This document shows positions 1 through 64,000 of a DNA stretch of 64,000 nucleotides, one piece after another. Location: the NCBI GenBank assembly GCA_964106645.2, contig OZ067046.1; one strand, given 5' to 3'. The position numbers and the translations under genes are program-made. The notes beneath the pieces were generated by a model. It saw only the letters and a program-made list of their open reading frames with translations, was not told where the DNA came from and ran no database searches. Origin of the DNA: Podarcis pityusensis (taxonomy: Eukaryota). Numbering within the stretch: the stretch's first letter is position 1; the number at the start of each line of letters is the position of its first letter.

Positions 1-391
1 TCCCGATCCCGGCATGACGCCGCGCGGGACTCGGGAGGGTGGCGCGGAGCTGCCTGCATTCCGAAGCCTGGTGCGCACTGAAGAGCGCGCCCGGGCTTCG
101 CGCACCTCTCCACAAGCCTGGGGAGACCGGCTCGGTTCCCTAGGCTTGCGGATAGCAGGCTGTTCTGGGGGCTGGGGTCGGGGGAAGCTCGGGCTTCCCC
201 CGCGCCTGCCCCGTGCCTGGGGAGGGAATTTTTTTTTCTTTATTTCCCCCCCCCCAAAAAAAAAATAGGTACCTTGAACGCACCTTGTTTTAGAGGGAGA
301 GAACAAGAAAAAAATTTTTTTCCCTGTTCTCCCCCTCCTATGATCCGGTGCGTCCTATGGTCCGGTGCGTCCAATGGTGCGAAAAATACGG
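1..391. mobile_element. Tc1/mariner (Tc2-like) non-autonomous DNA transposon, right part, inserted at TA into an L1 fragment
   Basis: Ends GTGCGTCCAATGGTGCGAAAAATACGG|TA, similar to the terminus of the element at 27139-27756. L1 3' sequence resumes at TA 392. Confidence 0.7.
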
Positions 392-685
392 TATGTGGGG
401 TTTTGTGTCAGCGTCGCTTGTGCAGGTTCTCTGCTATTCACTTGTGTTCCTTTGGTGGTGAGAGAGGTTGGGGTTGGCCTAGGGTGTGGTTGTTCATTTG
501 TGGTTGGCTGTGGTGGTCTTTGTTTTCATGTGTGAGTGGGGTGGGTGGGTGTTTTTGAATCAGGTTAGCCATATTGATTTGTATGCTGTTGGTGGATTTT
601 TGTCCTTGTCTTGTTGGGCTGTGTGTGTGATAAAGGGGAGCCATACAGGGGTGAAGAAGTCTTCCTCTATTTGTCCCCTATGTCA
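392..685 (-). mobile_element. L1-clade LINE 3' fragment (same family as 39851-40551)
   Basis: Near-identical to 40066-40355. Confidence 0.8.
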
Positions 686-689
686 TTTT

Positions 690-905
690 AAACTGTGGTA
701 TTAATGCTGTATTCTTAGTTTTAGATTTTGATTTATGTGGAAATGGTTTTCCATTTAGTTGTGTTTTTTTAATTTGGTTTATATATTGTTTATGACTTTT
801 GTAATTATGTAAATCTTGTCATGTTGTAAGCCGCCTTGAGCATTGTTTTTAACCGTGGAGAGGTGGCATACAAATAAAATGATGATGATGATGATGATGA
901 TGAAG
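690..905 (+). mobile_element. L2-type LINE 3' end with (GAT)n tail
   Basis: TGTAAGCCGCCTTGAG...GAGAGGTGGCATACAAATAAAAT(GAT)n resembles a squamate L2 terminus. Confidence 0.5.
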
Positions 906-3900
906 AAGAAGAGCCACTACTATTCAGTGCAGACCATATTGAGCTAGATGAACAACAGCCAAACACTATATAAGGCAGCGTTCTATGACTGTGAGCAGAC
1001 AGGAGCTCCAAATCACTAATGCACAGGAAACTACACATTTGACTCAGTCCTCAGTGGTGGGTTTTTTTTTGGAATGGGTTGGGGGATTATGAAATAGTTG
1101 CCACTCTAACCCAAGGCACAATTTTTCTGCCCCTACAAAAGAAACTGCAGTAAGGTTTTATTATCCCAGATGAAGGCATCAGTGTTCCAAATAAAACCTT
1201 CAGAAGAAAATGGCATTATGTGGGAAGACCGTGAAGACTACATCTATTATCCAAAGACGACACCGTTTATTTTTCCATTATCTTCTGAAGGGCTTCTTCC
1301 CAGAAAGAAAGAAAGATAGACACAAATTGCCTCTGCTGGCATATTATTAATAGCTTTCAGATAAGCTATTAATAATACAGCAAGAAACTTGCAGCTGATG
1401 AATTGTTCCCAGGAAGGACAATTGAAACTTTTTTCTTTTTTAAAGGAGAGTCATCACTCATTACATACAAGAGAAGAGTATTTGCTAAGCAATGTGTTTT
1501 TGTTTTTTTTAACAAACTCTTAAATGCTTTGATTAATTTAAGAGGAAAGGCTAGATTTCATTTTTTAAAAAAAACTTAAAAAAAACAAACAGTTCAGAGC
1601 ATACAGTCAAAGTTAAGCTTTTGGAAATCTTGCACATGCTTGCCTCTGCAACCGAAATCAATGCAACTAACTCTGCCTGCATCGTTGTCCAAAGTTGTTT
1701 TAAATTGTTTTTAATGATGTTTTAATGTTGAAATCCACCTTTGGGACTTTAGGGGGATGGGTTGGTAATAAATAAATAAATTGTTAAATAAATAAATAAA
1801 TAAATAATATTTTCAAATATCTTCAGTGTTTTTAATCTTGAACTTTTGGAGCATACCGAGTATAACATTTTTGGATCCGTCATCCTTAGATGACACTGGA
1901 GAAACAACGAAAGAGGACTTTAAAAATAAAGAATCCTGGGAATACTGCATTTTGAGCGTGCAGAGCGGGGGGAGAACTCTTACATCTTTGGGAACTAATT
2001 ATTTAGAAGGCAGAGGGGTTTGTGTGTTTATGTTTACAAACAGAAGTAGCTCCTAAAACTTGTCACATGCCAAATATGTTCATCCTAATGCAGGAACAAG
2101 CTTGTCTCTCCCCTAACGTCAGTGGGAACTGAACTTGCCACCTGCTGCTGTAAATAACAAAAACCTTGCTTCAATAACAAAAACCTTGCTTCCATTCCAG
2201 TGAAGCCAGGTGCTAAACTTGAGGGCCGAACTCAAGAATGGAAAGCCCTCTGGGAAATCCACGTTTGCTCTGCAAAAAGCTTGCCTGCTTACTCTGGGCA
2301 CGCAGATGTAGAGGGATCTCAGCCTCTAATTAGCCAGCACAAACGCTGCTTGTTTTCAGTCGGCTACACTCTGTAACGTGAGCGACTCAAAGTGGCTGGA
2401 GTTTCAGACGGTCACGTGCGTTTCGAAAAGGAAGAACGGAAAGAAAGAGAACCATTGTGCAGAGCAACACACAAACCCAAGAGCACAGTAATTAAAACAA
2501 ACAAACCTGAGGAATCAACTTAATTAAGTCCCCGGTCCAAATGGTGCTTATTCCGTTTATATTTGGGAAGACATCTTTTTTTCTACACTTTTGAGGAGCA
2601 ATAGGGCGTTCTCATTAACTGCTGATAAACAGTTTTCATTGGCAAGGAAAAGGAGAATGTTCTTCTGCACTGGCTGCCATTGTAAGATGGGTATTAACCA
2701 AGCCACCTGATAAAACACAGCCACATCCAAGGACTATGCTCTATGTTCAGACATAATTTGCAACTCCAGCAGGACACTGGAGCTGTTATATATACCAAAG
2801 CAGAACACTCCCAGGACTCTAGTCCCACTGTTCTGGTTCTGGCAGGGGACAGGGGCCGGTGACTCAGAAGAAGGAGTAAGCAATTCTGCTGTGACTGCAG
2901 TAATCCACCTTCATCCCTAGTTATAAAGAGATTGGCTTTAGTCCTGGAGGTTTCATATTCCTCTAAAACCAATCTGTCATTAATTATATGGATTTAAGAT
3001 GCTCCATGGGGATAGGACAAAGGCAGAAGGGACAAAAACCAGGCTTGCAAACAATAGCTTCCAATCCGTGTAGCCCTGAAAAGCATTTCACAACTCATAA
3101 GTCAAAAGATCTGAAGGGGTGGTTTTGCACATTGTGCTCGCCATTTTCATGCAGAAAAAGAACACAACATGGAATTATGCAGGCTAAAGGAAAACTTGGA
3201 AGGTTACAGGAAGAAAATATCTCTAAAAGTTGCTCATTCGCGCATGCTACCTTTTTCCAAAATACCTGAAAAACTTCAATATTGTGAAGTTATTGCTCAC
3301 CTGAGATGACTTTAAAACATGTTGGAAAGCCATGATATGTGTACATGTGGCACAACAGCTGCATGTACACTCATCAAAGGTAACAAAGTACACACAGTTC
3401 TTTGTGATAAGGATACCCACACAGAAAACATTGGTGTGTGGAACATTCTTTGGCTCTTGTTCTCATCAACAACAGGCTTCACCTTTTTAATTGTTAACAT
3501 CAGTTAAAATTGAAAGCAGTAGTTGATTGATTTGCCCAATTAGGGGCGGTTTCCGCCCCAGAAGTATTGTTGAGCAATGCAATTCTTCTGCAAGGTTTGC
3601 CTGACAAGGAAACAGCATTGATAGATTCTGGGCTTCAGATAAGAGCAATTTAAAATAAAAGCTTTCTAATAAGTAAGAGACCACAGCCCACCCAAGTACA
3701 GTTTGAAGTGTCAATATAGTTGCTTCAATAGAGATGTGCTGCATTTTATTTGCAGAGCAAATGACTTCTGTTTTAAACATTTAACTTGAAGACTGTGTTT
3801 ATGATCATAATTTAGTGAAAATTATTTACGTTTGGAGCCTATTCACACCATTTCAAAACCAGGTTTCTTAAGGGACAGTACCCATTTCACAGTTTTAAAT

Positions 3901-5072
3901 GGGGAAGCCACTGGTTTAAAGAAATCTTAATTGCAAAATATTAATTTTGTGAGTTTTATCCGATTCATTGAATGTGAAGGCTCTGCAATTACCATCACGG
4001 CTGTTAGGTACTGATACCTCCTGGTTAACCCTGTAAATCTTGCTTCCGTAACTGTTCTCTTACACACACATTGTTAGAAACTGAGATATGAAAACTAGGA
4101 GCTAAACAGCACCTTAAACCTAGGTTATGGGCGCAACAACGGAATGTCTAGGCGCGCTTTTTTATAACAAGAATGCAAAGTTGAAAATGAATGAACTGCA
4201 GCTAAAACATTATGTTCATTTTTTTTACATGGTCTAGTCCAGGGGACCCCAACCTGTGGCCCTCAGAGGCCGTTTAACCGGCCCCTGAGCCCTGAGTTCA
4301 TCACGTGTAAAATAACAGTGCCGGAGGAAAATCTCACATGACTCTAATGGCATACTTAAAAATAACATAGCACTTGGGAAACTAACATGAAATGGGAAAT
4401 TTAAGAGATGTGCATTGTGCTTCAGTGTTCTACGGTGTTTCTAAGTAGAAGTTCTATTAGGAAGGGTTCTGTAATGTTACTGTTCCCACTTGCTTCCAGC
4501 ATAGGTACACTTACAGCAAAGATACCTAGTAACAGCTGGTGTAAATGTTTTGTTTTCTAGAAACATTCATGCACAGAGACAATTAAGGAAGATTTGCTGA
4601 CCATGGAAATCAAACTAGACATAATTCTTACTTCTGCCAAACAAGATGAAACCTGTATCTTTGCTTAAGTCTCACCGGAGATTTTAATCTTCAATAAGAA
4701 AACCTGTCCCTAATTTATCAAGCCCCTCTACTCCCACTCAAACAAACAAACAAACAAACAAATGGAGCAACATGGCAAAGTTTTGTCAAGGCAGTGGCAA
4801 GCTGAGAAACTAAGGTTCTGGCTCCAGTCCAATTTTAAATCATCAACATAATCAAAAAGAATCATGGGGCTGCTTAGTATGTGAACTTTAATGTGTGCAG
4901 CTAGCTTTGCCAAAGAAATAATCTTATTTGTTCTCTTTCTCTCTCGCAAAAGCAATGTGCCATCTTCATGGGTGTGGCCTGCTGGCAACACAATTTGGAA
5001 AAGTTGTCAAAAGCCCCACTGATCACATGGAGCCTCTTGCACAATTCTTTGGGGTGTGGCTAACCTCTAGTG

Positions 5073-5392
5073 CATGGGTAGGCAAACTAAGGCCCAGGGG
5101 CCGGATCCTGCCCAATGGCCTTCTCAATCCAGCCCACAGACGGTCTGGGAATCAGCGTGTTTTTACATGAGTAGAATGTGTCCTTTTATTTAAAATGCAT
5201 CTCTGGGTTATTTGTGGGGCCTGCCTGGTATTTTTACATGAGTAGAATGTGTGCTTTTATTTAAAATGCATCTCTGGGTTATTTGTCGGGCATAGGAATT
5301 CGTTCATTTTCCCCAAAAAATATAGTCCAGCCCCCCACAAGGTCTGAGGGACAGTGGACCAGCCCCCTGCTGAAAAAGCTTGCTGACCCCTG
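5073..5392. mobile_element. hAT MITE with 8-bp TSD CTCTAGTG
   Basis: Termini CATGGGTAGGCAAAC / GCTTGCTGACCCCTG. TSD at 5065-5072 and 5393-5400. Contains an internal duplication of about 70 bp. Confidence 0.88.
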
Positions 5393-6151
5393 CTCTAGTG
5401 CTAGCTAACCAAGTAGCTAGTTTCAGAAAAGCATGAATAATTTCTTTAGTGACAGTCTGCACATGAGCAGATGTTTTAAACAACATCTTGATGTCCTGGA
5501 AACTCAGGGCAACCATCCAGAAGCAAATGCATGCTCCCAGACATTTAAAGTATGGCATTCAATGCTGCACTCTGCTTATGCTTTCACAAAAAGCATGTAG
5601 ATTTTGAGGGTTTGCCAGTGCGGCCAGGAGGCTGTCCTCAGCTTCCCAGTAGAATTCATTTTCAGGATGGCTCTAGCCACGTTAGGTATTGATACATATG
5701 GTTGTAAGGGAGTGTAAGCAGTGAAATGAGAGGGAAATTAAATGCAACAAGTACAGATGGTGCCATATAATTAGAGTGAGAGTACATGAAAAATAAGCAC
5801 ATTGTGTCTAAACATACAACTAAAGTTTGCAGTTCATGCATTTGATGACGTGGACTCTTAATATTTGCAGGTTTAGGCCATAAGGACATTTTCTAGGTCA
5901 TTTAGCCTCCACAAGTCTCTGCTGTTGTATGAGGGAAGAAGCCACACCAAGCAGAACTGAACTCCCCATGAATGTTTGGGTAGTTCAGCCCTCCTTTCTG
6001 CAGCTGAAGTGATGTGTGAATGTCAGGTGTGTGGTTGAGGGGTGTGGTTTCATTAGAGCAGGCTTGTAGGCCAAATGGGGTGGCCTGGCAGGCTAGACAT
6101 TCCCCACCCTGACTTAACTAATGTTCAGAGGCACAAGGTGCAGCTACTTAC

Positions 6152-6200
6152 GATTTTCCTTGCTGAGAAATAGACGTCTTAGAAGGTGCATCATACTGCT
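6152..6200 (-). CDS. AFF1: AFF1 coding exon (49 nt): (K)QYDAPSKTSISQQGK(S)
   Basis: ttcttttacag|AGCAGTATGATGCACCTTCTAAG...CAAGGAAAATC|gtaagt. Resembles mammalian QYDTSSKTHSNSQQGTS; phase 1-2. Confidence 0.9.
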
Positions 6201-6837
6201 CTGTAAAAGAACAACAACAACAACAACAAATGTTTTAGGCTGTACAAGCATTGTACCATTTAAATTGTTTTCTATTGCCCTCCCCTCTGTGTGTGTATGC
6301 CTCTCACACACAAAGATTTATGCATTATGCAATCTGTTATAATTAGGGCAGCAACTTTTAACTGACGGTATATCGTCTGAATCCATGCTAGGGGTATGGA
6401 TTCATATAGGTTCCCCAACAGTTTGCATCTTTCATTTTTATTCCACAAGTTAAATACTTGTCTAATGCAGCTAAGGACCAAATAAATAAACACTGCTCAA
6501 ACTTTTGGACAGCTGTTAAATGCCTTTCTGCTCAGTGGAATTCTGTAATTCCATTACAGATAATTCAGGAAGGCTGCCTGGGGCCCAGGAAAGACTGAGA
6601 TGACCACTATCGATTGGCTTTACAACCAAGATAAGGATAAGTGGTACACAGGTGGCATACAGCTTCCTCCTTCCACATGTATTCCCACACTATTCCTTGG
6701 AAACTTTTGCGTCTTGTTTCCATGTGGTTAGTGACGTTCACATGGCCGTGCATCGCACTAATGACACAGTAACCATAAACACCATCATGTGTAGCCATGT
6801 GATCTGCTTTAACCAGATATAAAGAGACAAAGTATTG

Positions 6838-7080
6838 GCTGAGACTCCAATACTTTGGCCACCTTAAGAAAAGAGAAGACTCCCTGGAAAAGACCCTGAT
6901 GTTGGGAAAGATGGAGGGCAGAAGGAGAAGGGGACGACAGAGGACGAGATGGTTGGATAGTGTCCTCGAAACTACCAGCATGAGTTTGACTAAACTGCGG
7001 GAGGCAGTGGAAGACAGAAGTGCCTGGCGTGCTCTGGTCCATGGGGTCACAAAGAGTCGGACACGACTAAACAACAACAA
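6838..7080 (+). mobile_element. RTE-BovB LINE 3' fragment
   Basis: Encodes LEKTLMLGKMEGRRRRGRQRTRWLD, the BovB C-terminus; ends in a (CAA)n tail. Confidence 0.92.
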
Positions 7081-7273
7081 AGACACAGACGTTACCTGGA
7101 GTGGTGCTAACTACACCACATGGGGTTACTTCTAAATCTGCTTCAATCAGCCCCAGCAATAGCTAGAGCTCAACCTTTTAAAAAGCACTACTAGAATGGT
7201 CATGGGTTCATCACTCTGCCTCAACTTCCATATCGCAGTGATAGCCAGGAGCAGTTGCTGCCAATTCCAATTA

Positions 7274-7522
7274 CAGTACACCTCAGACTATATTACCCTT
7301 GGGTAACGTAAACTTCAGGTTGCGAAAACGGCAAACCTGGAAATGTGTTGCTGCGCGCACATGTGCAGAAGTGGTCTACCGCCCCATGCACATGCGCAGA
7401 AGCAGTCTACCACCCCACGCGCATGCGCAGAAGCAGTCTGCCACTTCTCCTCGGGTTGCAGAAACTTTGGAATCCGGCCGGACCTCCGGAACGGACCCCG
7501 TTCGCAACCAGAGGTACCACTG
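7274..7522. mobile_element. Tigger-like mariner MITE with internal ~31-bp repeats
   Basis: TA|CAGTACACCTC...GAGGTACCACTG|TA. Three GCACATG(T/C)GCAGAAG-type units inside. Confidence 0.7.
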
Positions 7523-7808
7523 TAATTGATTAGGTCGTTTTTGTTGCTTCTGAAAGTTTCCTCTGTTTACAAGTAAATGCCCAATAGATACAAATATAGG
7601 AATGTTTACAGTGCATGCAGAAATGTATGCAGCAGACAAACACTGGGCTCAAGCCAACGGACACTTCTATTGTTCAACATGCTTTCATTTCAGTAAAGTT
7701 TTGAATGGAAATTTCTCTTCCATCCCTGTTGAAATGAACGCAATCACAGCAGGACACAGCAGACTGTATCCAAGCAACCGCACATAGATTTTTAGATCTC
7801 TTACTTAC

Positions 7809-7845
7809 TCTGGCTCTGTATGACTGATCCACCATGCTGGGTTTC
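7809..7845 (-). CDS. AFF1: AFF1 coding exon (37 nt): ETQHGGSVIQSQ(K)
   Basis: ttttccctctttctag|GAAACCCAGCATGGTGGATCAGTCATACAGAGCCAGA|gtaagt. Resembles mammalian DSQHVSSVTQNQK; phase 0-1 fits the neighbouring exons. Confidence 0.9.
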
Positions 7846-8601
7846 CTAGAAAGAGGGAAAATGGAAATTTTAATCATAGAATAGTAGCTAAGCTCCCACC
7901 TTCAACTTTCATTTTGGCTATGAACTAACTAGGTGACCTTAATCACACCAGTATCTCTCAGTCTTTTAATCTACCAAACAGGGATAATACCAGCCTGCTT
8001 TACAGGAATGTTGCAACAATTCTTACAGCGATTTATATAATACCGCTGAGGGATAAGATGTCAGGTCTCTGCCCCAAGGAGCTTGCAACTGGCGCAGAGG
8101 AACAACAGAAAAGAAATGAAGGCATGGGTAAACAGGGAAAGAAACTACTTTTATATCATCTACTTATTTTAGAAATCTATGTTTCACCCTTTAACGAGTT
8201 TTGAGGGTAGTTTACAAAAACCGTAAGAAATGGGGACTAAAAGTTTTTGTTAAAGATTCCACAGAGAAGTTGAGCTTTGAAGAATAATTTCAAAGAAGTG
8301 AGGAGGTGGCCTGAAAGGCAATTCCAGGCATAAGGGGTGAGAAAGGGGAGCATTTCAAGACAATTAACACGTCATGACATACTATGAATACTGCTATAAT
8401 GAATGGAAGCTATTTGAACACCGTAAAGAAATATACTATTGCTAAGCTATTGTTTTGTCTTCAGAGTATCCTCCGTAGGACAATGTGAGTATACTGACTT
8501 TGTGCGCTGCAGTAATTACGTTTACAGTCATCATTTTATTGTTTTTCAATTCAAACTTCTTTCAATGGGTTGACATTCTTAACTGATTAGATTTAAGCAA
8601 C

Positions 8602-8637
<36 letters not shown>
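8602..8637. repeat. (TAT)n microsatellite abutting the donor of the 87-nt exon
   Basis: Read directly from sequence. Confidence 0.95.
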
Positions 8638-8638
<1 letters not shown>

Positions 8639-8639
8639 C

Positions 8640-8726
8640 CTTTGCAGGGAAAGGAAACTTTGAAGGCTCAGCTGTGCTAGGAGTATGGATGGCTGTCAAA
8701 GGAGGTGGCCATGAATGGGTCATTTC
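8640..8726 (-). CDS. AFF1: AFF1 coding exon (87 nt): [29 protein letters not shown] (ELL-binding region)
   Basis: Conserved AFF motif [16 protein letters not shown]. Acceptor (ct)n ttag|GAA, donor AAG|gtataa; phase 0-0. Confidence 0.97.
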
Positions 8727-8729
8727 CTA

Positions 8730-8756
8730 AGAGAGAGAGAGAGAGAGAGAGAGAGA
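8730..8756. repeat. (GA)n microsatellite forming the (CT)n polypyrimidine tract of the 87-nt exon
   Basis: Read directly from sequence. Confidence 0.95.
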
Positions 8757-8889
8757 ATGGAAAAAATGAAAACAAGTCTTTAATGCCCATTTCCTGTACT
8801 TACCCAGCATCAAGACACATGTAAACCCAAAGCACTGATTATAATCTGCGTTTTTGCTTCTTGGTGCTTGAGAGCCTTGCAGCTATCAC

Positions 8890-8891
<2 letters not shown>

Positions 8892-8930
<39 letters not shown>
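8892..8930. repeat. (GT)n microsatellite
   Basis: Read directly from sequence. Confidence 0.95.
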
Positions 8931-8931
<1 letters not shown>

Positions 8932-10305
8932 CTTCCCTGGCATTTGAGGACTTTGGTTTGGGGTAGGAAAATGCATAATACCACCATCCTTCTACCTTCT
9001 ACTGCCACCAATCATTTTGAATATACTGCATACTAAATTTTAAACTGTGGATTAAAAACAGCAGCAGCAGCAGAGAAGAACTGGGGTAGGTACTGGAATT
9101 TCAGATTCTGCTTTGAACCTCAGACCCATATCAACTTCCTTTGGCTGTTACGAGGTATAGAGTATACAGTGCTGTTTTTAAAATGCATGTGTCCACTATT
9201 TCTCGGGGCAGGGAAAAAGGAGGGAAAAAAGCTTCTGCTAATAATACTTGATGAAGTGGCACAAACTAGAAAAAGCTGGGGTGGGACGGAACCTAGAGAA
9301 AGTGTGTATTCAATAGCAGTTATGGAATAGCCTTATCAGGGAGAAGTTTGATAGTTTGCGAATTTTTGCGGGGACTATTAATCTGTGTGGGGTAAAAATA
9401 CAGCACCCAGAATTCTCTGAGGCGGGCAATGTGCTTTGAATGTGCTTTCAAGGTACAGTATGTACACAGCCACATGATACTGGCTCTCAGTTTGTTTCTG
9501 GGCCCAATTTAACGTGGTGGTTTCAACATTTTAAATGGCATTGGCCTTTTAAATTTTTAAATGCCTTTATAGACCAGGTTACTTTAAAGGCCATATGGAC
9601 CTACACAAACCTCTTCAGAGGCCCTGCTTTCGGTGCCCCCACCAAACAAAATGAAGTGGATAACCTCTAGGAAATGTGTTTTCAACAGCAGCACCCCAGT
9701 TATGGAATAACCTTCTGAGTTAGGCTCATGGGGTGCCCATCTTTGTAGCCTTTTAAGTAACCTTCTGTTCACCTAGGTCTTTTTTTAAAAACACAGGTGG
9801 TCTGGGCCTCTGTTTGTTTTTTTATGTGCTTTTAATTTTGAAGATGCAGTTGAAAATGAGATCTTCCAATAACCAAAACTCATGGCTGAATTTTTGTACC
9901 TCTTCCCCTTCCTTTTAAAAAAGTGTTTCTTTAAAAAAAAGTTTTACTTGAAATTTCAATTGTTTGCTTATTTATCGTAAACCACCCACAGAACTTCACA
10001 GCACAAAAAGGTCGTATCTACATACAGTATGTTATCTAGGGCTAGCAATTTAGAAAATATGAAACACATGGTTTTGTTTCAAACCTATTACAAGGATTGC
10101 CCAGAAACATTCAGGTTGGGTAGTTTGAAGCATTTCAAAGGAAACCTTTATTGTTCATCCAAAGCAAACAACCTTTGAATTCACACCCTGTAACTAGCCA
10201 CAGAAAAAAATAAGCAATTCCTTCCTTTACACAGCAGAAATAAATGGTTCTGCTGCCGACATCTGTTGCTTAAAGAACACACCAACCACAGGCAGATACA
10301 CTCAC

Positions 10306-10350
10306 CTTTAAAATTTCTTCAACACAATGGACTTCATTGGAGAACGATTG
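10306..10350 (-). CDS. AFF1: AFF1 coding exon (45 nt): QSFSNEVHCVEEILK
   Basis: Manual reverse complement: ttttccag|CAATCGTTCTCCAATGAAGTCCATTGTGTTGAAGAAATTTTAAAG|gtgagt. SNEVHCVEEILK is AFF1-type; phase 0-0. Confidence 0.96.
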
Positions 10351-11159
10351 CTGGAAAACAACCAGAATAAAAAAGAAGTGGGGGTTATTCCATGGACTGG
10401 TCCAAATTCATAAGCAGAAATGTAAAGATTTGCTTAAACAGCTGTTTTATTGACGCTGAGTATGACGAATGAAAGCGTGGTATTTATGAACACTGTTATC
10501 AGGAACCCTGTTTAGGGGAAAGATTTCCTTTCCTCACTTAAGTGCTCTCAGGAGGGGCTTCCTTCTCCTCAATTAAACTGCACCCCCCACACATGAAGTT
10601 TACTCTCCTAGCAATGTGAATTGCTGCATGCCAGAGAGGCACCACATCTCCCAGTGAGGTATCTTAAAGAGGGAAGCTCCTATATCACGCCGTCTCTTTA
10701 TGTAGTTAACTATTTTTGCCGCCGGTTGGAAGAACACAAAGTAATCGCCGCAGGAGGCTGCCCCTCCAAGGAATAAAAGGCCAGTGCGGAGGACATACTC
10801 GGTGTCTCTTCTAAGATATTGGCGCCACACCCGTTGCTTTGTTACAGAAACACTTAGAAATTCACCTTTGTCCACCACACCCACGCAGGAGAGCTTAAAG
10901 GCTCTGGGCTTTCTGCTCACAGTAGAGAGAACAAGGCAAGTCTCAGCTAGACTTCAGCAGATTAACCCAACATTTAGTTAGTATTCGAACACCCAGCAGT
11001 AAGCTATGCTGTGATAGACAGAAGCTTAAAGAAAGTAGAAGGCAACATTCAAAAAATAAAAAGCTCATTTAGAGGGGGGAGAGAATGAACAATATATATA
11101 TAATGACGATAGTATTAGATTACTGAATGTATGGGGTGTTGGGGAGGGGTAATACCTCT

Positions 11160-11472
11160 GGTGGGGGACACCTTGGGCTCCTTCTGGGTTAGTTTGTCCA
11201 TCTTTGTTCCCCACAACTATCACCTGTGGCTCCTAGAAGCTGTAAGCATGTGACAGCGGCCACACCCTGGGAACGGTTTTAACTGGCCGGCTAAACCATG
11301 TGAGGGTAGCTGATGGGCCTCAAACCTTCAGTGACTTAAGGACTTCCCCTGCATGCAAAGACAGGCTCTGGCAATGTGCTGCAGAGGGAAATGAGGCACA
11401 GATTGGGCTCATCAACCTGGGAAGGTAGCCCATCCAGGAGAAGGAAGACTCCAATCCTAAACCTCTGCTGCC
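11160..11472 (+). mobile_element. Possible RTE-clade LINE 5'-region remnant
   Basis: GGGAAGGTAGCCCATCCAGGAGAAGGAAGACTCCAATCCTAAACC resembles RTE 5' UTR motifs, from recall only. Confidence 0.3.
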
Positions 11473-13473
11473 TCATGTGATATCTTGCGTGTATTTTCAA
11501 GGAAATGACACAAGCTGAAAGCCGAAAGGCTAAAATGTTCATCTTTCCTTCCATGCCTCTCTCTCCGTGACTTTTCTCTTCTCCTTTGCCCTCCACCACA
11601 TCAAAAGAGTTGCCAAACCACATTGCATCTCCCTATTCAAGAACGCAATATAATTAAAACCCATCCACTCCTCTCGGCTAAAATTCAGGTTCTTTGTGCT
11701 AGTCATCTCCCATCTTGCCTACTGCAGCCTTCTCCGTTCTGGCCCTCCCATTTTCACATTTCTATCATCTCACCTCTATCCAAAACGCCGCTGCCAAAAT
11801 CATATACCTCTCCAGTCTCTCAGACTATACAATGCCTTCCCCCCCAAATCCCTTCCCTGGAACCTAGGAAGATGCCATGTATCTGGTCAAAGGACCTATC
11901 AACTAAGTCCAGTTCTTGTGTCAATTCTTCAGGGCCTCAGGCAGAGCTTTTTCACACCATTTGCTACCTAACCTTTAAAAGACATGAAAAAATGAAGCTC
12001 CCTGGGGTTGACCCCGGTACTTTCTGCCTGCAAATCAAGTGCTCTACTAATGAGCTACAGCCTGGCTCCTCTTTCCTTCATGTACTCAACTTCTTGACCT
12101 CACTTTTAAAGCTTCCCAAAGCTTTGTCCAACCTTATCTTTAAGCCTCTGTTTCACCTTATTCTCCACCCCTGACCCTTGCTGATGACCACTGCTCTGCT
12201 CAACACGACCTCCCTCCTTACTCCCTTAAATAATTCTGCCCATTATTCCTTGCCAAAAGTCATGAATGACAGCCAATGAAAACAAGTCTTACAAAACCAA
12301 AACTCCTCCATCAGAGTTCTGTGCAGAACCTTAGCTGGATTGCAAATTAGGCTATGTTTTGCTCAAGCCCGACTGCTGCATAACTCAATTAAACTATCTA
12401 ACAAGCATACCTCGCCTGCCAGCTAAACCGGACATAAAAAGGAAGACTTTCATCTACTGTCCATGCTTGTAGCACAGGCAACGCTGAACATCAATGCTGC
12501 TTTAAACATACAGTATATATTCAGAAATATAGCTGGAATAAATACAGATACGAAAATCTATGCTTTTGTTATCTTGGCGGCATCATCTCAATTATCCTCT
12601 TTGATTTTCAAATGTTAGCAGTTTAATTCAGAAAAATAATAACATTCAGATGCTACACGTTTATGAACTGTGGACGTGAGGTCGGGGCGCTCTGGAGCTG
12701 CAAGATGGAAGTTTTTGATCACAGCAAGGATTCAAAACATCTCTGCCATTTTATACCTTGCAAGCAACTCCAAAGCCTGGCAAACACATTTTGGGCACAC
12801 TCCCACTGGAGAGTTCTCCTCTGCACATCTGATTCAAATGAACTGCAGCTACAGTAAGTTTGCAACTTGCGTGCATTTAACTTGTGCACATTCAGCTTTA
12901 TGCTGGTGATAAAATAAAATAGGCAGAAAGGGGGCAAGGTTCTGGGGAAAATGACTCTGGCAATTCCACCCGCCACTGAACCCAATGGGTTTTGACTATA
13001 TGTGATTTGCCTTTAGGTGCGGACCCCAGAACTTTAACCCCCACATATGTAGCTCCTGATCAATCAGGGTAGTGAAGAACTGCATGGCGGATTGTACCCA
13101 CTCCACTTTTCAGAATCTGTGTTCTCAAAAGGGAAAAACACCTGGCTGCCAGGAATGACACAATGGGGTACTCTGCTCTCTTGCTATCAGGCTACCAGAA
13201 GAACTCTCCTTGCCCCTATCTCCCCTCACCCCACTCCCCTTTCTGAGCTGAATATTATTTATTTTGTACGAAAAATATTTTATCTTTGCACTGTAACAAC
13301 AGAAGCCAACAGCCTGTGTCCTTGAGATGGCAATTCTAAACATAACTTTTGCAAAGTTTGCTTACTAGCCAGAAGATAACCTTGCTTGGAAACTGGTTGG
13401 CTGAAGCAGTTCTGAGATTACTGGGTGGTTGGGAGACCGGCACTTTTACCTACTTTTCGGCCTTCTCTTGATA

Positions 13474-13715
13474 CAGTGGTACCTCGGGTTACATACGCTT
13501 CAGGTTACATACGCTTCAGGTTACAGACTCCGCTAACCCAGAAATAGTACCTCAGGTTAAGAACTTTGCTTCAGGATGAGAACAGAAATCGTGCTCTGGT
13601 GGCGCGGCAGCAGTGGGAGGCCCCATTAGCCAAAGTGGTACCTCAGGTTAAGAACAGTTTCAGGTTAAGAACGGACCTCCGGAATGAATTAAGTACTTAA
13701 CCCGAGGTACCACTG
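13474..13715. mobile_element. Tigger-like mariner MITE
   Basis: TA|CAGTGGTACCTCGGGTTA...TAACCCGAGGTACCACTG|TA. Related copies at 32625, 47430 and 54991 are in the opposite orientation. Confidence 0.9.
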
Positions 13716-14599
13716 TACTGCTCTTAGAAGGATACAGAGTGACGATGATTTGGCTTAAACTGGGGGAGGCAAGTTCAAGGGGAGGAGTTTAAGGAATTCA
13801 TTAAAGGCACTCTGAGCTCAACCACTGTCACCATTACCTGAGCTTTGGGTCAGTGCTTACTCAAGTCCTCAGAGATGAGACTAGCCTAAGACCACCTACT
13901 GAACTGCCTTGCCAAGGTGAGATTCAAACCAGAGGCTTCCTGGCTCATTGCTGTCATTGCCATACACTTGTCACACTAACTCTCACTGTGCTACAAACAG
14001 CAGAGCTCTTGTTACTTAGCAGTGCCTACTGCAAACACACAGTGTTGTTTATAACACCCATAAAGCAATAAAACCTTCTGGATGCAAAACAAGTTTTTGT
14101 TTCACTGCAGACCAACACTGAGGAACTAAGGTATAACTAAGCCAAATACTGCCTCTGTAATTTTTATTTTTAAGAGCCCATCTGAAGGGTGGTTATTCCC
14201 AGTTAAAAGTCCCCACTTCTCTCCTTTTTATTAACTTTCAGAACCAGTCGATAAAGAAAGGGCACTTGCTTTGATGTGCTTTAAGCAGAAGTAGGAGGCA
14301 AAATGGTACACCTATTACTAGATGATATCAAAGCTGCATTAGGAGTATGCAAATTTCCAGGTTTCACAGAACCAGTCAGTGGGCAAAATGAAAAGGGGTT
14401 TTGGTGATAAATGCCCAATCTACAGAGCTGAGATGGAGTATTTACAAAGCTCAGATATGTTTGCTACAACTGCCATCATGATTCAAGTCATTGTTGACTT
14501 CTTTCCTGAAGTTATGTGCTGTAATTTTCAGGCACACAGGTTTTTTTTTGGGGGGGGGGGAATAGATTGCCTTTAAAGATGGCAGTGCCTCTTCTAGTG

Positions 14600-14872
14600 C
14601 GGTTTGCGACATCATCCAAACCTGTAAACCTTGTTTAACATTAACTATGGTTAAACAAGCCAGCTTCAGAAACTGTGGTTTGAAGTTTGTTTAAACTAAC
14701 CACAGTTAATATTAAACTCAGTTTGGATAGTCTGACATACTGTGGTTACACAAAGGCAGAAATTATGCACTCCTAGCCACACAGGAGAGGGGAGCGCATG
14801 ATCTCTGAAAAAGATTATTAGGCTCATTTATGTCTCATAGCCATTGTTTAGCGTGATGTCTGAATAAGGCCA
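14600..14872. mobile_element. Old palindromic AACCATGGTT-rich MITE (possibly Harbinger-like); relatives near 18850-19200, 21766-22309, 22375-22590 and 44400-44730
   Basis: Internal inverted symmetry (ATCCAAAC...GTTTGGAT; TTAACTATGGTT/AACCACAGTTAA) and recurring terminal motifs. Confidence 0.45.
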
Positions 14873-15950
14873 ATAAGAGTCGTATGAGCAGAGCTGTACT
14901 GGGAAAAATGAACAAGGAACAAGGAACAATTATGATATACGACCATATGAAGTTGTCTTAATACCAGTATGGATACGGAACTTTTAGCTCATGGTCAGTT
15001 CAGATATAAACCTTAACTGTTGTTAAAGCCATTGGAAGAAGGGAAGGAACAACTTGTAAGGGATTCTGCAAGCTTTCTTAACTTTGGTAATGTTAGATTT
15101 CAAACTGCGCAACAGTTTCCCACAAAGGGCTGCACTCAAGAGAGGTTAACAATACACACACAAAGTAGTTAAGGGTTCTGGGTGTTTCACGTCAGCCTGT
15201 AGATCCAAGCACATCTGATAATGCAAGAAGGACTAACCTTATCTCAACCTCTCAGTTAATTTATGCATCTACATAAATCCAAAGCCGAAATCAAGAGCTG
15301 TCTTGGCAAAATACACAGTAGTATAGAAATGCGATTAGGAAACCAACAGGGGAGTATCTTGTGGTGTGCAACCAACAGTTGTGTTCCTTTATATGAGGGA
15401 CTGCAGCTCGGTGGCAGAACACATCCTTTGCATCAAGAGATCCCAACTTCAATCCATGCCAGGGCTGATGGGAGAGACTGAGCTGCCTGAGCAGCCATTG
15501 ACTTTGCTGCTGCTCTTCTTCATCCCTTCTGCATTAGCAGTGCGGAAGCACCCTGTCCCTTGCCGCTGACTTCTATTTGCTTTGCCACTGCTTCTTTGGC
15601 AGCAGTCCTCCCCACACCCAGCTCATGCTATTTTGCAGTGCCAGATAGGACCTCTCACATCATCTCATCATTCCCTGCTTCACACTACAGAGGACCTGGG
15701 GGTGGGTTGGATCCTGCCTTCAAGCATCCCATGGAAGTTTTTTTGCAGCAGCAACAAACAATGCCAAGAACCAGAAGAAAAAATGCTTGCAAAGTTACAG
15801 TAACGATAACCCACCACACACATTTTAGGCACCATTGGCCACAGCCTCACAGCCACCCCACCAGAATGAATTGCTCTGAGGGAAGTAGCCACTGCCAAGC
15901 AAGGGTGGGAAGGAAGAAGCAGAGAGACTTGCCAGGTAGGAAGACTTGCG

Positions 15951-16478
15951 CAGGGGTCGGCAAATTTTTTGAGCCGCGGGCCGGTCCACTGTCCCTCAGA
16001 CCTTGTGGTGGGCTGGAGAAGCGGCACCGGGGGGGGGGGAGCTGGAAGAAGAGGCAAGGGGGGCAAGTAGTCTTCATCCGCACCCACCCCCAGCCGCTGC
16101 GCTTAGCTTCCCAGGGACTGCCGCCACCACCACTGTTGCTGCTGCTTTTCGTGGGTAGGCAGAGCAAGCTCGTCCGCTCCGCTCTCTGGCTCACAGGAGC
16201 ACCAGGGTGGCAGTGGAGGGAAGATGAGTGGAGCGAAAGGGCTGGCTCTGGAGAGGGGCTGCTTAAAATGGCGCTCAGCCAGCCCCCTTCCTCCTCTAGG
16301 CAGGGCGGGGAGAAGCCAGGAGGAGGGAGGAAGGTGTGTGTGAGAGAGGCGGGGAATGGAATGGTGCAGGGGGGGAAATGGCGCAGCCCAAACAAGCAGA
16401 ACCCCCACGCCGATCCATGGACGGTCCACGGGCCGGATCCTGAAGGCAATTGGGCCTGATCCAGCCCACGGACCCCTG
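15951..16478. mobile_element. hAT non-autonomous element with GC-rich interior
   Basis: CAGGGGTCGGCAAA...GACCCCTG termini. Its subterminal sequence GGGCCGGTCCACTGTCCCTCA is shared with the 59597 copy. Confidence 0.75.
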
Positions 16479-16788
16479 AACTAGCTAGTAGAAGCAAGCT
16501 TGGGGGAGTGGATTGGACGGCTGTTCCCAGACCTGCCACCTGAGGCTGTTGCATCCATTCACCTAATGGAAAGATCAGCCCTGAGAATCATGACCTCCCC
16601 AGTTTAAGAAAGGCTGGGTAGCTGGAGAGCCATTGCCAGTAAGAGCAAATTCTAGGCGAGACGGTCAAAAGAGAAAATCCATGGTTAGCATATTTGCTTC
16701 TTTTTAGGGCTAAAGTATTTTCACAAAATCAATGTGCAAAGCATAGGAGAGATTTCCATTGTTCAGCACAGATGAAAAAAGAGTGTTG

Positions 16789-16827
<39 letters not shown>

Positions 16828-17939
16828 CAAACTGGGGTAGGGGGTGGCAGAGGGAGACAACAACCAACAACTTCCAGTTGACCATACAGTACAGATCAAC
16901 AGCAACGAACTGAACTACTTTGTACAGAAAACAGTAAGAGACTGGGAAAGACGTACGGGGAGCAAGCTGCCCAGAATAGCTACCTTTCCTTCTGGAGTTC
17001 TGCCTAGGTTCTTGTCAGAACCCTGAACAACCTGCTCTTTGTTAGCACTCCCGCTTGCAGAAATAAATTTGGAAATACAATTACGAAGCCAAGAAGTTTC
17101 AAAAAAATAAGAAGTAAAACAAGACTTCTGCGCAGAGGTGCGTGGAGAAAATGTGGCTATCATCACAAACTGTTTACTTTACGGTTTTCATGACTGAAGT
17201 GCTTCTAGTTTTGTTTGTTTGTTTGTTTGCCTGTCCTATGACAGTGTTGCTCTCATTTTACAAATTGGGAATTGAGTCCGAAAGCTAGGGGGGCTTGGCC
17301 TATAAGGCCACCCAGAGAGTTCACAGCTAAGCTGTCTTTTCCCAAGGCCAAGTCTGAGGCTCTGTTCCATCGGACCACACATACAAATAAAACGCTCTCC
17401 AGTCTGCAACACATTTCCGATGTGGACCTTGATGCTGCACAACGTGCCCACAGCTACTACGGTTAGGTTGCAGAATCTCACCATGAGGAGCATATAATTT
17501 TGTTGATTGCATGGCTTGGGAACCTAGAAACTAGGAGTGTTTGTGGATTTCCTTTAAATGAGTAAGGAGAAGCTGAATGCACAACACGTTAAAATAGAGC
17601 CAGTGTTCCTCTGGGTGAGTGAATGTTTATGTGCTCATTTTAAAAAATGGTTTCTGCAAGCCAGATCGTGGGATGAAGCCAACCCTCCCCCCCCCCCTTG
17701 AGATATGGAAGACACGCAATGACTTGAGAGGAATCTGGGAAAGGAGCGTCCCAAGAAAGAAATGGAGGAGCAGGGTGGATGAGAGGGGTCACATACATGG
17801 AAAGTTGATGATGCAAGTTTGTCAGGAACGAGCCATAGCTCAGTGATAAAAGCAAACGCATTATAGGCTGAAAGTCCTGGGTTTGATCCAGGGCCTCTCC
17901 AACTATCCATTTGTTTAACAACCTTTATATGCTGCCTGA

Positions 17940-18761
17940 TTAATAATAATAATAATAATAATAATTTATTATTTATACCCCACCCATCTGGATGGGTTTC
18001 CCCAGCCACTCTGGGCGGCTTCCAACAAAACACTAAAACACAAAAACCTATTAAACATTAAAAGCTTCCCTAAACAGGGCTGCCTTCAGATGTCTTCTAA
18101 AAGTTTGGTAGTTATTTTTCTCTTTGACATCTGGTGGGAGGGCGTTCCACAGGGCGGGCGCCACTACCGAGAAGGCCCTCTGCCTGGTTCCCTGTAACTT
18201 GGCTTCTCGCAGCGAGGGAACCGCCAGAAGGCCCTCGGTGCTGGACCTCAGTGTCTGGGCAGAACGATGGAGGTAGAGACGCTCCTTCAGGTATACTGGA
18301 CCAAGGCAGTTTAGGGCTTTAAAGGTCAGCACCAACACTTTGAATTGTGCTCGGAAACGTACTGGGAACCAGTGTAGGTCTTCCAAGACCGGTGTTATAT
18401 GGTCTTGGCGGCCGCTCCCAATCACCAGTCTAGCTACCGCATTCTGGAGTTTCCGGGTCACCTTCAAAGGTAGCCCCACATACAGCGCATTGCAGTAGTC
18501 TAAGCGGGAGATAACTAGAGCATGCACCACTCTGGCGAGACAGTCCGCGGGCAGGTAGGGTCTCAGCCTGCTTACCAGATGGAGCTGATAAACAGCTGCC
18601 CTGGACACAGAATTGACCTGCGCCTCCATGGACAGCTGTGAGTCCAGAATGACTCCCAGGCTGCGCACCTGGTCCTTCAGGGGCACAGTTACCCCATTCA
18701 GGACCAGGGAATCCTCCACACCTGCCCACCTCCTGTCCCCCAAAAACAGTACTTCTATCTT
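17940..18761 (-). mobile_element. L2 LINE, 5'-truncated (ORF2 C-terminus plus 3' UTR and (TTA)n tail)
   Basis: ORF 18051..18743 contains VRSLGVILDSQL, RLDYCNALY and LHWFPVRFR, typical of L2 ORF2. Confidence 0.93.
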
Positions 18762-20082
18762 TGCACTGAAACCTCTAAGCGGCTAAAAATAATCAGGTAG
18801 CAGGTGATGTGAAGAACCTCTGCTTGAGAACCAGGATAGCTGCTGCCACTGACCCCATTCACACACAATGGTAAGCCATGGTTAGAAACAAACCATGGTT
18901 TACTGTGAATGAGCAGTGTGCTGGTGCACACCGCTCAAATCACACCTGTCCTGTCTCGCCCTTTGCTGAGCTGCCCGAGAGAGTGCACACCACAAGCATT
19001 GGCTTAGTGTTATATGCAACTGGCTTTCTATCACGGGTTTGGAGAGAAGAGACGCATGAGCACTGGTTCGTGTGTAATGCTAAGCCAGCACTGTGGTTTG
19101 TTTTCTCAAATCGGAAAAGGAAAGGGTAAAAGTGGCCCCATTTCAGCAGCGTTGCACATCACAATAAGCCAATTGTTTTAGATGAGAACCAGGCCAGTGA
19201 GAATACCTAATACTACACTGCAATGCTATGAACACTTGCCTTGCAGCAAGTTTCACTGAAGTCAATGGGGCTTACTTCTGAGTAGACCTGTCTAGGATTG
19301 CACCGTGATTCTATTTCAGTTTGACTGAACTGTGCTTCCCCACCCCCTTGAATGGAACTTTTATAGCTCTTTTGACTGTTACCTATAAGCAATGCATTGC
19401 AGCAAGAGTAGGCTATATATCTAGATTTTATTACTTATTATTGCCTTTACTTGGTTACCAGATTTATGCTTTTTACAGTCAGTGCCAAAGGGTGATTTAA
19501 GCCATAACCCTTGTTACTTTCTGGAGAGTCAGTTTTGAAATCAGTGACTTGTCAAGGCATCTGCATTCAGTTTCTATTAAATTCCATTTTCAGTAGGGAT
19601 TAGGTTTTCTTTTCTTTTTCTTTTTTTGTTCCCCCTCTCAAGGAGAACTTGGATGACTTGCCACGTGGAGATTTTTTTCCTTTTCCCCGGGCCTGCTTGA
19701 TTTCCACAAAACGGCAAGGGAAATTAGGCTGGAGACTGCCAGTGGTGTCCTCATTTCACTCCTATGTGCCCAGCTAACTTTAGCGCAAGGCCTCACAAGA
19801 GCAGAAGAGTTTGTAATAGAAGAGAGAGATGACCAAAGCCAAAAGCCACAAAGACCAGAACTTCATCTGAACCAAGACTCCGCACACTTTAATCTGGTCC
19901 TCAATGACTAAGCTTTACTCTGCTACATGCAAAACAACCACCAATCGTGCCTCTGAGCATGTGTCAAAATCACTTTGTTACCCACCACCAGAAGACAACA
20001 CACAAACACCTGCAATTTAGAGGTTTCTAGGTTAGGGCCAGGTCCTAGGATCTTTCATGAAAGTTGGGGGGGGGGGGAGAGA

Positions 20083-20337
20083 GGGAGCCAGTGTGGTGTA
20101 GTGGTTAAGAGCGGTAGTCTCGTAATCTGGGGAACCGGGTTTGCTTACCCGCTCCTCCACATGCAGCTGCTGGGTGACCTTGGGCTAGTCACACTTCTCT
20201 GAAGTCTCTCAGCCCCACTCACCTCACAGAGTGTTTGTTGTGGGGAGGAAGGGAAAGGGGAATGTTAGTCGCTTTGAGACTCCTTAAAGGGAGTGAAAGG
20301 CGGGATATCAAATCCAAACTCCTCCTCCTCTTCTTCT
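20083..20337 (+). mobile_element. tRNA-derived SINE (Squam3-like)
   Basis: A-box TGGTGTAGTGG, CORE-like GGGTGACCTTGGGCTAGTCAC, (CTC/TTC)n tail. Copies at 58267 and 62200. Confidence 0.85.
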
Positions 20338-21765
20338 AACTATGACACATTCTTAACTATTCAAGGGTATTTTTTCTTAACTATTAAGGAAATTCACAAC
20401 GAAGTTTCAGGTGAAGGGGGGTAGACTTCTACAATGCCAATCTGCACAATGTTAGCAAGGGACAGATTGTGCTTATATGACTGACAGTTAACAATAATAT
20501 TCTGATACAGGAATTCCCAGGGCAACTTCTACGGCAAGAGTAAAGAGCTGCTTATGGAGATAGGAGTTCCGCCTTGAGTCCTTTTGATGAACACGTCTTG
20601 AACACACTACCAGTTATGGGAACAAATACTCAGGCATTTTCAAACATGCCAGACCAGGTGAGCCCTCTCAGACACTTTTGATCTGCTTCGTCTAAAGGCC
20701 GATAAAAGGAATCGGTGTTCGAAACAGCATTACTTGGTGTAGAATTTTGGTGCACCGCACATACAGTGCTCAGCATGTTTCAGGAAGTGTACACCTCTTA
20801 TCAACATGACCTTGTTGTGTGTATTAACTTTGCACGCTCTCGCTCTCTCTACCCCAAATCTCCAACATGCACATCTGACTACTACCCTACTAAAGACTGC
20901 CCAACTACTTAAGGTTCCAATCCTATGCACATTTACCTGGTAGTAAACTCCACTGAACATAAATGGGTCTTACATCCGAAGACACACATATAGGACTGTG
21001 CTGGTAATCTTTCAAACATTTGGACTGACTTAAAGAGATCTGTAGTAGTCACTTCAAACTCAGGAAACTTGTCTTTGAAATCAGGAGAAATACACGTTAG
21101 GGTAATTCTTATGCTCATTCTGAATTTTAAGCCTTGGGGACAAATGACTACTGATCTTTGCAGTCAAATGAGGGGCAGAAACTTTACACACACAAAACAC
21201 AGGATTCTTAAGATTCCAAGAGAAACACTTGGGCAACAAAAACACAAACACAGCAGGGACTGCATATATTTATCCAACACGGGGTATAAAATCCAACTTG
21301 TCTGGTGTTACTAAAATGTAGGCCACCCATGAGTTAATGTATTCAGAGCTAAAAACAAAAAAAGCAGATGGAGTGACATTTTGCTGTCAAAACTGCTTAG
21401 GAGCTAAGGCTGTGAACAATAGAAATTGCACCCAGGAGCAAAATACTGTTAGCGTAAACTAAGCCTTAAGCAAGGAAGCAAATATATACTACCAACAAAC
21501 CAACTTGGAATAATTTTCTATTGAGATACTTACATATTTTGATGGGGTGGAGGTTTCTTCAAATGGGTATTTTAGTTATTGCTGGGTAGCCCAAATGTTA
21601 ATTTTTTGTTTTAACATTTGTTTAAAGGTTTCCGGTTCACAGAATCCAAAACCCAGGAGGTTTACAAATAACTGAAGAGGTCACATCAACATGTACAATG
21701 GGTTGGACCTCTTTTATGAACCATTGTGCCAATCTTGGTTAAAGATCAACCATGGCTTTGTACAT

Positions 21766-21934
21766 GGTTCACGCATAACACTAAAGCTAACTATGCTTTA
21801 GAATGTACAAGCAAGTATCTGGTGCATTATATATGTTGTTGTTGTTGTTTAGTCGTGTCTGACTCTTTGTGACCCCATGGACCAGAGGACGCCAGGCACT
21901 CCTGTCTTTCAGCCTCCCACAGTTTGGTCAAACT

Positions 21935-21987
<53 letters not shown>

Positions 21988-22309
21988 GCTGCTCTGCTTC
22001 TTCCCTGGTCCTGCTGTCTACCAGCATCTCTACTGGTATCTAAAGCCAGAGTTTGGTTTAGGAATACCTGCAAAACCTGGCACGTGGTTTGTCTTTATCA
22101 AAACAAGCCACAAGCTGTAACCAAGGTTTGCCCTTGGCTGACCACTTATGGTTTGCCTGGGTTAACACCTAAGACCAAGCCAAACTATGGCTTAGTTCCT
22201 GGTAGAGAGGCAGCAACGAAACAGGAGGAACAAAGCAGCCATTGTTTTCTAATGTGCACCAGTTTGTTCACACTAAGTCATAGTTTAGCTGAGTATTATG
22301 TGTGAACTG
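21766..22309. mobile_element. Palindromic MITE interrupted by a minus-strand BovB 3' fragment (21834-21935) and (TA)n (21937-21982)
   Basis: Left arm GGTTCACGCATAACACTAAAGCTAACTATG...TGGTGCATTA is the approximate reverse complement of the right arm TAATGTGCACCAG...TATTATGTGTGAACT. The insert reads (GTT)n TAGTCGTGTCTGACTCTTTGTGACCCCATGG. Confidence 0.7.
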
Positions 22310-22997
22310 AGTAGGTGTCTGATTGACAAACTGTAACTATAGCTTATGTCTGAGCAATATCTTGTTTCACTGATCTGGTTCAGATGTAATGCTAAAGTAT
22401 GGCTTATGGAGGTGTCGCCATTAGGTTTGTGTGCAGCAGCTCCATGCCACGTGCAAGGGAAGGACGTGAAGATACTGCAGTTCTGAATACAGGGAAGTGT
22501 GGTTTGTTCAAACCATAGTTTGTTCCAAAACCAGAACATTAAACCATGGTTTGATTCTGAAATTTGATACATAAGCCTGAATATGGGATATTTTGACATC
22601 TAACAGACAAAACCCCTTAACAGAGATTACTTTATAACCTTGAGGGCTATAAACAGGACATCACTATTATAAATAATGTGAGGGATTTATTAGCACAGGG
22701 GAAACCTGGCAGAGGCTACAATCCAGTAGTGTGTAGAATCAAATCCAAGAGTGGGTCTTCGTCCCAGAGGGTTGAATGAAACCTGGCTGTGGGTCACATC
22801 CTGCCCACAGGCTGAAGTTTCCCACCCATTTTAGATCAGCTCCAGAAAAGCCAGGCATACAGCTGATAGGCTGGCAGGTTGTGAGAAGTCTAGTATTATT
22901 TCGCACACTTAGGGCACATCCCTGGATTCAGGGAAGGAAGATTTTCTGTGACAGCTAGAAGCACGTCTACACTTAAAGAACGCCAAGCTGAATTTAC

Positions 22998-23096
22998 CCC
23001 GTTCTTCATGTAAGGCTTCCTCCACATGCATGTGCCCAAGAAGGAAAGGCAGCCTTGGGAATACTTGCATGTTAACATCTCCAAGAACGCACGCTG
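22998..23096 (-). other. Candidate in-frame cassette exon (99 nt): QRAFLEMLTCKYSQGCLSFLGTCMWRKPYMKNG
   Basis: Acceptor ttattttccccctccag|CAG (NAGNAG), donor GGG|gtaaat, open in phase 0. No recognisable homology. Confidence 0.25.
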
Positions 23097-23700
23097 CTGG
23101 AGGGGGAAAATAATTTGGTACTGAATGTCTGCACCCCTTCTCCACACAATTCTTCTTGACTTTAGCTACAGAGGTACTGTCCTCTCTACTACTGAAGTCA
23201 AGAACACAGAATTCAAAGCCAGCTGGCTCCTTTTTCCGGAGTGAAGGGTTGTGGAACCTGCAGTGCAATGAATGGTACAGTACAGCCCTGAGGCATCTCC
23301 TTACGCAGTCTTGATTAAGCAGATTTCTAAGTGTGCGGCTGCACTTATCGTTATGCTCCCAGGCTGTGCAGTAACCAGCAATTCTGCTTAGCCCAGAATT
23401 TCTGTATTGAGAGTTCCTGAACCCACAGTTATGGAACAGGAACAGCCAAATATTTTGTGTGTGCGTAAAAGCACGTAAGCCTAAATTAAGCATAACATGT
23501 CCCACCAACGGACATTTCTTTCTCTTCCAGCATGTGCTTCACCTGCCACTCAACTAGTATACAGAGCATATTCTAACCCTTATGCTGAAATAAAAGTCTT
23601 TGCAAACACTGACCACTTTCCCACATCACAAAAAAAGCTCAACACTGGAACATGATAGTTTCGTTCTAGAAGCTATTTTCAATGCCAGGCCCCACTTATA

Positions 23701-23922
23701 AGGTAAAGGACGAGTGCCAGAGCGCACAAAAATGCCATTTACTTTTCTGCCGCAGTGGTACCTATTTACCTACTTGCACAGGTGTGCTTTCGAACTGCTA
23801 GGTTGGCAGAAGCTGGGACAGAACAACGGGAGCTCACTCCGTCACATGGATTCAAACCGCCAACCTTCTGATCAGCAACCCAAGAGGCTTGGTGGTTTAG
23901 ACCACAGCGCCACCCGCAACCC
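23701..23922 (-). mobile_element. Sauria (Squam1) SINE, internally deleted
   Basis: Similar to the 28936 copy. Flanked by AGGCC(C/T)CACTTATA on both sides. Confidence 0.8.
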
Positions 23923-24797
23923 ATAGGCCTCACTTATAATTAGTAAAGAGGGGCATTTCCCTCCAAGTAGCCAGAAGCTTCCCCAACGTGCTAGGGACAG
24001 AGAGGGTGGGGTTTAAAAATCAAGATGCTTCAGTTTACAGGCAAGCTTGAGTCTCTTTTCTGAGGCATTAAGTCCTGCCGGTGACCACCCAAGATCCCCC
24101 TGAACTCAGGTCTCCCAAACAAGGAAGTAATAATACTGACCGACTGCCTCCCAAAGCGGCTGAAAGGATTAACAAAGCTAATGATTATACATAGCTCTCC
24201 AGTTAAGTCTCCCAGCATGAACTAATGCAAACTCAGCACACTCCATTTCACCAATAGAGGAGGCGGCTGACCGCCTATCCAAACCCCTCTCGCTTCTGCC
24301 AATGCAGCAAGGGAATTCACGCTGGAACGAGGAGGGAGATCTCTAGGGACTTCTAGCCTTCCTCTCTACAAATGACACTGGATGACCCCCCTCAAAGGAT
24401 TCAAGTATTTTACATGAAAATTGTTTTTAAACAATGGCTGCATTGTATGCCTCAAGCATGGGTGCTTGGAGGGAAACAAACATTCTTTTCAAGATTTTAC
24501 AAGGTTTTCTGACCCAGAGATAGATTATTTTGCCCAGGCCTCATTCCGATGTAGAGTAAAGCATCTCTCTTCTCTCCTTACTTCTACTGTTTTTGTGGGT
24601 GAAAGACAGAAATCAGCACACTCTTGTGTCAAAATGGTTATTTTATACGTAGACACAAAAGGTTTAAATATGAAGGTATCTGGGAAAATGAGAGGGATGT
24701 GGGAAGGAACCTGGTTGCAGCCTCACGGACACAGGGCACGTCGACAGCAGAAGTCTGAATAAAATGTCCACTTTCTTCTCTATAACTAACCTGTGGC

Positions 24798-24900
24798 ATA
24801 GAAACAAAGAATTGCAGAGTTGGAAGGGCCCCAAGGCTTATCCAGTCCAACTCCCTGCAATGCAGGAATCCCAGCTAAAGCATCCATGACAGATGGCGAC
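24798..24900 (-). mobile_element. CR1 LINE 3' end fragment
   Basis: CATAGAA...AGAGTTGGAAGGG...TCCAGTCCAAC.CCCTGC is the reverse complement of a CR1 terminus. Confidence 0.6.
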
Positions 24901-25625
24901 CAAACACTATTAAATAACAAGTGATGAAGCAGTAACTGATTAATAAACTGAATTCCTTGATTAAAATTGTGGAGATTGATTGAGCATTGCCATTACATCT
25001 CCATGTCATTTAAACTTTTACCTTAAGGATTCACGCCAATTATCTTGATGGTTTCTCCTCAACTTGGCTGAGCTCCCATCCGATCAGGAAATGGGAAGTC
25101 ATTTCAGAGCAGGAGTTATTAACCAGATATTGAGGGATTCTTAACCAAGAATAGTCAAGGATAATGAAAGTTGCAAGCCAACATCAGGAGGGCCACAGAT
25201 CAGCCATTATCTACCTGAGGGGCCCCTGTAATGATAGAACAGTCTCTGGAACAATCTTCCTGTTTCTAGTGTAGGGTGGACTGGATTGAATGCAACACAG
25301 GCACCTCAGGTACGATCCGGCAAAAAGGAATGTCTTTCTGGATATAGGGTCATGGCTTTATATCCTAGTCTGAGGGGATATCATAAACCACAGTTTTCCA
25401 GTTTGGCTGTCGCAGGAAACTGATATAAGAAACCAGGAAGAAACCTGACTGAAGCCAGGTTTGAGAGAGATATTCCTCTTTTTAGTTTGCCTAAAAATCG
25501 CTGGTTAAAAGTTAAATTGCCGTTTGTGTATTAAAAGATGAACTTACTTGGTGAGGGTTTGGAAATTTTGTGGGGGTTTGGAAGGCTTTTGTCTTCTTGC
25601 TTAGTTTTCATGAAGGGTTAATTTT

Positions 25626-25667
<42 letters not shown>

Positions 25668-26649
25668 GTAGCTTGACTTGCATATACATTCTTGGTTCCT
25701 TAACAGGCAAAGGATAGAATACATTTTTTTTGTACTAGCCCCCCCAATGCTCTCATGTTATAGTAAGCAAGAAGATGGAAACATTTCACACAGTAGAAAA
25801 TGTTACCAACTTATTCTTGCTACTGTTTTAATCATCCTTTATTGGCTTTAATAGAAATTTAAAATTCAGACATCACTCTCCATGCTCTGTATATTTAACA
25901 AGGACTAATTATTTAATTAAAAGCCACTCTGGTTTATTTCTTTTTTCCAGTTGTCAATTAAGAGTAGCACTGCTGTCAATACTTCAGAGAATCATAGTTT
26001 GAAGCACTTTGTAAAAGCTTAGCAAATTTTAAATAAAAAAATAGCAGATCCGTCGTGTTTGCTGAACATGATCTTTTCTTGAGAGACCAGGATAGGCATT
26101 TCATTAAATTCATGTCTGACCACCAGGAAAGATGGGTAATAATGGTGCGCTGCCTAGACACCTTAATTTATTTCAAAGGCAATAATCTTATTTAGTGTTA
26201 CTTAGAAATTTAGATACCATAAAGAGTGGAGGGGGGGGAGGCTTTAAGGGGAAAGACTGCATTAACAATAGAGACTTTATTGATGGAAATTTGTTTCACA
26301 CCAGTTAACACACAAGGAACACAATGCATGAAGGTGTGAGACAAAACTCACAACTAATGCGGTATTAATATGGTTTGTGCATTACGATAAAGGAAGTAGG
26401 CGTTTTCAATAACCACAGTCTCAAGTGGTTCTCACAAAAATTTGAAGATAATTGCCTTTAATTACCAGTCATCCCAGACTTTCTCTTGTTCCAGATGCCA
26501 CTCTTCTTCTGCAAAAACATCACACTCCACTGCCATCGGCCTCCTCCTATGTGCCAAAGGAGGAACTGAACTTGCATTTCCCATGCAGAACCCATCCATG
26601 TGTCCAAAAAATAATTAATGATGTGGCATGGTGGTCTGCTATTATAGAC

Positions 26650-26742
26650 TATTGTATTTTAATATTCTGTTGGAAGCTGCCCAGAGTGGCTGGGGAAACC
26701 CAGCCAGATGGGAGGGGTATAAATAATAAATTATTCTTATTA
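26650..26742 (+). mobile_element. L2 3'-end fragment (same family as 17940)
   Basis: GGAAGCTGCCCAGAGTGGCTGGGGAAACCCAGCCAGATGGG...ATAAATAATAAA matches the reverse complement of 17965-18030. Confidence 0.85.
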
Positions 26743-27138
26743 GGGGGAGGTTTTTTTTAAAAAAAACAATATCCACTGAATACTCACAAGACCTCTGGTA
26801 TGAAGAAAATAGCTGTCTGGATCCTAGCTCAGATCATGTAGCACCAACTCTCAGATGAGTTCCTAGGCTAAATCTAAAGACCTAAGCTACTTGGGATCAG
26901 AATATTATGAAGACCACCTGCTCCCTTTATCAGCCTACCCATACATCCAGGGTTATCTTTAGAGGCCTTGCTTCACAGAATCATAGTTAGGAGAGACCCC
27001 AAGGATCATCTAGACCAACCCTCTGAAATAAATGCTCCCTCACGGCTTGAGTAGGGGTATCTTGAGAATTCACATATGTGAGCAATCCCTGCTTGAATTC
27101 TGCAGCAGGCTGTGTCCCCCCCTTAGCTCTGTATGTTA

Positions 27139-27756
27139 CTATATTTTTCGCTCCATAAGACGCACTTTTTTCTTCCAAAAAAGTAAGGGGGAATGTCTGT
27201 GCGTCTTATGGAGCGAATGCGTGGTCCCTGGAGCTGAATTGCCCAGGGGCAAAAAGCAGGTCGTGCTTTTTTTTTTTTTTTTTTTAAGGAAAAGGGAAGG
27301 GGTGTTGAAACAAAGCCGCTGAGCAGCTGATTGGCAAGCGATTGGGGAGGGAGATAAGAGAAGCTAGAGATAAAGAAGGCTGCCTGGGAGGGGGGAGGTA
27401 AAAGCCCATGGATTCTCAGGATTTTTGCATTGCGTCACCCCAAATTCACCATCAGATCCCATAGCATGTCCATGGCTACAGCCTGCACCAAAAAAATCAT
27501 GCACCCACCCACTGTTGCCTGGGGCCGCAATGGTGCAAAAACATGGCTACAAAGCACGGATCCACATGGATCCTCAGGATTTTTGAACTGGGCTACCCCA
27601 AACTCACCGTCAAATCACATGTCTGTGGCCACAGCATGAACCACAAAAATCAAACATCCACTGTTTCATTCAGAATATTTTTTTTTTCTTGTTTTCCTCC
27701 TCTAAAAACTGTGTGCGTCTTATGGTCGGGTGCGTCTTATGGAGCGAAAAATACAG
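27139..27756. mobile_element. Tc2-like mariner MITE, complete, with 27-bp TIRs and TA TSD
   Basis: Left TIR CTATATTTTTCGCTCCATAAGACGCAC versus reverse complement of right TIR CTGTATTTTTCGCTCCATAAGACGCAC (1 mismatch). TA on both sides. Confidence 0.88.
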
Positions 27757-28154
27757 TAACTCCTGCTATGTTGCCTCCCTCTGCCCCATAGGACTCCCAA
27801 ACTGACCTCACAGATGTAGATTTCTCCATTCCAATTCCTGCAGAAGCATTTCTTCCCACCCAGGAAGGGGTGCGTGCGTGTGTGCATGCAAGAGTACAAC
27901 TCCCAGATTCCCGCATGAGAAACTGACATGCTGTGGAGGGCCCTCTCCCAGATGGAATTGCGGATTCTGGATTTACAGCCGTAGTCCATAGTTTGCGGGG
28001 TGGATGCATTGGTGGATACACCACTGTCCATCCCAATATCCATTTTGGTCCCCTGGGCCACAGAGGGAGGAGAGGAATAATGGAGGTAGCCTTTTTAGTG
28101 TTACATCAAACACAGTGAAGCTCGTTGAGGCTCTGATAGTTGGAACATATACAA

Positions 28155-28407
28155 CATGGCTAGGCAAACTAAGGCCCGGGGGCCGGATCCGGCCCAATCG
28201 CCTTCTAAATCTGCCCTGCGGACAGTCCGGGAATCAGTGTGTTTTTACATGAGTAGAATGTGTGCTTTTATTAAAAACGCATCTCTGGGTTATTTGTGGG
28301 GCATAGGAATTTGTTCATTCCCCCCCCCTCAAAATATAGTCCCGTCCCCCCACAAGGTCTGAGGGACAGTGAACCAGCCCCCTGCTGAAAAATTTTGCTG
28401 ACCCCTG
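28155..28407. mobile_element. hAT MITE (same family as 5073 and 59597)
   Basis: Same termini as 5073. TSD ATATACAA/ATATAGAA (1 mismatch). Confidence 0.88.
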
Positions 28408-28935
28408 ATATAGAAGCCTTGAATCCTTTCAGGGCAACTAGGAAGGCAATTAACAAGCCCTATGCTTTAATGAGCAGCGCCTGATTAATATGCCTGCCTC
28501 TTCTCATGAAGAGGGAACAACTGCTGTATTTTATTCTGTGAACTGCCTCTGAGATTGTGTGGTGAAGAGTAGTATATAAATTTAATAAATAAAATTATAA
28601 CTGCTGATGGATCTACTGGGTCATTTTCCTCCATTACCCCATAACCTCAAGAATATTGGGTTAACTTGTATGCTGCTTTGTCTCACAGGTGCATAGGCAG
28701 CAAACAGAACCTTTTCTGTATTTATCTCCTGTTTAATACTGTCTTTATGTTTAGAATTGTGTTTGGGGTTTTTTAAAAAATATATTTTTAGCTCTTTATT
28801 TATAAATGTAACTGTTTTATATATGTTATGTTGTAAATCGTTTTGGGGTGCCTCACGGGAAGTGATTCATAAATGAAATAAATTATACTAACTTTGAAAA
28901 CATGTACATTAGATGCTTCTGTCTTAAACCAGATA

Positions 28936-29296
28936 AGGTAAAGGTAAAGGTACCCCTGCCCTTACAGGCCAGTCTTGCCAGACTCTAGGGTTGTGCGCTC
29001 ATCTCACTCTATAGGCCTGGAGCCAGCGCTGTCTGCAGACATTTCCGGGTCACGTGGCCAGCGTGACAAGCTGCATCTGGCGAGCCAGCGCAGCACACGG
29101 AACGCCATTTACCTTCCCGCTGGTAAGCGGTCCCTATTTATCTACTTGCACCCGGAGGTGCTTTCGAACTGCTAGGTTGGCAGGCACTGGGACCAAACGA
29201 CGGGAGCGCACCCCACCGCGGGGATTCGAACCACCGACCTTTCAATCGGCAAGTCCTAGGCGCTGAGGCTTTAACCCACAGCGCCACCCGCGTCCC
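28936..29296 (-). mobile_element. Sauria (Squam1) SINE, full length, 13-bp TSD CTTAAACCAGATA
   Basis: Minus strand begins GGGACGCGGGTGGCGCTGTGGGTTAAA and ends with an (ACCTTT)n tail. TSD at 28923-28935 and 29297-29309. Confidence 0.93.
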
Positions 29297-29551
29297 CTTA
29301 AACCAGATAGGCAACAACAAATACACTGTAATGTTATGTATAACTGCCACAAAGTTGTAAGGATCTTAATAGACAAAATGCCACCCTCTATTCTACTGTA
29401 ACAAATTTTACCAATGTTATTGTTTTTATAAAAAATGTAAAACAATTTCTCTACAAGTATTCCAGCTGATCTCCTAACTGTCCAAACTGGCCACAGAACG
29501 CCCAATGTTATAAAATATCACATCAGACCAAAAGCCAACAATCCTACAGTA

Positions 29552-30263
29552 ACAGATACCAGAGCCTGCAATAAACCCAGATGCCAACTTTGCTGCCACA
29601 TACACCCGGACAACACCATTACTGGCCCCAACAACATCACACATACCATCTCGGGACTATTCAATTGCTCATCATCTAACATTGTGTATGGCATCAAATG
29701 CCAACAGTGTCCTTCAGCTCTCTATATTGGACAAACAGGCCAAACCTTACGCCAAAGAATAAATGGACATAAATCTGACATCAAGAATCACAAAACAGAG
29801 AAACCAGTAGGAGAACACTTCAATCTCCCAGGACATTCTATACAAGATCTCAAAGTAGCTGTTTTACTACAAAGGAATTTCAGAAATAGACTGGAAAGAG
29901 AAGCTGCTGAATTGCAACTTATTACCAAACTTAAAACCATGGAGAGACCTGGTTTGAACAAAGACATTGGATTCTTATCCCATTATACATGACTAAGCCA
30001 TTTCTCACCTTCTCACCCCTTGCCTTTTCCTGTAAGACCTATTACAGTCGTTAAGAGTCGTCAGCAGGCTCATCTCAGCTATCTGCCAATCTCCCATTCC
30101 CACCACCCTTCTGAGTAATACCCCTCCCCACCTTCTCACTATATAGAAGGATCTGGCAACTTCTGTTTCAGTGTATCTGAAGAAGTGTGCTTGCACACGA
30201 AAGCTCATACCAAGAACTAACTTAGTTGGTCTTAAAGGTGCTACTGGAAGGATTTTTTTTATT
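29552..30263 (+). mobile_element. Penelope-like retroelement (Neptune-type) 3' part: Cys-rich linker, GIY-YIG endonuclease and pseudo-LTR
   Basis: Reads CNKPRCQLC...FNCSSSNIVYGIKC..CPSALYIGQTGQTLRQRINGH...GLNKD. Flanked by a 12-bp direct repeat AATCCTACAGTA (29540-29551, 30264-30275). Confidence 0.92.
30173..30210 (+). ncRNA. Minimal type I hammerhead ribozyme motif within the Penelope element
   Basis: GTAT-CTGAAGA-A-GTGTGC-TT-GCACAC-GAAA-GCTC^ATAC: catalytic core boxes, stem II hairpin, palindromic AGCT stem III and 4-bp stem I. Confidence 0.75.
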
Positions 30264-30424
30264 AATCCTACAGTAGTTCTTAAACTTATCAAAAACAAAG
30301 TCCTAATATTGCTAATATAGATTGTATTGCTCTCGACTTCAATAGCCAGCATATAATATTTACAACTTTCTGAATCTTCCCCTATTGGTCAACACATGGG
30401 ACAGGGCCATAGCAGACAACTCCT

Positions 30425-30594
30425 AGGGGCTGTGGGGGGGTTTCGGTCCCCCAATAAAATATTTGAGGGGGCTGCCCTTTCCAAAGTTGATGAGCATTGC
30501 CATTCAAATTGTGTGTGTGCACTGTGTCATGTGATCAGATTATGCAGGGTGGGGCTTGCCTGCCCCCCAATATTTTATTCAAGTTGGCACCCCT
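30425..30594. mobile_element. Small DNA-transposon MITE (AGGGG...CCCCT termini)
   Basis: Inverted AATAAAATATT/AATATTTTATT motifs and inverted termini. Confidence 0.45.
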
Positions 30595-32076
30595 AGACAG
30601 GGTCTTCTCTGTTGTGGCACCAAGGTTATACAATTCCCTATTTAGAGAGCTCCACCTTCCATCCTCTTTGTTCAGGCACCACATTTAAGACACTTATTTC
30701 GGGGGGCCAAAAAGAAAATACAAATCACTCTCATTGCTGCTAGTTCCTCCCTCCTCCCCCACCTCCCGCCTCTGTTAGATCTTCATGCTTTAAAAAAAAA
30801 GAAAACTTGAAAGTTTTATCAATGTTTTATAAATCACAAAGACAGGTGATAAGCTACCTGACACCATGTCTAGTTATCATTAGCGCTATATTCTGTGAGG
30901 GTTTTATTAGCCATTATTGATGTTGCCACAGATTTATTCCTTTGGGAGCATATAAATAACCAACAAATAGTGAGAAAATGCCACCCTAACTATTACCTGC
31001 TTTTGCTGGCATTTGTCCCTTTAGTATTAGGTAAGCAATTTGTTCGGCACCACAGTCCACGGCAAAAAATATTTCATGAGCTGGAGTAGAAAGAACTGCC
31101 TTGCCAAAAATCCATTTAGTTAAGCACTGTTTCCAGAAGTGACTGGCTGGGTGCTTCTGGGCATGCAAGTAGATTATGAAAGGTTGTGGCTTTCCTTTCT
31201 TCTGCATAGACACATGTAGAAAATGACAACACTACATAAAAGCAAGGGGGGGAATGCACTGTGGTTCTCCTATTTTGAAAATAACTGGAAATGGAGAAAA
31301 CTTGAGGGGAAATGTATTAACTGTGTGAAGGAAAAAGCGAAGTCATATGAACACGATAAAACATTAATTCCACCTTCATTTGAAACATCATAAAGCATTC
31401 ACTCTGCAACCTTTTCAGAGGAACTACCAGAGCAGGCTGCCAGCTGGTATGCAGAAAGAAAGACCCAATGGCTTTAGTGGGGAAATATATGCAGGTATCT
31501 ATACTCTTGAGGAAATGAGCTGAGCAAAATAGACTCAAGCAAAAGATCTCTGGGATTATTGCTACCATAACATAGAGCCATTACGACAATAAATCCACAC
31601 TGCATTCATTATCAATATTGCTTCCTTCCCTATTAACAGGAAACGGCTTTTGTCAATATTAACAATGCCTCTTCCAGACAAAGATTAACTTACTGCTTTT
31701 GAAAGGGGAGGGGGAGAGAAACAAGCCATAAAATGGTAAGAGCAGAGAAACCCCGGCATTCTCGTAATGCGGCAAGCAACACCGCTCCAAGACTTCCAGA
31801 CAAAGTGCACACAGTGGGACCTAGACCAGGCCTCAGTGGAACAGGCAAGGTGTGTTATGAAAGCTTCAGCCAGCCAAGACTAGTTTTCCATGGAATCGTA
31901 AGCTGTGCCTTCTTCAGACTGGAAGGCAGCAAATCAGGCAAGGATTTATAGCTTTTGGCCCACAAGATGCAAGTATTCCTCCCTTTTTTTTAAAGTAAAA
32001 CTAAGAAGCATTGGGTGAGGGAGTTTATAGCTGGATTTCCTTTCCTAAAGTCCTACAATTTCTATAATCATATATA

Positions 32077-32432
32077 AAAGGTGAAGGTAAAGGGACCCCT
32101 GACCATTAGGTCCAGTCGTGACCGACTCTGGGGTTGCGGCGCTCATCTCGCTTTATTGGCCGAGGGAGCCGGCGTACAACTTCCGGGTCATGTGGCCAGC
32201 ATGACTAAGCTGCTTCTGGCGAACCTGAGCAGCGCACGGAAACGCCGCTTACCTTCCCGCTAGAACAGTACCTATTTGTCTACTTGCACTTTGATGTGCT
32301 TTCGAACTGCTAGGTTGGCAGGAGCAGAGACCGAGCAACGGGAGCTCACCCTGTCGCGGGGATTCAAACCGCCGACCTTCTGATCGGCAAGTCCTAGGCT
32401 CTGTGGTTTAACCACAGCGCCACCTGCGTCCC
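32077..32432 (-). mobile_element. Sauria (Squam1) SINE, full length
   Basis: Same structure as 28936. TSD ATAATCATA(T/C)ATA at 32064-32076 and 32433-32445. Confidence 0.93.
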
Positions 32433-32499
32433 ATAATCATACATACACTTGGAGGGTCCACTGTATATAATATAATCATACATGCACACATATTATATA

Positions 32500-32927
32500 C
32501 AGTGGACCCTCCAGATACCAATTAAATTCGTTCCGGCGGTCCATACTTAACCTGAAAAGTCTGCAACTGGAGGCACTATTTCTGGGCAAGTGCACTTCTG
32601 CACATGTGGCGAAAGCCATAAGTACAATGGTACCTCGGGTTAAGAACTTAATTCGTTCTGGAGGTCCGTTCTTAACCTGAAACTGTTCTTAACCTGAGGT
32701 ACCACTTTAGCTAATGGGGCCTCCCGCTGCTGCCGCGCCGCTGCTGCACAATTTCTGTTCTCATCCTGAAGCAAAGTTCTTAACCCAAGGTAATATTTCT
32801 GGGTTAGCGGAGTCTGTAACCTGTAGCACCTGTAACCCGAGGTACCACTGTATACACTTCCGGGTTTGCTGCATTCGCAACCTGAAAGTTACATATCCAG
32901 AGTGGTACGTAACTCAGGGGTCCACTG
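32500..32927. mobile_element. Mariner/Tigger-like MITE (CAGTGGACCC termini) with a nested Tigger-like MITE at 32625-32850
   Basis: Outer element TA|CAGTGGACCC...GGGTCCACTG|TA; inner element TA|CAATGGTACCTCGGG...CCCGAGGTACCACTG|TA. Confidence 0.82.
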
Positions 32928-35900
32928 TATCTCTAAAGAAGCTATCAGTTGTCACACTCTAGCACTGGAAACTCAGGCTTGGGGCAGGGGAAAGAACTGT
33001 CAAGAAACCATGCCTCCACATCAGGCCACAGCTCACAATGCCTCTGGTGTCTCTTGCTTGCCTAGGTGGGGTGGGTGGTTGGAGATACACATATAGGTGG
33101 GTGCAAAGAAACCTCTGGCTTTTGCACGATTGGAATGTAGCTCACTGTACAAAGAAAGAGTCACATCTGTTGCTTTGCCCACTTTTTGTCTCTGCCCCCC
33201 CCCCCCCGCACCAGTGGCATGTGGCCACCAGTGGCGCGTTGCCCCCACGAGGGAATGCAACCTCTACAGGCTTAAAAAAGGTCCCCCACCCCTGCTCTAG
33301 CACGACTGGGAAAAAAATATGGGGCAAAGCTATGCAGATGTAGCAATGGGGCTTTGCAGATGACAGTGCAGAAGAATGAATGGAACCCCAGGCACGTTCC
33401 ATTTCCAGCGATTCCTAGGAAGCGCAATGAGACACTGAAAAATCTTGTTCCCCTTTCTCCGGTAAAAAGAGTTGGAACCATCCAGGTCTGGTTTAGCCTC
33501 AGCCACATACATGCCAAAGGGGGTGGCATCAAAAAGTGTCCTTTTTTAAAAGAACCTTTCTTCCATTTCATACTATAAATTTAAAGGGGGGAAAAATCTT
33601 TAAAAATATTAATGCATACAAATAAACGTGATTAATTTCTTTGAAACTCTTAACAAAGATGAATTAATTGCCATGGAATTCTTTGCACAAACCATGAATT
33701 CCAGCTGAGGTCAGACAGGCCCCCTCCTTACAGACTCTCTGGCACCTACTGAAGAGATTTTAATTTGTAGTTAGTTTCTATAGTTTCGACTTTTATTTTT
33801 AATATTGTTTCTTTACAAACCACTTAGACACTTTGGCAGTTATAGTGTCCACATAAGCAGTACTTAACTGTTTAAATAATTATATTGCTTAGTTTTAGTG
33901 AGCTATATTAATTATCCCTTCCACCACCCTACCTCCTCACCTAAAACATTAATTCTAATTCATTTGTAGTAGGCTCAGTAACAAATATCTCATATACACA
34001 CCCTGCTGGATTTTGGGTGCTCTCCTCATTATTGTCAGCTTGGTGAGAATCACTTCTGAACACTTTCCAATACATGGACACAGACAGGCATAACCTAAGA
34101 ACATCAGAAGAGCTCTGCAGGATGAGACCAAAGGCTGCCTAGTCAACATCCTGTTCTCACAACCGTCAAGACACTCCTTCACAGCTGATCCATGAAGATC
34201 AACTGCAGGGGGCAGAGGCAGTCATTGCTCAGACCAGCACTTCGTCAGCTTCAGTGATTCCATCCCTATTGATCAGATGATTGATCTGCTAAGCAGTGAA
34301 AGGACAATTCGTATTCCCATCATAGTGCTGAGCTGGGCAGAGAGGCTGGACACTGTCCAAGGTTATGCTAAGGATTCAAATCACTTTGTTCCCCACAGAA
34401 CTTTTTTTCTTTCCCAGTGGCAGTGCTGGGACATAGAATATTCCAAAATAAAAGTGCTAGATCTGGAAGAGAGGGGGGTGGGGGATGACTTACTTTCCTT
34501 CCCAAAAACGAGACTCAAGCCACAACACCATCACACCATCTCCATTTGCCACAAATGTAGTCCAGCCCACTGCCAGCCAAAGCATTCTGGCAAACGTATG
34601 TTTTGACTGAAGGATGGCATGTCACATGCTTTAGATAACCGCAACATCTTTTCTAGAGGTCCAGAGGCTGCTGAAATTTGGGAGAATGTGTGGGAAACAA
34701 ACAACTACCTATACATTGGCTAAGAACAGGTTTCAAGAGTATCCTGCAAAATTAGCAGCTGATGCACCAGATATCAACAACAACCTGCGTCGACTAAGGA
34801 GGAGGAGCTACTTCCCCTCTGGACATGCCTGGCTTTGCTTTTTGATGTCACAGAAAGCAGCTTTAGATCAGTCAGCTGAATGATGACTGAGTTCTGAAGT
34901 AATACAAAATAAATTAAAGCATATATTGCTTTTGAATGGCATGCCGTAGGTGCAGGTAAGTTGAATGCTTTTGGAACCATTGGATGGGACAGAGAATACT
35001 AGTTACCCATGACATGTCACTAAGAGAAAAATAACTTTTTGATGTGGGATAGTCTCCGTAAGTAGACCTTAGTGGGGTAACAGCTGGCTTATTAACGTCT
35101 TGATGTGCCTTCAAAAAACGAATTAGCTGCAATGGTACTTAGCACCCCAGAGTCTGCAGCTTGTGACTTCTAGACTCCACGAGAGGGGAAATCCAGGAAT
35201 CTTTCACCAGCAGTTTCAAAAATGTACGTTCGTGCATTTACTCAATGCACAATGTGTTCTAACAGCATATAAAAACAATCACATGGTGATGTAATGCCAA
35301 GAACTTTTCACAACCAGAATGAATGAGGGAAAAAAGATAATCAAAATCCTACTAGGTACTATAGAAAATATTTTAATTCTCAGAGCAACAATACAAATGC
35401 ACTAAATAGAGTTGAAGAAAGCAACACTACAGTGCCCTCAAGTTTTTAAAGCTCTCAGTTACTCACAAAGTAGGTCTGAACTAATTTTGTGCTCATTTGG
35501 AGCAGTGATACTTAGCCACAAGTGGCTAGACAAAAAATAAAAAATAAAAATCTCCCAGAGCAAAGGCTGTGTTTTCAAACTGAAACAAAACTGCATGCAT
35601 TTTACTTAACTGCTAGTAGAAGACAAAACTCCTTAGAGATAGGAAGTAAAGTGAATAATTGATAAAGCATCATTTTATTTATCAAGTAAAAGCAAGACCT
35701 GTAAGTGAGGAGGATGAAAACAAACTAGGCATGTATAAATCTGCCAGATGATGATTAAATATTCTCACTGTATCAATATCCTGAAAAGGTAAAAAAAAAC
35801 CTACAGTGAGCAGTAACTAGGGTTTAAGTAAACACAGAATTAACTGTAACTAATTAGCCCATTAGCAAGGCATCTCCAGAAACCATTAGTCTAGTACAGC

Positions 35901-37354
35901 AGTTATGAGACTTTATGGCCTTTCCACAGGCCTGCAATCCACACCCAGCATGCACCTTCAAAAAATCCAAGTGTCAGGATGCCATTTTAATTTCCCACAA
36001 TGCCTCAATGTAGTATTGGCTATGAGACATTGTGGAAAAGTTCACACTGGGCACGGGATAGATTTTATCATTTAAACCTTTCTTGAATTGAAAGTTGGAG
36101 GGTGGTATTGAGGGAGATTCCATGTTCAGATAAAACCTGGCGCAGCACAGGTAATTTCTCTACAGTGTAAGGGGCATCTGTGTCAAGGAAGTACATAGGC
36201 CCAAGAGATTCTTACCAGAATCAGACTTTTCCTGTGATGTAACAAGTCTTGGGATGCAAGTGGCGTCCATGGGGAAAGTTCTGAATAGGTCTTGTTGCCT
36301 TTAAAACGGATCCCATTTTTATTTTACTAAAATCAGACTATAGTATTTGAGTATGGTTTGCCCCACAGGTGCCACATGTTATCAATGCATCACTAACTTA
36401 ATTCTAAATAGTTTTAGAATTTCTCTGCAATGGAATCAAGATCACATAGGCCGCCCTCCACCTCCAAAAGCCCAACCTAAAACAAAAACAGCAACTTGAA
36501 CATTAACACTAGCAGTCACTACCTTGCCCCACACAAACACTTTCAGAAGAAGGTCACACAAGCATTGCTTCAGAAGCCACAAGCAACTTTGCAAGACGTT
36601 AAATGCAGTATTTTCCATCTCATTTATACCAACCTCGCAGATAATAAAACAAAAACAAACATTTCAGATAATCGCAGCATATGAGTAACTCTGGAACTGT
36701 TAGCTTCAAGAGCATTTCGCCTTGGAATGATTTAACAGCTCCAGAGTTTTATTTTGTGTAAACTCAAGCAAGCGTGCCAACATAAAAGAGAGAGAAAAAG
36801 AAAAGTTTTCCGTGCTGCTCATAATGATTCAGCAGTTGTTATTTGTATAGGCAAGACAGGTTCCCCTGCCTAGCCAGGTATAGTACCTTCTGCCACAAGA
36901 GACTTAGAAGCTTGGATATATATGTATGTATTCCGTTCCTGGAGCTTTTAGGAAACGATGCCAACGGAATCCAGGACTGCTGACGCCAAGGAAAACGGCT
37001 ACAAGCCTGTCAATTATCTATCAAACTCTTTGCAAAGGAAGGCTGGGAAGAGGAGGAGGAGGAGGAGGAGGAGGCGTGCGACTGCCTCAGCCCCATAAGC
37101 CATCCTTGTTTACGAGTCACCTATGCAGGGAGTTCACTGGTACCTGTTTGCTTAAGCACGACAGTCCACAGAAGAGGAAATCCTTCCATGGCTATTTGTA
37201 AACAGCGCTGGAAGGACGACACCTGCCTGCAGCTTGCACCAGCTCGACAACCTGCTGGGCAGCCCACCTTTTAAAAAAAAAAATCTCCCCCCCCCCATTT
37301 CCACAGCTGCTACAGCCAATTTTGTATTTGTGCAGGGGAGAGGGGGCCACTTAC

Positions 37355-37970
37355 CTCCGTGAACATGTCTTACTGCCTTCCTACATGGCAAGAGAGGTTT
37401 CCTGTTTTCATACATTCCCTTGTCAGCTGTAATCAGTGTCAATAAGGTTAGCGTCTTCTGTGCTAGCGGCTGGAGTGTCGGCCCTGACAGGAAAGAACTT
37501 TTTAATCTCTTCCCTCACACTGAGCCATGCGAAGCCAGCGAGCGCTCCCAGGCATAACTCCCTTGGCTCCTCTCCTAAAAAACGCTCCCTCAAGTGCGCG
37601 GTTGCTAAGCAATATCTGCCGTGCTCTGTGTGTGTGTGAGAGTGAATGTGCGCACCCCCAACACACACACACACACGTTCCCCGCCGCTCCTCTTCGTAT
37701 CGTTTGAAATTGGCAACATCTGTCCCTTTGGCGGTTCTGACTTATGCAAAGGACCGTGTGCGGAGTTTTTATTTTTTAAAAAATAAAAGCAGAGGAAAAG
37801 CGCACGCCGTTTCATCTGGCCTCCTCTAATGGCTGGTTTTGTTAATATTTCATTTCCAGTTTTAAAACAAAAGCAGCGGCCGCTGCGCCCAGAGGAAGAG
37901 CAAGGAGGGAAAAGCAAAGCCCCGTAAAGTCCGGTGGGAATCGCCGACAAAAGCACATACAGCAAAGTAG
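37355..37970 (-). promoter_or_regulatory. Intronic CpG-rich island; candidate internal AFF1 promoter and alternative first exon ending ATG TTC ACG GAG|gtaagt
   Basis: Roughly 30 CpGs counted by eye in about 520 bp (37441-37960) of sequence with no recognisable repeat, against a CpG-poor intron. Consensus donor GAG|GTAAGT at 37355/37354. ATG at 37366 is in phase 0 with the next AFF1 exon. Confidence 0.6.
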
Positions 37971-38248
37971 TTTATTTATTTTTCTTTGCTCACTCTTTCT
38001 GGCTTGGGTTTGTTTATTTAAAGACGACTTTTTCCACTCTCTCTCGTTTTCAACTTTTCTATTGCTACCTCAGATAATTAAGTAGCTGTATAAATAAAGC
38101 GGCTACAAGTGACTACAATAAATATATTAATGGCACTGGATTTCATTTACTGTATTAAACTCAGCTTGTTTTTGTTTTTAAAAGTGTCCGCTGCGACTGA
38201 TAGCCGTTTCGCCTTAAAAAATAATAATGTTGTGTCAGTGTGTCGTTA

Positions 38249-38289
<41 letters not shown>

Positions 38290-39850
38290 GTGTACACACC
38301 ACACATGACAAGAATGAAAAGGGAGCTTTTTGGCTGCTGTGAGGGTTTTTTGTTTTGTTTTGTTTTCCTACCATTGTCAGAATACCTTTCCATGCTGGAA
38401 TTTAGAAATCAATCATGAGGAGGTATTGCATTTTATACATGCCCATCTCACCTCAAAACCAAAACATGAACCGACAGAGAAAGGGGAGCTCTGCCACTGT
38501 TTGGCTGTATTCCATGTTTAAAATTATCCTTTTTACAATTTATAATAATAATTTTAAAAATGGATAGAGAGCTTTAGTTCTACAGATGTATAAAAAGCAA
38601 AGAAGGGAAGTCTCACTTCTAGTATCCCTACTACCACCTGAACATCTATTTTAGAGTTGGGGTAAACAACTGAGAAGTCCCCTGACCAAATCAGGCATAC
38701 CAAGTGGGAGAATATGTCGTTTTCCTACATACACACACAAAACAGCTGGCAGCCTCTTTTCAAAATGGCCCTCAAGGAAAATTAGTAGCTCTAACCAGAG
38801 ATCTAGAGTCAATAAGTGTTGCGGGGCTATCAGCATGTTGTGTGTACAATAGGTTGGATTTTGCATTTCCAAGTAAGATGGAGCAAAATTAACTGAAAGT
38901 AGCTAATTAATTAAAACATAGTAGGAAAGGGAGGTTCGGAGGCATGTTTCAAGAGCTGGATTTCCCTCACACTGTTTGCACTATGCACCAAGGTTAAAAG
39001 AGACACCTCATGATTTTAGCCATTAAAAAAGGAAAGAAAGAAAAAAGAACAGTAAGAGCGCTTACTAACATTATAAGTAGTCCCCATGTTGGCTAACAGT
39101 TTGATAATACGTTACAGCACACCAGGCTAAATCCAATTCAAAGAAAGGCACACAATTTATTTCTTCAGTGGCCTTATATGTGCCTACCTCTGTGGTGAAT
39201 TGAGACACTGAAATAACATTGCTCTACCAGCTTGAAAACAGTGGTCTGAAATAATATATGTAAAATTGTTTAAATGCTTCCTCAAAACCATTTTCCCTAT
39301 TCGATACCCACATATATGTTTATGTTTATAAAGAGAGTCCTGTGGCACCTTAAAAACCAACACATTTTAGTACTTAAAGTTGCCACAAAAATGTACGAAT
39401 TGGTGGCAAGTTCACATAGGCAGCCCTTGTTATTAACCATTTCTGGCTATGCAATCACACAGAAAAATACACAGTGGGAACTGGCATTAAATCACCGCAA
39501 ATGTGCACCCCCCCACACATATACTATTGGCAGTACTTTCTGCCTGTGACAGTGGGCACAGAGTGTTGGCCTAACCAAACATTATGTAGAGTTCTGCAAT
39601 ATAATAACCAGCAAACTTCAGACTCCTGAAATGACCCCAAACAGAGGTCCTGTTATAAAGAACTAGAAACTGGGTTAATGTCATAAGCTTTTCAGTAAAG
39701 GATTTAACCACCCTGCAAGTGTTTAGAACTTTAATAATGCAAGTAGAATCTACAACAAAATGTTGCAGCGTGAAGAGCTCCTATTCATGAACTCTCCTAG
39801 TCCTGCCCTCACACCTCAAGACATCCAACGTTCTGCAGGTTGTTCTTTGG

Positions 39851-40551
39851 TGTTTTTTTAATGTATTTTTATTAAATATTTTCTTGATTTACAAGGGTAT
39901 GTGCAATGTCTCTCATATATTTTTTCCACGTAACATATTTTTAATATTTTTTTTACAAATAGTTTTCATTTGTTGAGACATTAGGAAGAAGAGGGGTAAA
40001 GAGGTGGATGGGGGGAAATATGAGTGGGGTGGGATCGCGTGGTGATGTTTCTATTTTACTTCATATATGTGGGGTTTTGTGTCAGCATTGCTTGTGCAGG
40101 TTCTCTGCTGTTCACTTGTGTTCCTTTGGTGGTGAGAGAGGTTGGGGTTGGCCTAGGGTGTGGCTGTTCATTTGTGGCTGGCTGTGGTGGTCTTTGTTTT
40201 CATGTGTGAGTGGGGTGGGTGGGTGTTTTGGATCAGGTTAGCCATATTGATTTGTATACTGTTGGTGGATTTTTGTCATTGTCTTGTTGGGCTGTGTATG
40301 TGATAAAGGGGAGCCATACCGGGGTGAAGACGTCTTCTTATATTTGTCCCCGTGTCAGTTTCAGTTTATTGGTCAATTTTTCTAGTAAGGCTGTTTCCCA
40401 TACTATTTGGTACCATTGGTCCATGCTTACTCCTGACAGGTCTCTCCGGTGTCTGGTTATGATGTTTCTGGCTGCTGAGAGTAGGTGGGTTATGAGTTCT
40501 TTGTGGTGTAAGTGGGCATTGTTGTCTTGGAAGATGTTTAGTAGGGCCAAT
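39851..40551 (-). mobile_element. L1-clade LINE, 5'-truncated, 17-bp TSD TGCAGGTTGTTCTTTGG
   Basis: Encodes LALLNIFQ...LLSAARNII...QWYQIVWETALLEKL (ORF2 C-terminus), followed by 3' UTR, AATAAA and an A tail. TSD at 39834-39850 and 40552-40568. Confidence 0.85.
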
Positions 40552-41304
40552 TGCAGGTTGTTCTTTGGGGGGGGTGGATCCCCACCCCTCCCCATTTTTA
40601 TACTTCTTCAAACATTGGTGTTTTCCCAAGTATGCTAATTAATTTTTTTATTTCTCATGGGTGGGCAAGGCCAGAAACAAAAGTGGATGGTGCAATGGAT
40701 TTGAAACAATGGATTCGATACTTCCCTTTGTACACTAAGCTACATTCCAGGCATGCTAAAGTCAGGATTTATTTTTTCTGAAATCCATTTCTCCATCCTG
40801 GCAAGCAACTGGCATCATCAACATTCAAGGACACATTTCAGAAAGGCACAAACAGCACAAAATGAGGGTATGGAGCAAAGCCACTGAGGGATGTGGCTTG
40901 CAAGAGAGTCAGCTAGACAGAGGCTTGGAGGGCCTCGTTCACTCCCTGACCCAAAGTTTCCTCCCTCCACGCTACCACACTGGTTCTTGATATACCGATT
41001 TGATCCAGCATTATCGTCTCAATAGCAGTTTGATCTGAGAAGAATTACACTGGAAGTATCAGTTCTCATGCCGCCTTGCCTTCTTCTGTGGTCTGCTACA
41101 CAAGGCAAAGGGTGCAAGGATCAGGCGCAAGCACTCTTGCAGAAGAGCAATACTGCACTTTTCATGCTGTTTCAGAGAATGCATTTGATTCTGCAGCAGC
41201 GCAACACTGCACCGTGGCCCCCCATCTGTCAGATGAAAAAGACTAAGAGGAACAGCAGAGCAAGATTGGAGAGCTGGCAGAAACCTCCAAGACCAAGTCA
41301 ACCA

Positions 41305-42718
41305 ATGTCTTGAAAACACAGACATTTTGGACCTAGAAAGTTGTAACAATGTATTTGGATGGCATGCATATCTGTGGTATGACAAGGTCAAAGCGCATAA
41401 AGCATTTAAAAACCATATTGTCAGGAAAGCATTGTTTAATGTTTGGATAAGATACAAGGATTTATTGGAAAACAAAACCCCAAGGTGGCTGTCACCGATG
41501 GAAGCGAAAGCTGTGAAAAGGCTCAATATGGAGGCCAATTGGCCGAAATATTGGGAAATTTTGGAACAAGATGGAGATAGACTGAAACTGCAGAGTTTTG
41601 AGAAACTAAAAAATAAAGTGCGAGACTGGCTTCATTATTATCAGATAATGGAGGCATATAATTTGGACAAGAAAATTGGCTTCCAGATGGAAAAATCAAA
41701 ATTAGAAACAGAACTGTTAGAACCCAAAACTAAGATTTTGTCAAAGATGTATAACTTGCTGTTGAAATGGAATACTCAGGATGAAACGGTGAAATCTGCT
41801 ATGATTAAATAGGCACAAGATGTTGGACATAATATTATGTTTGCTGACTGGGAACAGTTATGGACCACAGGTATGAAGTTTACGGCATGTAATGCCTTAA
41901 GAGAGAATATTATGAAAATGATATACAGGTGGTACATAACCCCAGTCAAGCTTGCAAAAATCTACCATTTGCCCGATAACAAATGTTGGAAATGTAAAGA
42001 AACTGAAGGTACATTCTTTCACCTTTGGTGGACATGCCCAAGGATTAAGGCTTTCTGGGAAATGATATATAATGAACTGAAAAAGGTATTTAAATATACC
42101 TTCTTGAAGAAACCAGAGGCCTTTCTCCTGGGCATAGTCGGCCAATTGGTGCCAAAGAAGGATAGAACCTTTTTTATGTATGCCACAACAGCAGCAAGAA
42201 TACTCATTGCAAAGTATTGGAAGACACAAGATCTACCCACTCTGGAAGAATGGCAGATGAAGCTGATGGACTATATGGAACTGGCAGAAATGACTGGCAG
42301 AATCCGAGACCAGGGAGAAGAGTCGGTGGAAGAAGATTGGAAGAAATTCAAAGACTATCTACAGAATTATTGTAAAATTAATGAATGTTAGAATGATGTT
42401 GGATAGAAATTAAGTGGTTTCCAGCTGTAATGCTTTAAGGGATTATGAAAAATGGGCTGTTAATAGGTAAAAATTTAACGTTACTATTTTAAGACTAAAG
42501 ATTAGGATAAATAAAGAGGGTAAGGATTTGCTGAACCAACAAATTGAACTGGAATACAAAAAAGGGAGGTATGAGGAGGTCCGGGAAACAAGCTAAAGGA
42601 AAACAAGCAATGGAAAATCTGTGTGTTTTTAACTATTTTTATTTTGTATTTTTGTTATTTTTTTCATTTTTATTGTAATACTTTTAAAAAGCTTAATAAA
42701 TATCTTACAGAAAAAAAC
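41305..42718 (+). mobile_element. L1-clade LINE, 5'-truncated, apparently young, flanked by a 132-bp direct duplication
   Basis: ORFs 41327..41812 and 41837..42391 are in the same frame, separated by one TAG. Contains the Cys motif CWKC..EGTFFHLWWTC and AARILIAKYWK; ends with AATAAA and an A tail. Confidence 0.92.
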
Positions 42719-43146
42719 CAGAGAATGCATTTGATTCTGCAGCAGCGCAACACTGCACCGTGGCCCCCCATCTGTCAGATGAAAAAGACTAAGAGGAACA
42801 GCAGAGCAAGATCGGAGAGCTGGCAGAAACCTCCAAGACCAAGTCAACCAGTAGATACCAACGTAGTTCACTTCCACGTGTTCTGGCAAATTTATTTGGA
42901 TGCAAGTCTGCAAGCACCTCCTCTCTGTGTGTGTGTGTGTGTACAAACATACATTAAAATCTTAGTTTATAAGCAGTTTTTTTGGACAGAAGACCTCAGA
43001 GCAGCATGGGAAGATGCTAAGAACACACAGCACAGTTTAAAAAGGATGAAAACTTAAACCTTACAACTAGCCTTTCTTTCCCGTCTCCCAGAAAATACAG
43101 CGGAAGTTATCCACCAGACAGCCAGTTCACATTACCCGCCTATGGA

Positions 43147-43160
43147 CTGTCTCTTCTCTT

Positions 43161-43207
<47 letters not shown>
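43147..43207. repeat. (CTCTT)n/(CT)n microsatellite
   Basis: Read directly from sequence. Confidence 0.9.
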
Positions 43208-43211
<4 letters not shown>

Positions 43212-46200
43212 TTTTTCTCCCCCCTGGCAATCCAATGCTAGCTCAGTGCTAGCTTGCTGCTCTGCAAGACTTCTGCATCACAACTGAACTTATCAACTCA
43301 AGGTAAGGCTCTCCCTCTTTTGACCCTTCAACACCAGGCATCCTGCAACCCACTCCTCCTGCCTCAGGGGCCAGGTGCGCACAATGCTAATTCCAGTTTG
43401 TGTCAAGGTTAGCCAGTGGAGAAGAGGGCCGCTGGATATTTCAGGTTAAGTTATGGGGGGGGGGAGAGAGAGAGAGAAGGGGGAACCTTACCTTTCAGCA
43501 AATGTACCAGCCCAGATGTCATTGCCCACCAGAGAGCAGCAACGACCAAACACCACAATGGCATGGTGCAGGAGGTAAAGCGTATAATGCTCTCTTTGCA
43601 TGGCTCAAGCAGGATTGCACCCCTTGTCAATAAAGGAAAAACAGACACCTTAGTGGCACTGCTGAAAACCTTGTGGCAGGGGGTATTTAAATGCCCTCAT
43701 ATTATCCTGATTTCAAAGTGGGGCTTTCCCCACACACAATCTGCCACTGATTAAAAAAACAACAACTGTAAAAATGGATTACAAAAGGGTGTGCAAGCGA
43801 AAAGCAGACTAAAGCAGCTAAATGTCTGGTCTCACTTTAGAAGTTCGAGGACTAGATGCTGCTGTATTTCTGGGCATTGTTCTTCGCTCCCTCCCCGGCC
43901 AAACTTCTCACTCCCTCCATTGTGTGCTACATCCCTGCCTTGTTGGAAGCTGTTTGCCTCTCATCTGCTCCTAAGTATTGCTCAAGTTTTTCCTGCTGGT
44001 TCTTGCTTATCCTCTCTCCTTTCATGTCTGTGCAAATTCCATCAAATCACAGAACGATCAACAGCTTCTCATTAGCAATTCTAACCTATCACTTTCGGCA
44101 AGCTGTGCCCCATAAAATAAAGGCCAAATAAAATAACAGGAGGCTTTCTTTATGTTCCCTTTCTCCTACCTGGGGTTGCCAGATGTTCTCAATTTAAAGG
44201 GCTGCATGTATTCAGAAAGATTACTACTCTGCACAAAGTGCGTTTCTCATCTCAAAACATCTGATTACTGACAGCACTCAAGAAAGCAGTATGGCAGGTT
44301 AAGAACATCTCTCTCCTTCTCCCTCTCTTTTACTTTTATCCGGGCTATATTTGCACTCACACTCTCAGCTTCTAAGAACATCGGCTTATCAGCATGATTA
44401 TCCTTGAACCAGAATGCACACTTCATTCTGTTTCACCAGTCAGGGACCATAGAGCCAGTACAGCCACAGTTTAGTATGACAATAACCATCTTGAGGCTCT
44501 TGTGCTCCATATAAGGAGTTTGGAAGCTTTTAACTTCCACTTTTACTTAACCACAGTTAATTGTGTCATCTGATCCAACAAACTGCTGTTACTGTTGAAA
44601 CTATGGCTTCTTTGAAGCAAGCCAACTCGAAAGGAGGGTTTCACATCATGCTAAGCTATGGTTACATAATGACTATATAATGTTTAATGCCTACATTAGG
44701 ATGTCACACTAAACTATGGTTAGCGTAACCTCCTAATGCAGCCATTATACTCGCTATGGGAGTGTACTTGAATGGCAGTATGCAGCATTAGCATGTTATC
44801 AACGCATGCTTTACAAAATGGGGAAATGTTGTGTTGTTGATTTTTTAAAAAGGGCTCCCATTCCCCTCTTTGAAGATTTAAAACAATGATTTAAAAGCCA
44901 CTCAATCGTGTTCGCTACAAATGCCACCTCATGCTGAAACTTCCAGCTGCTGGTTTTGAAGTCCATGGAAGCATTATTAAACGTTGATAAGCCACAGCCT
45001 TCAGCACAGCTGTGTTAAATGCAAAACTGCAAAGGGCTCACTTTGGATCTAAGAAATGCAACATGGGTGCTTAATAAAGCACGATTACTAAAGGCTCTTT
45101 AGAAAGCAAAATATTTTTCAAACTCTTTGCCTGGCCTGCATGCAACATGGTCACCTGCAGAGAAGCAGGTTTCTGCCCTCCAGCCGACAACAACTTCTGG
45201 CCAAAGGCTCCCCAGTCAGAAACGGGAAGGCAATCTGTCCTAGCTCTACTATGGGCTCATTAGGTGGCCAAGGGTAAGCCACCCACCCAATACGCTTCAT
45301 CTCTAATTTGAAATACAAGAACAGCAGTGATCCTACCGACATAGGATTACTGTGAGAGCAAGCACACACAAATAAAGATTGGGAAATAAGTAAATAATCC
45401 AGGAAGCGAAAGAGCAGGAATGGCCAATGCTGTGCAGTTTCCCTGTCTGAGGAACACGTGACCTTTCACCTTGAAGAGCAACTCCCAAACACCAAACAGA
45501 ATTAAGGAAAAGCCCTCTAAATGTAGTTAAGAAGGGTTGTGATAGCTGCACTCAGTCCCCCCTCTCTCTCACTCTGAGTCCCCCTTGAAATGTTTCGAAA
45601 TTCAAAGTACTCCATGGCAAACTGGGCCATTCTGTGGACCCGAAATGTGGTCACTCTTTGGTCAGCAGCTCACTAGTCAGAATAATTCCAAAATGAGGCA
45701 GGCAGTCTTTCCAGTTCTAAATATAGGGCTTCACATGAAACAGCAACCTTGTGATGGGTCATGCATATATGAGCAGGTGTGGGCAAGTTCACACTCATAC
45801 ACTGCAAATTAAATATCTATTTTAACCGGTGGTTGTTGTTTTTTAAGGGTAAATGCCATTGCATAGCTTCTTGAATGCTGCAAGTTAGAGACAAGAGAAT
45901 TTGGAACAGCAGAAAGGCTTGTGTATAGATTTAGCATGAGTACGGAGTGAGTCATAGCATAGCTATCCACTGAGGATTAATTGACTCTGTAGTAAAGCTG
46001 ATTCCTCTGTTCAAATGGAAAGGCTGAACTTGTCAGTGTTGCCGTAAGCAGATGCCGTCAACAATTAAATTCACAGCTGCAGGTGGCAGCACACAAGCCT
46101 CCAAAACTCAGTGAGTCAATCATCCTTTGATGAAAGTGATGTCGAAGGCAAGCACTGGGGAAGAACTGTGGCTATCAAAAACAGGGGAGAACAAAATCTC

Positions 46201-47429
46201 GAACGCGTTTAGGACCCAAATGCAGGAAAATTCCAAATCATACACCAGCATAATTCGTAAGCTATTATCGGGGCAGTAAAGCAACAGAGGCCAGCTCAAT
46301 TATGGCGTCCACGTCTAGGAGATTATTAGACCCCCCCTGTAGTTTGCATTCCATCAGCAACTGAAAACATTTTGGCTCAGGCAAGTTTTTTGTTTGACCA
46401 CAGCTTTGAGTTTATCTGGGTCTGCATTCTTAGTTTTTATTCTGTAATTTTTCTATGCTGCTTCGGCAGCTTGTTTTATTATGATGCTTTTAATTTGCTA
46501 TGTTTGCTGCTTTGGGTGGTTTAATTCTTGAATCAAAGTTTATAAAGTTATCTAAACAAACTCACACGCATAAAAACCAAGAACAGAAATATTTAGCCTT
46601 GTAGCAATAAATATCCATGCAGGTTTTTCCCCTTTGGCTGTTGGCTCCTCTTAACAGTTTCACTCTGGATTAATCAATACATAATAATTCCAACCACCTG
46701 ATTGTGGTATCTGTCATTTATTATTGGTTACCAAAATTGCCCCCTCCTCCAATAAACAAACACAGGCAATAAAAGCCAACACCCACACACAAAACACCAC
46801 CTGAATCCATATCGCTTTTGTCTAAAGTCTATCCTTGGACTGCTTTTAACAAGCCTGCACAACCAGGTGCTTAACAGCTGTTGAACAAGACCTGCTACAC
46901 CTTTCTCATTCTGGCAGGCATAATTGAAAGAGGCGGCACGCACCTCAGATCGGCTCAACCTCCTTTGCCGTCACCTTTCCCCCGTCTGAAAGGTCTAACA
47001 AAGTACTTTTTAGATGAGGCAGAAGAAGCAAACATTCCAATTCCCCAGGCAGTGTCCTTTCCTACAGATCCCAAAACCAGTGCCAGGAAGAATGCACAGA
47101 AAGCTTCAGATTCTCACTGGGAATTATGGGACTTGGCAGTCCCAGTTCCTGATGGCAAGATATGCTATTACCAGGTACTTGAAGCACCAGCTGCTGATGT
47201 CTCCACCTATCCCGACATTTTTGGGTCCTTGAGCTAGGGGGAAATAGCAGCTGCAGAGGGGTGTTGGAGTGTTTGCTTGAACATTTTTTTTTAAAAAAGC
47301 TTTGTTTCACTTTTGCTGTGAATGGGAGGGCAATTGTCCATTCCTAGCATTGAGTACCTTCTCAGCCCACAATATGCTATTAAAAGTTGGCTTCTCTGCA
47401 GCAAGTTCAGCTTTAATGATTGTACTGTA

Positions 47430-47600
47430 CAGTGATACCTCGGGTTAAGTACTTAATTCTTTCCAGAGGTCCGTACTTAACCTGAAACTGTTCTTAACCT
47501 GAAGCACCACTTTAGCTAATGGGGCCTCCTGCTGCTGCCGCGCCACCAGAGCCCGATTTCTGTTCTCATCCTGAAGCGTATGTAACCTGAGGTACCACTG
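47430..47600. mobile_element. Tigger-like MITE, internally deleted
   Basis: TA|CAGTGATACCTCGGG...GAGGTACCACTG|TA. Confidence 0.88.
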
Positions 47601-47718
47601 TATATTGGTTAAACCTAATTATTATTATGGATCGCCCTAAACCAAAACAGGTAAGTATGAATAAATCACTTTACTGCACCAAAGTAAAACCAAAACAAAG
47701 AGCAGCAATTCCACTAAC

Positions 47719-48615
47719 CTCAGTCGCTTCAACAGGTATTTTCAATTTGGGCAAGCTGGGCAAGTTGGGCTTGACGTTTGTTTTCACGTTTGCTATTTTC
47801 CCATAGGACTGTTCGTGGTATTCCTCAGGAAGCGGCTTGAGCTCCGGCGACTCGTCCGGAGCTTGATCTTGACCATCCATTGGCCTCACGTAGGCAGTCG
47901 GTTTCTGCTGTATTGCACTGGTTTTTGATGACAACGATGCAGGGAAAGTCTGGGAGGAAGGCTGGGCAGCAACGGCTACAGGAGCATTCAAGCTGTCCTG
48001 GGTTTCATTCTCACGTGTTCCAGCCACCAGCTCCAGAGAAGGGGAGCTATTCTGCCCGTGGTTTTTGTTGGTGCTGCCGAGAGACCTGGAATTGACACGT
48101 TGGCTGGAATGTAGAGGCGACAAGGGAGCTACAGGGGAAGACAACGAGGACAGCAAGGGAGAAAGTTCCAAAAGGGAGGGCTGCAGCTTGCGGGCTTCTT
48201 CAATGCATCTTTCATTCTTCTTCTGGCTTCTGCTGCTCTGGCCTTCTTGAGTCTTGCGGCTCTGCTCTTGACTTCGCCTCTGGTTGCTGGGCAGCCCACC
48301 GCTTTGTGAGGCCAGTTCTATCCTTGAGTGAATTTTTTGGTGGTGCAGAGAGTTGCCCGCAGAGGGAGCACCTGAAGCAATGGGTCCCAAGGGCTTGCGG
48401 TGATGGCTACTGTTCTGGAATGAGGCAGGTACCACGCTGCTGGTCTTTTCAGGCAAGAGTGGACGATCTGGCTTGCGCTGAGGGATCAGAGACATGACGC
48501 TTGTGGGGATCCCTATGAAATCTTGCTGAGACTTGATGGCGATAAGCTCCTTCATCTCTTCGTAATTGCCAAACATCTTCTGAATCCGGCTGGATAGCTC
48601 ATCTGCTTTGTTGTT
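47719..48615 (-). CDS. AFF1: AFF1 large coding exon (897 nt): NNKADELSSRIQKMFGNYEEM...QQKPTAYVRPMDGQDQAP...KLKIPVEATE, including the SIAH-binding PxAxVxP degron
   Basis: Within ORF 47671..48636. Contains the AFF motifs DELSSRIQ.M.GNYEE and KPTAYVRPMDGQDQAP.ESPELKP. Acceptor tttcag|AAC, donor GAG|gttagt; phase 0-0. Confidence 0.97.
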
Positions 48616-49414
48616 CTGAAACAGGGAGGAAAACAACCGCGAAATGGAAGAGGTGAAATTAAACCATTCCCGCCCCCCTCAGTTCACTGAGGATGTCCTC
48701 ACTCCTTAGCAGATTTTGCTCCTATGCAATGAGAGAACCAGGGTCACAGAAAGGCATTTCTGCTTATGTGGTGCTAACCAAAAGGTGAATTGAAGAGTGT
48801 GGGACAATACAGGTTAACAGAAACCTAAATTCAAGTAGCTCGATACCTATAATTGCAATAAAATATTATGTACAATTTTTTAAAAACTAAATTTCAGTTG
48901 TCAAAGTTTTTTCTTTTTAAGTCATGCCACTGCTTTTATACTCAAATGACCGCATCACTGAAAAGCTGGAGCTCTCTTACAGCTAGAGTGAGACTGCGAG
49001 CCCAGCATTTTCTGGTAGCAATTCCCCAGTAAAACACACAGAGGTCTTGCTAAGCCCTGCAACATGAGTTCTTTAAACCAGGAAAGCCAGGCATTGAATC
49101 TGGGATCTTCTGCACTCAAAGCACATGGTCTCGCATTGTGCCATGAGCCCTCTCAGGTTCACTTCTTGCTGATCAATTTCTAGCTGCACATTTTTATTTA
49201 CATCCCCACATGCAAGAGAGGCTTGCTTCTGAAAGAAAGCTGAAGGTATAGAGATAAGAGTCTGTGGTTTCCTTGAATTGGCAAGAACCCCACAGCCACT
49301 GCCCTGGAGACAGCAGAAACGCATTAGGCAGGGCAAAGAGGCCAAAGACTCAATCTGTAAATGCAACAACTCCCTACTGTAAATCCTGCTGGGAATGTGA
49401 GACGGTGCAGATAC

Positions 49415-49535
49415 CTTGTAAGGTTCTCCAAAGAGAGGGATATCAGCAGGGAATGATTCTTTCTCCTGGAGAGCTTCCTGATTCCTCCTCTCTTTTGCTT
49501 GGATGCGGAGCAAATTTCTCTCTTCATTGTACAAG
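49415..49535 (-). CDS. AFF1: AFF1 coding exon (121 nt): (S)LYNEERNLLRIQAKERRNQEALQEKESFPADIPLFGEPYK, the N-terminal cyclin T1/P-TEFb-binding region
   Basis: Translation matches the AF4-family N-terminus (RNLLRI..KERRNQE..LFGEPYK). Acceptor cacag| follows a pyrimidine tract; donor AAG|gtat. Phase 2 in, phase 0 out. The ORF-track start is a TTG, not a real ATG. Confidence 0.96.
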
Positions 49536-50666
49536 CTGTGGGCAGAGAGAGAAAGAGGGGAAATTACTACCTAGGCTATGCTTCTGCAATTAACGAAGTA
49601 CCTCCTCAAGCCAATAAGGGCTTTCTAGAATTGCAAAAGGCAGGTAGGTAATTAAACCAAGCAGGGACCTTGCGCTCAGTAGCTAAGCAGACAACATAGT
49701 TGGACAACACAGCGCATAGATGCATGCCTGCAGACATGCTGGGGAGACTCAAGGAAAGCAAGACATGCTTGCCTAAAAAGTCTGAACAAGAAAATGCTCT
49801 AGCAAACCTTTTGTATGCAAAAAAAAAAAAAAAAAAAAGACTTTTCCAAGGTCCACACATAACTGTTTGATGTGGCCTTTACAGAAGTACTGAGGAGGTG
49901 GTTCACACACCCTAGTCATCATGTTCTTTATTCCAGATACTCCATGGACCCAAGAGATTAGGGACAGGCAACTCCCATTGGCCTTGTTTCTTGCCTTGCA
50001 GAGGAGTAACCCAGTAGATAAGAAGTTAAAAAGTAGTTGTTTACCAGAGCTATAGACAGCTTAGTCCTTAGCATAATATGTGTGACACTGCTCGCCATGG
50101 GAGGCGGGCGAGCTGAAATAATAATAAGCCATGCAATGGGGGGCACTGATGAGACACCTCTTGAAACCCAAACAGCTGCCTTTATAGAGATTTCATCAGG
50201 CCTACTTCTGCTTCCTTTTAAAAATACATTATCTCAGAGATCACCATGAGGTTGAAATCGGTGGCTTTGTGTTGCATGTTATGAAGCACATGCAGTTCTG
50301 CTAATTCATTGCAGCCAAAATGACCCCAGTCATCAAGTGCTGCTCCAACCTTTCCTCAAATGCTTCAAATTACGAGGTTTCCACAGCCTCCCTGCACAGG
50401 TTTGTTCCACTTGCTAATTGTTCTCATGCATGGAAGGATTTCTTTCCCCAGTGTCTACCTTCCCACAGGGATCCTGGGAATGGGAACATGCTCTGGCCGA
50501 AGCCCTAGAAAACCACTCGCTGTCAGTCAGTATAGACAAGAGCTAAATGGAACAATGGTCTGACTCAGTGCAAGACAGCTTCGTATGTTCCCTATAGATA
50601 CGCCTGAGAAACAGCAGGGGCTACCCTTGCCTGCCCACTTAAGTCCATTATTTCTTGTCCCACCTT

Positions 50667-50708
<42 letters not shown>

Positions 50709-51983
50709 CCCCCCCAACAGCCCACTTCTTGCTGAGATCGTGAAAACTGCAGCAAATTCATTTTCCCAAGAAGAAGAAGAAGCCACTTTTTGGCTTTCAC
50801 GCTTGGACTGAAATTTGGGAGTGTTATTACACCCAGTAATGCACTGGGAACAAGGGAAAGAAACCACTGTCTTTTCAATGACTTTATGTGTAAGAAAGCT
50901 CATGGAAAAGGCCGCAGAATGTTGATTTGTTCGGAACAACCGCTACGTGTGAACCAGGGCCTCTAAAACAACTGTTATTATTCTCTTATCAACACAAAGC
51001 TGAGAAGGCAGATGTGCATTGCCAGAGGACAACAGTGTTATGTAAAATATCTGGCAATGCATCGCCGCAGAGCCCCTGTACCATTCTTCTTCTGCCTTGC
51101 ATACCCCAGCCGTTAATGCAATTCAGCAAAAAATGATTCCACACCAGTCCCATTCATTTCAGTGGGTTTGAAGCAGGCGTTCTTGGAAGGCTGCTCTGCT
51201 CTGTCATCAGCCCATATAGATTTGTCTCACCAAGTGGTCGCCACCAATTTGAATAATCTCCTGCACCTCTCTGTTTGGAGATTTGCACAATGAGTTTCAA
51301 CAAAATGCCTGGATTTTTTTCCCTTCAGGTAACACACAGACAGAGGCTTAACAGCTTTGTTGAAATAAAAACATTATTCTTCCACCAGACTGGCTTATTT
51401 TGAATTAAAATTTTATTCCCACCATTCTTCCAGCTAGCCCTAGGCGCCCCTGGGGAGATGCCCCACCTAACAATGCCAAGCCTATGAAAATCTCATAGAA
51501 TCTATGCAACTTGCTCTTGGGCAGACTGAGGGACACTGAACGGGCCTGGGTCTAAGCTTTGTGGATGAGCAGAAATTTGAACCTGCATCTTCCCAGTCTA
51601 TGTCCAAGTCTTCACTCACTAGGCCACACTGCCTCTCAAGTAATCACTATTTTTAAAGGTACCAGCCTGAGCTCTTCCCTTAGAGGTCTTCAGAGATTAG
51701 GAAGCTGGGTACGCAGAACATGACCAACTCAGTGGCTGAAACCAGGTTCTGAAATTCCCTATATTGGGACACCCATTAAGTTCCCCCACCCCCAGGTTTC
51801 TACAGTGGTGTTAAAGCCTTTGTTTGCTTTTGTTTTGAAGGGGGAGGGGGGAAGTTTGCTTTATTTGTGAAGACATTTTCCTTGGGAAAATGGCAAAGCG
51901 GGGGTAGCATATAAGTTGCTTCTTGGACTGGTAGATATATTGCTTTTTTGGGTAAGTGGTAGGTATCTCATTCATGTAAAAAA

Positions 51984-52362
51984 AAAGGTAAAGGACCCCT
52001 GGACGGTTAGGTCCAGTCAAAGGCGACTATGGGCTCATCTCGTGGCGCTCATCTCACTTTCAGGCCGAGTGAGCCGGCATTTGTCCACAGACAGCTTTCC
52101 GGTTCATGTGGCCAGCATAACTAAACCGCTTCTGGCACAACGGAACACTGTGATGGAAACCAAAGAGCCCAGAAATTCCGTTTACCTTCCTGCCGAAGTG
52201 GTACCTATTTATCTACTTGCACTGGCGTGCTTTCGAACTGCTGGGTTGGCAGGAGCTGGGGCAGAGCAACGGGAGCTCACCCCATTGCGGGCATTTGAAC
52301 CGCCGACCCTCTGATCAGCAAGCCCAAGAGGCTCGGTGGTTTAGACACAGTGCCACCTGCGC
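51984..52362 (-). mobile_element. Sauria (Squam1) SINE
   Basis: Similar to the 28936 and 32077 copies; (ACCTTT) tail. Confidence 0.88.
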
Positions 52363-52487
52363 TCATTCCTTTATCACATCTTCATCCCTTTCATCTTCTA
52401 GCACTCTGGCTGATGGCTCAGCCTCCTAACCACACTACGGGCTAGGTTAGGTTGAGGAAAAAGAAAGAGCCAGAGATCCTCTTAGGG

Positions 52488-52673
52488 CAGGGGTAATCTA
52501 CCTTTTTATACCTACCGCCCACAAATGCATCTTTCTTGACGGTAAAATTTCCTTACCGCCCACCAGTGCTCGATGGAAGGAGGATTCAGTTTGTGCCGTA
52601 CAACCCCCTACTGCCCGCCTAGAATCCTGAAACACCCACTAGTGGGCAGTAGGGACCAGGTTGACAATCCCTG
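52488..52673. mobile_element. hAT MITE with perfect 8-bp TSD TCTTAGGG
   Basis: CAGGGG...CCCTG termini. TSD at 52480-52487 and 52674-52681. Confidence 0.85.
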
Positions 52674-53188
52674 TCTTAGGGGCTCCAAATTTGAGCCTCT
52701 GTTCCTCAGACCTACATCAGGCCTTCTATGCATGGCACCAAACTGGCTCACAAGAAATGTTGGGGGTGTGCATTTCACATTATAGACTTCTTAGCATCAT
52801 TCCAATTTTAGCATATGTGGCGCAAACACAGAGCTATGCCTGCCAACGGCCCACGGAAGGGTGAAATCCGACCCTCCAAACCCACGGCGAAAGTCAACAA
52901 AACTGGATTCTGCTTAAGAATGTCAGGCATTTTGAATTAATATCCAAGCGCAAGGAAATGTGGCCTTGGGGGAAAAGCATGTTGCTTGTTTTCTTTGGGA
53001 GGCACCCCACGAGCGTAACTCGGATGAATGACTTGTTTCACAGCACAAGCAGTGAAATCATACAAAAGTGTTATTGTGGGGTGGAAGTGCAATATACCGC
53101 GGGTTAAGAGTGGTGGTTTGCGTGGGCCAACTCACTTCCTCCTTATTGAGGAGCTATGGTGCGGTAATAAGGGAAAGCTAATGAAAAG

Positions 53189-53710
53189 CATCTTAAAAAC
53201 ATCTTAAAAAGCAGAGACATCTTAAAAAGCAGCATCTAAAAAAACAGAGACATCACCTTGCCTACAAAGGTCCGTATAGTAAAGCTATGGTTTTCCCAGT
53301 AGTGATGTATGGAAGTGAGAGCTGGACCATAAAGAAGGCTGATCACCGAACAATTGATGCTTTTGAATTATGGTGCTGGAGGAGACTCTTGAGAGTCCCA
53401 TGGACTGCAAGAAGATCAAACCTATCCATTCTGAAGGAAATCAGCCCTGGGTGCTCACTGGAAGGACAGATCGTGAAGCTGAGGCTCCAATACTTTGGCG
53501 ACCTCATGAGAAGAGAAGACTCCCTGGAAAAGACCCTGATGTTGGGGAAGATGGAGGGCACAAGGAGAAGGGGACGACAGAGGATGAGATGGTTGGACAG
53601 TGTTCTCGAAGCTACCAGCATGAGTTTGACCAAACTGCAGGAGGCAGTAGAAGACAGGAGTGCCTGTCCATGGGGTCACGGAGAGTCGAACACGACTAAA
53701 CAACAACAAC
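53189..53710 (+). mobile_element. RTE-BovB LINE 3' fragment, 9-bp TSD AATGAAAAG
   Basis: ORF 53287..53715 reads MVFPVVMYGSESWTIKKA...IDAFELWCWRRLLRVPWTARRSN. (CAA)n tail. TSD at 53180-53188 and 53711-53719. Confidence 0.95.
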
Positions 53711-54399
53711 AATGAAAAGGGCCTTTACACCTGGTTTTCACTCGGGGAAAGATAACAGTAATGTAACTAGGGTGGTGCTGACAGGAGTGTATCTGCTCAG
53801 GTTGAAGCCTCAAGCTTCCCTCTTAGCATCGCAAATTGGCAATTTTGCACTGACAGCAGAAGCTACCATTTGCAGAACGCACCTGGCAAGGTCTAGACCT
53901 AACAACCACCTCCCCCTTTTGCCTCATTCCCCGCACTGGACTGCTCGGTCCCTTCCTATCAATACTGCACTGACTGGCCTTGCATTCAGTTTTGATCCGG
54001 TCCTCCTTTTCCTCCCTGCCGAGAAGCCCTGCATTGCCTCCACTGCAAGATGGAGGCTGTAAGCCTTCCTATGCCGCCGACACCTGCGTCTTTTGCCTTC
54101 CACACAGCTACGCTGGGAATAGGAAAAATTTGGAAGTTTTTCCCTGACGTATTTATCCTGCTCAAGCGTAGCCACAGCTCTTGCAGCACTTAAGTTCAAG
54201 AGGTCCCCACACCAGGAAACTCCCCTTCTTTTCCCACTGCCATGTCACTGCTTTCAAGAGGATACAAGAGGAACGGAAAGAGTTAAGAAACTTAAGGTGG
54301 CAGCGATGCTGAAACTCAGAGGCCTCTGGAATCATCACGCTTGTGTTGTGACAAAGCAAGTTAGTTGCTGGCGTGTTATTGGGAAACAGAAGCTCTGCT

Positions 54400-54413
54400 G
54401 CTGCCATGGCAAC
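54400..54413. promoter_or_regulatory. RFX X-box-like site GCTGCCATGGCAAC
   Basis: One mismatch from the palindrome GTTGCCATGGCAAC, in apparently unique sequence. Confidence 0.35.
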
Positions 54414-54990
54414 GGCAAGCCCAGACCACTGACTTAGCTAGATCCATCCATTTATCACATGCAGAGAAGCTGCTTGCTTTACAATTCTTAAACGTAAAGA
54501 GAAGTTGTTGACCAGCAACATCTACCTTCCTCCTTTCCCCTTGTGCCTGAGTTTAGTGCGCTGGAGAAAGCTTGCATATTCGTTTTATTAGCAGGGGTTT
54601 CTCTCTAAAGGAAGCCATTGCTTTTGCTCACTAGCTGTTCCGCTGACCCAAATATAATGGCCTTTAAACCGCTCGGGTCTGAGTTTCTGCATTACGAGTA
54701 AATCTCACCTTGCTGTATTTAGGGCGCATTAAAAATGGCAAAAAGGCAGTTACTTTTCTCTTTCTCCCCCTCCCCCCCCGCCACCTCGCCCAGACCAATC
54801 CAAAACAAACAAACAAACAAACAAACAAACAAACAAACAAACAAACCAATACCCAAAACAAGATGAAGCCTGAAAAAACTACAATAACAGAATTTCTATA
54901 ATTCGTAAGCCTTTGAAATCCTTTGCTATTATTATATTCTGCTGACTGATCGCTGAATCAAAAAATTGAATTTAATCTATTAAACATATA

Positions 54991-55216
54991 CAGTGGTACC
55001 TCAGGTTAAGTACTTAATTCGTTCCGGAGGTCAGTACTTAACCTGAAACTGTTCTTAACCTGAAGCACCACTTTAGCTAATGGGGCCTCCTGCTGCCGCC
55101 GCACCGCCGGAGCAAGATTTCTGTTCTCATCCTGAAGCAAAGTTCTCAACCTGAAGCACTATTTCTGGGTTAGCGGAGTCTGTAACCTGAAGCGTATGTA
55201 ACCTGAGGTACCACTG
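54991..55216. mobile_element. Tigger-like MITE
   Basis: TA|CAGTGGTACCTCAGGTTA...TAACCTGAGGTACCACTG|TA. Confidence 0.9.
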
Positions 55217-55249
55217 TAACGGCAACTGAAGGGGATAGGTATGGTTACG

Positions 55250-55789
55250 TGCCAGCCCAGTCTCTGCTGAGTCGTGAGCAAGACTTTGGGCATCCCAGGC
55301 GCCTATTCAGGGTCTGTGTTTCCTTCGGACAATAAGGCACAGCGGAGTTTGTGGTGTCTTTATGATGTATGGTTTATTTACACACACAGAAACCTGGAGC
55401 CTAGAAAGGAAGGGCTCACCACAACAGCACCCCAAAGGATGCCAGCTTATTCCATAGTAGCAGTTTCAGCATCCTTTCTCTGCAGCCTCTATTGCTCTGA
55501 GGGGCAACTTTTCCTCTCTGCTTCCTGGTTACATCACACTTCCTAAACTAAGTACTTCATCTACATGAGGGCTCAATTCATTTGCATCCTAGCAACTTTT
55601 TCCTTTGATGCTTGGAACTCCTGATCACCTCACAAATAAAGTTTGTCTCACTTCATTAACACTTGTTGATTTGGCTAGGATTACCATGTCCAATACACAA
55701 CACAGGAAATGTGTCTAAACCCAATTAGCTTTTACACTTACCAGTGCTTGAAATATACACTTAGATTCTAATTCCTGGATAGTCTGACA
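55250..55789 (-). mobile_element. Possible solo LTR (about 540 bp)
   Basis: TGCCAG...CTGACA inverted TG/CA ends and a minus-strand AATAAA at 55373-55378. The TSD is not clean. Confidence 0.4.
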
Positions 55790-58266
55790 CATGGTTTTTA
55801 ACACAAGCTTAATTAATTAAACACCTCTAACTCGCTACAATATGAAAACTATCGGAAGTGATCATTTTGCAGATTCATACAGACCCTGGTCATATGAACT
55901 GATGAAGCTGGCTAACAGGATGCAGGGGAAAAGAAATTCTTCCAGGAGGAACACTTCCCACTACTTTTCCCCCCAGAGGGAGCTTTCTATTTCTAAAAAT
56001 GCACCACTCCATTAAAAAAAGCATTAGTAACTTAATGGAGACGAATCAAATCAACACCAAACTGAGCAGTTTCAATGTTGAAATTAACTTTTTTCAGGTG
56101 ACACCTCATAAGAAGTTCCAGTATTCTAAACCAACACACAGTATATTTGCAAACTGGAACAGGGAACAGAGGAGGAGAAAATGAAACCAAAATAATATGC
56201 ATAACTAAACGTGGAGGGGGGGTGGAAGTATTGGGATGGTTTCATTTCAGATTAAGACAGATTCAATTATAGTCCATGAAAATACACTGACTGGTTTTAA
56301 AAGTGCCTTTTACAAAGCATGCCATCCCATGCAAATAACTATTTTTTCTATTGTTATTATTTTATTTATAAATAGGTGATTTCATAACATTAGCTGCAAG
56401 TCAAATCAAAGCCAACTTAAAATTCTAATTCTATGTAACTGGCAAGTGAAAGTAAAACCCAAACTAAAAAAAAGTGTGATTGCATTAAACCACATTAAGT
56501 GTATTTCAGGGAACAAAAACTTAACTATTAAATATTTCAGTAAACTATGATAAAAAACATAAAATTAACAAGGTGTATATATATCATTTTCATTTTGCTT
56601 ACTAAAACAAAGCACTCATGATACACCTGATCCTATTCATTTCAAAGTTTTCTAAGCCTCTCCTGAGGGGGGGGGTAAATTCCCAAAAAATGTGTAAGAT
56701 TTCCTAAACGTCAAAGGAAACCAGCCTTTCTTGTTCAAACATTTGTGACAGCATTTTTTTCATTCTATTTTAACATACTGAAGCTGCAACACGGATGTGA
56801 ATATAGAAGTTGATACTATTACACAGGCTAGGCATAACCCAAGCAAAAAAATTATTTAAGGATACCTTTCAGTAAAATCAGTGCTGGACTCAAGCACTGA
56901 AACTGATGATATTCAAAAAGACTGGACTGTGTAGCCATTAAAAGCAGTACAGCAGTGGAATGTTTCAATGTATTATGTTTTAATGAGATGTTTTAATGAC
57001 AAGAATATCATTTCCATTATCATCCAACCTGGCACACATTTTTTTTATTTTATTTTTGCATTTACTAAAATATTTATATGGGGCTTTCAGTATAAGCTAT
57101 GTCCAAAATAGTTCACATTAATTTCAATAGAAACAACAACAATAAAATATTTGAGGATATGGATGATAAAGTGTTTAGAAATGAGTGGTTTACAATAAAC
57201 TCCCCCCCCTCCCAGTTACATGACAAGTTCAATGGGACTTACTCCCAGGTGAGGTGCAAACAGGATTGCAAACTCAACAGTGACAGGTGACTGCTATTGC
57301 TACTGCTTTTCACCTGCTTCAAGTTTGCCGTTCATATTGCCTTTTCTAAAATTAGCATCAGCTGAAGTGACCCAAACAATGTACTTTCTGACACGTTCAG
57401 GCTGTGAAGTTTTCTGGGAAAAGGAGCCTCATGTAGAATGCCCACCATACTAAAACTCCCTTTATTCCAGTGGGCCAAATCGCCTCTTGACACAAATGTC
57501 CCGTTTGCGACACATTAAGCGCATTATTCATTTAAAACAGAAACTTCACAAGTGATAGCTGCTAAGTTTTATGCTGCAGGAGGGGGAAAGGGTGGACAAG
57601 AAGCTGTAAGAAATGGGCAATGTGTTTCCGCTCTAGAACATGCACCATTTCTCCCTTCCAAAGATTAAGGAAGAACATTTCCTTTTAACACAACAGCAGG
57701 AAATCAAGAGACTTAATAAAGCCCTTTTCTCATTAAAGTTACACCTTCCCTGCTATGAGAAGAGAGCGATTAAAGTTTCCCAACAACAAGGGTGGAGCTT
57801 TTCCCCTACCTTTTCATATATAAAAAAATATCAAGATTATCTTTTCTAAGAGCAATAAAATCTAGCCATTGGTATATATCATCACATTAGTCACACACCC
57901 AGTCCTGCTTCTCACTAAAATCTGGATGGGAAAATTTCTAACAATGAAAGCCAGCAGCCAATGCATTGGCTCAGTGTCCCAATACTGATGTGAAAAGCAC
58001 AACCCTTCCAGTTCTCTGTGCACCAAACCACAACTCTCTTTGCTTTTGCAACACTCCTGGTTGACCATCAACACACATCCCTTCATGCCCTGGGCCTTTT
58101 ATGAGGATTTTCAACTAGCAGTCAAGGTAGACATCTGCTTCTCTTGCAAGAATGCTTGATTTGTTAGCATTCTGTGACTGAGCCTTCCCTGTTAGGACAA
58201 TTATGAACATTCTTTGCCATCCCTGCTTTCTTAAACATTTCCCTCTATGGCTTTGCATATCATCTC

Positions 58267-58512
58267 AAGAAGAAGAGTTTGGATTTGATATCCCGCTTTA
58301 TCACTACCCTAAGGAGTCTCAAAGCAGCTAACAATCTCCTTTCCCTTCCTCCCCCACAACAAACACTCTGTGAGGTGAGTGAGGCTGAGAGACTTCAGAG
58401 AAGTGTGACTAGCCCAAGGTCACCCAGCAGCTGCATGTGGAGGAGCGGAGATGCGAACCCAGTTCACCAGATTACGAGTCTACCGCTCTTAACCACTACA
58501 CCACACTGGCTC
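58267..58512 (-). mobile_element. tRNA-derived SINE (Squam3-like)
   Basis: Reverse-complement copy of 20083-20337. Confidence 0.88.
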
Positions 58513-59596
58513 ACAAGGGCAAGACACCTTGTACCCTAATCTTAAAATATACCAGAATATAACTGACTACAAAACATTGGCTAGACTCAGCATGTCACTA
58601 CCACGTCTAAACTAATATAGCATAAGGGACTGACCTATGAACCAGCAAGTAATCTGGATGAGATCTTGCACGACCAGCAGCAAGCAGGCCTCTCTCAACA
58701 TCCAGAATCCCAAGGAAGACAAAAACCTGAAAGCAACCCAATTAATTTGCCAGCTTGCTACTTAACTCTCTGGGAAGGTGTGTAGAATGAAACTGTGAAA
58801 CAGGCAAGTAGCATTTACTATTCTCATTACTAAAGGATATGCAATCGCAGGGTGGGGGACTCTGTTACGGAGGAAAGGGAATCCTGGCAATGCCAACTTC
58901 CTTTCTTTGAAAGTGCAAAATGATTAAAATTAAGACTGACTTCTTGGTAGGGAGTCTAGTGAGAAGGAAGACATCCCCAGGGCACTGGTGCATTGAGAGA
59001 CGACTCCCCAAGCCGGCTTCCAAGTATTATCTTTTGTTGGAACAGTCAGATGGTTAAAGAGCAAGAGCAAAATATATTTTATCTCGGCAGGGCTGTTAAA
59101 AAACAAAAACACAGAGAGAGCGCGCAGGAAGAATACAAAGGATGGAATGTGCTTGCATGCAGCCGAATTGGGAGGGTTAATTAGCACATCAAAGGTCCGA
59201 GACAACAAAGGAGAAAAATCTGCAGCAAACAGTCAGCTTGATAAGAGAGTTGGGGAGATCAAATATTTACCAGAGTTGATGCCTTCGCCTCACCACCCCT
59301 AGGGCTTCCTCTCCCCTTAAATGCTGTAAGTGACCTAGCAAAAAAGCTTCACCTGCCAAGTCTCTGCTGGCCTAACAGCTGTTAAGAGTCACAGGAAGGC
59401 TGGAAGGGGAGGAGAAAGGAGAAGGTCAACTCTAAATACCACCTTTGTCTGCAGCAGCCTTCCTTAACAGCTGCCAGGCTGGGCCAGAGGCCCTCCAGAT
59501 GCTGTTGGACTCCAACTCCCATCTGCCCCCACCACCAGCAAGGCCAGTAGTCAGGGGTGATGAGTCTTGTAGTCCATCATCAACTGGAGGGCTTAA

Positions 59597-59852
59597 CAGG
59601 GGTCAGCAAACTTTTTCAGCAGGGGGCCGGTCCACTGTCCCTCAAACCTTGTCTGGGGCCGGACTATATTTTGAAAAAAATAATATTAATGAATAAATTC
59701 CTATGCCCCACAAATAACCCAGAGATGCATTTTAAATAAAAGGACACATTCTACTCATGTAAAAACATGCTGATCCCCAGACCGTCCGCAGGCCGGATTT
59801 AGAAGGCGATTGGGCCAGATCCGGCCCCTGGGCCTTAGTTTGCCTACCCATG
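59597..59852. mobile_element. hAT MITE, opposite orientation to 5073 and 28155
   Basis: CAGGGGTCAGCAAAC...GTTTGCCTACCCATG termini. Confidence 0.88.
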
Positions 59853-61894
59853 GCTTAGAGTCATAGAGCAAAGCAAGGTAAGGTAGCCAGGGTTTGATTC
59901 ACCTCCACACTCCTAAACTTATGCACAAACAAGATGAGCATGCGCATAACAAATTCAGGATGGGTAGTGGGTAATTATCCAAGGATAGCACAAGAAATAA
60001 GTTAACACATATCTCAGACTTTTTCTAACTACAACCATGACCACCCTGCCCCAAATAATTAACCCTGCCAGAATGGCAGGAGCTGCAAATTTATCTGCGC
60101 TGCAGTTCAATTTTTCTAAGAAAAAAGAAAGGGAGCAGAGAGGAAGAACGCCAAATTGCCTAAATCTTAATTTTCCCTTCCTACTGCTTCTGTCTTCCCA
60201 TTCCGCGATGCCTGTCTATAGCCACCACTTTGCACAGAAAACAGGAGCATGCTTTTGAACGGGCCAGTTTTTCCTTAGGCCTGAAGTAATTCTAACACAG
60301 CAAGCTTTTTAGATTTAAAATAAAAATTCTAAAAACTTTCTAATGCCAGCATTTCTGCTTTATTTTATTTTGCTTTCCTGTAAACTTCTCCTCTGAAAAC
60401 CCAAGTCCCCCTTTCCCGTTTTTCAGAATTGCTGCCTTCTGTCACTCACAAAAACAAGCCAGAAAGTTTATCTGGAATTTGTCTTCCTGGGGGGACCAGT
60501 AAGTCGGTTGTAAAACCTGCTGCCTTGGAATTAATAAACAAGTTCTACTCCTTTGAAAGTGAAAGGGATGTTTAAAGGTGGAGTTAGTAGAAGGAAGGTG
60601 GAATAGTAGAAAGAGGCTCCGCACTCGCCTGGAAAAAATGGTCAAAGAACAAAAAATGCATGAAACAACACTTCCTTAAAAAGCACTATTATGTAGGATA
60701 CTGAGCAAATTGGTGAACATATTCAGTAACACAAACCTCCTGCTGGAATAAGTATTGAAGCTGGTTTTCCAGATCCATGCTCTTTTCAGACTTTCGAATG
60801 CCAGTCACTTTCTTTAGAATGTTGAACACACTGGCTAGAGGTTGCTGGCTTCAATCTCAAAAGAGTGCACTTGGAGCAGCTGGTAGATTTTAAAAATCCA
60901 CCAGAAATTATTTCAAGCACCTGAGGAACAATTACTTCCCAAATGCACTGAACCTGGAACAGATTTTAAGTTAAGGCACCTGGAACATCTTCCTCTTCTG
61001 CTTTCGTAGTTTTGTCATGGCTTTTCTGCACTAGATGACAGAAAGGAACTGCTTTGCTAGGGGTCAAATCAACAAACATACACTGACAAATCACATCAGT
61101 TTTCCAACAGCAAACACACGTGAATTGCCCACTGACCACGTGAAAATTGCCATGGGTCTTGGGCTGACCACTTAATGGGGTTTTTTTGGCCTGTTGTAAG
61201 CTCTGCCCTGGATGCTGTATGATTTTAAATTTTTACAGACATGGCGCTGACCACCTGAATGAAGCTTGTGAACTGCAGACCATGGTTTAGAACTGCAGCC
61301 TTAAAATATTCTGCCAATAGCCTGTCAGAATATTCCTTGTGTATGGAGCATAGGAAATGTCTTCAGGTAGAACTGGCACAGGTCCGCAAATTCTGTAGAG
61401 CTGCAGGAATGAACCACAGCCAGCCAGTGTAGACAGTAATGAGTTACATGGACCAGCTTCCTATGTCCCTAACATGATAACTTACGCCCTTATAGGCCTT
61501 TTCCCAGACCTTACGTAACTGGGAACAGGAGCTACAACAAGGTCAATTATATAATCCCATTCATTTACTGTTTTGACACCTGCTAAAAATGCACGCTAAC
61601 CAACAGTTTAAAAACCATGCATGCATGCACAACAATATCATTTTTCCTTCTCCCAAAGAACAGTGTGTCCTGCCAAACCAGTATTTGCAAGGAGAGGGAG
61701 TGAAGGAAAAGGCAAGCAAGCTGATCAGGTTTCTCAATGTCACAATTCAATGCGTATGTGGCAGACACATAAAAGTCACTGCCCAGATTTGTTTTGCGAC
61801 AATCTAGCGTGATCAAATGCAGGAGGAGGTGGGATGCATCAGACAAAAAGACATGGCTGTGTAGATTACGGCACATTTGATTCTCAATACCCCA

Positions 61895-61903
61895 ACACAC
61901 ACA

Positions 61904-61953
<50 letters not shown>
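61895..61953. repeat. Compound (CA)n(GA)n microsatellite
   Basis: Read directly. Other simple repeats: (TG)n near 16790 and 38254, (CA)n near 25629 and 50668, (AAAC)n near 54803. Confidence 0.95.
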
Positions 61954-61956
<3 letters not shown>

Positions 61957-62199
61957 TCTATGGGCTAATGTAAGCAGACTGCAATCCTGGACACAGTTGA
62001 AAGCTGGAGAAGCAAAACCACTGGATCTTCTAGGTCATTTTAGCACCATTCCAACAGGAAGCAGGTTTTACTTTCTCCATTAGGCAAATGACTGCCACAT
62101 TAGAAAGAGAAAATCATTGCTCTTGAGTATACCGTCTTAGCAAATGCAAAAGCTGCCCATTTCGCAAAAACCACCTGATACCCCACACCCTAATGAAAC

Positions 62200-62447
62200 A
62201 AGAAGAAGAAGAGTTTGGATTTGATATCCCGCTTTATCACTACCCTAAGGAGTTTAAAGAGGCTCACAATCTCCTTTCCCTTCCTCCCCTACAACAAACA
62301 CTCTGTGAGGTGAGTGAGGCTGAGAAACTTCAGAGAAGTGTGACTAGCCCAAGATCACCCAGCAGCTGCATGTGGAGGAGCGGAGACGCGAACCCGGTTC
62401 ACCAGATTACGAGTCCACCACTCTTAACCACTACACCACACTGGCTC
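62200..62447 (-). mobile_element. tRNA-derived SINE (Squam3-like)
   Basis: Near-identical to the 58267 copy. Confidence 0.88.
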
Positions 62448-63130
62448 TAGCAGAGCACAGAAACACAGAAGGATCTATTTACCCTAACCAGTGCTGTCCC
62501 ACCTCAGTCTCCCACACAGAATAGGCAAGCCAAGATACCCCACTGGTGCTCTCTGGCCCCGAAAATGGGAGCGCAATGCAATTTTGCTGGCTGGCAATAC
62601 AATACTGGGCTACCTGCGCTAATCCATCCTGGCTTTATGGAAGACGTGCATGTCCACCAAGCTGTAAAGTGCCAGAGAGCGAGCAGGGGTCACCTCTTCA
62701 TGCCAGAAATCTCGGCGGCGGCAGCAGCAGTTAACTGTGCAGTGGTCTCTCCCACTCCAGAAATCAGCACTGCATTAGCTAGGAAGAAGGTGGGCTGGTG
62801 ATTTTACTACTTGCCTGTGGGCAAATGCTATTCTGCCCCAGGAAATCAGAAAATTGTCTTACCGGGCTTTAACAATGGAACTAATTTATGGCCTTTTATC
62901 TTTCCATCCCAAGCCACCCAGGACAGCTGAACTTTCAGCAAACCTGACACTTGACGTCATTACAGTTCATTTGATTTGGGTATAACAAGCTCCCTTTTTT
63001 TAAGCTGTCCAAACCGCATCCATCCAGTCTTTGGCATGGAGCTACTCATCTGTCAAGACTCCGCTACAATTATAATTACGGGCACTCTGCTAATTGTTAG
63101 AACACCCCACATGGAATAGTGTGGCTTCCT

Positions 63131-63453
63131 GAAGGAATACATCAAAAAACATTGTTCTGGTATTAATATATCAATATGCAATGAATGAAACTTATAGAGT
63201 AAAAAATTAAGAAGAAATGGGTATAAGATAGTCAAAAATAACATTGATAACACAGCGAAAAGAAGAAAAGAAACAAAGGAAGACACATATAGGTGGAGGG
63301 AAGTCAAAATTAATGTCTGTATGTTTGTTTTCCTTTTTGTAATCTAAGTTGAGAGGTGTATGTATGTATCTATGTATAATAAGTTTGTTTAGTGTTCTGG
63401 TTTGTGCTTGTAAGTATTGCATTTATCAATAAAATGTTTTTTTTTTTTAAAAA
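63131..63453 (+). mobile_element. Short L1-clade 3' fragment with ~18-bp TSD GGAATAGTGTGGC(T/C)TCCT
   Basis: Ends in an ORF2-like KEYIKKHC...NE*, AT-rich UTR and AATAAA at 63428. TSD at 63113-63130 and 63454-63471. Confidence 0.65.
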
Positions 63454-64000
63454 GGAATAGTGTGGCCTCCTAGGATGTTTGAGAACATTTGATCTTTCCT
63501 CACTCAAAATCTGAGTTATCTAGCCAACTCTTTTTAAATTGTCAGCAATTGCAGATCCAGCATATCTTCTTCCTTCTTTCGGACTAATCAATTGGAAAGT
63601 TGTTTGTACGTGTATTTAGCTCCAGAACTGCATCATTCCCATAACCGATTTCCTAAAAAGTCTGGGACCTAGGAAACTCACATGGGCCTTCCATCTATGC
63701 ATGTACTTAGATCACCTAAGGAGGCCCTGCGTTCCTCCTTCAGGGTCAGAGATACCCTTTTTAATGGTGGCACCACGGATGTGGAATTCATTCCTTACGT
63801 GAGAAATCATGCCCCACAGCTATTAGTTTTAGACATAAGCGTGAAAAGCTTTATTTCACAGGGTGTTCTGAATCGATCAAGTCAGATTTTCATTAAAACT
63901 GCTATGGTTTTGTTTTTTAATTGTTTTAATCTGTTTATTTAATGATACTGCTATGAACCAGGCAAAAAAAAAAAGGAACATAAACATCCTATTTAAATAA

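Follow-up and report, generated by a model that had tools for sequence, protein, structure and literature searches.

AFF1 exons and a candidate alternative first exon

The window, that is the whole stretch of 64,000 nucleotides of Podarcis pityusensis DNA that was analysed (contig OZ067046.1), carries part of the AFF1 gene on the minus strand (Table 1). AFF1 serves as the scaffold on which the super elongation complex is built, and KMT2A is fused to it more often than to any other partner. The protein encoded by the 897-nt exon (exon 3) was approximately 97% identical to AFF1 of Podarcis muralis, P. raffonei, Lacerta agilis and Zootoca vivipara, and was an exact match to none of these. The peptide of the 87-nt exon was 100% identical to residues 20–48 of the P. 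muralis protein XP_077789943.1, with residues 4–48 of that protein matching exons of the window. The 897-nt and 45-nt exons are separated by an intron of 37.4 kb, and the 45-nt exon is preceded by a strong pyrimidine tract and cag. In Anolis and Podarcis, the complete AFF1 gene extends over 140–146 kb.

Table 1. AFF1 exons and associated features of the window (a slash marks a splice boundary)
Feature	Position	Strand	Remarks
121-nt exon	49415..49535	minus	peptide LYNEERNLLRIQAKERRNQEALQEKESFPADIPLFGEPYK; bypassed by the short isoform
897-nt exon	47719..48615	minus	ends ...VEATE/gttagt, phase 0; bypassed by the short isoform
CpG-rich non-repeat block, putative internal promoter, CpG-island-like	37401..38100		GC 0.46, CpG o/e 0.83; no repeat match in the window
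Predicted exon leader, untranslated	37367..37411	minus	at least this long; from alignment with the Anolis X5 extension; holds a uORF
Predicted alternative first exon, coding part	37355..37366	minus	ATG TTC ACG GAG (MFTE); read directly; same N-terminus in seven annotated sauropsid AFF1 isoforms
Splice donor GTAAGT (GAG/GTAAGT)	37349..37354	minus	read directly; donor consensus matched at 8 of 9 positions
45-nt exon (exon 4, human numbering)	10306..10350	minus	peptide QSFSNEVHCVEEILK; acceptor for the alternative first exon
87-nt exon	8640..8726	minus	starts EMTHSWPPP...; rest of the ELL-binding segment; Met of the MTHSW-start isoforms
Two small AFF1 exons	near 7.8 and 6.2 kb	minus	

Some 10 kb into this intron, counted from the 897-nt exon, the minus-strand sequence is ...gcagtaagac ATG TTC ACG GAG/gtaagtggcc, so that ATG-Phe-Thr-Glu followed by a GT donor is found at 37366–37349. 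The ATG itself lies at 37366–37364, with G at −3 and T at +4, and the final base of the exon is 37355. A join of 37355 to 10350 is in frame and in phase 0, with the 45-nt exon beginning on a codon boundary, and the resulting junction fits the annotated form MFTE-Q[ST][FY]... An earlier, sequence-only reading of this DNA had described the ATG and donor on the minus strand, with a purine at −3, as well as phase-0 splicing to the 45-nt exon; direct reading of the strand and the phases of the flanking exons agree with these descriptions.

Taken alone, the combination of an ATG, a consensus donor and a fitting phase is within chance. Across the 37.4-kb AFF1 intron, GT[AG]AGT occurs twelve times when the minus strand is read, and six of the twelve have an in-phase ATG with no intervening stop, meaning that an ATG-plus-donor motif alone is not special. 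Such a count would be in keeping with a chance occurrence of the motif in unique CpG-rich intron DNA, with no exon present. Two things raise the candidate exon above chance: it borders the one CpG block of the intron that is not a repeat, and, more importantly, it is matched by orthologous protein models.

MFTE-start isoforms in other sauropsids

AFF1 proteins were first gathered with the 897-nt exon as the query. Residues 342–900 of a full-length snake AFF1 served as a second query, AFF1 proteins of 0.55–1.75 times its length being kept, and N-termini were read among the listed members of 30 clusters. This identified seven sauropsid NCBI models in which MFTE is joined to the peptide of the 45-nt exon (Q[ST][FY][SP]N[ED]..), that of Anolis carrying an N-terminal extension. 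The species concerned are a lacertid (Podarcis muralis X8, XP_077789943.1, P0242, 891 aa) and a gecko (Euleptes europaea, XP_056711712.1, P0137, 878 aa), both with proteins beginning MFTEQSFSNEVHCVEEILKEMTHSW; an anole (Anolis carolinensis X5, XP_062837924.1, P0261, 893 aa); two snakes (Crotalus tigris X6, XP_039217123.1, P0349, 880 aa, and Python bivittatus X6, XP_025022704.1, P0361, 898 aa); an alligator (Alligator mississippiensis X6, XP_059578258.1, P0385, 867 aa); and a pigeon (Columba livia X4, XP_064917879.1, P0484, 865 aa). All seven are computed gene models, which are taken to rest on transcript alignments.

The N-terminus of Anolis X5 (MKTGNLSCHVGRRQDMFTE / MKTGNLSCHVGRRQDMFTEQSF...) represents the same MFTE exon, with translation beginning at an ATG that lies further upstream in the same frame (MKTGNLSCHVGRRQD-MFTE). 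With tblastn within the window, its first 21 residues aligned with 37411–37349 at 18 of 21 identical positions without gaps (E 1.5e-8). For the extension MKTGNLSCHVGRRQD itself 13 of 15 residues were identical, also ungapped, against 37411–37367, which shows homology upstream of the ATG at the protein level. The ungapped alignment to 37411–37349 indicates that the exon is conserved beyond its four codons, from Iguania to Lacertidae. The exact MFTE in seven orthologous models, together with this 21-residue alignment at the same place, excludes a chance motif, and the view that no exon exists here is considered extremely improbable.

Judging from these models, the MFTE start is common to lepidosaurs and archosaurs. 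The annotated isoforms resemble the prediction for the window in their four-residue N-terminus, in the junction to the 45-nt-exon peptide and in the loss of approximately 345 N-terminal residues. They differ in being models in other species, and the frame of the upstream ATG is open in Anolis whereas it is closed by a TAA in the window. From the letters of the window, it had been proposed that an alternative first exon encodes MFTE and is spliced to the 45-nt exon, and this exact N-terminus was recovered in all seven annotated proteins. The MFTE exon and its isoform are therefore already in the public annotation of one close relative and six more distant species, which makes the finding real but not new, the exon itself being no discovery.

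A search for transcript fragments using residues 1–200 of the P. muralis model (P0242:1-200) matched mammalian, bird and fish fragments only, with no squamate fragments found. Two Logan fragments from this search (P0514 and P0515) look primate and are possibly human. In the literature library that was searched, no paper was detected that deals with a naturally occurring AFF1 isoform truncated at its N-terminus, with the expression, translation past the uORF or function of such a form, or with a promoter in AFF1 intron 3. Premature transcript termination in this intron has been described (PMC10291325) and is a distinct phenomenon.

The CpG block as a putative internal promoter

The region 37349–37970 was found to have a GC content of 0.494 and to contain 30 CpG dinucleotides, with a CpG o/e of 0.80. 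Over 622-bp windows across the whole window, the mean CpG o/e was 0.31 (sd 0.15), with a value of 0.80 or more reached in 0.9% of these. A sub-block at 37401–37700 has a GC content of 0.53 and a CpG o/e of 0.74. CpG islands are usually defined by a length of at least 200 bp, a GC content of at least 0.5 and a CpG o/e of at least 0.6; 37401–37700 falls within this definition, with the wider 37401–38100 having a GC content of only 0.46. Copies of the block elsewhere in the window were not found apart from CA microsatellites, and the possibility that it is a repeat was rejected on this basis. The remaining CpG-rich blocks of the intron (28.6–29.7 kb and 31.9–32.9 kb) were found to be copies, 75–81% identical, of one dispersed repeat. 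The earlier description of a CpG-dense block without a recognisable repeat is thus in agreement with both the CpG o/e, within the top 0.9%, and the repeat comparison within the window.

The CpG block at 37.4–38.1 kb most likely serves as a gene-internal AFF1 promoter, a role suggested by its CpG-island-like composition and by the first-exon models of orthologues. It should also be noted that acceptor-like sites occur upstream of the MFTE exon, namely ttctttcctgtcag/G at 37484 and gattacag/C near 37430. The MFTE exon could accordingly be an inner exon of a longer leader with its start at another place, and with such additional leader exons ahead of it the CpG block would not have to be the promoter.

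A coding cassette exon between the 897-nt and 45-nt exons was also considered and was excluded by in-frame stops. The frame entering from the 897-nt exon encounters a TAG past the acceptor-like site at 37484, and the TAA at 37372–37370.

The block could instead be a regulatory element of the intron, acting as an enhancer or as a promoter for a different transcript that may run along the plus strand, with MFTE transcripts arising as rare by-products without function. A GC content of merely 0.42–0.53 over the block would suit such an element, as would the literature search finding nothing on the isoform. However, the exon, its frame and its peptide have been independently annotated in seven species with a divergence of up to roughly 280 million years, and noise would not be expected to preserve the ATG, the frame and the donor together. 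This explanation is accordingly given a slim chance, with an internal AFF1 promoter being the preferred reading of the block.

Leader sequence and choice of start codon

In the window, a 13-codon uORF (MKTGNLSCHVGRQ followed by a stop) occupies 37411–37370 and stops 3 nt ahead of the MFTE ATG, its TAA being the one that closes the Anolis-type upstream frame. Further ATGs upstream of the MFTE ATG are located at 37415 (out of frame) and 37386, and if the transcript starts above 37415 the upstream ATGs would number three to five. These ATGs and the uORF suggest that, in this lizard, MFTE output may be low, may require reinitiation or may give way to initiation at MTHSW. The N-terminal peptide expected from initiation at the MFTE ATG is MFTEQSFSNEVHCVEEILK.

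Shorter AFF1 isoforms that start with MTHSW, with lengths of 848–878 aa, are annotated in many species, among them Lacerta agilis X7, Pogona X7, Pantherophis X7, Python X7, Dermochelys X8, Eumetopias and Nycticebus X4 (models P0235, P0248, P0338, P0364, P0298, P0314 and P0451). The human RefSeq isoform of 848 aa is presumably also this form. For several species, including the lacertid Lacerta agilis, the sole annotated short isoform starts with MTHSW. Like the MFTE form, these are N-terminally truncated AFF1 proteins from which both the P-TEFb-binding segment and the degron are absent; unlike it, they start 20 residues further in and do not have the QSFSNEVHCVEEILK peptide. Mutagenesis has shown that binding of ELL1/2 requires V316, I319 and L320 in the first ELL-binding helix of AFF4, and the substitution L320D abolished binding of both ELL1 and ELL2 in cells (PMC5290273). 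The residues matching these three are absent from the MTHSW-start form, which suggests that the choice of start codon would decide whether the short protein can bind ELL.

It could be that the MFTE exon is real and acts mainly as a non-coding leader, with ribosomes mostly starting at the next favourable Met, which is that of MTHSW (87-nt exon). In that case most of the protein made would be the form of approximately 870 aa, devoid of the first ELL-binding helix, that annotation gives for Lacerta agilis, Pogona, Pantherophis, Dermochelys and mammals, and given the AFF4 residues required for ELL binding (PMC5290273) the two starts would differ in function. The wide annotation of MTHSW-start isoforms is consistent with such a leader, as are the ATGs at 37415, 37411 and 37386 ahead of an MFTE ATG which itself has T at +4. 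However, MFTE is identical and its frame to the donor is kept in seven species across lepidosaurs and archosaurs, which would be unexpected for the end of a non-coding exon, although constraint on the splice site could explain part of this conservation. The position of the uORF stop, 3 nt before the MFTE ATG, is furthermore an arrangement that permits reinitiation. A mainly non-coding exon is therefore regarded as having a small but appreciable chance of being correct, and initiation at the MFTE ATG is the reading preferred here.

Predicted short AFF1 product

By analogy with XP_077789943.1 of Podarcis muralis, the product initiated at MFTE is predicted to be approximately 890 aa in length. 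It would be devoid of the N-terminal homology region, which includes the cyclin T1 (P-TEFb)-binding segment, and also of the SIAH degron KPTAYVRPM. The full ELL-binding segment and the Ser-rich region would be retained, along with the AF9/ENL-binding motif and, at the C-terminus, the homology (dimerisation) domain. Both bypassed segments are coded upstream of the alternative exon, by the 121-nt and 897-nt exons. The cyclin T1-binding segment was placed by alignment with the N-terminus of P0065, which we take to be AFF4. It was found to be split, with approximately nine residues (..PLFGEPYK) ending the 121-nt exon and approximately 27 starting the 897-nt exon; in AFF4 it comprises residues 32–67 (PMC5290273). 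The degron, located at 47904–47878 in the 897-nt exon, is identical to that of AFF3 (PMC11137988).

Helix alpha1 of AFF4 comprises residues 315–324, and the ordered ELL-binding part (ELLBow) residues 314–349 (PMC5290273). The helix corresponds to CVEEILKEMT in the window, its start being coded by the 45-nt exon, and HCVEEILK together with the residues of the 87-nt exon represents the ordered ELLBow of that study. The downstream AFF1 exons lie outside the window and the retained domains were read from the P. muralis orthologue XP_077789943.1, in which Pfam detected positions 338–513 only of the AF-4 profile (at residues 3–178), AF4_int at 420–434 and AFF4_CHD at 626–889. The domains of the orthologue and the exons of the window together are those of a short form of an AF4/FMR2 (ALF) scaffold.

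With regard to these segments, the sequence-only reading had assigned the cyclin T1-binding segment to the 121-nt exon, which stands for its first nine or so residues and not for the other 27 or so in the 897-nt exon; both parts are absent from the short isoform regardless of the split. Its assignment of the SIAH degron to the 897-nt exon was upheld, and its start of the ELL-binding segment at CVEEILKEM agrees with the mapping of AFF4 314–349 (PMC5290273).

Proposed role of the short isoform

Taking the exon, its orthologues and the CpG block together, it is highly probable that 37355–37411 and some bases beyond, on the minus strand, represent an alternative first AFF1 exon, evolutionarily conserved and situated at the 3′ edge of the CpG-island-like block at 37.4–38.1 kb, itself most likely a gene-internal promoter, and that its product is a short scaffold. 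The orthologous models and the CpG-island-like make-up point to a transcript in this species which would start in or near the block, with a first exon ending at 37355 and spliced to 10350. Initiation at the ATG at 37366 would give MFTE followed by the normal AFF1 protein from the 45-nt exon onward. This short protein would be expected to escape SIAH-dependent turnover, could bind ELL1/2 and ENL/AF9, and could dimerise with full-length AFF1/AFF4. It would be unable to bring P-TEFb itself and could consequently provide a scaffold free of P-TEFb, or else behave as a competitor. The earlier proposal of a possibly more stable protein that would bind ELL and ENL/AF9 but not P-TEFb is a plausible deduction from the mapped motifs.

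A wider proposal is put forward tentatively, as a possibility: that a promoter within the breakpoint-cluster intron of AFF1, predating the split of lepidosaurs and archosaurs, produces an AFF1 without a degron and without P-TEFb binding, retaining the full ELL-binding segment, and that the cell uses this protein either to provide a stable alternative scaffold or to restrain the super elongation complex. If this were true, leukaemic KMT2A::AFF1 would copy a natural isoform instead of creating a new truncation, and the in-frame MFTE ATG would matter in deciding between inclusion of the first ELL-binding helix and the MTHSW-start forms. The short isoform, conserved across reptiles and birds, would itself offer a ready-made test of the role of the C-terminal part of AFF1 alone.

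Comparison with KMT2A fusions and degron mutants

The predicted natural isoform, without the SIAH degron and the P-TEFb-binding segment, starts exactly where most KMT2A fusions begin. It had been noted earlier that KMT2A-AFF1 fusions break in this part of human AFF1 and keep the same C-terminal portion; this is in line with AFF1 intron 3 belonging to the breakpoint cluster region (PMC10291325). In the typical KMT2A::AFF1 (MLL-AF4) fusion, AFF1 is kept from the 45-nt exon onward, as in the short isoform, and both are without the degron and the AFF1 cyclin T1-binding segment. The fusion differs in carrying the N-terminus of KMT2A, with its chromatin targeting, and in being under the KMT2A promoter, whereas the natural isoform would have MFTE alone in front.

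Intron 11 of KMT2A/MLL contains a gene-internal promoter, according to the passage of PMC10291325 in which Scharf et al. (2007) is cited. This promoter is similar to the AFF1 candidate in being internal, in lying where the breakpoints of a translocation partner gene cluster and in giving an N-terminally truncated product. It belongs to another gene and, according to the same passage, has been shown experimentally, whereas the AFF1 promoter is proposed from CpG content and first-exon annotation.

Loss of the SIAH degron causes disease in AFF3 and AFF4, and the short AFF1 would have no degron. Degron-mutant AFF4 (CHOPS) and AFF3 (KINSSHIP) escape SIAH and accumulate (PMC11137988), and share with the short AFF1 the loss of KPTAYVRPM degron function. 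However, the CHOPS and KINSSHIP proteins are disease-causing point mutants that keep the P-TEFb-binding N-terminus, whereas the short AFF1 would be a natural isoform without both.

Isoforms and exon ends at the shared acceptor

Two exons fit the 45-nt shared acceptor exon, namely the 897-nt exon, which holds the SIAH degron, and the alternative first exon encoding MFTE. Both end in the residues TE, in an identical junction context (Table). This likeness may be due to chance or to constraint from the shared acceptor exon.

A changed 897-nt exon was also found in annotated models from Vipera latastei (P0328) and Alligator (P0384 and P0387, isoforms C and B, respectively). In P0328 (isoform 4-T4, 927 aa) the entire exon is skipped, with a junction of ..PLFGAPYK/QSYSNEAHCVEEILK, and the degron is thereby removed. 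In the isoform C model of Alligator the segment between ..LGNYEE and KPTAYVRPM is removed, with the degron being kept. Two AFF1 fragments from Logan (P0514 and P0515) begin within or just before the Ser-rich region and look to be of primate, possibly human, source.

CpG-rich blocks and repeats

The CpG block at 37.4–38.1 kb contains a near-palindrome, ATTGCTTAGCAAC, which we take to be similar to an RFX X-box. A second unique CpG-rich block, for which no repeat match was found within the window, is intronic and lies between small exons at ~7.8 kb and ~6.2 kb. Just downstream of its position is where certain models from birds and snakes begin, examples being those of Buteo (MLNVQKGCGRMLQADLQLSD..) and Crotalus horridus (MTSLPFRTLHKDLEISD..). 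It may represent a further regulatory element or start site.

Other CpG-rich stretches were found to be copies of one dispersed repeat, one of which adjoins an ORF with a GIY-YIG-like sequence, presumably typical of Penelope-like elements. Judged by eye, a further set of long ORFs (Table) resembles pieces of LINE reverse transcriptase and C-terminal regions, along with antisense BovB-like tails; on this identification, such pieces are the usual interspersed repeat content of a squamate intron.

Table. Positions of features in the window
Feature	Coordinates	Strand	Details
897-nt exon end	47711-47725	-	ACT GAG/GTTAGT
Alternative exon end	37349-37360	-	ACG GAG/GTAAGT
uORF	37370-37411	-	13 codons, MKTGNLSCHVGRQ then stop, 3 nt upstream of MFTE ATG
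Near-palindrome	37589-37601	-	within CpG block
Second CpG-rich block	7200-7500		GC 0.47-0.54, o/e 0.74-0.91
Dispersed repeat copies	28600-29700, 31900-32900, 23700-23900, 52000-52360		mutual identity 75-81%
GIY-YIG-like ORF	29684-29992	+	adjoins copy at 28600-29700
Long ORFs	18051-18743, 6607-7086	-	
Long ORFs	41327-42391, 53287-53715	+	

The uORF ahead of the MFTE start

The sequence preceding the MFTE ATG forms a closed uORF in the window, whereas its counterpart in Anolis carolinensis is an open frame, which the annotation treats as an extension of the N-terminus (MKTGNLSCHVGRRQD-MFTE). As residues 1–12 of the uORF peptide and of the Anolis extension are identical between the two lineages, this stretch is under constraint, acting on either the peptide or the nucleotides.
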